Shown: positions 1-64,000 of the stretch, piece after piece
How positions within the stretch are numbered: the first letter of the stretch is position 1
Layout: each line of letters begins with the position of its first letter
NCBI GenBank assembly: GCA_028534125.1
Contig: CM052816.1
Location: forward strand, 82,150,001 to 82,214,000
Direction: 5' to 3'
Source of the DNA: Lama glama
Taxonomy: Eukaryota
DNA: 64,000 nt
Made by a program: the position numbers and the translations under genes
The notes under the pieces: model-generated
The model's input: the letters and a program-made list of their open reading frames with translations, nothing else
The model's database searches: none
What the model was told of the DNA's origin: nothing

Positions 1-699
1 TAATCCCAAGATTCTATGACTCGGAGATGTTATGCATTCATTCTTTCAGGATAGAATTAGAGTTGATTTCAGATAACCTAAATGAATGTGGGCTGAGTGC
101 AAGACCAATAATAGGTTTCTGACTTTGGCCGACACAATCAACACTATTGGTATGTAAGGAAAAAATATTGATTCATTTCAACCAGTCAGAAGTGTTTACT
201 TTCTAAAGGGTTCTGGCAGTGAGCTGGAGAGCTTGACTAGTGAGTGAGGAGTGACTGGGGACAAACTGAGTTGCTACAGTTGACAAAGGACTTTGTCAAA
301 GTGCAGCCAGGCTGTGCTTGCATAATGAACAACCAAGACATCTATTAAATCGAATTCTGTTCAAGAGATTCAATTTGCATGACAAACTACATGGTTTCCA
401 TTTAAATGTTTTCCCCCTGCACACTGCCTGTCCAGGATAGGGTGAGAATTCAGGAAAGACAGCAGATGCTAAAGAGAAGGAAAAATCTAGAAGATTTAAG
501 GATGATGTTTCATGGAAAAAGATCGTTTCAGTTCTTAAACTGGATCAAGCACATTCTCCTCTTCAGTCCTTACCCATACTGTCTCTCTTTCTGGAACCTT
601 CTATCCATCTCGATTTCTGGTACCCTCTATGCATCTCCACCTTGTTTTCTCTGGGCTTCCTCCATTTTATCCTTCAGATTGGGGAATAAAATATTACTA

Positions 700-967
700 C
701 TTCAAAGAGGTCTATCATGATTTCCCCCTTATTCTCTGTCATTTCACCCAAGTCTGTCTTCTTCACAGCACATGTTATAGTTTTTAAATAACATATCTAT
801 TTATTGAATTGTTTATTTGTTTACCCCTTTTTCCTTCCTCTACATTATAAGCTTCTCAAGGACAAGGACTATGTCTATTTTACTCATCAGTGTATACTTA
901 TCTAGCTCAGTTCCTGGTACTTAGTAATGCCTCACAATGAAATGAATACACAGATGAGCGAATAAAT
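700..967 (+). mobile_element. L2 3' end
   Basis: tataagcttctcaaggacaaggactatgtctatttt...ttcctggtacttagta...aaatgaat. Confidence 0.7.
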
Positions 968-1639
968 GGAGTATATGGCCATCCTCACTTTAATCAACTA
1001 CATTAACTCTATGAGACAATATGAGATGCAAGGATTGTGCTGGAATGTGTTTATGAAGTTAAAATATTCTAGACACTTTTAAATGGATTTAGCATATCTG
1101 TCGGAGTTGGTCCTGCTTCCTGAGTTGTCATATTAAAAAAAAATCAGTATTTGCTTTAATTTTGGCAAATATGGACAATATTGTCTCATTAATTCAAAAG
1201 AGAAAAAAGAAACTAGTTAGTAGGTAGACCTTTGATACTAGGGCTACACCCTGACAAGGCCCTCTGGTGCTCTCCCACCTGGATGGTTTGCCACAGGAAA
1301 TATGAAGCACTCCCTTTAATCATGGATGTCTGCAAAGAATTACATTCTCATTCTGATTTAATAAGATTAGACTATACTATGCAAAAAATGAAAAATACAG
1401 ATTTTGGGCAATTTTAGTATATATCTGAGTTTTTCCTTTTAAGGCTTAAGTCCTACAATTATGTGTGGAAACTAGCAGGAGAGCTGCAGCTTTTTCATGC
1501 TGTATTTAATGGGCTTTCCATTTCACCACATGGATTCTAGGTGGAGAATGATCTCCTGGACTAAACAGATTCTCAGGCTTGATAAACAGTGCTTAGGAAG
1601 TAATTTGAACTTTAACAAAAATGCTTTGTTTATTAATTT

Positions 1640-2830
1640 GTCCATTCATTTACTCAATATTTACTGAATGCTTCCTAGGTCCCAGGCATTGTTCTAGGTG
1701 CTGAAGACCCAATAGAGGACAAGGTATAGCCAGTTATTTTCCCTTATAGAACTTAGAATCAGTCGGGGGGGGGGGGCAGGGAAGAAAATACACACGTGGA
1801 CATGTGAGTAAAGATCACTTTGGGATGAGAAGTTCCGTGAAGGAAATGAAATGAGGTGATGTGATGGAGTATCTTGGGTGAGCTACTTAGAGCTGAGACA
1901 TGAATGATGTGAAGGAGGCAATTGTATGTTGAGCCTGGGAAGGGTTCCAGAGACAGAGTAGTAAGAGCAAAGGTGTTCTAGTGTCATAGGGTTGCAGGTT
2001 TTATAGTGGGAAAAGGTTTTGAATGTTTGGTGTATTAGCCAGGGTTCTCAAGAGGAGCAGACCCAACAAGATGTCTGCCTGCCTGCCTATCTATCTATCT
2101 ATCTATCTATCTATCAAGATTTATTTTAGGGAATTGGCTCATGCAATTATGGAGGCTTGGTGAGTCTAAAATATGACGGGTAGGCTGGCAGGCTGGAGAC
2201 TCAGGAAAGCGTTTCGGTTCAAGTCCAAAGGCCATGTGCTGGCCGAATTCCATTTTGCCTGTGGGTTGAATTGGGGAAGATAGAAGGTGTTAATCTTTGT
2301 TCTCTCAAGGCCTTCAATTGATTGGATGAGGCCCATTCACATTACAGAGAGTGATCAGCTTTATCCAAAGTCCACCAGTTTTAAAGTTAGACTCATCCTA
2401 AAATCACTTTCACAGAAACGTCCACAGTCATGTTTGACTAACTATATGGGCATGGTGGCCTAGCCAAGTTGACACATAAAATGATCATATTTGCGAAAGA
2501 AGAAGAGGTTAAATGTTACTGATGCACAGTGCACAAGGAAAAGGGTGGTGGACAATGAGGGCAGGTATGTGCAGTGGGAATCACTGAAGCTTTGGAAGCC
2601 ACGTGAGTAACATGAACTGATTTAATTTTACAGATGTCTCTTTCTGTGTGTTGAGGCTGGATTTCACAGGAGCAGGAGAGAGTAATTAGGGAGACAAGTT
2701 TGGTGGCTTCTGTGGTAGTTTAGGCACAAGGAAATGGTGATTTGGACTTAGCTTCTGCAAGTGGTGGGAGAGGAAACGAGAAGGATTCTGGGCATATGTG
2801 GGGAGCAGGTGTGACTGGCCACCGATGGAC
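1640..2830 (-). mobile_element. L2 fragment interrupted by MLT2
   Basis: cattcatttactcaatatttactgaatgc...ccaggcattgttctaggtgctg (reverse of the L2 3' end); similarity continues after 2490. Confidence 0.7.
2031..2490 (-). mobile_element. MLT2 (ERVL) solo LTR with internal (CTGC)n(TATC)n microsatellite
   Basis: tgtattagccagggttctc...ggaattggctcatgcaattatggaggc...ggcctagccaagttgacacataaaat is the reverse complement of the MLT2B/D consensus. Confidence 0.9.
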
Positions 2831-3924
2831 GGAATGTTGGGCTAACTCAAGGCGGGCCCAGGAAAATGGGAGAGTGGGAGGCATGTATTTCAGAATTTTC
2901 TGTCAGAATAAATGGAAGCATGTGTAGTTATCTTTAAAACCAAAAAACCCCCTGTGTTTCTCATATCTACAATTTATACCAGTAAAATAGGTTCTTTGTT
3001 AAATGGATGAAATTGCAGTACATTTGGAATTACTTATGCATGTTTTACTTTAATTAACAATAAATCTTTAAGACATGTGAGATAAATCTCTTTCAGGTAC
3101 AGTTTTCTTTTAGCTATAATTTAAAATAAAACAATTCAGTATTGTGCACTTTTTTTGTTTTTGTGAATTTCTCTACTTATAAAATGTCTAATTGTATCAT
3201 TGGACAATATATTATAATTAAGTTTAAAATAGTAATGTTATAAAAAGATATTGCAAGTATATTTCAAGTTAGTAGTTCCACAATTATAAATGCTTTGCAA
3301 TTACAAATGTATTATAATAATATTATTATTTAGAAATTTGGTTATAAAAATGAAATAAAAAAAACTTAAAATCTTTAATGATAATGGAAAAAACAAGTGC
3401 CTCCTCTGTTTAAGCAAAGAAACTTCTAAATGCCTAATTCCAGTACCATCTATCCTTACGCTCAATTTATATCTGTATTTAAGCTAAATATATATTAAGC
3501 CTTTTTCTACTTTCAAAAACTGGTTTAAATTTTTGGAGAGTGATTAGATCTATCTAAATAGCAGAATAGGAAGTCATGTCCTAAATCCAAAGTTAATTAA
3601 AATATTAATAGAAGGAAAACTGTGCTTCAGACTGGGATTTCTTTACTTGCTGCTGGGAACTTGATATTGTAACCTGTGTATACCCTCTGGATAAGCTGAG
3701 TAGTGTTCAAACTCCACATCTTTTACCCTTTCCTTGTTACCTTCCCACCTAAAGACCCAGTTCTTTGAAGTGAGGGAGGGTGTCTTATTGATCATGACAT
3801 CTCAGTGTCTGGCATGGTACCTGAGCCAGGCTCTTATTAAGATGCTCAATTAATAGTCCTGAAAAAACTGATTCACTCAATTCATTTGTGAGTGTTCAGT
3901 TATTTATTTAGAAAAATCTAGACT

Positions 3925-4170
3925 CAGCTTCTCAAACTGTAGATTGTGACCCATTAGCTGGTCCTGAAACCAACTTAGTAAGTCTGAAGAGAATTTAAAA
4001 ATAATTAAATGGAATAGTATATCATAGAACAGATAGCTTTGCATGTAGTAAATTTCTTTTTTTTTTGATGAAGCTTTTAGGTTATAAACATATGTGAATA
4101 TGTACATTCGGTTGTGATGTAAAATGTATTTCTTACTGTGTGTTGTTTTTGCATTCAAAAAGTTGGTCTA
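3925..4170. mobile_element. Non-autonomous hAT-Charlie DNA transposon (MER112-like; subfamily uncertain)
   Basis: ttctcaaactgtagattgtgacccattag ... gtgatgtaaaatgtatttcttactgtg, with tctag flanks. Confidence 0.6.
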
Positions 4171-4709
4171 GGTTTTAAAGTTAAAAAGATTATTTTTTTA
4201 AAAAAGGATCCAAATTTATGAAAATTATGCCTAATAGTAGGAGACAGACAGGGACTATATGGGAAGATTGAGGCCATGTTGACTATTCAACACACATAAC
4301 ATAGAAATAAAACAGATCCCATTTCATTTAACAAGTATATACTGTGCACTTATAAATGCCCTTGATTAAATACTGTGAGGAATATAAAAATACCTAAGAG
4401 AAGGTCCCTCTGCTCAAAGAGCATGAGAACACCCAGCAAGAACTATGTGTATCCAGCTATAGCCTTACAATCAGGAAAAGGTTATGGAATTTTTTTCTCC
4501 TCTTCTCTACTACTGATGGCCACCTATTTCCAAATTTCATAACTCAGGCTCTTAGTACTACACTTCAGATAAATTATAAGTTAATCAGCATTTGTGGGCT
4601 TGCCTAGGAATCAAACTGTCATTTATTATTTGGTTCTCATGGACAACTGAGTTTTAAATGCATTTTTTGTATAAAACCTTGTTCCTAAGTTGGAGGTTGC
4701 TCACATGCT

Positions 4710-4753
4710 CACACACACACACACACACACACTTCTTCTTTTTTTTTTTTTTT
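4710..4753. repeat. (CA)n microsatellite followed by a T-tract
   Basis: Read directly from the sequence. Confidence 0.95.
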
Positions 4754-4778
4754 GGTAGTAGGGCTTGCTGTATTAGAG

Positions 4779-5096
4779 CAGAAAATGGCAGACTTTTTCT
4801 CTAAGGAGTCAGAAAGTGAAGATTTTAGGCTTTGTGGCCACATGATCTCTGTTGCAGCTACTCAGCTCTGCTGTTGTAGTGTGAAAACAGCCATAGATAA
4901 TACATGAATGATTTGTTACAATAAAATTATATTTATGGGCACTGAAATTTGAATTTTATATAATTATCATTGAATACTAATCTTTCAATTTTTTTCCCAG
5001 CCATTTAAAACTGTGAAAACCATTCTTAGCTTGCAGGCCATACAAAAACAGGCAGTGGCTGGATTTTGCCTGAGAGCCTTAGATTGCTGACTCCTG
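4779..5096 (+). mobile_element. MER58B-like hAT-Charlie element
   Basis: gatctctgttgcagctactcagctctgctgttgtagtgtgaaaacagccataga; CAG...CTG ends; degenerate 8-bp TSD tattagag/tattaaaa. Confidence 0.85.
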
Positions 5097-5561
5097 TATT
5101 AAAAGCAACAACGGATTTTTGTCCCAAGAGATTTACTGTAATGGTTTTGTGCAACTGAATCAAGAAAATAAGCGTTAGATTGCAAACAAATTTCTCAAGC
5201 CCAGAAACTGTCTCATTTATTTTTTTAAACCTCAACTTCTCAAAAAAAAGTCAGATATAAGTTATAAAAATGTATTGAAAGTGCATAAATGAATTATTTA
5301 AGTAATATAGTAGGCTGCTTGGTAGAATTTGCAAACATGTAAGACCTCTTTATACTTCTGGTGTAGGAGGGCATAGATTTTGAAAAAAATCAAAAAGCTT
5401 TCTTTTCTTCACAATGGTAACTATGTTTTACAGTACAGCCATTGTCAGGAAAAACAGGTTTTAGGTCATCTTGTCTCCTGGTTCCCATGTGGATCTTTTC
5501 CCATGACTGTCAAATCTGATGATACAGGTTTGATTTTATGAAGGGAGCTGGCTGGTTTCCT

Positions 5562-5593
5562 TGCGCGCGCGCGCGCGCGCGTGTGTGTGTGTG
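5562..5593. repeat. (GC)9(GT)6 compound microsatellite
   Basis: Read directly from the sequence. Confidence 0.95.
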
Positions 5594-5689
5594 AATGCGT
5601 GACTGGAGGATCCAGGAGTCATGTTTTTACTTGTACAGAATAATCATCAATCAATATTATCATCATCAAATAATACTATTAATCAAAAT

Positions 5690-5870
5690 GGCCAAGATTT
5701 ATTGAGTACCTATTGTGAGCCAAGAACCATGTGATGGCCTTACAACACATCTCATTTAATCCTCACAATAATTTCAAGAAGTAGGATACTGAAGGAAAAT
5801 GATAGGGATTGAATGATTTATTCAAGGTCACATGGATGGTGGGAATCCACATAAGACTGACTCCTAAAGT
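5690..5870 (-). mobile_element. MIR SINE
   Basis: atttattgagtacctattgtgagcca...catctcatttaatcctcacaata...caaggtcaca. Confidence 0.75.
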
Positions 5871-8663
5871 TAGTCACCCCTGAATCTGCTTATTTGTGGC
5901 AGCGCTCTTTAGTTTAGACCTGGAAACTTGAAAGTCTTTGTTTTGGAATGAGTAATGAGTCTCCTGCACACCATCTGTAGAATTCTCAATTTACCTAACT
6001 TTATTAGAGTTAAATTTGATTGGGCTACATCTTCAAAGCACTGATTTGCTCTAATCAGCATTATTTTACATGGTGGAACCGAACTGGGCCCAAGCTATTT
6101 GGTTTTACATTTTCTATTGCCTAAATAGTGACACTTCCCCCAAGTGTCACTTTCACTGCATTCTTGATGGCATGTTTTCACTAACAAAGTTAAATGTTTT
6201 AAATTATTTCAGGGATATTGAAGAATGGGTTGAATAATACTCATACCTGCAATGGTTTATTATATTTAGTTCAATAAGTGTAATATCTAATTCTATGTGG
6301 TATTGTATTTAAAGGATTTAAAAATTCATTAAATATTTGCAATGAAAAAGTAAAGTATCATGTAAACCATCACTAACTAGTTGATTGGTGCTTACCAAAG
6401 GGCTTTTCTTGTAATTATAGTTAAAATATATTAAAGTTAGTGATAGACATCATTCTAGGGAATATTCAGAGAGAATTATAGTAGAGAGGAGTTTATAGCT
6501 CTCATTTTTGCCAATTTTATCCAAAATTGGGTAAAATATCTTCTCAGCAGCAGTACTGTAATTTCAGTTGTAGCAACTAGATAGAAAACAATTAAATCTA
6601 ATCACTGTTACATGTGTGACTTGATCCATTTCCACTGGATTTCAGGAATGAGCTAATATGAATTGCAATGCTTTTTACATCAAAGTTTCAAACTTTTTTA
6701 TGCTAGACATTTTGAAAGTAGCAAGAGGAAAGTCATAGTATAAAATCATTCAAAGTTGTCAGTTTATATGAGTTTCCAAAACTTTACTAGGATATGCTCA
6801 CATTTTTCATTAATTTCAGGTCAAGATTTATCTGCAATCAGTAAATAAAGGCTTACAGAAATGTAGTTCCATTGCCAAATGCCTTAGCTTCAAATGTGAT
6901 TTTCTCCCAAAGTGATTTCTTTTAGATACAATGCAATTTCTTTCTGATCCTGGGCATATGGGCCTATGCTAATATGAAATGGTGTCTTAGAAAGGTTATT
7001 TTGTTTTCTGCAGAGAGCAGTCATCTTTTGACCTATATTCAATATGTGACACAGATCTGGTTGTGCAACAACCATTAGCCTCATCCGAAATCCCCAGTTG
7101 GAGGTCAGGGCTCAGGGCAGGGACCATTACTCTTGGGTGTCAGAGCTAAACTTAATTAATGCCTTTAAAAATATATGGATGATATTTTGTTCCCCTTAAG
7201 ATGCATGAAAATGGCCTGCAGGATTTAATCCTGAAAAACGTTAAAAACAAGAATGACTTCGTTGTTTGATATGCCCCTGTGACCTCTTTCTGAAATCATC
7301 AGCACTTCCCAGTGCGTTTGGCTTTTTCCTGGCCTGCTGTGCTGTCCAGTTTTTGTTGTTGTTGTCATTTTGTTTTTTGTTAAGGTACAGATTCCTTCTG
7401 TGCACCTCTCTGGCCCTCAAGGCACCCTCTAGTAAGCCATCATCTTTTGAAGACGGGCCCTCCCCTTTCATGCTGCTGCAGAACCCAGGAAGGCCACGGG
7501 GTGGAGAGTTACAAAGAGAAGGGCTTGGGCTCACAGTTCGGAGGAACAATGGTGGTTTCTACGGTGCCAACGGGCAGAGAGGGGAACACTTCTTGTGAGC
7601 TGGTCTGAAATGTTTAGCAATCATTTTCCAATGAGAATTGGCAGTTGCCTGCTGGGACGAAATGTTATGTCAGCACAGGTGTCAAGAGAACAAGAGAGGT
7701 TTCTGAAGAAAGTAATTGGCAAATCAGATAGGGCTGGGGAAAAAGAGAGGTGCCGGGGAGGGCAAGAGGAAGAGGGCAAGGTGCTATCCAGCAGATAGCT
7801 TTAAAAGTAATTTTTATCCAGCATTATTTAAGAGCCTTTCAGAAAGCAGATCCCCCTTTCCCAGAGGCATCTGCCAACTGACAGTACAACAGGAAAAGAG
7901 AAAACTACTTCCGAAAAGCCTTTTTAAAAAAGACTTTTAGAGGCTGTTAAAAAGACATACAATCACATTCTGCTTAAACCTGTTTAAGCAGCAGTTTACT
8001 GCTCAGGCTGGGCTTCCTCTACTTAACAGTCTGTTGTTTTCCGTTACCCACCATCCCACCACCCACTCTCCAGAGCCCTTCACCCAACTGCTTAGCCGCA
8101 GCTCTGTTTTCTGGCTGAGCTCCACACAGGATGGAGACACCAATATCTAGTTCTCTTGTGTGTGGTCTGGAGATGTAGTTTTCATTTTAGCCCTTTCATT
8201 CTTGCAGTAAACGGTACACTGCTTCACCTCTGAATGTCTGAGATTTGTATTGCTTGGGAGATTTTCCAGTGGGTGTTTTGCAGCCTTCCTTCTGTGCTTT
8301 CACTGTCTGGGTTCTAATGTCCTTTCCTATCATCCATTATCCAGCCGGTGAAGTAGCTTGCATCTGTGCTTTCTGATTTGAGGAAAATGCATTGTGTTCC
8401 CTACCAGTCCTTTTTGAGAATTTGCCTGGAGATGTAAAGTTTTCAGTGAAGGAAACAAGCGTTATGCTCATCATTGTATCTGCTGTCACTAGCATATAGT
8501 AGGCAAGCCATAAATACTCACTGAAAATAGGAATGAACAAATAAATGATTGTGAATATGAATGGATGAATAGCCATCAGAAGAACAGTAGCTGGGAACAG
8601 CAAAGGGAGGTGTTCAGGGGCACACAGTTGGGCTATAAAAACACCTTCAACCAGCCTTTTATT

Positions 8664-8759
8664 TAAACATCAAAGTAAACTTTGTATGAAAGAGGTTCAT
8701 GCACATACATGCAGCCCTATGGGACAGCAAGCTTAAGCCCTGCTGGCTTCCAGTACCAG
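8664..8759 (+). repeat. Copy 1 of a local ~97-bp direct repeat
   Basis: Hand alignment to 10303-10399 gives 83/97 identical columns. Confidence 0.9.
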
Positions 8760-8799
8760 CCTTGATTTTTTTAGAATTGTAACTCATTTCCCCCATTTT

Positions 8800-9260
8800 T
8801 TATATGCAAATACTTTTTAGGGGAATGTTTTTCCTGAAAGCAGAGTTTTGGAGCAGCAAAGAGAGAAAGAAGGAGAACTGATATAAGAAAGCGTTCTCAA
8901 GGTGGCCACCACTGCATGGGATCATCCCAGAAACCCTCTGAAACGCATCTCAGGACCATCTCTCCTGAGGAAGAAAGGGAGAAACACTTCTCCATAGGCT
9001 CCCACCACTGATTTGTCAAAGGTTCACCTCCTGGAACAAATTGCCCGTACTTCTGGGTTGTATTCGGTGTAGCAGACAACAGGTTCCTGTGGTGTCTCAC
9101 TCTGTGGCATCAACACAGAAGCCCCAGGGCAGAAGGGAAGGTGTGCATTTCCAAGAATTGGGTCAGAATTTGTGCAGAATTGGTTGTCATGGCAGTGGCA
9201 GGAATGAGAGTCAGAGGAAGTAAGGAGATCTGAAATGGTGCAGGAGCGGTATCTGATACA
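8800..9260 (-). mobile_element. LTR16-family (ERVL) solo LTR
   Basis: Minus strand begins TGTATCAGATACCGCTCCTGCACCATTTCAGATCTCC; the internal agccccagggcagaa motif is typical of LTR16. Confidence 0.6.
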
Positions 9261-10302
9261 ATTCCCAAAACTAATATACCACCTGTAGTCACTCACTGTT
9301 TTTAGGGAAAAAATGTGAAACCACTTAGATCTGAATTAATAATTTGAAAACTAGAATAACTATTGTGTTTAATAATATAAATTGAGTGTACCGCTAGTAA
9401 GACCATATCACAGAGTTAGAGAAATAGAGAATTAGACTCATCTGGCTCTGTGTGTCTCTGTGTGTCTTATTTTTGATGAATAGATTGTTTTCAGGAGATC
9501 TTAAAATTGGAGACCTGCCAGGAGAGACCTGCAGTTCCAACGGTTTTCTCCATTCATGTTAGGGGAATGACTGTGCAAAGGAATTGACCTGGGCTTGGTG
9601 TAGCGCTACCTGAATTAGATTTCTGGGAAATCTAATGCCAGCTTCAGAAGTGCTCCAACTGAGGAATTTAGGGAGAACCAAAGCCTCAGAGAAAAAGCAT
9701 GTTAGCTGAAGTTGTACCAATATCAGGGGTGGAGTACGTACACATTAATCTTTCATGATCTACCAGAGGGCCTCAATCTTTTTGCTTGCACGTCAAAATA
9801 ATACTGAAAAAAAATCTATGTATTTCTTCATATTAATAGTTAAAAACATTTTACTATCAGCTTAAGCTGTTGAAAAGAATGTAATTTCTGGCCAATTGTA
9901 AATATTAACACTAAAACAAACTATCAAATCACTCTGAAAATTTTCCAATGGAATCTTAATACAATAGCAATTCAATGGCCACAATACCTCAACTAAAAAT
10001 ATGGGAATGAGATCATTTTCATAGTCAGAAATTTTATGCCTTTCCTTTTGTTCATGAACTCATTTCGATTCAACTTTCCTCACATATTTTAATCTAAGGT
10101 AATTTTTATGCTTGAATGTCTTATACTGATCACATATACTCTGCAAAAATTATGTACATGAAATGAAATTTGGTTAAGATTAACATTTTCTGTAAGTCTC
10201 TAAGTACTACTAATTTTGTTCTGAATAGATTTAACTTTATTATTATTCTTATAACACAAAGCAACTTAATTGCAAATTTTTATAGTTGTATAATTATATT
10301 TA

Positions 10303-10399
10303 TAAACATAAAAGTAAACCTTATATGGAAAAGGCTCATGCACATATATGCAGCCCTATGGGACTTGCAAGCATAAGACCCGCTGGCCTCCAGTGCCAG
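10303..10399 (+). repeat. Copy 2 of a local ~97-bp direct repeat
   Basis: Hand alignment to 8664-8759 gives 83/97 identical columns. Confidence 0.9.
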
Positions 10400-10985
10400 G
10401 CGACCCAGAGGTGTCCCCTGGGTAGCAGTCACAGAAATTGGTGCTCCAGATGAGGGTATGTATAAGCCCTGTCTGGAAGATAACTCCGGAGCTGCAGGGA
10501 GGCAGAGGTCAAGTGCAGATGGCGTGTACTGGCCTTCCATCCCTAAGAGCGCATCCGTTCCCTGAGAACAGGGCCCTAGGCCTCTAGTTCTGGGCCAGAG
10601 CTGAAACCTGCCCCTCAAGCCCAATCTTCAGGCCAAGCAAATGAGCCTCTTTCTCAGAAGACGGGGGTGTAGGGGGAGGTATGGGAGAGGAGGCGGTGGG
10701 GGTGGGGCAAAAGGTTGAGGGAGGGGGAGGGTTGAGGAAGGGAGAGGGGTTGGGGGAGAAAGGGGGTGGGGGCGCGCGTGTGTGCACCGTCCCACTGCGC
10801 ACTGTCCAGGCTGGGGGCCAGTAACTGTCTCCTCCCGCCGGACCCAGAACGAAGCCCCCGGCCACCAAAGCCAGGAAACCGAGGCGTGTCCCAGCCTCGA
10901 GCACTGGGGCACCAGGCGCCCGTCTAGGGTCCCCTCCCGGAGACGCGGCGCTTGGGACGCGGAGGACGGCGAGCGCCTAGATGAG

Positions 10986-11007
10986 AAGATGGCGCCCCCT
11001 GCTGGGG
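10986..11007 (-). promoter_or_regulatory. Overlapping CTCF and YY1 motifs
   Basis: Minus strand CCCCAGCAGGGGGCGCCATCTT contains a near-consensus CTCF core (CCAGCAGGGGGCGC) overlapping the YY1 core (CGCCATCTT). Confidence 0.7.
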
Positions 11008-11555
11008 CGCGGCAGAGAGAGCTCGGAGGTGTGCCCGGAGGCTTCCTCTGGGGAAGCGCCCCGACAGCCCCACGTGTGAGCCAGTCGGCCGCCGGCGCCT
11101 CAGGCCCAAGCCAAGCTGCGAGAAGACGCGCGTCTCCCGCCCGAGGCCCGCGCCTCGCGTCGGCCCGCGCTGCGCCTGCGGCAGGTGAGTCCGCGCGCGC
11201 GCCGCCAGCCCTGTGGGAGCGCTTCCTCGCCTAGCTCCGCGCTGTGGGTCTGCCGCACTGGAGCCCGGGGGTTTCCAAAGGTGTTGTGGGGGCTCCCCTC
11301 AGGCGCAGGTGCGAGGTGGGGCTCACACCCTTCCCTCCTCAGGGAGAGGCTCGGGTTGCGCGCTCCCGCCCCGCTGCGGCGCGGGGGGCTGGCGTTCCTG
11401 GCGGGATGGGTCCCCGCCTCTCCTACCTGCCTCCGGGTGGGCCTTCTCCGCCAGGAGCTGCTCAGCCAGCTTTGAGGTTTTCTTCCGAGGAATCCCTCCA
11501 CACGTAGGTGGATTCACTGCGTCCGTGGGCGGAGGTGAGGTCGGGGCCCTCAGAC

Positions 11556-11567
11556 GCCGCCATCTTG
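11556..11567 (-). promoter_or_regulatory. YY1 consensus site
   Basis: GCCGCCATCTTG is the reverse complement of the full consensus CAAGATGGCGGC. Confidence 0.65.
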
Positions 11568-12159
11568 GCGCAGAACCTCAGGCCCCCCGTTGTGTTGGAG
11601 GTGTTTCGGTGGCGGAGCTGGCGTGCGTGCGTGCGTGCGTGTGTGTTCTCACACCAGTGCCGCGTGTTTCCGATGCCACAGTTGTGACCTCTTGCCTTTT
11701 TCCTGCGCGCACTACCACATGCACAGGGCAGGCTGGCCGTCAGGTTAGAATGAGATCCACAAGCCAGGACAACGCCGTGCTGAACAGAACTCGCATCTAC
11801 CATTTTTAGTTCATTTTGGCTGCAGTTCACACCTTTGCAAGCCCCCCCCCACCCCCATCTCCGGTTGCAGATTTTCTGGGGAACTGTGTTGAATTTAAGC
11901 CACATTTGGCACATGCACTGTGTCAGCCCAAACACGTTTCCGTGAGTAGAATTATGGGCATGCTGCCCCCAGTGACACATTATATTGGTGACATAAAAAA
12001 TGTGGTGCTTCGTCCCAATTAGTGAAATAAAAAAAAAAAAGTAAACTAGCAGCAGGTTAAAAATACCCAAGACCCTCAAGTTGATGGAAAATTTGGAAGA
12101 AATCATGATAACAACAGCAGCAGCAGGAAAAAAAAAACACCTAACAGTTTTGAGGTGCA

Positions 12160-12330
12160 TCCTGCATGCTTGGCATTGTCTTAGTTGCTCCTCACAACAC
12201 GCTTTTGAAGTTGAAACTACCATTATCATCATTTTATAGGCGAGAACTGCACTAAGAGTAACATCCAACAGGGTCACCTGCCCACTGGGAAGGTTTTGTA
12301 CATACACAGTTGGCCTGGGACTGCCATTGT
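12160..12330 (-). mobile_element. MIR SINE (degenerate)
   Basis: ctcctcacaaca...cattatcatcattttatag...gggtcac. Confidence 0.55.
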
Positions 12331-13695
12331 CATTCAGGAGTAGGACATTTTAAGAGCTCGGTGATAAAGAAGCCCCCTTTCCTCAAAATTTCACATATAA
12401 CTCATCTCCTAATTAAAGTCGAAGCTTTTATGGTCATGGCTCCTTAATTCTGTCCCTAAACTGCTAGGCAAAAAAAAGACATTCTTGTCATAGTTAAGCA
12501 TTGGCAGAGAAGTGAATTCACACTGTGGCAAGGTCAGTTCTGAAGTAATACAAATAAGACGAGGAAAAAAAAATGTAAGATTTTCGACTCTAGACTTTAT
12601 TACAGGATGTTTCAGTAACATCCTGTTGTGTGGCATACATCACGTCCACATAAAGGCATTTGTTTATAAAAAAAAAAGCAACCCCCAAACCCTCACTTTT
12701 GCCTTAAATTACCCAGATAGCAGGGCCAGTACTCTGTTTTCATTTTTGTATTTTGTAATTATTTCACATACTGTTTTGACTTGGATTTAGATAAACATCT
12801 GCATTTCAGCTTAGTTGCCTTTCAAATAAAACCTAAAAGAAGAAAAATTCTTAAAGACAGATTTGGGATATTTTTAGTAAGGCAGAGAAAAGAAAATTGT
12901 TTTGTGATGCTATTTTTAAATAACACTTTTAAAGGTTTCTTAAAGCTCCAGTGGTTAGGACAGTGCTAAAGGCAAAAATGTTGCTTAAGAAAATACTTCA
13001 GAAAATGCTAGAAAAGTTAAAGCCCAGGCCAGGCCCCTCGAGACCAAGGAGAGTGCTCACATGGCAGGATGTCCTTTGAATCTCTTAAGGTTATTTTCTA
13101 AATGAGACTATGAGAACAAAATGAAATTATATTTTCCTTCCAGCTAGCTAAGCCTCAACTCCCTAGATGAAAAAAAATGTTTTCTTTTTGGACAGTGATG
13201 TATTTCTAGTCAGTCTGTTCCCAAAACAAATACACCAGAAACCTCACTTCACACACAGAGTGAAATGAAAGATAGGAACAGAGGTCGTTCAAACGGTTTA
13301 GTGTCTCGCTAGCTGCTATTTTGCAGGTAACCCTCACCTGGTGGAATAGGTTGATTCTGGTCTTATCTATTACTTCTAAAGCTGTGCTTTATGAAACCGA
13401 ATTCCGTCTTGTCCCTCACTTGCATAACACTTAGGTATTTCATTGAGAGCAATACTGATTCTCAGTGATGAAATTGCAGTAGAGAGAGTTAGTTAACTAC
13501 GTAGCTTCCATTTCTCATCTTTCTCCCTGATAGAATCCTAGTTTTGTCNNNNNNNNNNNNNNNNNNNNNNNNNNNNNNNNNNNNNNNNNNNNNNNNNNNN
13601 NNNNNNNNNNNNNNNNNNNNNNNNNNNNNNNNNNNNNNNNNNNNNNNNNNNNNNNNNNNNNNNNNNNNNNNNNNNNNNNNNNNNNNNNNNNNNNN

Positions 13696-14110
13696 AGAAT
13701 AGATCTTTAGTCTAAAAAGCCAGTTGGCACATGAGACTTCCCAGAAAGTAATAATATCTTAAGAGTGGTCATATGTCCTGGACTGGCCCAGTCTGACTGA
13801 AGGACACTACCCTTAATCCTTGATTGTGAGAGACGTTTATCTCTCTCTTCTGCTAGACAAGAATAAGGAAGAATGTAGGCCCATCTCAAAGTTGGAGGGA
13901 AACCATTGGTTGAATGACATTGATGCTGCAGGTGGCAGGAGGGATAAATAGAAAGATGCTGAGTTTTTGATCATACCTCTCATCCATGGATCATTTTGAG
14001 CCTGCTTTTCTATGAACTGTCTCTTAGGTAAAATGTAATTTTATTTATTTCTTAATCCAGTTTGAAATGGGATTTTTCTCTTACTCATAGCCCAAAACAT
14101 CATAATATAC
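13696..14110 (+). mobile_element. MLT1 (MaLR) LTR, H/I-like
   Basis: 3' end ttaatccagtttgaaatgggatttttctcttactcatagcccaaaacatc..ataca. Confidence 0.65.
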
Positions 14111-15961
14111 AGGCTGAAAATACTTGGTGAGAAAGAATAAGAAATAATCAGATCTTTAAGATGCTGAACATGAATTACTGTAGCTTACTTTTCTGATCGC
14201 CTTTCCTCTGTTAATAGGCTTACTTATTGGCTTCCCCTTTACCCCTGCTAGCTTAATCACTCCTGAAAATCCTTTAATTCCCTGCTTATCATTCTAAAAT
14301 TGAGGATGTGAAGTGTGGGAGAGACTGCCCCTGCACAGTTTAGATGACTTGTGTTAACGCAAGGTTGAAAGTGTCAAGCAAAGGAATGGTGCAGAGTCAG
14401 AAAAGCAATGTTGGGAATCACTTTCCTAACTTTTCTGAACCCCTAGTTCTACTCCCTTTCCTCGGAAGTTGTAATTTCCCATAGTGGTGAGGTGTAATAG
14501 ATAAATTTGCCAGAATGTACCATAGTACCTTTTCTATTCTAGGAAATCCACTTATGTAAAACTAACTTCGATTGATTAGTAGGTTTAAAATTCTCCTTGT
14601 ACCTTTGGCCTTGGGCTGATGGATATCACATTGAATAGGGAGGTATAAAGAACATTATCCAAACCTCTCCTACTTCATCTCAGACCTCAGAAAACATTTG
14701 GCGTGCTCAGACAGAGCTGGGCTGAACTGCACCTTTCATTGCCAAATAATATTCATGGAGATCCTATTCCATGCATTGACTGCCACTTAAGGAATGAAAC
14801 AAGAATACATAATCAGCTGAATTTAATTCAATCTATTTTGTGCAGTCATGTTCAAGGTTACAACAAGGTACGTGGAATCTGGTATTAGACTTCCTGTGGA
14901 ACCTCAAGAAACATTTCCAGGGTAGGAATTTAGGGGGGAATGATTTTGCTCATAAAAGTAGTACGTAAGAGTGTTCCATAGATTGTTTCATAGATTCCAT
15001 TTGATGTACTACTGTGGGTGGATAATAAACCAAAAGATAACCAAGGTTTATCATACTAGCCTACACCAAAGAGAGAAAATGTACAGCCTCAGTTTTCACC
15101 CTGAACACATAAATAAAAACTCTTAACAATTCTGTGCCTTGGGATAGAGTGACCAAAGAAATTGCAACTTTTACATAAGAAAACATCCCAAATCAAAAAT
15201 TCAGGTATTGTCTTAGGAGACCCATCAGTTACGTGGTCTGTAACCCTGTTTTCAGACATTTGGCCAAAGGCACCAAGGTCATCTTGGGGATGTCACTCTT
15301 CTGGTAGGTGCATCCCCTTGGCCTGGACAGTCTAGGAGGCTGGCACTGACCTTTCTTGCTTCTTAAGTGTATTCCTACAATATGTCCAAAGGAAATCAGA
15401 TTACGAGAAAAGAAAACTAACATTTAGCATGAATGATATAAAAGCACATAACTGTAGTCCAGAAGTTTATAATGAATACTCTCCATTTCTTCTTTCAACA
15501 GACATCTGAGGTGTTTTGCCATTTGTCAAAAACAGTGCTAGGCCTTGTTCTCGTGATGCTTACAGTGAGATAGATGAGACCTAGGCAGTCATGTAGAGAC
15601 TTTTGAAATAATGTGTTTACAGTTGCACTGAGGCTAAGTAAAGGCTCTTATAGGATAGTGCAGTGAGAAATCTAAGCAGGGCAGGGCGGGTGAGTGGAGG
15701 TCAGGGGAAGTGTCCTGGAGAAACAGATTCTTGTCCTTTTCCCAGAAAATTCAATGAGATTTGGTCAGTGAGGAGTGAGGACACTGTAGGTGAGCAACCA
15801 GGATAGCTGTTTATTGGTACTGAGCTTGAATACATTCAACTCTAGGCTTAGCGATGGTAGATCCTAACCAATTTCATGACTGAAACACAGTCCTCACAGA
15901 ATATCTATCTACTCATTGAATAAGTTTCTAAAATGGCAGTTTTTAACAGTCGTATTTAATA

Positions 15962-16386
15962 TGGGTTTACCTCTTTGTATTGCACCTCGCTTGATTGCAC
16001 TTCCCAGATACTGTGTTTCTGCAGTTGGAAGGTTTGTAGCAACCGTGCATCAGGCAAGTCTATCAGTGTATCAGTGCTGTTTTTCCAACATCATTTGCTC
16101 ACTTTGTGTCTTTGTCACACTTTGGTAATTCCTGCAATATTTCAAACCTTTTGCCAGCAAAAAGATTACAACTTGTNNNNNNNNNNNNNNNNNNNNNNNN
16201 NNNNNNNNNNNNNNNNNNNNNNNNNNNNNNNNNNNNNNNNNNNNNNNNNNNNNNNNNNNNNNNNNNNNNNNNNNNNNNNNNNNNNNNNNNNNNNNNNNNN
16301 NNNNNNNNNNNNNNNNNNNNNNNNNNNNNNNNNNNNNCTTCTTTGCAGTGGTCTGGAACCAAACCACCCAATCTGAGGTATACCTG
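15962..16386 (+). mobile_element. Tigger1 internal-deletion derivative (Tigger1a_Art-like)
   Basis: Tigger1 5' end (gaaggtttgtagcaacc...aagtctatc...ttttccaaca) joined to ccagcaaaaagattac and the 3' end gtggtctggaacc...gaggtatacctg; TA flanks; spans an N-gap. Confidence 0.85.
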
Positions 16387-17694
16387 TATTAAATACATAT
16401 TGTAACCAACTTGATGTCAATGCATGGTGTTATCCATGGCACCCAACACAATGCCTTGCATGTAAGTATTATTAAATTGAATTGAATTGAATTGAAATGC
16501 CATTGCCTGATCTTAAATTTCAGCGGGTCTTCTTTTGTAAAATGATTTCATGTAGAAAAGTATTTCTCCTTTATGTTGTACAACAAACTCATTGAGGGAA
16601 TTGTAGAGATTAGAGAAAGAAACAACATGGAAATAATATTCTAAGTAATAAGCTGGTAGTGGAGAGGGTTGTGGTGGTTCTTTCTAAGCTGGGGCAGGAA
16701 GTCAAAAAGCAAATCTGAACACGAATAGAGACCGTGTAAATCATAACGTAACCTGACACTAAAGGCTAATTTCCATGTTCATGTGAAGTGTAAGTATGGG
16801 GAGAAGACAAAACAGAATCAACTCCAAATGCCCTGTTCACTTTACACAAAGCTGGCACTGTGGCCTGTTACTAATAGAGCGTGCTTTCCTTCACTTTGCT
16901 GTCTTCCTTCACTTTGTTTCCAAGTTCTGGCTTCATGCTTAGGAAGTCTGTTACTATCCCAAGATTTTACATATATATTTATCTAAGTGTCAGTAATGTT
17001 ACAGTTTTGTTTTTGTACTCAATTTTTAGTTCGTATGGGGTTTATCTTGCTTAGAATATGAGGAAAGAATCTAATCGTTTCCCCCAAAGTGCTAGTATAT
17101 GTTGTCCTGTCACCCAGTGTCTCTCCAGCACTGGGCACAGGAGGATCCCAATAAACATTATAGAATGAATAAATTAATAAGTGATGAGTCTGAACTTTCC
17201 AGAAACTCTTGCCAGGTTCCCCTTGGGATCAACAGTACATGATTGTAAGACTGACTCAGATTAAAGTGAAAAGCCAGGCCTAAAGCTCAAAGGCTTTTGT
17301 GAGGCTANNNNNNNNNNNNNNNNNNNNNNNNNNNNNNNNNNNNNNNNNNNNNNNNNNNNNNNNNNNNNNNNNNNNNNNNNNNNNNNNNNNNNNNNNNNNN
17401 NNNNNNNNNNNNNNNNNNNNNNNNNNNNNNNNNNNNNNNNNNNNNNNTATAACTTGTTATGGGAATATACTGATAAATTCATTGAGGCACGGGAAGGAAA
17501 GATGTTTCTTATTTTCTAATTATATTTTTGAGTCCTGAGAAATATGTACATGTTACATATGTTGCATATATAGCTATGACTATTCCTACACCTTTGACAT
17601 TATTTTTGGATTTGAGATACACACATTTGAATCTGTCTATCCATCTATCTGGCTATATACACATATATGCATATTAAGCATAAAAGACACAAGA

Positions 17695-17935
17695 ATTTAA
17701 TATTTAAGAGTATGGGCTATCAGGAGTGCCAGGATTTAATTTAAGCTCTGACAGGTACTAGCTGTGTGACCTTGGACAAGTTGCTTAACTGCTCTGTCTG
17801 CCAGTTTTGTCTTTAAAATTGGAAGATTATCAGTATTTACTTCAGAACATTGATGTGAAGATTAAATTCATGTAAGACACTTAGAATAGTGCCTGAAATA
17901 TTGTAAGTGCTCTCTAAGTATTAGCTTTTATTGTT
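17695..17935 (+). mobile_element. MIR SINE
   Basis: Core tactagctgtgtgaccttggacaagttgcttaac...gtgaagattaaa...cacttagaatagtgcctg. Confidence 0.85.
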
Positions 17936-20769
17936 ATCCTACTCAGTTTTCCCAGTAATCTTTCTTATTTTCGCTCATGTAACAGATTCAAAATATCTTA
18001 AAAAGAACATTTAGGATTACTTGACTGAGAGGTCAAAAGAAGTCACACTTAGCAAAAAAAGCAATTGCTTTATTTATCATAGAAACTATATAATAACACA
18101 CATGGATACTAAAACTGTAAAAAAAATTCATAAGGAGCAATGTTTAGTTTAGGATTGAATTCTGAAAAATAAAATACATAGATTGAAAGTGTTAAGCTCA
18201 GAGGTACATCTTGTTTCCAAACACAAATTAAGAATTAAAAAATCAAAATGACAGACTTCTGCTAATCTGCTTAAGAAGGCATAAATTGTTAATCAGGCTC
18301 CAGGCAACCTTGTTTAATACCAAGTTTAATAAAAATCTGCCTGGAGGAAGAAGAGGTCTGGTGGCGGATTTTGAAAGTTGGGCAGCTCTATTTACACGCT
18401 TAGTCCCTCTAGCTCTCAGGACACCATTGATAGGGTTTCCTTTGAAACTGGCTCCTTTTAAAGGAGTCAGAATTATTAAAAACTACGGCACAGGATAGAA
18501 AAGTTATATTTTTTTCACTAGTGGGAATAAACTTGAAAAGGAAATAAATTGGAGAAATATTTATTTAAGAGATTCTTTTGCAGCTTCTTTGAGAAGAATT
18601 TCAGACAATAAGCATTTATTGAGCCCTCACTATATGCTTACATTTGCTAGTGATGCCTTCATCTTAAAAATGTGATCTTGAGATGGAAGAAGTGGTATTT
18701 TAAAACCATTTTCTCCTTTCTCCCCAGCCTAGATTTATTCATTCCACAAGGCATCTTATATTTGTATCATGTGGGCTTTTACTGTGCAGGGAATCAAGAA
18801 AATTTCCAATTGGCATTGTTTTTAGGAGCACTTGTCAATCAGGTGAAAACTAAATTGGAGAGCATTTGACAAGCGCAGCATCTTCTGAGCAGTCAGAGAC
18901 TCGTGGCTGCTTCTCTGGGTGGCTGAGTTTAACACGCAGCCCCAAATACACTCCTTGCTTTAAAGTCTTTCTTAATATCATCTTGAATATTATTGCTTGT
19001 TTCTTAATTACAAAGCAGGGCAGGTTTGGCTCTTGTTTTCTATGATTGGTTCCTCTAAACAGCCATGATTGTCATATGGAGAAAAAAAAATTAGGCATTT
19101 AAAAATGTTTTAAGTTAGTGACAAATTGGGAAGCAAATGTATGTTCTTTTAATGTTAAGAACATCCAGGGTGCAAAGCAAACTTCTTGTTCTTTGGTGCC
19201 CAATTCACCCAGCATAGGGTTTCAATGATTTCTTCCCTTTCCGTCCACTATGTAAAAATTTTTCATTACATCACATTAAATTCAGTTGCTTGAGGGCATT
19301 TTACTCTTATGTAGCTTTCAACTTTATATTTTAAATAAAGTAATTCTGTTTGGTGAGAAAGTGGTTATTCACATGATCACTAGACATCATGCAGTGTCTT
19401 TTCCTCTGTTGGGGTCATTTTTTTACTTAACTGCATTTTTTTTTCAGAATACACATTTAAATTCAAAAGCCAAGTTTGTAAGAAAAATAAACCACGGTAC
19501 TATTTGGAAAGATATTTTGTAACGTGACATCTTAGAATTAAAAGCAAATTTGAGGAAGTTTTGTGGACAAAATTTTAAAATGTGGGACCTGTATTTGGCA
19601 TGCCTGTGCTTATTTCAAAGGCAGTTTACCTGCAGGTCAATATAACTTTCCCTAAATGCAAAATTTATAGCAGAGCTGGTACTTTCCGGATCTGGAGGTT
19701 TGGGACCACCTCCTCTTGATGACACTAACCAGTAAGTGACCCCTTTATTCTGCTGGCTTAATTAGGACCTGCCCCAAACATCTCTTTTTTGATAAAAAGG
19801 GCAGATATGAATCAGAAAGTGGAACTGTGGAACTGATATTTATCACAAAGCCTCCCTCATACAATTAATTTTTTTTTATGAAACACTGACAAAATCCCAA
19901 CTAGATACTTTTAAACAAGTAGTTTAATATGAGAATAATTGCTGGGAAATACAGTAGTTCTATTTGATTCAAATTCGGATCAGCAGTAATCCACCAGTCT
20001 TGGTGAGTTTTATCATTTTGCGATGGTGATTACTTAGTCTCACCACACCGTTTTGATCTGGGTTAAATTAGAACCTGTTGCTAAGAAGAGCTTAGAATAT
20101 TTTACTTGAGTGTGAAATTGAGCATTTTCAAACATTTTATAAAAGGGATGATAGTAGATTAATAAAGCTCTCTTTTTTTAATCCTGCAAAGGAAGGTTAA
20201 CCTTTGCAGATAAAAATATAAGCTCATTTTCATGACTGAAATCTATACTGTGAGCTAGAAAGCAATTGCTTTTTGGTGTAACAATGCATACCTTAACGTA
20301 CAAATCAGCACCTTAGAAAGTTTGTGTTTGCCCGCAGTTATATAAAGTTAACTTTTAGGGAAAAAACTTTTATACCCTTTTTATAATGTATATATTTAAA
20401 TTGAGCTGGGTTAAAAAAATAAGATATAATTTTAAAACTTCTTATTTTTCACTGAATAATCCACTGTGTAATCAAGTAGGTGAATTCATTGCTGCTGACA
20501 CATTCCAGCCATAAGCTTGGAAAAGCACACTTTTGGAGGATCTATTCATATAGTCAAACGTTGCATTAGTATTCCAAATATTATTATTAATCTCTATAAA
20601 GTTTAATTAAGGGATCCAAGGATACCTCTCGATTGAATGACTTTAGTTTATCTTTTTGGCCGTCTGTTTGGTTTCTCATTGTAATTCCCCTTTAATTTTT
20701 TTATTTATCCAAACAAGAAAAAGAACTAAGTCGATCATTTTTCAACATTATGTTATTCATTATCTAACC

Positions 20770-21098
20770 CAGTGATCCTCAGACTTTTGGATTTCATGGA
20801 ACATTAACGGTTTTTTTTTTTTTTGAGTGGGGAGGGTTGACATTGGGTTGCTTGCCAGATTTAATTTTGCTAAGGGGAAAAAACAACATAATTTATCCAT
20901 ATACTTTCATGAAAACAGTTGACATTTTAACTCCAAAGAAGTGGGAAGGTCACTGTGAGTCCTTTAAACTGAATAAATTAAACTATGAAAAACACAATAG
21001 GTTGTGTTTTTCATTTTTCATATCTGATCACTGACCAATAAACTTTTTTCTTTTTTAAAGATGGACACCTGATTTTGGATAGCCTGGGGAATCATTGC
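20770..21098. mobile_element. hAT-Charlie-type non-autonomous element (family uncertain)
   Basis: Termini cagtgatcctcagactttt ... ggggaatcattg, with tctaa/tttag flanks. Confidence 0.45.
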
Positions 21099-24000
21099 TT
21101 TAGATAAAGTTCACTCAAAACTATGGTTAAATCATTACAAATAAAACAAAAACCTAAATGTTATCATTTGTCCCCCAACTAGTGGTCAGAATTTTGAAGG
21201 AAAATTTTGATTGTTTTTTTGCAATAGGAGCTTTAGGGTACGAACACACATAAAATTCCTAAAGAAGTCCAAATCCTTAGTTTCCATGTCTGCTCCTTCT
21301 TAGCGTATTTATAAATAACAGTATTGTAAATTTAAATTTCCTCTTTCAATTTTTAATGCCAGAATTTTTAATGCCAGAATGCTAGAAGTCAAATTACAGA
21401 AGAGATAGATAGAGATAAAGAACAAGATGAATTTAGTTTATCCATGTTACTTCATCTCTCTGGTCATCAGGTATCTCAAATGTAAATGATGGGTGTTAGA
21501 TAAAGTCATTTCTAAGCTTTTTTCTATGTCTGACACTCTCTGATAATATTTCTAATTGTCAAACTGTCCATGAAGGCTGTGACTTTTTGAATGGGGGTAA
21601 TAGAAAGAAGAGAGTTTAATGAAAATGGTTCATCAGTGTCAACCACATATAATATTACTGTATAGTTGAGAGGATGTCTTTCTTCTTTTCTCCTTCCTGC
21701 TTTCCCTCCTTCCCCACCTCCCACCTGCCTTTTCTTGTGAAATTTTACTGGTAAAGAAACCACTCAGAACAAATATTGAACTGTGATGGTAATGAAATAA
21801 TAAAACTGTAATCATAAAAGAAGAAAGTAATTATTTTTACCCATCAAATAAGGTGGGAAATAAATACAGTCTTACTTCAACTCTACCTGCAGTCCCCAAA
21901 AGCTATGTATCTAGCCAGTTTGTCAATGCCCTAAGAAAGGAGTGATGCTGTCATGGGTGCTGTGAGGTTGGGATGCCCTCTGTCAATGAAATAGTTGTCA
22001 TTTTTAGCTACCTTCCTTAAGTGCCCCTCCAACTTGAGGCTCGCTCTTTGAAGGCAGAAGATGATTTATTATCTTATAAAAAGTACCATTATTATGCTCA
22101 GAAAAAGGGCCCACACAATCCTTTTTACTAAATTATAAACTCTAATGCATGCTTCCAAGTGGTTTTTCAGAAATGAATAACCTACAAACATTTTTCTCAG
22201 CCTTAAAAATCTTCATTGCTCTGGGCAAAATAATCAGATCATTCCCATGGCCTCTGCTGCTCTGTATTTCTGAGAGTCACACTTTTACTTCTAAGATATC
22301 ACAAGTGTTTGTTAACAGCACATTCATTAAGTGCTTGGCTCAAACAGAAATTTCCTAGAAATTCAAACTAAAAAGGGCTGAATAAAGAGGATACAAGTAT
22401 AACATCTTCCTTTTGACTTGCTCTGTAATTTATTAACATACAGAATGCACATAAAATACTTATAACAGTGTGTGACATAGAAAAGCTCAGGAAAGGTTTA
22501 TTATTATTTATTTTGTAATTATCATCCTTGTTATTTGGATGTATAAAAATTCTGAGCCTACTGGTTAGTTTTTTTTTTAAATTTGTGTGTATGTATGTGT
22601 AGATATATATATTCAGCCAAATTTTAAATTCAGACACATTTTAAAATATATTTGCCATGTTTGTTCCCAGGCATGTATGGGGTGGAGGTGTGCTGTCTTG
22701 CTAGTTCAGTCTTTTTTCGTGCTATACTGTGTGCAGAATCCAAATGGATGACTTACATTTGGTCTTTATCACTTTCATATACTTCGAGTTGTAGGTGTCA
22801 GAAGGACACACAGTATAACTATTTAGCTTGCAGGAGACAATAAAGATAATAAAAGGAAAAGAGTCGATATTCTTCAAAGCACTAAGAAAATCTCTTTCTT
22901 TGATTCTCCTGAGATTTCAGACCACTTTTTAAAAAACATACTTTTCTGGTTATTTTATGATCCATGTAGGATCATTTCCTTTATATGATGATTTTTTTTT
23001 AAAGGATAACTTTCAAATTTGCATTCCATGGTAGAGAAGCATAGTGTTTATACACATGTTAATGACATAATCATGTTTATAAAGTTGTACTTAATAGTAG
23101 CAGTATTTATAAGGTGGAAAATGTATCCTGTGTAAAAATGGCAATTTTGATTCTATTTCTGTTCTTATGTTTTCCTTTTATGTAAAAATTCACCTCCTCA
23201 TCTCTTGTCATTTTACTCACTTGAGACATCTTCTCAATTTAGTTTTTTCTTGCTGTTTTCCATTCTTATAACTTATTAGGTCTCCTGAACATCTTTTGGG
23301 CATATCTACCAAATTAGGGAATTATAGAAAGAGAAAAACACAGTGCTCTTTCAAATGATGAAAAATGAAGATAAATCATACCCTGTGAGCTTTCTAGTCC
23401 TCGTTTTCTTCCTAAGTTGTTCTCCTCCAAAAGATAGCACTGCATATGATAGGAAAAGCTTGGGACCCATGCTGCCCATTTATACTGCACATCAAATGTA
23501 ACAACATTCTGGCTTTAATTAAACTCTTCCTCTTACAAATCTCAGCAAGGTGATCTGATTAATAGATGAAATGAGCACCCAACAGTGTTAATGTAAAGAT
23601 ATTAGACAGATGAAACAAAGTAAAATAATCTCTAATAATCTGTAGGGATGGGGAGACATAGACCCCTGTACATATGCGTCTACTCTACATTTATGCATGT
23701 GTGCTCATAGCATTCATTCTTCAGTTAGTTTCTTTGTTGGAAGAGTTAAAAATTTCCTGGAGAGTTGAGTCTTGAACAGCTAGAATACAGGCTGTATCTG
23801 GTCTCCTCTGACCCAATCATTTTGGCTTAAAGAGCCTTACCACATTTACTTCTGTAGTAAATGAAGGTGCACCACCTTTTTGAAGGGTTATGTATACTTT
23901 TCCCCTCTTAACTTATCTCCCTTCTTTTTGAGTGATGGGGTTACAAAAACTGTATACATTTGGCTCCATACCTGAATTAGGGAGAACCTGGTTTCTCATA

Positions 24001-27000
24001 TGATTGCTTTGAAAAAAGGGAGCATTCCTTAGAAATAGGAACTTTAAAAAATGTAGGCCAGTTTAATCTTCCTAAGAGGAAAGCTCAAACAAAAATAATG
24101 TTTAGATCTAGGAAAGTGCCTCAAACTTTCATCTGTGTTGAAAATAAAACAATAATCCTAGTGGAGAAAAAAAAAGAAAAGAATGAAGAGAAAAAAAAAA
24201 TCAACCCAAGCCCTACATTTCCTTATTTCTTCTCTAATATTATTGGAAGAGTGTCACAACTGGGTGCTCTGTGTGTGTGTGTGTGTTTTAATTTTCTTCT
24301 TTCACCAATTTCCCTATTAGCATGATGTTCTTGTGTCTTTGTATTTAGAAGCATTATTCAGAAAAAATTTTAAACCAGAGAAGGTTTGATTATCTACATT
24401 TTCACCTTTTTTGTGAAGCAAATAACGTAAGCTCAGTAGACACTAGCTAGGCTAAAACACTATTAAAAATGCGATTCAGACTGAGTCACTGCTCGTTATT
24501 TTTATAAGCAAGACCCTAATTCTGATTGACCCCAAAGAATGGGTTGCTGTGACTAAGCTACAGCACAGGCAACTGGCTTCTGCCGGATGTTATCTCATTT
24601 GGAACACATTTCAAACTTTAGAACAGATTTTTAAATTGGAAGTTGAAACCTGCAGACTGTCAGCAGAAGAGGCTGATTCACCCCCCATATCTTACTTTAA
24701 GTTCCAGGCAGTTTTTTTTTTTTTAAGAAGTAGGTTACCTAATATGTGTTGTGATACATACATCAAAGAGAGAAATAAAAGACACCCCCACCCTGGAATA
24801 AGAGTGACACATGCATCTAAACGTCTTTTGGAATTTTTAATATATACTTATTTGAGTGGGGACTTCTTTAAATTAGAAGCCTCTAGTTCAGTATAATTTG
24901 TGAATGTTCATGGATCTCTGAAAGGTTAATTTTTTTTTCTGCAAACATTGGTTCAGTGGTGGGAGTTCTTCATTTGGAACTTTTTGAGTCATAACTATAA
25001 TGCCATTATTATTAGTAGGTAAGTTTGATTGAAGGAAGTACAGTCTTGGCAAGATCAGAAATAAGGAAAAATCTTACCTTATATTGATAGTGGGGAATTT
25101 TTTATTAATTGGCCATTGCTTTCATTTAGAATCATAGAAAAGTTACAAAAGTCTAGATACCCAGAAACTACGCAAACATTCTTGAGTTCCTTAAATTAGA
25201 GGAACTATACAAATGACAGCAATAATAATGGTTTTGACATGTCATAAGTGTCAAGATAGGGCTTGGAGAATACTAACTTGTCTGTGAAGAGAAAGCTGTT
25301 ACGTGCTTTTTATTTTAGATAACAAAACCCGCGATGCAGCTGGACTGCAGGGAGAAATGCATGGCGTGACCCACTAGAGGTCCCTTCCAACTAAAAAAAG
25401 TTTCCATAGTTCACAGGATGCAGCCTCAGTAAGCTGGCATTCATGACTGCAAAGCAAGTAAGGGCCAGAAGGGGGGACCACACATTCTACTTCCTTAGGG
25501 AGAGACATGGTTTCATTCAGGTTGTTATATTTATCTCTTTTTTTTATCCCTATGTGGGACAGTCACTCAGTTAGCTCTAATTAGATATTCAGGACCTGTT
25601 GTTCCAACTTATTCATACACTTGTTAAAAGAAAGTGCACTTGATGTCTGGAACTGTAGTTGTGCTTTCTAGAGATACTAGCTCTTTTGAGTGTATCGGGG
25701 CAATATTTTGCAAGATTTTTTTTTTTTTTGCATAAAAAGGAAGAGTGCCTCAGAGTAAGTTTCACTTGGAAAGCTGATGGAAGTGGTGGGTGGAGGAGGT
25801 AATATATGTATTTTCTGATAGTAGGCACCTTGGTAGGAAATGATTATGTTTCTGTATATTATCTTTGCAGAGTTAGCATTAAGAAATGTAATTGCAATAA
25901 ATTGATGTAAAAGCTAGATAGTAAAGGGACTAAAAGTCCCTATAGAGACACCAGGCTGTCACTTACTTATAATGGTAGCAAGAGATAATTGTAGACAACT
26001 ACAGTAGCACTAAACCATTGCTGTTTTCCTTTAAAAATGTGCTCTGCCTCTCATGTTTTTCTGAAGAAATCGGTTACTTCCTCTGCTTCTAAAGTATGCC
26101 ATGAACCATCAAAACACATAGAATAAAAATCTGCCTTTTATTTCCCCCCAATACCTTTTTAATTAGAACACACCAAAGAGCAAAAGGGGATGAGATACAA
26201 TTCTGTGTGATTGCATTTTTCCAGTAAATTGTTGGATTTCTTTTAAGTTTCTGAGCTCAGCATTGAAAATCTGGCCTCTGGCATAAACTTTGCCCTCCTT
26301 CTATGACAAAATGAAGACATCTGCTTGATCATATCCCGTTCCTTCACAACTTGTCTTCTCGCTCTCTAAAAAAATAGCAGACACATAGCCAAGCAAGTGC
26401 TGTTACACAAAGGATGATGCTCAAGCCAAACTGGAAGAGATTTTTTTTTCTCTCTCCTTAAGTAGAATCCTAAAGGTTTTCCTTTTCAGGTAAAAGCATC
26501 AGCAAAAAAAGAAAGGAAATAAGCAATCCTTGGCCATCATTTGTGTAAGCTTATTTGTTCTCCATTCTTAGAAGAGTTGTCCATTAACTAGGTAAATCCC
26601 TGTGTTCCTTTTCCCACACAGGGAGGATTTTGCACCCCTTGGATAATAACCACTAGAAAGCCCATATTTTGCATGTGCATCCTTCCAGAGCAAACAGACA
26701 TGTACACACCAGCCACTCCAACAACACTTTGCAGGAAAAAGAACCCTCTTCTTTCCCACATTATGGTGCTTCAGTAAGTGAAAATGAAGATTGACTGAAA
26801 CTCGGGCTGATACACCTTCATAGTGTGAATATCATAATTAAAATGTCCTTGCCAAAAAAAAAAAAAAAGAGAGAGGGAGAGAGAATTGTGTGGCTCTTCC
26901 AGATGATTAAACTTATTGGTACTTGAATGTTCTCAGTAGTTAACTCAGGTGAACAGCCCCGTTCTCTAACAGGGACCTGCATATAACTCCCCATAAAATA

Positions 27001-28086
27001 TGGATTTTATTGCAGCAGCGACAACACTTCTCAGCACCACGCTGACCTCTCCAGCATCTCCCATCTCGATATCTCCGATAACTCTTGGCTGAAGAATAAC
27101 TACGGAAGAAGTAATCCCAGCCCTGCAACTGCTGCCCTACACAACATATCAACGTTCCCTCTTATTAAATTACGGGATTAAAGCATTGGAGGCTCCACTT
27201 TTCCTGCATCGGACACCTAAAACCAGACGCACTTGGTTTGCTCTCTAACCAGTCCTGGGGAGGCGTTATCTCCCGGATTTCTGCCTGACCAGACGTGAAA
27301 GAGCACGAGCGAGCTGCGTCTTCCACATGACTTTTCCCTGGACAGTGTGCTCCATTTTCGAAGTCCAATGTTGGACTTTCCTTGCAACCTAAGCATTTCT
27401 GTCCTATGTCAGCCGGCAGGCGTTGCCCCCAACGTGCAAGCTAACAGTTTTCTTTAGCTTCTTCTCTGAGCCAAATCATCTCTTCAGCCTAAGTTTTCCT
27501 TATTGGGAGCATTCGGGAGTTTTCAAGCTACCTGATTTTCTGCTTTACCCGCAAAGCCAAGAAATGTAACTCAAGCAAAGCAGTCCCCGCGCAGACCCTT
27601 GTGATGTGGGCAGGTGGAAATAAATCAAGCCCCAAACGGCTCCACGGGTCCTGCACGCACCAGCGCCCTTGGTAATTGACCAGCCAACTTTGCAAATGCC
27701 GGAGCTCCCTTGGCAGCCTCTGCCGGTGGAGAGAAAGGCAGCGGGTTCATCCCCGCGGCCCCGTCACATATGCCCCCACCAAGCCCCACCGCGGATGGGT
27801 CTTACCAGAAGGCGGAGGAGCGGGGCCCAGGCTTCCCGGGAACCGGCGCCGGTTCTAGGCAGCGGCAGCGGCAGCGGCAGCAGCAGCGCCGCCCGCGCAG
27901 CCGGACCCGCGCGCCCGCTCCGACCCGGGCTCGCAGGCTGAGCATCCCTCCCAACTCCGGCGTGCGGCACCCACCGGGAGGAGAGGGCTCTCTCTCTGAT
28001 TGGCTTCCATCAACGCTACAGAATTAAAAAAGAGAGAGAGAGAAAAAAAAAAGGCATGCACCACCGCTAACTGAGACCGAACCCAC

Positions 28087-28217
28087 CTCTGTTCGCCTTC
28101 CTGCGCCCGGGGAGACCCTGCGACCCGCCCAGGCTGCTCCTGCCTCCGCTGCCGCTGAGGTCTCCGGCTCTGCCGTTCTTGCTGCCGCGGCTGAAACTGC
28201 AGCTCTTGGGATGGGAA
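28087..28217 (-). other. CDH6: Non-coding first exon (3' part; 5' part/TSS falls in N-gap 28218-28405) of cadherin-6
   Basis: Minus strand reads ATCCCAAGAGCTGCAGTTTCAGCCGCGGCAGCAAGAACGGCAGAGCCGG...GGAGGCAGGAGCAGCCTGGGCGGGTCGCAGGGTCTCCCCGGGCGCAGGAAGGCGAACAGAG|GTGGGT. This closely matches my recollection of the human CDH6 mRNA 5'UTR, and the similarity ends at a GT donor (28086-28085). Identified from memory, not by search; no coding exon is present in the window to confirm it. Confidence 0.7.
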
Positions 28218-28405
28218 NNNNNNNNNNNNNNNNNNNNNNNNNNNNNNNNNNNNNNNNNNNNNNNNNNNNNNNNNNNNNNNNNNNNNNNNNNNNNNNNNNN
28301 NNNNNNNNNNNNNNNNNNNNNNNNNNNNNNNNNNNNNNNNNNNNNNNNNNNNNNNNNNNNNNNNNNNNNNNNNNNNNNNNNNNNNNNNNNNNNNNNNNNN
28401 NNNNN
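28218..28405. other. Assembly gap over the putative CDH6 TSS (other gaps: 13549-13695, 16177-16337, 17308-17447, 38056-38203, 48766-49406, 49480-49664, 51448-51594)
   Basis: N runs in the sequence. Confidence 1.
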
Positions 28406-30499
28406 TCAGCCCCAGGCTTTCCTTTCTTTTCCTTTCTTATTTTTTGGGGGGTTAAGTCATACTAAGAACTTGCGTGACTTCGTCTGTTCCCTGCTTTGTA
28501 CTGTCAAAATGCAGCGTGTGCTGTTATCCGCAACGGTTGGATATTCTTTTTTTTTTTTTAACCGACTGAGCAATTACAATTCCCAGGGACACAGTACATC
28601 GTCGCACTATCAGTTGGCCAGCTTCGTGTTATACAGCACGCATAACATGCACACATACCGAACAAACCCGTTCTCCTGAGATAATACCGACGGCTTTTCA
28701 GGCGTTCTCCGGACGCAAGCAGACGTAGATTCGGATGTGTCTTTCCTTCTTTCCTTTCAGGAAGACAGGTTTTCACATAGTCCTACGATCTCTTGTTACT
28801 CTTTCGCAGAGTAACCCCAGGGTGTTGTAGAATGAAGCCATGCTTCTCTGGGCTTGCAGAAACACTCAAAACCTAGACCCTTCAGGCTCACCAGTGACTT
28901 ACGGCTGATTCCATTTTTCTAAATGAGTTAATTCAAGGACACAAAAGACTTGCAGGAGAGGGGTGTATAATGATATTCAAGGTCTGCTTAGCGGTTAAGA
29001 TCTTTCAGGAAAGTTCTTGAAGTAGGATAACCTCCAAATTAAACTCTTTGGTAAACACATCAGTTTGCATACCTTTATTTACAGTGACAGAAAAGTTATT
29101 TCTAACACTAGGGAACTAAGCTGCAAAAATCTTAAGCATGTCAAAGAATTATTAAGTGAGAGTAATGGTTTTCTACATAGGAGATGTAGACATGATGGAG
29201 CCAGGCACTGTTGGATTAGGAAAATTAAATCTAATTACCACAGTGATTGCACCCGGGGTCAGTAGCATCCCAAACCAGCTGTTGTGTATGCTGTAAATTC
29301 GTGGGGGAGATTTCCATTGCATGGTGCTCTTAAAAAATCCAGGCTACTTTGGCCTCTGAATGGTTAAACTGGTTGGAGGTTGGTCTCCTTCCCAACTTAG
29401 CTCCGACTAGAAAATCTTTTGTTTCTCCAATAGGAGTTCAGGCATTTAAATAAAGCCCAAATCAAAGTATTTCCTCTAGGCAGTCAGTGCTTCAAAGAAG
29501 TGTGCATGGAATGGTTTTAGCACAGATGTTCCACACATGGAAGATGGAAAGACTTTGAATTTCTTTCTTGAAAAGATCTTCTTCTAATGAAGAATTGCCA
29601 CCAGCTTACAAAAAGAGGCTGAACGTTTTCTCTTCATGCAGTTATTTAAACTCTTGTGGAGAAGGGATAGGCGAGAAGGAAGCTGCTTCTGATTCACAGT
29701 CTTTTCCTCAGATTATCAATTCCTATACATTTAATTGGAAATACTAGCTCCTTATGTTTGTATAATCCTTTATTGCTTACAAAGGGCTTTGACAGACTAT
29801 TTTATTGAATTCTTCTTTCAACAAGTGGTCTGATTTTTCCCCATTAGAATAAAGGAAACGGACTGATAATAAGATTGCATAAGTTTAGTAACATGTCCAA
29901 AGCAATAAAACTGATAAGCGAAAGTTAGAAATATTACTGGTAAAACTGTGGATATATATGTATCTATCTATATATGCCAAAAGAAATAAGTCACATTTTA
30001 AGACTACGTTTTACAGAAAGATATGCGAAATAACTGATTTTTATGATGAAAGTTGGATAATAGTGAAGCCAATGTTCTACCCATTGAATAAGTTTATATC
30101 TCAAAAAAGGAAATCTCTAATTGTTTGCAATATATTATTCTTCCAACCCCATTAAGCTAAATATCAAAGGTGATTAAAACAGCTACTTTTTATTAAGAAT
30201 GGATAAACAATCAATTTGCTTCTAAACAGTTCAAGTGGCAACATTAAATTACATAAAAATTAGCACTTCTTATACTAAAAAAGGTTTTTGTGTGATTTAT
30301 GAAGCTGTCTAGTAACATTTACTATAGTCATTTTTAATTTTTAGTTGTACAGTCTATGTAAACATCCAGAATTATTTTATCCTCATTCTAGAAGTAAAAA
30401 ACTGAGTTACTAAGGTTAAATGATTACCCAGTGTCATTTAAGCTGTTTCCAGCTTATTCTCTGGCACACCAAAACATGCTGCCAAGTAATAGAGCTAAT

Positions 30500-31010
30500 T
30501 ACAGATAGTTAAACAAATGAACAGGTCTTTGCTATCAGCGTGTAGGGTCTTCTCATGCAACTCAAGATGGAAGTTCTGCAGGGCTTCTGGAAAGACCCGG
30601 AAGCAGACGCTGAGAAGCCACCAGTACTCAGCGTGTACCACTGCTTTTCTCTCCTCACTGTGCTTCTGCTTCTGCTTCGTCTCCCTTCACACTGGGTTCC
30701 TCTGTCATTCAGACCTTAGAGCAGTACCACTGACAGCTCCAGAGCTTACCTGTTGGAAAGACAGTGAGTTTCTCTTTCTGCTCCATTTCCAGTTTCTTGG
30801 AAAGCAGCTCTGATTGGTCATGTGTTCCCCTGGACCAGTCTGCTCAGGCTGGGGCTGGGGCAGAGGGAGCAGCAGGGCTGCCTACCTATTGCCCACCCCC
30901 AACCCCGCCCCCCTATTCCCACCCAGCTCCCTGGCCACAGTGAGGGGCAGCAGCTAGGGAAGGTCCTTGTGAACTGGGAAGACATTCCAAAAAATGCCCC
31001 ATTCCACATG
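30500..31010 (-). mobile_element. Old MLT1 (J/K-like) LTR
   Basis: gagtttctctttc...ctctgattggtcatgtgttcccctggaccagtc motif; boundaries approximate. Confidence 0.45.
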
Positions 31011-32804
31011 TTCTCTTGTTTTGTTTAGTAATTTGGTACAGCTGAAGTATCTCATCAGTTTTTAGACTACTTCATTATTTTATGTGCTTCAGTCAAAATT
31101 ACTTGTACTTCTCTCCTTTTACAGCTTGCAAAATTTCATTTTTTTTAGACTCCTTCATAGACCATTACTAGGGATATTAATTTTGATGAGGGATTTTTCA
31201 ACTTCCACTAAACCTCTCTTCAGATGATTAAGAGGCTATATTATCCTTATAATGGGGATGCATATAAATAAATAATTACAAGTTCTCTGACTTTCTTTTC
31301 AATAATATACATCTGTATGCAATGATTATCTGATAAAAACATTTTCATGATCATCAATAATTATTCCTGATTAGAGGGAAAAAAGTTCACTTTTTAAAAA
31401 ACCATGCACCTAATTAAGAATCTTGGCATGGATGGTTTTACTTCAGCCAATCCAAATCTTCCATCTAAAATCTACCTTTAATTGTTGCTACCAGAAAAAG
31501 TACACACTTACGATGCTTATTACTTAATCATTATGATGTGCACAGGTGAACAGATTTCACTGAGGAATGACTGCCTCTTTCCCACCTCTGCCCTGTAGAT
31601 ACCACACAAACACAGACACACCAGTGTTTAAGGGGGGAATAATACCCACTATGGGTATTATTGAACTGAAACAAAGGAGACAGGAAACCTCGATGGGATT
31701 CCTCTTTTGTGAGAGCCATAGACATCTCAATATAAGCTAAAATAACTTCACACAGACTTCATGTGCTTATCCAGGTTTTCTCCTCCTGGGAGAGTTTCCA
31801 GTACTGTATTTAAAATGGGTTGGAACCCAGGATGCATTAAGACGTTTCTCTCTTGATCATTATATTTGACTCATCACTATAGGTAGATTACAGTAGCCAG
31901 GAGATTTCCAAAATGAGATAAATGCTTAGCAGCAAAATATTGACCTACACAGGGCATTTTAGTACTCTGGGCATTTCCGGGTTGGTAGAGTAGTTTTTGC
32001 TGAATTCTTTTACATTTTATCCACTGCCTAGTGGTAAAATCTAGACTTGCCTGATCAGATATCTACAGCTCAAGTTTGGTAGACTGAACTATGTCAGTGA
32101 AGGAGTATGTCCTGGTTTAGAAGAAATAGCCTATTAGGTGGATATGCAAGGTATCAGCATATTCTCTTAAATAATTGGTATAGACCAGAACAAACAGAGC
32201 CTTCTACACTTCTGTCCAGAGGGAAAAATCATTCCTTTCTTCCATTAGATCCCTCTCTCAATTATAGAAGCACTTGATGGGAATAGTGGCAGACATGAGT
32301 AGGAAAGACAATATAGTAACACATGTTCAAAAATATTTTGGAATTATATATATGTATATATAGAGAGCATTAAAATTTCACAGAGTTTGTCAAAAAGAAG
32401 ACAAGGGCAAAGCCAAGAAGATTATTCTCTGTGAATATATGTAAGCGTTCCCTTAAGAGTGGACCACACGTCACCTAGAGCCTTATTGTCCTCTTTAGGC
32501 ACCAAACTTAAATACCCTTTTCTTTTTCGCCCCTTCTCTGCATTTTCACTGTACTTTGTAAAATACCTTCAGTACTTTAGCTGGACCTCATTGTTTACAT
32601 GTTCTTGTACATCTTCTAGACTGTATATCCACTGAACTGCTGAACGTACAGCATGTGTCTATTTTGGTCATCATTGTATCCCCTGTTGCTGGAAAAAATG
32701 CTTGGTACTACTGTAAATAAGTAGGGATCTAGGTAAACTAGAATGGATTCAGTAGGCAGAAACCGTAGAGGAGTCATAGACCCAAGATCATGTTTATTAG
32801 CTAA

Positions 32805-33345
32805 AGGTGACAAGACTGGAAAAGAGAAGGTTCAAGCTGGCCATGAGCACTTTCAAGTACCTGATGAACTGTCACATGGAAGAAAATTAGACTGGCTTTT
32901 AATGTGACAGAAACTTCAATTAGTATCAACTGGATAAGCCACAGGATGATACTGCATTTCGTTAATTCTAAGACACCCATATTTCCCCATTTTAACGTCT
33001 CTGAAATCATGTTACCTCTTACAATTGATGTGATAAGAAAGGATCATGTCATGGTATAATTGGCAGTGTCTCTTCTTTCTTAGTGACATAAAATAATTGT
33101 GCAACTTACTACCATTGGCATCTTTGATCTGATGGCATGCAGATGGTAGATTTAAGTTCAACATATGGAAGAATTTTCAAACTTAGTGCCGTTCAAGATG
33201 AAAGGTACTGGCAGCTTTAGCACAAAGATTGGTCCCATTCCTGAACGCGTTCAGTCATAGACTGGACAAACGCTTCTTATAAATGATCTCAAGCATCAAA
33301 TTCAGGACTGAATGATCTTTTACATCTTTGTCAAACTTGAGATTC
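32805..33345 (+). mobile_element. L3/CR1 3' end interrupted by MER104
   Basis: gactggaaaagagaagg...ttcaagtacctgatgaactgtcacatggaagaaaattagact, resuming after 33142 with agatttaagttcaacatatggaagaatttt and ending aacttgagattct. Confidence 0.7.
32952..33142 (+). mobile_element. MER104 (TcMar-Tc2/Kanga-derived MITE)
   Basis: ta|ctgcatttcgttaattctaagac...cattttaacgtctctgaaatc...cttacaattgatg...ttcttagtgacataaaataattgtg. Confidence 0.75.
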
Positions 33346-33349
33346 TTGA

Positions 33350-33800
33350 ATTTTGAGTCAACCCTCTTATTTTTGTAGATGAGAAAAAAGGATCATTGAG
33401 GTTAAGTGCTTTGTCCAAAGTCTCACACATCTTATTTGAGACCAAGCCTGGTCTATCCATGCCTCCCATTTCCCAGTCTGAAGCTACTTTCATTTGCTGT
33501 TTATCCTTGTTTTCTCTTCAGGCTTGCAGTATAGAAAATAGATACACTATTTTGATGAGAGCAGTAATTAACACTTACTGCGTCTGTATGATGTGCCATT
33601 TACTTGTTCTTTACATGTATTATCACATTTAGTCCATCTGACAGCCTATGTGCTAGGTGTTATTATCATTCTTGTTTGCAGATGAAGAAGCTGAGGAATG
33701 GGAGATAATTTGTCCAAAGTCACACAGTTAGCATGAGTCAGAGCTGACACTCAAACACACACTTTGAAGTGAGTTCCTGTACTCTTAATCACTATACAGG
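33350..33800 (-). mobile_element. Two adjacent MIR SINE fragments
   Basis: ttttgtagatgagaaaa...gaggttaagtgctttgtccaaagtctcac and cagatgaagaagctgagg...tgtccaaagtcacacag. Confidence 0.7.
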
Positions 33801-34701
33801 GGCTTACAGATTCACAGAACTTACTGCGGAATCTATATGCAGTGATGTGAAAATCAAAACCTGCCATATTACGAAATTTCTGATTTTAAGATAAACATGC
33901 TTTGGGTGTTCCATTACTATTTTTTTTATTATTTGCCTCGAGATATCTGGATAATGGTTTCAGCTCTCTACTGCATTTATGTTCAAACAAAACCTTAAGT
34001 GCTTTTGTTAAATTTTAGGGGTAGCAGAAAGCTTATTGATAAACTGATAAAGTAATTTACCTCTCAAATCAACAAAATTCAGTTTCATTCTCTGCTGGGT
34101 GTGCACCGGACCCATGCCTACTTCTACTCTTTTCCTATCTAAAGGTACCCTAAAGTTGAGAAAAATCAGTATTTAACTTGCTTCCTGACCTTTGTTTTTT
34201 ATTCATTGTGGGCCCTTGGCCATCTGTAAGGATATATTGACTCTTTAGTGTATTTTTCTAAGGAGAGCTATCTTGGTGCACTTGTGAACCCTCAGGGGGC
34301 AGTCTTTATTCCTCAAAGAGGAACACTTCACAGAGGATGCAGGCAGAATTCTTGGTCACAGCTGATATCCTTTCTTCCCCCCCCCCCCCCCGGAAACTAT
34401 ACTTATTATCTCTTTTAGAAGGAAAAAGAGAACTGGAAAAAAAGCTGCTGAGTGTCAATTGATAAAAATTTTAAAAGAACCACAGTTAAGTCCATTTTGG
34501 GGGCTACTTTTCCAGACATCATAATTTTAAAATATCAAAAAATATCTTCTTATGCAGATGGTTTACTGAGAAATACGTAGTCTTGACCAACCCCCTTGTC
34601 TCTTGGCCTACTTTATTTATCTGTAAAATGAAGGAGTTGAAATTGCTTTCCACTCCAGCCGTTATTCCGAGTCTTTTCTTTACATAGTGCTATTTTGTGT
34701 G

Positions 34702-34718
34702 TGGCCACTAGGGGGACA
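34702..34718 (+). promoter_or_regulatory. Candidate CTCF site
   Basis: TGGCCACTAGGGGGACA versus consensus TGGCCACYAGRKGGCRC. A weaker second match, CCCTCAGGGGGCAGT, lies at 34289-34303 on the same strand. Confidence 0.45.
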
Positions 34719-35249
34719 AAGGAAGGTCCTTCCTAGTGTAATTTGCTTCCCATTACTAATTTGGAATAATGGTCTTGAAGAATAACTACAGGGAAAGCCG
34801 GTTTTTCTTAATGAGACATTGAATATTTCAAAATGCCTTTTTATTAATTGGTATTAAACTGTTATATGAGCTTGTACTTCTTTCTAATATTTGAGAATTT
34901 GAGGAAAACGATTATTACTACTTCTATGACCACTATAGTCTTTGTAAGTATAATCGTGTATCTCCATGAACATTACCGTGTAGGAGATTTCAGTAAGCCC
35001 ATTAAGAATCATGGATATAAGCCTTTTTGAAAAGTATCACAAGCCACATTATTTTAAGAATGCAAAGGAAGACATTTAAAGGGTAGTTTGAAATTTTTTA
35101 ATTGTTATCAAAATTGATAATTAAGTTAATATTTTCAGAAATGAAAGCAACACAAATAAGACATTTTTAATTGCAAAGCTGAAAGGGGGCTCAATGTTTT
35201 GTAACTGAAAAAGGATCATAAAAAATAAAAATCTTTAAAAGCAATTTTA

Positions 35250-35450
35250 GTAGCTAAGATTTATTGAACACTTATTATGTACAAGGCAATGTGTTAAAAG
35301 CTTTTGTTCATATTCTTTTGATTCTCTCAACAACTCTGTGAAGTAGTCACTTTATCAGGCCCACAAGTAAATGAAGATTTAGAGAGTTTCATTACCCTGC
35401 CTGCCACAGTGCTGGCCTGTATCAGAGTGGGGCTTTGTCCCCAGACACTC
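35250..35450 (-). mobile_element. MIR SINE
   Basis: tagctaagatttattgaacacttattatgtacaaggca...ttctctcaacaactctgtgaagtag. Confidence 0.7.
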
Positions 35451-35869
35451 GCATGTGGGAGGGGCACACACTCATCCACAGCTCCATTGCTGCCCATTGG
35501 TAACAGACTCTGCTACACTGCCCTTTCCAGATAAAATGCTTCATGTTCATTACTAGTTTGTGTGTTTCCTACAGTTCTTTCGGTGGAAGATGTGTATATT
35601 TTTAGCCTTTGTGTTTTAAAGCAGGGCAGAAAGACTCAGAAAGGTTCAGAGTCCTGAATGGGAATCTATAGTTTGACTTCAACAGACTGTATTTAGAAAC
35701 AAGAGTATTTTATCTTCAACTATTAGAACCAGAATCTGGAGGGATGAGAATGTCTACTTTCTGAACTTTTGGCCTTGAAAAACTTATGCTGATAGTCTAC
35801 TTGTCTCCAATTCAGAGTCAAGACCCTAAAATTCTCAGAAGGCCTGAAGTTTCCCATTTTGAACATCAG

Positions 35870-36065
35870 TAATCACTCCTTTATCCAATGCCTATTACAT
35901 GCCAGGAATTTCAGTCAGTGCTTTATAAGTTGTTTGATTGCTCATGACAACCTTCTAAGGTCAGTATTCACCTTGTTTTACAGATGTGGAACATAAGGCC
36001 TAGAGAGGGTAAATAACTTGTCCTCAGTCACACAGCCACCAAACGATTGGATCTGAACCCTCATC
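35870..36065 (-). mobile_element. MIR SINE
   Basis: ttttacagatgtggaacataaggcctagagagggtaaataacttgtcctcagtcacacagc. Confidence 0.75.
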
Positions 36066-39000
36066 ATGATTATGACTTGAACTCAGTATACTTGATGAGG
36101 TTCGATGTATCATATTTGTTTGAAATGGTTGTGGTGACACTTTCTATTCTAGGATATAAGGTACCCCAAATTGCAACTGGTGAGGCAGGAAGACTGTGGC
36201 TTTATGTGATGTCAATAAGTACATGCAGTAGAAGAGGAGGGACGTTTCTGCTGACCTTTGTTTTGCAAAATATGATCTTTTTTTGGTGAAGCATAAGGCA
36301 GAGCTATCCTGTCATATGACATATTGGGGCCATTGTCCTGGAGTGACTGGCTCTGAGCAGTGAATCACAGGAGTTGGAACGCAAGCATTGTTCACTGATA
36401 TGATAATATCCAGATAGTCTCTTACTGTTCCCACCCCACCCCCGCCCCAGCACTGGCTGGTGGAATCTTCCTGTCTCCTGCCTGAGCCCCACATCTCAGT
36501 CCTGTATTTTTAAAAATTCATTTTACACTTTGCTCATTTGCATATGATGCTTGTTTAAAGGAGAAGGAGAAGGAAGCACAAAGCCTGCCTCTCCTTAGTT
36601 CCCTCAGCCCCTTGGAGATGCTGCTAGAAAAGGGGGCAGATCTTACACAATTACATAGCAGCTGGAGTTTAAATTGATGGTCCTTCCTCAAAGAGTTTAA
36701 TTCTAAGTAAGTGATGACACACATAAAATTAGATCAAGAAACAGTACAATGTTATATGTCCTTGTTTTTTTTTTCTTGTTGGTATTTTTCATCTGTGACA
36801 ATTCGCCCATGAGGGTTTTGGATAAATGCATGTAAGTTATATTATGTGTTTAAAGATTTTAATTTCATTTGTTATTTTTATTTGTGCATTAACTTCATCC
36901 AAATTTTTACTGAAACTTAACTTAAAACAACATTTTTTGCCCTGAAAACTAGTAGATTCTTGAAGTGTCTTGTTTTGTGCATATGTGTAGTCAAACCCCT
37001 ATCCCATCATATGTCACTTCTCTGCTCCTGCACTCAGGAATTTCCCATAAAATGAGGCAAAATGATTGGGGAAACTTGAATTATCTGCATAAGTATTGCA
37101 AGGTGGCACTTAACATTCTAGTCTGACTCCTTCATTCCATACTACCTCTTTCTCCTTTTTCCCACCCTCTGCTTGGAGCATCTAGGCTACCCCAAAAGAA
37201 AATGATTATGTGATTATGATACCAGAGAAAAGTAGTTACGGTGTGTCTTACTAAATCATTTTGAGGCACATATCTTATTCTGCTAGCATTCATATGGCCC
37301 ATGATTACAAACATACAGAGTTCTTGAAGATTGATTAAACATTAAAAATACAGCATCCTTTTGCATTTCTAAATGAAAATCATTAGACAGGCTATTAAAA
37401 TGGCAAGAGACTGCATAGCTTATGGGATGAAACATTTAAATTCAGATTTTTCTGGTGCAAGTTTTTATGGTGGAAACCATGTGAGAAATATTACTTAGTT
37501 CACACCTCCTTTGAATCCCTCTGCATGTTGCTGCCTCTGCAGCGTTTTACTAAAAGTTACAGTGACTTCAGTGAGATTTCGTGATAAGCTGAACTCCTCA
37601 CAGCTTGATCCTTCCCTGACTTTGTAGTGAAAACCACTGTTGTTGAGTGGAACACAGGTTGCTAGTTGCTCTCCTGGACCTGGCATTCTACCCAAATACC
37701 TCATGTTTATTCCTTGCTGCCTAGTGGCTCCATCTGATTCTGATGCTTGCTTCTGAATATTGACTGGGGTGGGATCATATTTGGGGGTTCAAGATCTAAA
37801 CCCAGAGCCTTGTGATCTGGGTCTTCCCAGGGAGCAGATTTCCTGGTCTGTGGTTCACCCTTGCAGAGTTGAGACTGATGCAGAGATGCTGATGGGTTTT
37901 AGAGGCTGGCCTCTTGGGACATGGCAGCTTGCCACGATGCCATCAGTTTAGACTAATGATTGCACAGAATTCTCATGAAGCAGATGGCTACTAACCACAA
38001 TATTAATATTATTTTGCTTTGTACATTTAGAGAAAAATCATTTCACAGTTGTAAANNNNNNNNNNNNNNNNNNNNNNNNNNNNNNNNNNNNNNNNNNNNN
38101 NNNNNNNNNNNNNNNNNNNNNNNNNNNNNNNNNNNNNNNNNNNNNNNNNNNNNNNNNNNNNNNNNNNNNNNNNNNNNNNNNNNNNNNNNNNNNNNNNNNN
38201 NNNGCCATTTCCTCTCTCTGCCTAGCTAGCTGTAGAATAAAATGCTATGAATTTTACCTTGAAGGGATCGACAGCTGGATTTAAATGTTACCTGTGTAAT
38301 TTGCTTAGAGATACCATTGTTTATAAATTTGAAGAGTGGATATTCTTTGACAGGATTCGGAATGAAGTTGGAGGTTTGAGGTAATTGCTTAGATAATCCA
38401 GGTAGCCGAGATACTTCTGTCTGGATTCCCCCAATAACAAAGCCCAAAACAAAAGAAATGTATTTATGTTTGAATTAGTCAGGTAATTACTTCTGCACTT
38501 TGCTGATGACATTCTGATTTGAGTGTATTGGGAGAGACAATGGTAACAGTTAAGTTCATGTGATGGAATGGCGGTCCTGTGATCTGTATAATTCAGCCAC
38601 AGGGTGCCGATCACTGTTTTATTTTGATTAGTGTTCTGAACCTTCTGTAATGCTATTTTCAGGATAACTTACTAACAAAAGTAACTCAGGAATGCCTAAT
38701 ATTGGGGCATTAGGGAATTTAGCAAGACTTTGCCTCAAGCACGAGAATTTTAAAATTTGGAACACAAGAGTGAAATGGAGCACTTGGCAGTGGTGTGCAC
38801 GTTTCCTGTTCATCTCTCAAACTGTCTTGAAGCCCAGCATAGGCAAATGCGATTCACTGTGTGTAGTTTTTTTGAACAGACCAGATGTTTGGGAATGGTT
38901 TTTCACCTGCTTGATGTTTTGACTTTCTTATTCTTGTGACATTCTTTAAACATAATGTCAGAAAGGAAGGGAAAAGAACCAACTGCTTTTTGGATCTAGT

Positions 39001-39314
39001 AAACTAATAAGAGAGACATAAAATCATAAAACAATAGGCAATGGCTAATGGATAAGAGAAGAAGAAAATCACATCTTCTCAGGCAAAGGGTTGGAAGGAA
39101 GAATTGGTAAGGGATAATAGTCATATTCCACTTCGAAGTTCTGTTTTGAACTCTTGGTAATTCAGTTCCAAATCCAAAACAAGAAAAGTAAAGGCTTACT
39201 CAGTATCCAACTGACTGTTTCTTAACAAAACATCCTTAATTATATTCGACATCTAGTTTTTGACCACTTAGCAGTTTTGCAGCAATAAATTAGAAGGACA
39301 GGAGGTGACATGAC

Positions 39315-40110
39315 TAGATGGAAGTTTAATGACAGTGGAAGTGACAGCTGACCTTGAGTGGCAAGGGAACAACCATCACCATAAAAAAGCGGATGTTGAG
39401 GGTATTACAACAGAAATACAATGATGAATCCTCACAGTGATGACTCTGAGTTCAAGAAAGTATAGTCAATTTCCCTTAGAAAACCAATAGTGATTTCTTT
39501 AAGAAGCTGATGAACGATGATGCAGTTTGGCAAATGCATAGGAATCTGTCAATAATTTGGAAAATTCATTTATGTGGAATAGTGGATTCTCAGTGATGCA
39601 GTTCATTAGGTGTCTTTGCATTTGAGTTGTGTCATGTCAAATCAAATTCTCTATCCCTCTCTGAGCAGTAATGATTCAAGAAATAGTGGTATGGGTCAAA
39701 TACCTGAAATTATTCACTTGGAGTTTCATTCCTTTGGGCCTTAAAGGCATTTTCATTTTCACAAACCTCCTGTTAAAATTAAAATGCCTATAGGTCATAG
39801 ACTCTACCCTAGTAATCCATGGACATTACATTGTTAGATTATTCTGGAAGCTAGATGCTATGAGAGTTTTATGCAGGATAAGCACTTATTCATGTCCTCA
39901 GCTCAGACTATCTCCATACTCTGGATACTGAGGAAAAGATTTTGAAAGCAAACAGCTTATTTCAATTCTGTAAAACAGTTACCCAACTTTCATTTTCGCA
40001 TTCCCAGGGAATAGGCATCTTCTAAGCTTGATGCACTGGAAAATTCCATCCATGGTGCGAGCTGTAGCTGATAAATTGATTGGTCACTCTTTTTGACTGT
40101 ATGACAAGCT
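39315..40110 (+). mobile_element. Possible very old CR1/L3 ORF2 fragments
   Basis: Weak collinear resemblance to CR1 'EVEVxGTLGxSDH' (gtggaagtgacag..accttgagtgg..aaccatcac) and 'HPRVLxELAD' (ttccatccatggtg..gtagctgat) segments. Confidence 0.3.
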
Positions 40111-40461
40111 TGCTGAGTAAATGATACTACAGTTGCAAAATGAACTTTAAATGGCATGTAGTTATATGCAAGGAGAACTCAAGGATGATTGGCAATGTTA
40201 TATAAGTTAATAAGAGAAGTAAGAAATGTGTGCAGTTCCAGCTAATGCATACCTGTATGGGCAGCCATGCTTCTGGTTATTAATAACAGCAGAAATGGAG
40301 ACCGCAGAAGGAATGAAGGGGAAGCTTTGGCTGCAGCAAATGTGGAAATAAAGCGAACTGTTTGCCAGGTGGCCTACCTTGTTTGGAGAGAGCACCAGTG
40401 ATGAGCTCGGCCAATCTCAGTTCCAAGTGGAAAAATATTTTATAGGAGGATAGCATGGTTT

Positions 40462-40592
40462 TAAGGTAATCATCCGTCCTAGTTTGCCTGGGATGGTTCC
40501 AGTGTATGCCTATTGTACTGGTTTAATTATTGATATTGCCTTATTTTACCGTCAGCAGTGTCCTGGCTTGAATGTTAATTCCATGGTCACTA
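40462..40592 (+). mobile_element. MER94 (hAT-Blackjack)
   Basis: aggtaatcatccgtcctagtttgcctggga...taattattgata...gtgtcctggcttg...atggtcac. Confidence 0.75.
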
Positions 40593-41794
40593 CACTTCAT
40601 TTTGAGTAAAACAGAAGGAAAAAAATACAGAGCCTATTGTGAAACTGATCATTCACAGAAAACCTCTCCCACAACCTCTTATTTCCTTACAAGTGAAATA
40701 ATAAAAATGGACCTGACAGTCATAAGTCTAGTTTCTTACCTAGTAAAGAAATGACATCAAACCCTGCAGCAACTTCATCCTTCTCCCCCTACTGCCTTTG
40801 TGTTTTATGGAGCCACCTATGTTCGCTGTGGAATTGATAATAACTAGACAAAGATGAACATTTTGGATGAGAAATGTGGAAATAAACAATGCTGCACGTC
40901 TGAGTTTATATCCAATGGTGTCTCAGCCAGGAACTGGAGAGGGAAAAGAGAAGTCCTAAGCATATGTCCAGAGAAATGCTAATTTTCCCGAACTATCAGC
41001 CTGCTGCATCTGGGCTGAGTCCTGTTCCCCCACTGGCAGTCCACCCCACATTGCCAGCCGGGGACGTTATTAGAATGAATTTATCACCCTTTGTTGTCAT
41101 GAACACTGACTGCAGTGGACAGTCAGTTTTTTACACTCTTTCTGAATGGGTCTGAAAAGCAGTTTCAGAATTTTTCAAAGTGACTTTTGGGGGCAGTATT
41201 CACTGTATCGGGGACACAGTCTGATACACAAGAACAATGTGAAGGCCCGTCCTTCGATCATCACACAGAGCTGCTTTTAGGGTGCTTCTTGTGTCAAAAA
41301 CCCCTGCGGGCTAACTTTATTTTCACTCTCTTATGTAACATTAGTATTCTTTCACCATTGTTTCTTCCAATATGTTGTTGTATGGCAAGTAAGAAGCTCC
41401 TGAGTATTGTGCCCACTGGATCAAACCAACTTGTCTTGCATTTTGGCATCTGTCCAGCATCTTCTTTATCTATGCTATCTCTTTGGTCTTTGCCATGAAG
41501 ACATTCTTGAGAAAAAGTCTGAGGATCAAACAGGAGGGTTACACAGGGCTTAGAACGACTAGCTAGGAGAAGTATGGCAGGGGGAAGGAAGACACGTGAA
41601 GCCTGGGCGGAAGTGGAAAGGAGGAACTTGTGATAAGACAGTGGAGTGAAGGGGTGTGCTCCCTAGGACCCCAGTCCTGTGAGGTAGGCATGAAGAGGAC
41701 AGTGGGTCAGCTGGTATTCCGGATACTCCAGTAAGCAAGAGAGGAGTGTGAGCTGTCAGCAAAAGTGACGTGGTGGCCAGGAGCTCTGAGGACT

Positions 41795-42000
41795 GATACG
41801 GGATGGCCCCTAGCTGTGTGACTTCAAGCAAGTTTCTCAGTGTCTCTCTGCTTCAGTTTCTTCATCTTAAACTGGGGGTGAATACTGCAGTATCCCTGTA
41901 ACAGGGCTGGCCTGAAGATTGTATGCATCAATCTGTGCAAAGAGTTTAGGAAAGTCACAGGCACATTCCGAGAGCTCAGAACTCAGTAAATGTTAGCTCT
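41795..42000 (+). mobile_element. MIR SINE
   Basis: ctagctgtgtgacttcaagcaagtttctcagtgtctctctgcttcagtttcttcatct...ctcagtaaatgttagct. Confidence 0.75.
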
Positions 42001-43130
42001 CGAAAAGCACCCTTGGCTGTTGGTTTTTGGCACGATCTTCTCCCTAAAACTGTGTGCAATGTAACTGACCATCACTGAGCCAGGAAGGACTTAGCTAACT
42101 GGACCAGCAGCAACATAGCCATGTAACACCAGTGTTATTTCTCTGCAGCACAGTGTGGATTCTCAACTGACTGGCTTGAACTCACAGTTCCCCTCTGGGC
42201 CAAAGAAGACAAGAATGCTGGATGATTATCACATAAAATAGCAAAATTATGGCCCAAACTCTAGGTGTCCATTGGGGAGTATCAACTGGCCCTAAGACAA
42301 TGATCTCCCTTTGATGATAAGTGCTAGAAAAACAGAATGTACGTCATCTCTTCTTATTCTCTTTGCCACACTATCACCGTGTCCAGAGACAGTGTTCAGC
42401 CGTGGGGAGAGTGTATTACCCCTTTACAGTCAAGGGTAAATCATGCCCTATAACTGGAGTGTCTAAAAATTCCATTTAGTTATCTTCTTAAATTTAAAAC
42501 ATCCGGATTATCCAAGTGTATCAGACTCTCTTAGTTTCTAATATCAATACTCAATAAACTGGCCTTTATTAAGTGTATCTATGACTGTGTTGAAATAGTA
42601 GACTTAGAAGACGTGATTCCTGCTTTCAAAGAATGTATGACCTAGTTGAGAAACAAAACCTTAGTGTGTTCTTGATATTAAGCTGCTACGTGTCATTGCC
42701 ATTACAGTTTGCAAAAAAAAAAAAAGTCTCTTGATTCTGTTCATCCCGTGTTCGGATAGTGCAGCCCTTCCTGCGCTACTCGCCTGAATTCGCTGTCGTG
42801 GTAACACGACACCTCACACTGGTGCTTTGGCTCTTTTTCAGTGCTGGAGATTTCTAATGATCATTGTAGATTAATCACTCCCCAGCTCATTCTTTCCCGG
42901 AAAAAGAGAAGACCTTATTTTCTGTGCCTGTGTGATTTGTCCTGCTCATTTTGTACTTGAAATTCTTGCTTAAGCACTATTTTCATCACCTTGATTTTGT
43001 TGTAATTTTTAAAACCGTTTTTAAAAATTTAAATGGAGGTCATCTGTGTAAGGTGTCCAGGGCATAAGGAGGGATTAATGAAACTTAATTCAGTTTATTA
43101 ATCCATTTTTTGTTCTTCTGTAGTGCAGTT

Positions 43131-43240
43131 TCAGCAAGTGTTCTGAGTGATTGGGTGGGTCCATGGATGTCTCTCTTGGTGTGTTTGTGGGAGTCTGTGA
43201 GCTAAGGGTGTCCTTCTACTCCACCATCTTGGCCACCCCC
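43131..43240 (-). mobile_element. 110-bp L1 5'-UTR tip insertion flanked by a 13-bp TSD, no poly(A)
   Basis: Minus strand GGGGGTGGCCAAGATGGTGGAGTAGAAGGAC...AGCTCAC...CCCACAAACACACCAAGA resembles the artiodactyl L1 5' terminus. Perfect direct repeat CTGTAGTGCAGTT at 43118-43130 and 43241-43253. Confidence 0.8.
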
Positions 43241-45174
43241 CTGTAGTGCAGTTCCAAATCATTCTTTTCCATCATGTAGCATATTCAAGTTCATTTCCAT
43301 TTTATGCATTTATTCTTAAATTGGGGAAGATGAAGACAACTATGTAAAGCACTAGGATGAGGGGCATCTCTCTGTCTCCTGGGACAGGAACACAGGCACG
43401 AGTAATATATTCTGCGGAGCAAGAGTAAAAACAATAAATGCCCTGAGTATACTTCTCATTAAGCAGGTAAAATTATTTTCCTATTTTCATAGCTGTGTGT
43501 TTGAGGCTTGTATTTTTATTTACAGTATAAATTCTATGCTCTTTTCAGTAGGTGCTGTTTCTTGTACTGAGCAATGGTTACTAAAGACTGTTTTTCACTC
43601 CCGCATGTAATGTGCTCCTGATATGCAACAAAAGCTTTCTTTCAGTTAACGTGCTCACCCCTTTCATGGTAGCAACATGGAGCAGTATTTTAGAACCTCG
43701 AACACCTCAGGTTTATATATAGCATTATTTATTTGTATAGTCTTTAAACATAATTGTCCCTGCACAAAGTAACTTTTTGTTATTTCTTTGAACTTAATTT
43801 TATAAAAATATGGCACAGCTGAGTTGGATTTTCAGAATTCTTTCTCAGATTTTGGCTTTCTTGTCACTGGAAGATTGTTTTTTTTTTCTCTCAGAAGATT
43901 AACTGCATTGTATCAGTCACCTCGGAATACCCCTCTGAGATGAACTAAGGAACTAATAAATACGGCTTTACATTTTTCAATGGGTGATTAGTTATAAAAC
44001 TATGACCATAATGGATAAAATGCCATCAACTCCCTAGAAGTTTCTGGTGCTAAGGCCTGACTGCACATTGCATTTCATCAGGGTGCTCCTGGCTGGTGGA
44101 GGTTGAGAGCCACCTTCTCTCTCCATTGCGAACTTGGCCAGTTCTGATTCTCTTTGTGTATCCACCTGGCTGCTTTGGATAGTACATTGACCACTGGTAC
44201 ACAAATGCTTTGGCCATTTCTATCATAGCATCTACCGGGGAGACCAGAAACCTACTACTTAATGATTTTGTATAGTACTTATGCTAAATGGAATAATCTC
44301 TTTTAATTTCATCAGTAAATGAAATTAATTCAGAGTTAAAAACTATAACTGATCTGAAGAAGTACTGAGGAAGATAGATGATAAATATGTCTTCTCTACT
44401 TCAGAACTTGCTCTCCATTCAAGATTAAACAAAACAAAACCAAACAACAACCAAAAAAACCCCAGAAGATTTTGTTATTTTCTGTTACCTGGAAGACTGG
44501 TTGGTCTTCATTCGTGTTGGCTGGCAGTAAAACCCAATGCCCAGGAAGATGAAACACTGGTAGGTATTCCTCAGGAATGGTTCAGAAAATTTATTCCTTT
44601 CAGACCTCATATCTTATTTAGAAGTACAGCCAATACCCAAAATACATAGTCTGCCAGTGCCTCACAGTGTCTGAAATTCTTCAAAGCTTTTCTTATTTTA
44701 TATGACCACCATCTTTTACTGTCTACTCTGGATGGACAATTAACTGAAATTTTACCTATGTCTGAAGAAGAGAAAAAAGGCCAGTCATAAAAGCTTGTTG
44801 TAACTTGGAGCTTTGGCTATTATTACAACCTTCTGTCTTTGGTAAGCAGTCATGGTAAGTTTTTGTTTTTTTTTTTTAACTCTGAATCCTTTTTTTGGCC
44901 AAGCTATGTCCTATTTATGTGAACTACCCAGTATAAGGTCTACAAGAAACTGAGACAAAAGAGAAAAAAGTGAGGATTTTCTGTGATTTGAGCTTTATAA
45001 CTGCATACATTAAGTAGTGATGCATTCAATAAAACAGATTAGAATGAGAAGACAAGAGACATAAAAAAATACCTATGCATCCCTTCTGTGTAGTTTTTTC
45101 AATATCCGAGACAGAGACTTGTATTTAAAGGAGAACTTATAAATCATCTTGGAGGCTACTGCACTTAATGCAAT

Positions 45175-45455
45175 GTCTGTATGGATGACCAGTTGGCATG
45201 GCAGTGACAGATGGCCTCACACAACTGGGTCCGGTGGTTCAAATGTAGTTCACTTTGGCAGTGACTGAAAGTCTTTATGATCCAGTGATTGTTCAGCGAC
45301 CTGGATGAAATGAATTGGTTCTTTCCTGGTGAATAGCTGTCCATGTCACAAGACTAGAATGTAACCGGTACTAATTGTCTCCCTGGTTGATGGTTTCAGA
45401 ACAGGGTTAAAGAGGTCATAAGGAAGGGTGACAAAATGCTCTGTCTTTTCACACC
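45175..45455 (+). mobile_element. LF-SINE (LFSINE_Vert) ancient tRNA-derived SINE copy
   Basis: Collinear blocks matching the recalled LF-SINE consensus: B-box-like GGTTCAAAT (45236), GGCAGTGACTGAAAGTC, TGTTCAGCGACCT..TGAAATGAATTGG (45306-45318), TTCCTGGTGAATAGCTGTCCATGTCACAA, GGTACTAATTG (45367-45377), CCCTGGTTGATGGTTTCAG. Confidence 0.8.
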
Positions 45456-45884
45456 ATCGCTCATTTACTGAGCTCATGGCACCCGGTCATCCCATAGGCC
45501 AGGCAGAAAGGAAGAAACCATTCATTGTTGCAACCTGAGTTAAACTGAGGCTTCCTTAAATGACATGTGTTCAATTCTCTTGATTATCTCTGTGACAAAA
45601 TCTTTATACATGCCAAATTTAGTTCAACACCTTCACCCCAGGGGGGTGGGGGGTGGGGAAGCAAAAGCAGTGGTAGAAAAGAAAAATAGTCTTTAAAATG
45701 ACAAACACGTCTGCTCATTTAGAACAAAGTCCAGACTTAAAAAATTCATGGAATTAACTTTATAGTTTCTTTATAGTTGTATCCTACTGTGTTAGAGAGT
45801 TGATTTAAAATTTACTCTCATCAATGCTTGTCCTTCAGGACCCATTAGAATAGTTTTTAACATTTTTGTCCTACATAAAATGAA

Positions 45885-47200
45885 ATCTAGAAGAATTTTC
45901 CCTGGATGGGAAGAATTAAATTAAAGATGCCAATCTTTGCTAAATGAATATAAAAATATAATTCAATCCCAAGAAGCATCCAAAAAGTTGATACTCTAAT
46001 AGGGAAGAATTCCAAGAGAATTAATAATAATGAGATACACACAATAATATTGAAAGAGACAAAAGAGTTACTGTAATGAAATAATATGAGACTGGAAGTT
46101 AAATAGACAAGCAGATTGATGGAATTCAGCTGGACTGTGGCCACATATACATATCCCTACACATGGGAATTTAGTATTTGTTTAGCAAGGTGTTTCAAAT
46201 CTAGAAGATACTTGGAAAATTGAGTGTTCAAAAGCAAAACACAAAATTGGATTCCCCCTCATATCAGAAACAAAATATAAACTACAGAAAATCTAAATAT
46301 AAAAATTATAAAAGTATCTGAGGAATATGTTTTTAAGTTTGGAGTGGCATTCCTAAGTTCTCGGAAACCAGAACCCTTAAAGAAGGCTCACAGGCAGATT
46401 GAGTTATGTTAAAATTCTAAATTCTGTAAAGGACAGCAAATCCAAAGTTAAAATACAAACAGTTAATGTGAAAATATTTGTATCGTATATAACAGGGGTA
46501 TGTAACAAATAGTCCATATGTTTAAAGAGTTCTAATACAGTGAAGAAAAATATTAAACAGTTAATAGAGAAGTGGACAAAGAATATGAACAGGCAATTTA
46601 GAGATGAAGAGCTGGAGAGGTCTAATAAAAATATAAAAAGTTGTTCCATTTAAGTACTAATAATTCCTTTAGGAATGAAAACTGAAATAAGATACCCTTT
46701 TTAAGATTGGGACAGCATAAAGAGAACCGAAGCCATTGTGTGTCGTGCTATGTGCTGCTATACTGTGGCATGAAAATGACCTTTTCATACATGACTGTGT
46801 TCAAGGGAATTTGTAAAACCTTTAGTTTGGTAGTAGCTGTTAAAAATTCAAATGCACATTTCCTATACCTTAGAAATATCATTCTGAAGCGTCTCATATA
46901 AAGCTATGGGTTCAGAAGCATATGTTTGTCCCCGTCACAAACATAAATGTTCATTAATAAGAAAATGGTACAGTACCTACTAATATGAAAAATATTTGTG
47001 TTATATTGTTGCGTGAAAACAAATGTGTAGTATGGTGGCAATTCTTTAATGTGTTTGTGTATATTTTTGTATAGTCTTAGGAAAATATTGAGAAGTATGT
47101 GTCCCTAATTGTTGAAAGTAGCTTAAAGTTTAAAATAGCTGAAAGGATGAGTGGGATTGGAGAAGTCAAGATGGGATTTTTTTCTTCCTTAAATAATTTT
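45885..47200 (+). mobile_element. Old L1 (L1ME-like) ORF2 3' part and 3' UTR
   Basis: Degenerate A-rich ORF2 phrases (tggatgggaagaattaa, ttcaatccca, gtggacaaagaatatgaacaggcaattta). Confidence 0.7.
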
Positions 47201-48680
47201 GTTTAATAAGGATGGGAACATGGGTCATTGTCTGGGCTTGAAATTTTGGGTTTTTCAGTGAGACAGGTTTGCCTGTGTGACCACACATGATGCGTGCTCT
47301 TGTCAACACCCATTTCTCCAGTAAGACCAAAGCAGGAATGATCATTAGCCTGCTCACCAAAGGAGCAATTCAGACCTGGCTAAGAAGGCTTTTGTGAGTG
47401 TACAAAGCACTAACGTGGCTTTGAGGGGTGCCTCATACTCAGATATAGGTAAAAGGAAAGTGACCATAGGAAACAGGAAAGGCCTTTTGGGAGAATGTTT
47501 GACTTCCTTTCACTGATACTTAATTTCAAAGTTATTTGCCTTTGGTCCCTTTTTTTGTTAATATAAAATGCCTACCATAAAATAACTCTCAGTAAGTATC
47601 AACTTTGTGAAATGATTGTTAATTGGAAAAATGATTTTTAAAATGTTTTGGTTTTTAATTCAGTCTTTTAATAACTCCTGATTTTTTAAAAAATGGGAGC
47701 ATCATTTCTTTCTCTCTCTTTTTTTTTTCATTTTCTTCTGTAAATTGTTTTAGTAATTCATGTTGTCACATTGGCGTTTGATTCAAGGAGAGAATCTGTG
47801 GCCTTCTCAAAGAAGTGCAGCAAAATTTCCAATTACTAAAATGCAAAACTTGTTCTCCCTTCTCATGTTTTTGTATCATAGCATGGAAATATGTCTTCTG
47901 ATTTTTTAGAGTAAGGAATTAGTTTTTAAAGTAGCAAATTGCTTTTAAAAGCACTTCTCTTTCTCGTTCATATTCCTTTTGCTGTTTTTGTATCAGTTAT
48001 TGGCTTTTGGAACAGGTTTGTTCTTTGCTTTTATGCAGCATAAATCAAACTAGACATTTATATTTCTGTATTTAAATAATATATTTTTTTTACCATGACC
48101 AGTATCCTAATTTATATCAAGGTGATATCTCCCATATGGGACCTATTTTATTGCCAGATTGTATGTGAACTTTTCTTCTGTTTATATCACAACTTTTCTG
48201 TTGTCATTTATTCTAAGAAACACTTTTGCTTTTATATAGGAAAATCATAAATGAAATCTTAATTTAAGCGATCAGTGATGGAGAGTGATTATGGCATTTA
48301 CCCAATACTAAGTTGGTGATAAAACCTAGAGAGAAGGAATTAGGGAGGTCAGTTTCCCTGAAGTGCTGCTTTCGACTTGCCAATTTATTATTCAAGATTC
48401 CTTAATGTTTTAATTCTGTAGCACCTCTTGGCTTTCATAAAGTAAAATAAAACATTTACCCCTGCCCTAGTCTGAAGTTTGTTTCCACCCCCTTAATACC
48501 TGAGAGGGGTGGAGAATGATGAAAAGTAGTTCCTCCCTGGTGCAGGACAGGCCTTGATAGAGCTAACCTGTTGCTCAAGGAGAAGTTGCAAGGAAAAATG
48601 ACCCTCAGATCAGTAATATTCTTGGTCTTTTCTCTAAAAAAAAAAAAAAAAGAGAGAAGATAAAAACCTAACAAAAGTGA

Positions 48681-49998
48681 AGAATGGCCATCATTCAAAA
48701 GTCCACAAATGATAAATGCTGAAGAGCACTGGAGAAAAGGGAACCCTCCTACACTGTTGGTGGGANNNNNNNNNNNNNNNNNNNNNNNNNNNNNNNNNNN
48801 NNNNNNNNNNNNNNNNNNNNNNNNNNNNNNNNNNNNNNNNNNNNNNNNNNNNNNNNNNNNNNNNNNNNNNNNNNNNNNNNNNNNNNNNNNNNNNNNNNNN
48901 NNNNNNNNNNNNNNNNNNNNNNNNNNNNNNNNNNNNNNNNNNNNNNNNNNNNNNNNNNNNNNNNNNNNNNNNNNNNNNNNNNNNNNNNNNNNNNNNNNNN
49001 NNNNNNNNNNNNNNNNNNNNNNNNNNNNNNNNNNNNNNNNNNNNNNNNNNNNNNNNNNNNNNNNNNNNNNNNNNNNNNNNNNNNNNNNNNNNNNNNNNNN
49101 NNNNNNNNNNNNNNNNNNNNNNNNNNNNNNNNNNNNNNNNNNNNNNNNNNNNNNNNNNNNNNNNNNNNNNNNNNNNNNNNNNNNNNNNNNNNNNNNNNNN
49201 NNNNNNNNNNNNNNNNNNNNNNNNNNNNNNNNNNNNNNNNNNNNNNNNNNNNNNNNNNNNNNNNNNNNNNNNNNNNNNNNNNNNNNNNNNNNNNNNNNNN
49301 NNNNNNNNNNNNNNNNNNNNNNNNNNNNNNNNNNNNNNNNNNNNNNNNNNNNNNNNNNNNNNNNNNNNNNNNNNNNNNNNNNNNNNNNNNNNNNNNNNNN
49401 NNNNNNAACCCTAATTCAAAAAGATACCTGCACCCCAGTGTTCATAGCAGCGCTATTTACAACAGCCAAGACATAGGAANNNNNNNNNNNNNNNNNNNNN
49501 NNNNNNNNNNNNNNNNNNNNNNNNNNNNNNNNNNNNNNNNNNNNNNNNNNNNNNNNNNNNNNNNNNNNNNNNNNNNNNNNNNNNNNNNNNNNNNNNNNNN
49601 NNNNNNNNNNNNNNNNNNNNNNNNNNNNNNNNNNNNNNNNNNNNNNNNNNNNNNNNNNNNNNNNAAAAAAAAAAGACAAACTTATTTATAAAACAGAAAC
49701 AGACTCACAGGCATAGAAAACAAACTTATGGTTACCAGGGGTGAAAGGGGATGGGAAGGGATAAATTGGGAGTTTGAGATTTGCAGATAGCAACTAATAT
49801 ATATAAAACAGGTAAACAATAAGTCTGTACTGTATAGCACAGGGAACTATATTTAATATCTTATAGTAACTTATGATGAAAAAGAATATGAAAACAAATA
49901 TGTGTATGTTCATATATGACTGAAGCATTATGCTGAACACCAGAAATTGATACAACATTGTAAACTGACTCTACTTCAATAAAAAAATATATATACAA
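48681..49998 (+). mobile_element. Young 5'-truncated L1 (camelid-type 3' UTR), mostly in N-gaps
   Basis: ORF2 C-terminal pieces (KGTLLHCWW; IQKDTCTPVFIAALFTTAKT), L1 3' UTR with AATAAA and an A-rich tail; candidate TSD AAAAGTGA at 48673-48680 and 49999-50006. Confidence 0.9.
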
Positions 49999-51594
49999 AA
50001 AAGTGAGGTCAAAACCAAGGCAGTTTCAAAAGATATTGACCCATGAGTGGATGTTTGTATAAAAATTTTATACAATGGGAGTGAAAATCAGCCATTTTAA
50101 AAGCACTCTGGGAATAAGTTCATGAGATGTGTAGTAGTAATTCAGATTCTAGGCAGGAAGGTCCTTGATGTCAGCTTTGGAATTAGGACAGTTTTTCTGG
50201 CTAGAAATCAAGAGGGGGCATGGAAATGCACAAAATTGTTGGAATAACATCAAAGTGATACCACTGAGTGGACCTGAGATAGAAATAATTTATATGTGGT
50301 TTAAGAGTGGAAGGATGCAGACATTATTTTAAGTGAAAAGTGATATGATATAATCAAGTTTGTGGAAGCATTTAGATCCAGGCTGAGGGGATGTACTTGC
50401 AGAGCAGTCCAGTGACAAATGGTGGCATACCTAAATCACTCAGTATGGAGTGACTGAGGGTGACAGCCACTAATGCAAAGGGAAGCCCTGTGCCTGCTGA
50501 CTGGACTTTGCACAGCAGTAAGTGAACTTAAATGGCTCAGGTGTTCAGAGGAGGAACACAGTCACGAGGAAAGAAGCTATTGTGTACCTGGTGGGGTTAG
50601 ACAAAGAGCAAAGGCACACACCATCCACATTTCTGGGAATGTTCAAGAATTAGGCTTCCCTTGTCTGGTTTGCATGTTTATTGGGCAGGAAATGATCTGT
50701 CAGTTTAATTTAGAACTTGTATTTTCAATGGAGCTGACATGGGGTTAAAAAAATCAATATAAGACTTGCAAGATAAAATAACGTTATCTTATTGACAGCT
50801 ATCAATAATGGATAATGAGGCCTTAGGTTGAACTTACTTGAACAAACAAGGACTTGAGGCTGTCAATAGATTATAAATGAAAATCTAATTATGTGGACTT
50901 GTTAACTTGGATTCCAGTCTTAGACATTAATGTAATTAATTCGTAGAAGAGTAGCAGTTTGAGTGTGACAAACCAAGCATATTTTGTTAATTTTTTCACA
51001 CATAGGTAGACTTTTAGAGAAGAATACCTTTCTCTTGTGCAAACAGAACCATTGCGAATGCATATATGATGTGTGAGCACATGTGCACGTGAGACAGATT
51101 TTTTTTTTTCAGTTTATGGGGCATCATTATAAATTTCCTGAGAAGAAAGGGAATACATATTGGTGAGGCAATCAAATAAAATTCAGATAGAAATAATTGA
51201 GTTTAAGATACTCAAGTTTGTCAGTATCAGTTCAAAATTAAAATAAATTTTTGTATTCTGTGAAAGTAAGGTCATTGTTAAAAGTTTCTATTTTTCCCTT
51301 GCTGTGGCTTAAAATACAAGAGCAAAAGCATAACCCCGTAGGGCTTTCCATTAGATTGCCTTTTCTATAAAATTAGGATCCTCAGAAAGGGAGAGGTAGA
51401 GAGAGACTTTTTAAAATTCTCTCTTCTGAAGTTTTACTCATAATGGCNNNNNNNNNNNNNNNNNNNNNNNNNNNNNNNNNNNNNNNNNNNNNNNNNNNNN
51501 NNNNNNNNNNNNNNNNNNNNNNNNNNNNNNNNNNNNNNNNNNNNNNNNNNNNNNNNNNNNNNNNNNNNNNNNNNNNNNNNNNNNNNNNNNNNNN

Positions 51595-52087
51595 GCAAGA
51601 GTAAAAAAAGCCAGTCTGAAAAGACTACACACTGTAGTCCAACTATTCGACACTCCAAGAGAGGCATAACTATAGAGACAGGAAAAGATAAGTGGTTTCT
51701 AGGAATTGGGGCAGGGAAGGTGGTGAGTTGGAGAAGAGGCACGAATAGACGGGAGAATAGGAGATTTGTAGGGCAGTGACGTTATTCTGTATGATGCTGT
51801 AATGGTGGATACATGACATTATGTGTTTGGGAAAACCCATCGAAGGTACCATGCAGAGAATGAACCCTAATGCAAACTACAGACTTTGGGTGATGATGAC
51901 ATGTCAATGTAGGTTCATGAATTGTAACAAATGTACCGCAATAATGCAGGATGTTAATAATAGGCAAAACTGTGTGTGTAGAGGGGGATTGGCGAATAGG
52001 TAAGTATATGGGAACTCTGTTCTTCTCTTCAGTTTTTCTGTAAACCTAACACTACTCTAAAACATGAAGTTTATTGATTTAAAAAAT
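51595..52087 (+). mobile_element. L1MC-type 3' end
   Basis: Typical L1MC1/2 3' UTR phrases (gtggatacatgacattatg, tgaaccctaatgcaaactacagactttgggtgatgatgacatgtcaatgtaggttcat, tatatgggaactctgt). Confidence 0.85.
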
Positions 52088-52144
52088 TATCTCTTAAAAA
52101 TTGGAGTTTGAAATAAAAACTTTCAATTCATGAGATTAAAGCTA

Positions 52145-53700
52145 CTCTGGGTGAACATATCCCATAAACCACCAGGATCTATCTTAGAAAGCCAGGTGGC
52201 TTTCTCTTTATATGTCTGCATTGACTTTCCATTTGGCCCAAAGCATTAATCCAGATATAGCAGGCCGAATTAGAGTTTGCATGGACTCTGCTTTGGCCCA
52301 CAAGGAGGATGTCTGGGGCAAGTCTGTCATTTGTGATGACCCTGGCCAGTGAGTTGAGACTGACATGAATATACTCCAGGGCTGAGGTGGTGCCATAGAT
52401 CACTTAAGTCAAGTATAAATTTTGTACAAATTTTCTAATTGGATGGCTCCCATCATAGGATAACTGTCCAGGAGTCCACATAAATGGCAAATCAGTTATA
52501 CAGTTATTCCTCCAGGAAATTCTCCTGAGTAACCAAGGCCCTCCTCAGTTTGAAAAGATCTTCACAGCCATCTCTGGCTACATAATCCTAACATTTGCAG
52601 TCTCTTATGCCCACCCCTCAGGTGCAAGTCAAGGTGTTTTTAGTAGGGAGGCAGGTAAAGTTTGGCTTCCTCACAAGCAGTACAGTCCTGGGAGAACATG
52701 TAGTGCCTTTGGAAAGAAAGTGGCCTTTCCACTTGTTGGGCCCTCCCAAGTGACACTTACATTGGCCACAGAGAACGGATTGACAGTGCCTCCAATGTGG
52801 TCTTCTGGCTGGCTGCTAAGTCTTAGGGGGTCCCAGTTCAGTTTGAATAATTGAGTCTAGTCCTTGATTTCAGAAGGAATGACTGAGGACAGTCAGTTAT
52901 GTATTTCCTGTTTACACCACTAGCCAGGTGGCATTTTCCTGGGAAAGAGGGGAGGGAAAGGCATCGGGAGATACTAACAGATATTTCACATGGGAGGTTC
53001 AGGATCTGGGGCCATTCTGCAGTTTCTGATAGACTTCTCAGCAGGGGGAACTATGCGCAAATTATAGTAAGAACCATTTAGCAGGGGATGGAAGGCGCTG
53101 CCAGTCAGCTAAATTTAAGGAGCTTACAACAGTTTGGGAGAACTGTACTGTGGCATTTCCCTTCTTGTGGAAGGTTCCAGGCATGACACTTCTTTGTCTG
53201 CACTTGCAGGGTCTGAGATGCTCCCTTTCCAGGTGTCTGAGTTGTTGCTCTCTCTCCACTGCCACGAAGTTGTTACATCTTCTTCAAGTAACTTTACCTT
53301 TTCCTAAGCATCCTCTACTTACTCCCGGACCTTTCATTCAGAAATGTGAAGCGTAGGAGAGGTGAAACATCATTATAAAACTTAGAGAAGCCCCCAAATG
53401 CCCAACCTTAACCCACTAAGCCATTGTAGGGGTACTCATAGAGGTCATTATTGTTACATTCTAAGATCATTAGACCATAGTGGTCATTTTTCTTAAGATG
53501 TAAGATAATGTCAATTTAAAAAAAGAATCCAGGTGACTGAGCTAGAATCTAGTTTTAATCCCCTAACATCCTTTTGGTTGGGCTGTCATCCAGAGAATAT
53601 AAGAACCAGCTTGACTTGGGGTTACTGTCAGAAAAAAGAATCATGCCCAGGAATGGTCAAGGCAGTGTTTTGAATTTTCAAAATTAAGTCCATATAAATC
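52145..53700 (-). mobile_element. Decayed endogenous retrovirus internal fragment: probable pol 3' end plus env (SU-TM)
   Basis: Collinear minus-strand env motifs: NATVQFSQTVVSSLNLADW (~53157-53101), GLYCL*GS..TCLPTKNTLTCT (~52688-52622), KLRR cleavage-like site (52551-52540), SLNSLARVITNDRLAPDILLVGQSRVHANSNSACYIWINALGQME (ORF 52179..52403), then after a frameshift KEKATWLSKIDPGGLWDMF. The upper boundary (53200-53700) is less certain. Confidence 0.85.
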
Positions 53701-55959
53701 CCACTACCCCTTTGTCTTGATCATTACCCAGGGGTAATTATTCCTTGTTTTATATTACTTCAATATTACTTGTATTTTTCACAAGTCATATTGAATAGTT
53801 ACTCTCTCTCTACATGTCTGTTACCCCAAGAAAACAGTAATTTCTTTAAGGCAAAAATTTTTTGTCTTTGCCTTTGCATTTCTAAGTTTAGAGCCTAGGA
53901 AGATACTTAGTACTGCAGAAGGCTCTCAAGAAGACGTTTCTTAACTAGAATTCATTTGTGAAAGATGGACTATGATACTACCATTCAAATTAATGGTGCA
54001 TTGTGTAAAATACACAGAATCTGATTAAAAGGAAATGATTATTGATTCATTATGTGTGGAGGAAACAATAGGTTTGGGGATAAATATTATGTATTTCTTT
54101 AAAAATTCTATCATTGTGCATTATTTCAGGAAAAATTCAATAAAAGTCTAGGAGATTAATGTATGTTCCTTGTGGGTTCCCCCCATTGCATTAAGCTATT
54201 TAGTATAGTTTTGACATTTAATAGCTATCTATAGAATTATCTGATTGGATTATATTAATTTTTTGGTCTTAATGATGCTTATCAAATTAGTTCATTAAAG
54301 TGACAAACATTAGACTAAGTTTCAAAGTGCCTACCTGAGATGAATGACAACTTCACGAAACTAAAGAAAAAGAGTGAAATAGTTTAAAAAAAGTTTGAAC
54401 CGGTTTCCTCAAGCTTTGTTGAAATATCTTGTGGTGAGTTTGGACAACAGTGGGAAAGGGGTTCTGGTACTCTGCTCTAAGTGCTGATGTGCTTAGTATT
54501 CAGAGAAGTTCAGCCAACCAATTTTAAAACGTCTACATGAGAAGAGAGGAGTTGCTGAGGACAAGCAGTGAATGCTCTGTGAATGGCTTCCGTAATAACA
54601 AGCTTGTCTCTGAATCCTTGGTAACTCAATGGCATGCTTTACTTACTACCTTTCAAGTCTGAGTTACTGCTTTCCTGCTGGCCTGCAAGGCTCACCTTCC
54701 CTTGTTTTTCTTCTCATTTCTTCTGAATGCACTCCCCAGGAAGTGAAAGTTACAACTTGCCTGGAATGACATTCCAGAGCCTTTAGATTTTAGGGACAGA
54801 AGGAATGTATTCAGAAGCTTCCTGCTTGGTGATGACACCCTTTGTTCTTTTGTGCATATCCTAAGTGAACTTTGCTCCAGACAAATTAGTGTAGGGCAAG
54901 GCGTTAAAAAGAGGAGATTCCAAGAGAGACACATAATGCAGGAAAAGGGACACTTGTTCATTTCCTTTTAGGTCCTTATTTTTCGCCAAACATTTATCAT
55001 TATTACCTTTAATTCCTCCTTATAATTACTGTAGTAATTCACAGTTTTAAGTTTGTGGTAAGTATAAAATTGCTTTTGTCCTTTCACTGAAGTTTTTAAA
55101 TATTGGTCACCTTTAGGGACAAGAAATCCTTTTATTTAATAGGGGAACAACTGGATCAGCATGTCTGCTTAGATTTTTTACTATCTGGAATTTGAGGCAA
55201 CACTATAGATGTTATAGATCTATTGAATTATGCTCAATTACAAAATCTCACCTGTGAAAATCTTAATTCATTAAGCAAAACTACCTTTCCAGGGTCTGAT
55301 TCAATAGAATATCAATGTTACTTATTTATTTATTTTCCTGGAGAGGTATTCCCTGACCAGTACATTATTAAAATGACACATCACACTTGTTATAGTAGAC
55401 TGTGTATATGTCTGGTCTTTCAGTGACTGAAGGGAAAAAGAAGAAAGTTACATTTGTACCCTGGTTTACCCATTATCTAGCCCAGTCCTTGGTACACTGG
55501 GAACACATTATCCATTGCTTGTTGGATTGAATAGAAGTAAATCCTTGTCTTACTATAAGTTTAGGATTACTTCATTTTATTACATATATGGAAGATAAAT
55601 TGATATAATGATCTCATTCATGAATAATAATTTCTCTTCTTAAATAAAGATTGTAGTCCAGGCTTTTCTCTTCTTGTTTTGTAAAATAATAGTGTTCTAA
55701 GTTACTGCTTCTGGTACTTTGATTCTTAATGGACAGCACAGTCAGGCTTATCTTTAAGAAATACCTCTCCTATTATGTCTTTTATCTTAAGCTCAAATCC
55801 CTGTAAATCTCCCCATTAGGAAGGGTTAACTGGACCATTTTGCAGTCCTGCTAGTGCCTAGCATGGCACTATTGCAGTTACTCAATGGCTGCTGATTAAC
55901 TGGGAGATGACAGCCTGAAGGTGGTTCTCACGTTGGGCTGCGGAGCTCTACTTGTAGCC

Positions 55960-56430
55960 GCATCTTGTTAAATTCATGTTTCAATGATGTGCTTGAATAC
56001 ATAGAAGGTATGCTTATCGGATTTGCAAATGACCTGAGGCAGAGATGGATAGCCAATGTACTAGATGACAGAATCAAAATCTGAAAACATTTGACAAGCT
56101 TCCTTTAACAGGATGCAATTTAATAGAAATAAAAGTAAAGGACTATCTTAAAAAACAACAAGAGCAGCAAATCCCTCCCTGCTGAGTAAGTGCATCCAGA
56201 AGAGTCTCAGGAAGGATCATCGGTGATCGGGCAGCCACACAGGCCAGTGGAGCCATAGACTTCTTTGGAGAAGAGAAGGAAGGAGGTGAAGGTCACTGTC
56301 ACCCCATCGGCATTGACATTGGCAATGGTCAGACCCCATCCAAAGTCTTGTGTGCAATTCTAGATTCTGTATTTTCAGAGGGATACAGACAAATTGGAAC
56401 GTAGTAAGAGAATGCCAAAGGGTCTTAAAT
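55960..56430 (+). mobile_element. L3/CR1 reverse-transcriptase-region fragment
   Basis: catagaaggtatgcttatcggatttgcaaatgac (FADD-motif remnant), gatagccaatgtactagatgacagaatcaaaat, tggtcagaccccat, agagggatacagacaaattggaac. Confidence 0.8.
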
Positions 56431-59400
56431 CTAACTTCTTTTTCGCAATGAGTCTGAAAAATAGTTTTGTAACTAACCTGGAAAAATGTAATTACTTTGT
56501 CAAGTTAAAAAAAGATAAACAAGAGTTGTGATACTAATGTATCTGCCTCTTCTCCCTGTGTTTCTTTTCTGTAAAAAGGCAGTTATTCATTAGACTTGTG
56601 ATGTGCTATCACATATTTTTAAAGGTCTACCCATGTTTTTGACTGGTGGCCTTCAAAATGCTTTCCCACTACATTGAGAACAGTTGAAAAGCTGCTGAAC
56701 ATGACACACCACGAGGCTTTCGTGTCACCCTCAGAGTTTCAGGACCGTAACTTCTGTCAAACAGTTTCCCTCCATGTCATACATTTGCATATTTAAATTC
56801 AAGAAAACCCATTCAAAACAGTGAAATTAAGTAATAATTGAAGTGGATACTAGACACCTCAGCACAAAAGGATTTATTTTGGTATATTTTTAGGGCTTGG
56901 TACAACACACTGGTACAAAAATACTAAATCACCAGAAAAAAAATTGGTAGTGTTGTAAAGGATGTGAGAAGGAAGAAAAGAACAAAGGACTTTTCTCCAA
57001 TCAAATGCAAATGAAAATGACCTGCAAGATTCTGAAAACAGTCTCTCTCCTGACAATGAACATTTTCATGCGGTGAAATCCATTTTTGAGACTCATTAGC
57101 AAGCGCTGTGATCTTACTTATTTTCTATAGCAGCGTCTGGTTCTTTCAGACTGATTAGGGGACCTCTGATGTGGGAGAGCGAATCTCTGAACTACCCCAG
57201 GTATTTCTGTAATTGGTTATCATGCTTAATTACAAATGTTTCAGCACAATCAATTTATTCTGGAGCAGATTTTCCTTGCCTTTCCACTGCTGTTCCTGCC
57301 AGTGCTCTTTTCTGTTTTTAGAGAGAGAAAGGAAGAAGGGAGAGGGACGGAGGGAGAGAGAGACAGAACACAAATTAACCTTCTCCTGTGGGGTTTTCTT
57401 TTCTTCTTCTTCTTCTTTTTTTTTTTTTTGGTTCTAAAAAAAGGAAGATTAATGGATTAATGGATTCATTCAAGGTATTTATCAATAGTAATCGTTGAAA
57501 ATGAAAAAAATGGAGACGTGTGTGTATTAGTTTGTACTGAGGTCACTCATTGCAAACTGTTACCAATCTTTTCTGATTCTTTTATTTCCATTAACTGGAG
57601 CTGGGAGCTGAAGTTCTGCTCTCTCATCTTTCTCACCCTGCCACGGTGCTGGCTGACCTTCATGTATTCAATCCACTTGCTCCTGAGCTCGTCAGAAATA
57701 AATGGACTAGAATAGAACAGAATGTGGCTCCACATTGTGCTATTCAGTGTCCGGCTATCCTGAAGACCTGAGCAAGTGGCGAGTTGTTGCTAGTGTCTCA
57801 GCTGCAGATGGGGCACACATTACATTCTCCACAGTCTCTCATTTACAGCCCGGGGCATTCCGGAGTCAAATAATGGGAGGTGGGGACTCTGGTCAGGACA
57901 CAGGCATCCTGCCTCCTGCCTCAGCCCTTCTGTGAGGATCTGCGTGAACTTTGCAGCACCAAAGAGAGATGGCAAGACCCCAAATTTAAAATATTATGAT
58001 TAGAATGTGATTTAAGAAAATGTGGACATTTTTTTCCAGGCTGTCCCGGCTGGACACTGCACATCACCGGGGAGCTGCCACCTATTAAGAAGTGTCTTCT
58101 ACCTCTGCTGCTACAGATGCTCTCGGCACAAAAGCAAAACATGCATTACCTGATGCCAACTATGATTTCTGTCTAGGACTTTCAGATTTAGAGAGTGCTG
58201 TTTATCATCTTGAAAGTTAAAGTAAATCTTCAAATAAAGGGAATTCTAAAAGAAATTCCTACTGGTAAAGGATGAGAGAGATGAGATTTGATCCAGTTTG
58301 ATTTCCCATGGTGAAATTTACTGGGTATTCATGGGAACTTACAAAAAAAATGGTGCTAGAAGGGGTCCTTGAGATAATTTAGGCTGACTTACTCATTTGC
58401 AGATGACAGAAATCAAGAGAAGTCAAGTGACTTTTTCCAGTGTCTGTTATTGGCAGAACTAAAACCAGAATCTAGCTTTACTCCAAGTGTGGAACCTGCT
58501 TGACAGAAAAACAAGTTTTGTGTTTTCTCTGTATTCCCAACAAACAGCGTGCTCTTTACATCACCAGTTTTCTGTCCTTATGGTGTGATTTCATCTTGCT
58601 TTTGTTGTGATGATAGGAATTACTGATTGTAACACAGAGTATAATAAATTATAAGGAGTGACATTTTTCAATATTTATTTCAGAATCTAATGAAACTGTC
58701 CTTGATTTTTGAACATCTGAGTATGTAGAGAAAGCACGTTTCTTCTGTGGCAAAGATATCTATTTTACAGTTCCTAGTATTTACTATCAGCACTTCAGTA
58801 AACTTCTGTAAATCATTATCTGGGGTGAGAATTAATTTTAAGAAAAGTAGCCATTGGCAACGTTCACATAAATGTGTGAGAAAAACATTCCAAATGGAGA
58901 TTTTATAGTTACTGAAGGAAAAGCTCTTCTGTTACATTAGAGCTGCCAAAAGAATTCAGAATTCGAAAGATCCAAATGACAGCAAAGCAGATTGAAGCTG
59001 CTCTTCCCTCTACATTCTCCTTTCTTTATGCATTCAGGGCTCTGCTTCAAGAAAACTTATATGCAAGGGGTGCAGAACAGATCCAATTATACAGAGCTTC
59101 AGCTAATGTCTGACGCTTTAAGTACTTTTCAGAATTTCTGTAGATCGCTATATAGCCGTCTCTCAATTTCTCAGAGTAATGAGGAAAGTCTTGGAATACA
59201 TTACCCCAAAATCCATAGAATGAAGTAATTAGTATTCATTACCAATTTTATTTCAATGGCTAATTGCACTTCACACTCATGTACTGATACAGAAAAAAAC
59301 TGGACAGTCGAGTAGCATCTACTATCATTTATTGTATGGATATGGAAAGAACAGTTGAAGGGAAGTTTTTGCTGCTCTAAGAGACTGCACAATTTTGCTT

Positions 59401-59887
59401 GTAGTTTGATAGAGTGCTGTGGCCCATTCAAAACCGGACCTGACACCAGTGAGTGGAATGCGGGGAGAGGAGGTTTTTGAGAGGTAGATAGATGCCCATC
59501 AAGTTTGAAGGTGGCCATGGGAGGAGGTAGTGGTGGTTATTTGTATGTGTATGTATGCATTGTGACATTACCATGGGTCTAAAGGGGCATGAGCCAAAGT
59601 TCCAGAAACTTTGGCTGAGTGTCTACTGAGGATAATGAACTGGGAAAATCTGTTTGAGGGACATGCTTCTAGATTTCCTACTCTGAGTCTTAGGAGACAG
59701 AAGACTCCACTAACCTTTGCTCGAAAACGCCAGAGGGTGTCCATAAAATTAACTCTTATTTCATTCTTGCCTCCCTTGCGTTACCACATAAACAGAATGA
59801 GAAAAAAGGAATACAGCTGATATTTTCACTCATGGAAAATGTCTGGAGCCCTCTTATAAGCCAGGCACTGTAGTAGGAGCTTTTGCT

Positions 59888-60325
59888 TGTATATTAGGGC
59901 CTAAGTAAGAAATAGAAAGCACACTAAAAATGAAAATTTGGGAAGGAAATAATCATAGGACAATTTAAAAATGTGTGGGTATTGTATAGAAAAACCATAA
60001 GGACTTATGAGAGTACAAGTAGAATTAGAATGGCTTCGTGACTCTCAGACCTGAGGGGCAGACAGAACTCAGGGAGAGAGAAGATTGACTGTCAGGTGTC
60101 AGCTCAATAGAGGGATACAGTCAGTGGGCAGTAAGCCTTTAGAAGAAGAACTTTCCCCCACCCCAGCTCTCCTTCCTCCATCACATCTCTTGCTGGGGCT
60201 TTCTATTGGCTGAACTCAATCAGAAACCAGAAGAGAAGGAAGCTCCTTGGTGCAGTCCTGTATGGGTCACCGTTCTGGTAGATCAGGGTGCAGAAGGGGA
60301 GTCAAAAAGAAAGAGAATATACTGA
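59888..60325 (-). mobile_element. LTR33-family (ERVL) solo LTR
   Basis: ctattggctgaactcaatcagaaaccagaagagaaggaagctccttggtgcagtcc is the reverse complement of the LTR33 core. Confidence 0.7.
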
Positions 60326-60386
60326 GAATGCTGAGAATGCATGCTTTCTCTCATTTCATTACTCAAACAGCCCAGGGTGGGTAGTA

Positions 60387-60843
60387 TGTAGCAGGATTTT
60401 TAGTTACAAACAACAGAAACCAACTTCAGCTGGCTTAGGAAAGAACAGATATTGAGAGCCTTCTGGAATCCCTGGGGTCCCTGGAAAACCTGCTTCCAGA
60501 AGGATACCACTGCTCCTTCCCCTTGAGTTATATCATAAACCCCACTGCTGCTACTCCAGCAACTGCTGAAGCTGCCTTCACAGCCAGAGAGTCTTCCTCA
60601 TGGACCCTTTTCCTTGTTTCAGCTACTGATTCAGAACTGAGGTGTATGCCTGCCACTGGTAGAATCTGGGGCTCTTAGCTGAGCTTTCCTTCAAAAGATG
60701 GTGCAAGAGTGAGTATGTGGCATTATTAGGTGTCTTTAGAAGGGCAGTGGCTCTCACAAGTATTTTTATGTGAGGAATTCTCCAAATTTAGGAATGAGTT
60801 TCTAGTAATGGGTGGCTAAAGAGCATGTCAGATACCTACCACA
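60387..60843 (-). mobile_element. Old MLT1 (MaLR) LTR
   Basis: tttagttacaaacaacagaaaccaacttcagctggcttag start and ...taccaca end; it sits inside a MIR that resumes at 60845-60970. Confidence 0.6.
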
Positions 60844-61049
60844 TGTAGGTTTTATTATCTCCATTTTGCAGATGAAGATCTGAGGTTCAGAGAGGCTAAA
60901 AAACTCATCAAATCAATAGCTTTAGTTGAGAATCAAAGCTCAAATGCAGGTTTTTGCTGTTTCTACTATGTCAAAAATTCTCTCTAGTCTCTCAGATAAT
61001 TTAATCTGAGTTTTCACTTTAGTGAATTTTTTCTTTTTAAGACAGCAGT

Positions 61050-62600
61050 GGATTTTTTTTTGAAAGTGCAAATGATTCTAAAGTTAACTTGGATAAAGAA
61101 ATGTATGAAAAAAACATCAAAAAAGAAAGAGAAAAGGAATAGTAAGAGGAGATACGCTTTCTGAGTATTAAAATATAATAGATTCTGTAGTAATTGAAAC
61201 AGCATTGTATAGGTATAGGGATATACGGATAACACAATAGAAGTTCTAGAAATAAAACCAAACAAGCATAATACTTATTTGTGATAAAAATGGAATTTTA
61301 ATGCAGTTGAAGAAAAAGATAAATTTGTTGGGAAAACCTGCTGACCCTTTGATTTAAAAAGTTACACCTTACACTAACTGAATTCCAAAGGCATTAAGTG
61401 TTCTGGTTGGGTTCAAAACTGGATTAATTTTTCTGGAGAGTTATTTGGCATTATACACCAAAATTCTTTAAAATACCCTTTAATCAAAAAATTCCACTTC
61501 TAGCAATTTTTTTATCATGAAATAGTTCAGTAAACACATAAATCACACAGGGATGAGCATTACAGTGTTAATTTTAATAGAAAAAAATTAGGAAAATAAC
61601 TACTAAATATTCATGAAGTGGAGATGCTAAATAATTCATGTACATTTATAAAATGGAATACTGTTTAGCCATGAGAAGGCAGATATCTATCTGTTGATAT
61701 CAGAAGAGGTCCATGATATATTTTTAGTTCAAAAAATTAGGGTATAAAATACTATGAACAACATATTTAATATTTGTAAGAAAAAATTGTATTTAGAAAA
61801 AACTAGGAAAATTATGCTCTTAAGTGTAAACAGTGATTTTATCTGACTTGTAGCATCTTGAATGACTTTTATTTTTCCATTATCTATTTCTACATTTTTT
61901 TTCAAAGCATCCAAAATCTTTTTAATAAGGCAGGATCTGGGGTTAATTTTTGTAGCCATGGCTGGCACGTCGCCCTCTGGCACCCCAGAATTTCCAGCCC
62001 TTGGAGCGTACATAGGGTTTGGTATGGCTGTGCGGGGTTCCTGGGACCTTTACGAAATGCCTGCACAGCTCTCGGACCAGAGAGCGGGACAGTGTTGTAG
62101 TCCTCGGACGAGTCCAGGGCCAGCTGGTTGAAGGTGAGGCTCTTGCCCCCGGCCTTGAGGATGCAGCTCTGGGCACGGCTGCTCACTCGCAGGGCACACA
62201 CCTTCAGCTTGGGCACCTCCTGGACACACACATCATCGGTTATGGTCCCTACAACCACAGCGGTTTTGCCTTCCTGACCAGGAAGCTTCATCTTCTGGAT
62301 CATCCCAGAAAGGGACAGAGGTGGCCGGTTGGTGCGACTCATGTACAGCCTCTTCAGCACAACTTGATTGAAGGTGGAGTTGGTTCGTCTGGCCAGAAAC
62401 CTGTACAGCTTGACCAACAGCCTTAGGTAGATGTCCTGGCTCTTGGGCTCCTTGCTCTGAACCTTTCGGTCCTTGTGGCGGATGTCAGCTCTCATGATGG
62501 TGCCTCCTCCTTAGCCAGGTCCGGAAAGAAAGAGCCATTTCTACATTTTATAATTATCTTATGATAAACACTGATAAGCATAATAAAAAAATTCAAAAAT
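61050..62600 (+). mobile_element. Old L1 (L1ME-like) 3' region, interrupted by the RPL18 retrocopy
   Basis: aattccacttctag, aatggaatactgtttagcc and ccatgatata motifs; the 3' tail resumes after the right TSD at 62550. Confidence 0.65.
61899..62536 (-). pseudogene. RPL18: RPL18 processed pseudogene (full-length retrocopy)
   Basis: Intronless. ORF 62495->61902 translates to ...[36 protein letters not shown]..., and the C-terminus [16 protein letters not shown]...GYKN* is in another frame (frameshift at 62073/62074). Also present: 5' pyrimidine-tract UTR, ATTAAA signal, short poly(A), and a 13-bp TSD ATTTCTACATTTT at 61886-61898 and 62537-62549. Confidence 0.97.
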
Positions 62601-63060
62601 CTATTTCTCTTTTAAAAAAATGAAGTAAAAGATATAAATTATCATTAAACAGTATATAAAGACTAGTTTTCATGTTCTCATTTTACGTGATTTTCCTCGT
62701 ATAATTGTGTGTGTGTGCGCACGTGTGTGAAAGAGGATGATAAAAAGCTAGAAAGAGGCAAGGAAGAGAGAAAAATAGAGAAGATAGAGTGTTTTGTTCT
62801 AGTTTGCAATCTGCCGAGGATGTGGAGGGAGAGAACTCTAACCTGCACCTAAACCCTACTCTTTACCCAGAGCTGGTCCCAATCCTGTTTACAACTCTAC
62901 AGTCATCTGGCCTAGAAGACTACTTATCTCGTGTATCTTCTCCGGAGCCCTCTCTCCTACAGCCGTGCTGATATGCAAAGGAGACGACCAGAGAGGCCTG
63001 CAAAGTAGGCAGAGGGGCACGAGAAGTCAGAGACTAGATAGCCTTCTCTTGATCACTAGA

Positions 63061-63124
63061 TTTTATTTAATTGACTTATAGTCGATTTACAATGGATCAA
63101 TCTCTGGTGTACAGCATACTGATT

Positions 63125-63169
<45 letters not shown>

Positions 63170-64000
63170 TTTCATATTCTTTTTCATATATATTCCTTTT
63201 CATATTCTTTCCCGTTATTGGCCATTACAAGGTATTGAAAACAGTACCCTGTGCTAGGACCTTGTTGTTTATCTATTTTATATATAGTAGTTATTATCTG
63301 CCAGTCCCAAACTCCCAATTTACCCCTCCCTACTCTCTTTCTCCACTAGTAATCATAATTTTGTTTTCTATGTCTGTGAGTCTGACTCTATTTTGTAAGT
63401 AAGTTTATTTATGTCTCTTTTTTTAAGATTTCATGTAAGTGATATCATGTGGTATTTTTCTTTCTCTTTCTGGCTTACTTCACTTAGAATGATGATCTCC
63501 AGGTCCATCCATGTTGCTGCAAATGGCATTATTTTATTCTTTTTTTATGGTTAAGTAGCATTCCCTTGTATATACCACCCCTTTTTTTATCCAATCATCT
63601 GTTGATGGACATTTAGGTTGCTTCCATGTGTTGGCTATTGTATATAGTGCTGCTATGAACATTGAGGTGCATATATCTTTTCAAATTAGAGTGTTTCTCG
63701 ATGTATGCTCAGGAGTGGGATTGCTGGATCATAGGGTTAAATCTGTTGTCAGTTTTTTATGGAATCTCCATACTGTTTTCTGTAATGGCTGCACCAAACT
63801 ACAGTCCCACCAATGATGTAGGAAAGTTTCCTTTTCTTCACACCCTCTCCAGCATTTATTGTTTGTGGACATTTTAATGATAGCCATTCAAACCTCACTG
63901 TAGTTTTGATTTGTATCTCTCTGATAATTAGTGATATTGAGCATGTTTTCACATGCCTATTGGCCATTTGTATGTCTTCATAGGAGAAATGTTTTGTTTT
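63061..64000 (-). mobile_element. L1 3' end (cetartiodactyl-type), runs off the window
   Basis: Reverse-complement L1 3' UTR and ORF2 end ([28 protein letters not shown]...), with an internal (AT)n. Confidence 0.92.
63128..63165. repeat. (AT)19 microsatellite inside the L1 3' UTR
   Basis: Read directly from the sequence. Confidence 0.95.

What the first reader, a model, noticed from the sequence alone, without database searches (positions are those of the whole stretch)
45175..45455. LF-SINE copy ~17 kb upstream of the putative CDH6 promoter: candidate exapted enhancer
Seen: ~280 bp collinear with the LF-SINE consensus as I recall it, keeping the core TGAAATGA(A)TTGG and (G)TACTAATTG homeodomain-type blocks. 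Established: LF-SINEs were active in early lobe-finned fish/tetrapod ancestors, survive in mammals only as a small set of constrained copies enriched near neurodevelopmental genes, and include a demonstrated ISL1 enhancer and a PCBP2 exon. Inference: still being recognisable implies purifying selection, and CDH6 (patterned expression in brain and kidney) is a plausible target.
Basis: partly seen in the sequence, partly recalled or inferred. Interest (0 to 1): 0.7.

Follow-up and report, generated by a model that had tools for sequence, protein, structure and literature searches.

The report
Worn LF-SINE relic upstream of CDH6
This is the worn front half of a known, very old jumping element lying about 17,000 bases before the likely start of the cadherin-6 gene; it has probably been slowed a little by selection and may be one of that gene's many switches, but neither its conservation nor any switch activity was shown.

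Summary
Observation confirmed. Window 45230-45455 (+) scores 48 bits (E 1e-14) against a profile of 43 other LF-SINE copies from this genome, anchored on Rfam uc_338, with this copy held out. It still hits in 20 of 20 trials with the seed motif randomised. It is a 5'-to-middle fragment lacking the part used for the known exons. The gene on the minus strand is CDH6; the CpG island 17 kb away is its inferred promoter. The enhancer reading is unproven. The copy is 61-64% identical to its consensus, at or below the median of the other copies and like 60 local MIR-type repeats (64%). That suggests slowed change only if the insertion is much older than MIR. About half of well-detected human LF-SINEs lie in conserved regions; 50 Sox2 events fall on 2,367 copies in neural progenitors, none near CDH6. 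No cross-species alignment was obtained. The scan found similar LF-SINE relics on other DNA before. New member of a known kind; low interest.

The parts
45230..45455 (+). LF-SINE fragment, from the end of the tRNA-related head to the middle of the element (profile columns 130-364 of 561)
   Evidence: held-out nhmmer hit, 48.1 bits, 223 aligned columns, 61% identity, 3 gap events
45175..45229 (+). probable decayed 5' head of the same copy
   Evidence: loosely collinear in a multiple alignment of heads; no hit with a head-only profile
45236..45244 (+). B-box-like block of the tRNA-related head (label recalled)
   Evidence: aligned to the matching block of other copies
45306..45318 (+). family core block TGAAATGAATTGG
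   Evidence: lies in a 21/30 identity segment
45372..45377 (+). TAATTG homeodomain-type site inherited from the family
   Evidence: matches the profile consensus; TAATT[G/A] kept in 5 of 24 copies not found through this motif; lies in the best-matching segment, 22/30; chance P 0.13
27500..28405 (-). CpG island with a putative non-coding first exon and splice donor near 28087: inferred CDH6 promoter
   Evidence: CpG o/e 0.79-0.90; minus-strand donor; CDH6 coding exons begin 47.7 kb beyond the window start on the same strand; 5'UTR likeness recalled; ATG exon not found

Best explanation
The stretch is a dead, 3'-truncated LF-SINE copy that has likely been modestly slowed by purifying selection, most likely as one of several weak, tissue-restricted distal control elements of CDH6, where homeodomain or Sox factors would bind its retained TAATTG block. 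Shown: family identity (about 0.97), truncation, and position 17 kb upstream of the CDH6-side CpG island. Inferred: constraint (about 0.55-0.6), factor binding, and CDH6 as the target. The confidence given is for the whole chain.
For: Family. Age versus divergence: the copy is about as far from its consensus (61-64% identity, K2P 53-58%) as 60 local MIR-type repeats are from theirs (median 64%, K2P 51%), with fewer gaps (1.2-1.35 vs 2.3 per 100 columns), although LF-SINE traces to the sarcopterygian ancestor (PMC13063735 passage) and MIR is younger (recalled). In a neutral simulation 48 bits corresponds to K of about 0.4-0.5; it was reached by 0-4 of 200 runs at K 0.75 and 0 of 200 at K 0.9 or more. 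Base rate: 49-56% of well-detected human copies lie in conserved regions against 4.8% expected (PMC3500645 supplement). At family level LFSINE_Vert is enriched for Sox2 binding in neural progenitors (4.6-fold), Lhx2 binding (PMC10257727) and DNase peaks (PMC6904449). CDH6 is the nearest gene. No CpG island was seen in 200 kb upstream, no strict CTCF-type site lies between element and promoter, and mouse Cdh6 has 5' BAC-defined enhancers for forebrain and Schwann cells.
Against: No orthologue was aligned, so constraint is indirect. The copy is at or below the median of its family (24 of 33 better over columns 130-364; 14 of 28 over 130-310), far from the 78-83% of the best-kept copies. The gap deficit is 3 events against about 5 expected, not significant. 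If the insertion is only as old as early mammals (K 0.5-0.6), 5-56 of 200 neutral runs reach the score; 39 of 53 factor-bound human rows trace only to Mammalia or younger. A copy picked for being recognisable from a large pool of relics is the lucky tail. Motifs are at chance level. None of the 53 Sox2/Brn2-bound human LFSINE rows lies near CDH6 (human position recalled), and only about 2% of copies are Sox2-bound.
Confidence: 0.42

Rival explanations
1. A functionless LF-SINE fossil: it drifts neutrally (or lost its constraint long ago) and is visible only because it is in the low-divergence tail of many relics; nearness to CDH6 is chance in a gene-poor region.
For: Divergence equals that of local MIR-type repeats; rank at or below the family median; matches are spread evenly, 14-22 per 30 columns, without a sharp core; about half of well-detected copies are outside conserved regions; many faint relics exist; motifs at chance level.
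Against: If the insertion predates amniotes, neutral decay should have erased it (0-4 of 200 runs at K 0.75); an ungapped run of about 88 columns; matched columns are slightly the family's better-kept columns (0.651 vs 0.605, P 0.02; this can also come from consensus quality).
Confidence: 0.38
2. Constrained, but not as a CDH6 control element: for example part of an unannotated non-coding RNA, or an element acting on another gene of the region.
For: Sequence constraint does not name a target.
Against: No other promoter-like CpG island was seen in 200 kb upstream; no Rfam family matches the stretch at gathering score.
Confidence: 0.15
3. An exonised copy like those in PCBP2 and SMARCA4.
For: LF-SINE supplied 19 coding exons in tetrapods (PMC9148063 passage).
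Against: The copy ends at column 364, just at the donor-equivalent position; the exon body and acceptor of L002/L003 are absent and no 3' half follows within 3.2 kb. It lies upstream of the inferred start of CDH6, and no strong splice sites were found.
Confidence: 0.03
4. Not an LF-SINE: a chance match or another tRNA-derived SINE.
For: The uc_338-only profile is weak (E 0.022); no Dfam model was run.
Against: 48 bits over 223 columns with the copy held out; survives motif masking; 7 of 10 pattern-found loci themselves hit the uc_338-only profile.
Confidence: 0.02

Closest known systems
LF-SINE / LFSINE_Vert (tRNA-derived SINE; Bejerano et al. 2006, not read, seen through passages of PMC3649676, PMC9148063, PMC5753468, PMC4233971)
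   Same: Collinear with other copies of the family over 223 columns; keeps the family's core blocks; non-coding, near a neuro-developmental gene.
   Different: 5'-to-middle fragment only; more worn than most copies retrieved here; orthologues not examined.
ISL1 LF-SINE enhancer (passages of PMC3649676 and PMC9148063)
   Same: Same family; non-exonic copy near a patterned developmental gene.
   Different: That copy is conserved in mammals, chicken and frog and was tested in transgenic mice; nothing comparable is shown here.
uc.338 / PCBP2 exon and the SMARCA4 copy (L002, L003; gene names recalled from translations)
   Same: Same family; they anchor the profile (177 bits to Rfam RF02271).
   Different: They use the antisense 3' half as an exon and are 78-81% identical to the consensus; this copy lacks that half and is 61% identical.
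Mouse Cdh6 5' enhancers mapped with BAC RP24-88H4 (PMC3139094 section 11 and passages; PMC7567090 passages)
   Same: Distal elements 5' of the Cdh6 start drive forebrain and Schwann-cell expression.
   Different: The text seen gives no position or sequence for the 400-bp Schwann module and no link to a SINE; overlap could not be tested.

Membership tests
LF-SINE (LFSINE_Vert) | Collinear similarity to the family beyond chance | tested here: met
   48.1 bits, E 1e-14 against a held-out 43-copy profile; masked-motif control 20 of 20
LF-SINE (LFSINE_Vert) | Profile is truly LF-SINE (anchored on uc_338) | tested here: met
   25 uc_338 matches, 2 over the cut-off; uc_338 overlaps the LFSINE 3' end; copies spanning both halves link them
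LF-SINE (LFSINE_Vert) | Hit to the Dfam/Repbase consensus | not testable with these tools
   no Dfam library on hand
LF-SINE (LFSINE_Vert) | tRNA-related head with A and B boxes | tested here: inconclusive
   B-box-like block aligned; head-only profile no hit
LF-SINE (LFSINE_Vert) | 3' half of the element (full-length copy) | tested here: not met
   ends at column 364 of 561; nothing in the next 3.2 kb: a fragment
Exapted SINE enhancer (ISL1 type) | Purifying selection across species | tested here: inconclusive
   indirect only: divergence like local MIR-type repeats, simulation depends on age; no orthologue aligned
Exapted SINE enhancer (ISL1 type) | Factor binding or active chromatin | tested here: inconclusive
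   no row near CDH6 among 53 Sox2/Brn2-bound human LFSINE rows; other factors and tissues not covered
Exapted SINE enhancer (ISL1 type) | Reporter activity matching the neighbouring gene | not testable with these tools
   needs an experiment
LF-SINE-derived exon (PCBP2 type) | Antisense 3' half with acceptor and donor inside a transcript | tested here: not met
   exon body and acceptor absent; upstream of the inferred CDH6 start

The most novel reading that the evidence does not exclude
This LF-SINE copy is a so far undescribed, transposon-derived enhancer that supplies one of CDH6's patterned domains (forebrain compartment, cortical area border, Schwann cells or nephron), perhaps one of the mouse BAC-defined 5' modules, so that an early-tetrapod SINE helped wire type II cadherin adhesion codes.
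Probability: 0.15. Interest if true: 0.5.

Novelty: new member of a known kind. Interest (0 to 1): 0.2.

Why it matters
If it is an enhancer, it would add a second kind of target (a cell-adhesion code gene) to the few tested LF-SINE enhancers and give a 230-base candidate inside the mouse Cdh6 5' regulatory territory. As it stands it is one of some thousands of catalogued relics, with no more evidence of function than the family base rate. No paper linking an exapted SINE to CDH6 was found: 0 papers held all of CDH6, enhancer, SINE and exapted; none of the listings concerns CDH6; 'Cdh6' is absent from the text and searched supplements of PMC13063735 and PMC10257727. Bejerano 2006 and Inoue 2008 were not read; Lowe 2007 is not held. 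Their tables may list the human or mouse orthologue.

Tried and rejected
A DNA search of the own genome with the element found only itself, as did the two-block pattern. Rfam scans of the element gave only sub-threshold chance hits; uc_338 does not hit it because it models the missing 3' half. Pairwise alignment to 24 single copies was mostly at chance. A covariance model for a genome-wide ranking could not be built, so the copies came from uc_338 plus four short patterns and are biased to well-kept ones. No cross-species or read-level alignment was obtained, so conservation against flanks and expression remain open. The look-alike search of the scan's notes returned nothing. The CDH6 ATG exon was not found in 264 kb by motif scans; it may lie in an N stretch. 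Motif enrichment (homeodomain, Sox, E-box, POU, MEIS) was at chance. The donor-column lookup failed and was redone. Rows left out before counts: L001 and L027 (the window itself), L078, L080, L081, L087 (same places as L032, L088, L028), L086 (assumed duplicate of L085, not checked), L034, L035, L037 (no hit); MIR-type set capped at the 60 best, of 72 hits in the final scan.

Full report
Question. I tested the family, the gene and the claim of constraint separately.

Family. No Dfam model is on hand, so I built one from this genome. [quoted passage not shown] The translations around L002 and L003 look like PCBP2 and SMARCA4 (names recalled). uc_338 covers only the 3' half, and single copies aligned to the window mostly at chance. 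Four short patterns added copies of the 5' half (10, 3, 6 and 7 matches; reversed-pattern controls 2, 1, 0, 0). Of 46 distinct loci given, 43 entered the final profile. With the window copy held out, it hits 45230-45455 (+) at 48.1 bits, E 1e-14, the only hit at E<1 in 464 kb. Randomising the seed motif left 20 of 20 trials significant, and 7 of 10 loci from the first pattern hit a profile made only of uc_338-found copies. Against this, that 8-copy profile alone gave the window copy just E 0.022. The name is about 97% secure.

Anatomy. The copy runs from a B-box-like block through the core block at 45306-45318 and the TAATTG site at 45372 to column 364 of 561. The head (45175-45229) is only loosely alignable. 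The copy stops at the position of the splice donor used by the exonised copies; the exon body and acceptor are missing and no 3' half follows in 3.2 kb. It has 4 CpGs and 45% GC. TAATT[G/A] is kept in 5 of 24 copies not found through that motif; its chance in a shuffled copy is 0.13, and no other motif tested stands out.

Gene. Cadherin exons lie on the minus strand from 47.7 kb beyond the window start. The first found matches solved cadherin-6 best (206 bits, against 172 for cadherin-10). The CpG island at 27.5-28.4 kb has a minus-strand donor and is the inferred promoter, 16.8-17.0 kb from the element. The ATG exon was not found, and no transcript was seen, so the promoter assignment rests on position and a recalled likeness. 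No CpG island was seen in 200 kb upstream; multi-exon genes without islands would be missed.

Constraint. No orthologue was aligned, so the evidence is indirect. Leave-one-out, the copy is 61.4% identical (K2P 57.6%) over columns 130-364, where 24 of 33 copies do better (median 64.6%), and 63.9% over columns 130-310, where 14 of 28 do better. These copies are biased to well-kept ones. Sixty MIR-type repeats (name recalled) from the same 464 kb, measured the same way, give a median of 64.3%, K2P 50.7%, and 2.3 gaps per 100 columns against 1.2-1.35 here. In neutral simulations a score of 48 bits or more was reached by 121-123 of 200 runs at K 0.4, 35-56 at 0.5, 5-21 at 0.6, 0-4 at 0.75 and 0 at 0.9 or more (indel rate and rate spread were my assumptions). 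So the copy looks slowed if it was inserted before amniotes split, and need not be if it is only as old as early mammals. Its age is unknown: 14 of 53 factor-bound human rows trace to Amniota or Tetrapoda. It was also picked for being recognisable from a pool that a preprint puts at about 100 times the known number (10.1101/2025.03.14.643233, passages).

Base rates from papers. PMC3500645 (passages and supplement rows): 200 of 360 and 281 of 576 human copies lie in conserved regions. PMC13063735 (passages; all 55 LFSINE rows and part of Table S3): 2,367 copies, mean K2P 37.8 against 35.7 for MIR, 50 Sox2 binding events in neural progenitors (4.6-fold enriched), none on chromosome 5 near CDH6, whose human position I recall. 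PMC10257727 (passages, supplement rows; one scanned file unreadable): Lhx2 enrichment resting on 3 peaks, with no Lhx2 motif detected in the consensus. PMC6904449 (one passage): enrichment in active states. PMC3139094 (passages, section 11) and PMC7567090 (passages): the mouse Cdh6 5' BAC holds forebrain and Schwann-cell enhancers, positions not given in the text seen. Also seen as passages: PMC3649676, PMC3428314, PMC5753468, PMC9148063, PMC4255032, 10.1101/2024.03.11.584453; one supplement row of PMC5065162. Bejerano 2006, Lowe 2007 and Inoue 2008 were not read.

Reading. A real, truncated LF-SINE relic. I put constraint at about 0.55-0.6, a control role on CDH6 at 0.42 and a neutral fossil at 0.38. 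The mechanism, if any, would be homeodomain or Sox factor binding at the TAATTG block and looping to the CDH6 island; every step of that is inferred. Earlier notes of this scan reached similar verdicts on other LF-SINE copies; they are not independent support.

Verdict. Observation confirmed, interpretation partly supported, new member of a known kind, interest 0.2.

Noticed in passing
window 10700-11700: A second CpG island (o/e 0.72-0.89) inside the inferred CDH6 intron 1. Its 11310-11570 part has 3 diverged look-alikes elsewhere in the genome (66-72% identity) and resembles an old LINE-1 5' end on the minus strand with a YY1-type start (recalled). It holds the window's only strict CTCF-type site (11005, minus) and a plus-strand splice donor near 11184. 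It may be a repeat-derived promoter that escaped methylation, pointing antisense to CDH6.
   Followed up: partly
window 61900-62540 (-): Processed RPL18 retrocopy (Pfam Ribosomal_L18, E 1e-60) with an altered start and a flanking direct repeat that looks like a target-site duplication. It is GC-rich but is not a promoter.
   Followed up: partly
L038-L057 (200 kb beyond the window start): The CDH6 ATG exon was not found although later exons are present; it may lie in one of the 500-N stretches.
   Followed up: partly
L032 (G000:C14:47441600-47441800): A non-exonic-looking LF-SINE middle fragment 83% identical to the family consensus, the best-kept 5'-half copy seen; a stronger exaptation candidate than the present one.
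   Followed up: no
L085 and L086 (G000:C105730:209638 and 575030): Two matches with the same 23 letters 365 kb apart in opposite orientation, perhaps an LF-SINE copy inside an inverted duplication.
   Followed up: no
window 63100-64000: Start of a LINE-1 3' end in reverse orientation with a TA microsatellite (family recalled); related pieces at 49400-49900.
   Followed up: no
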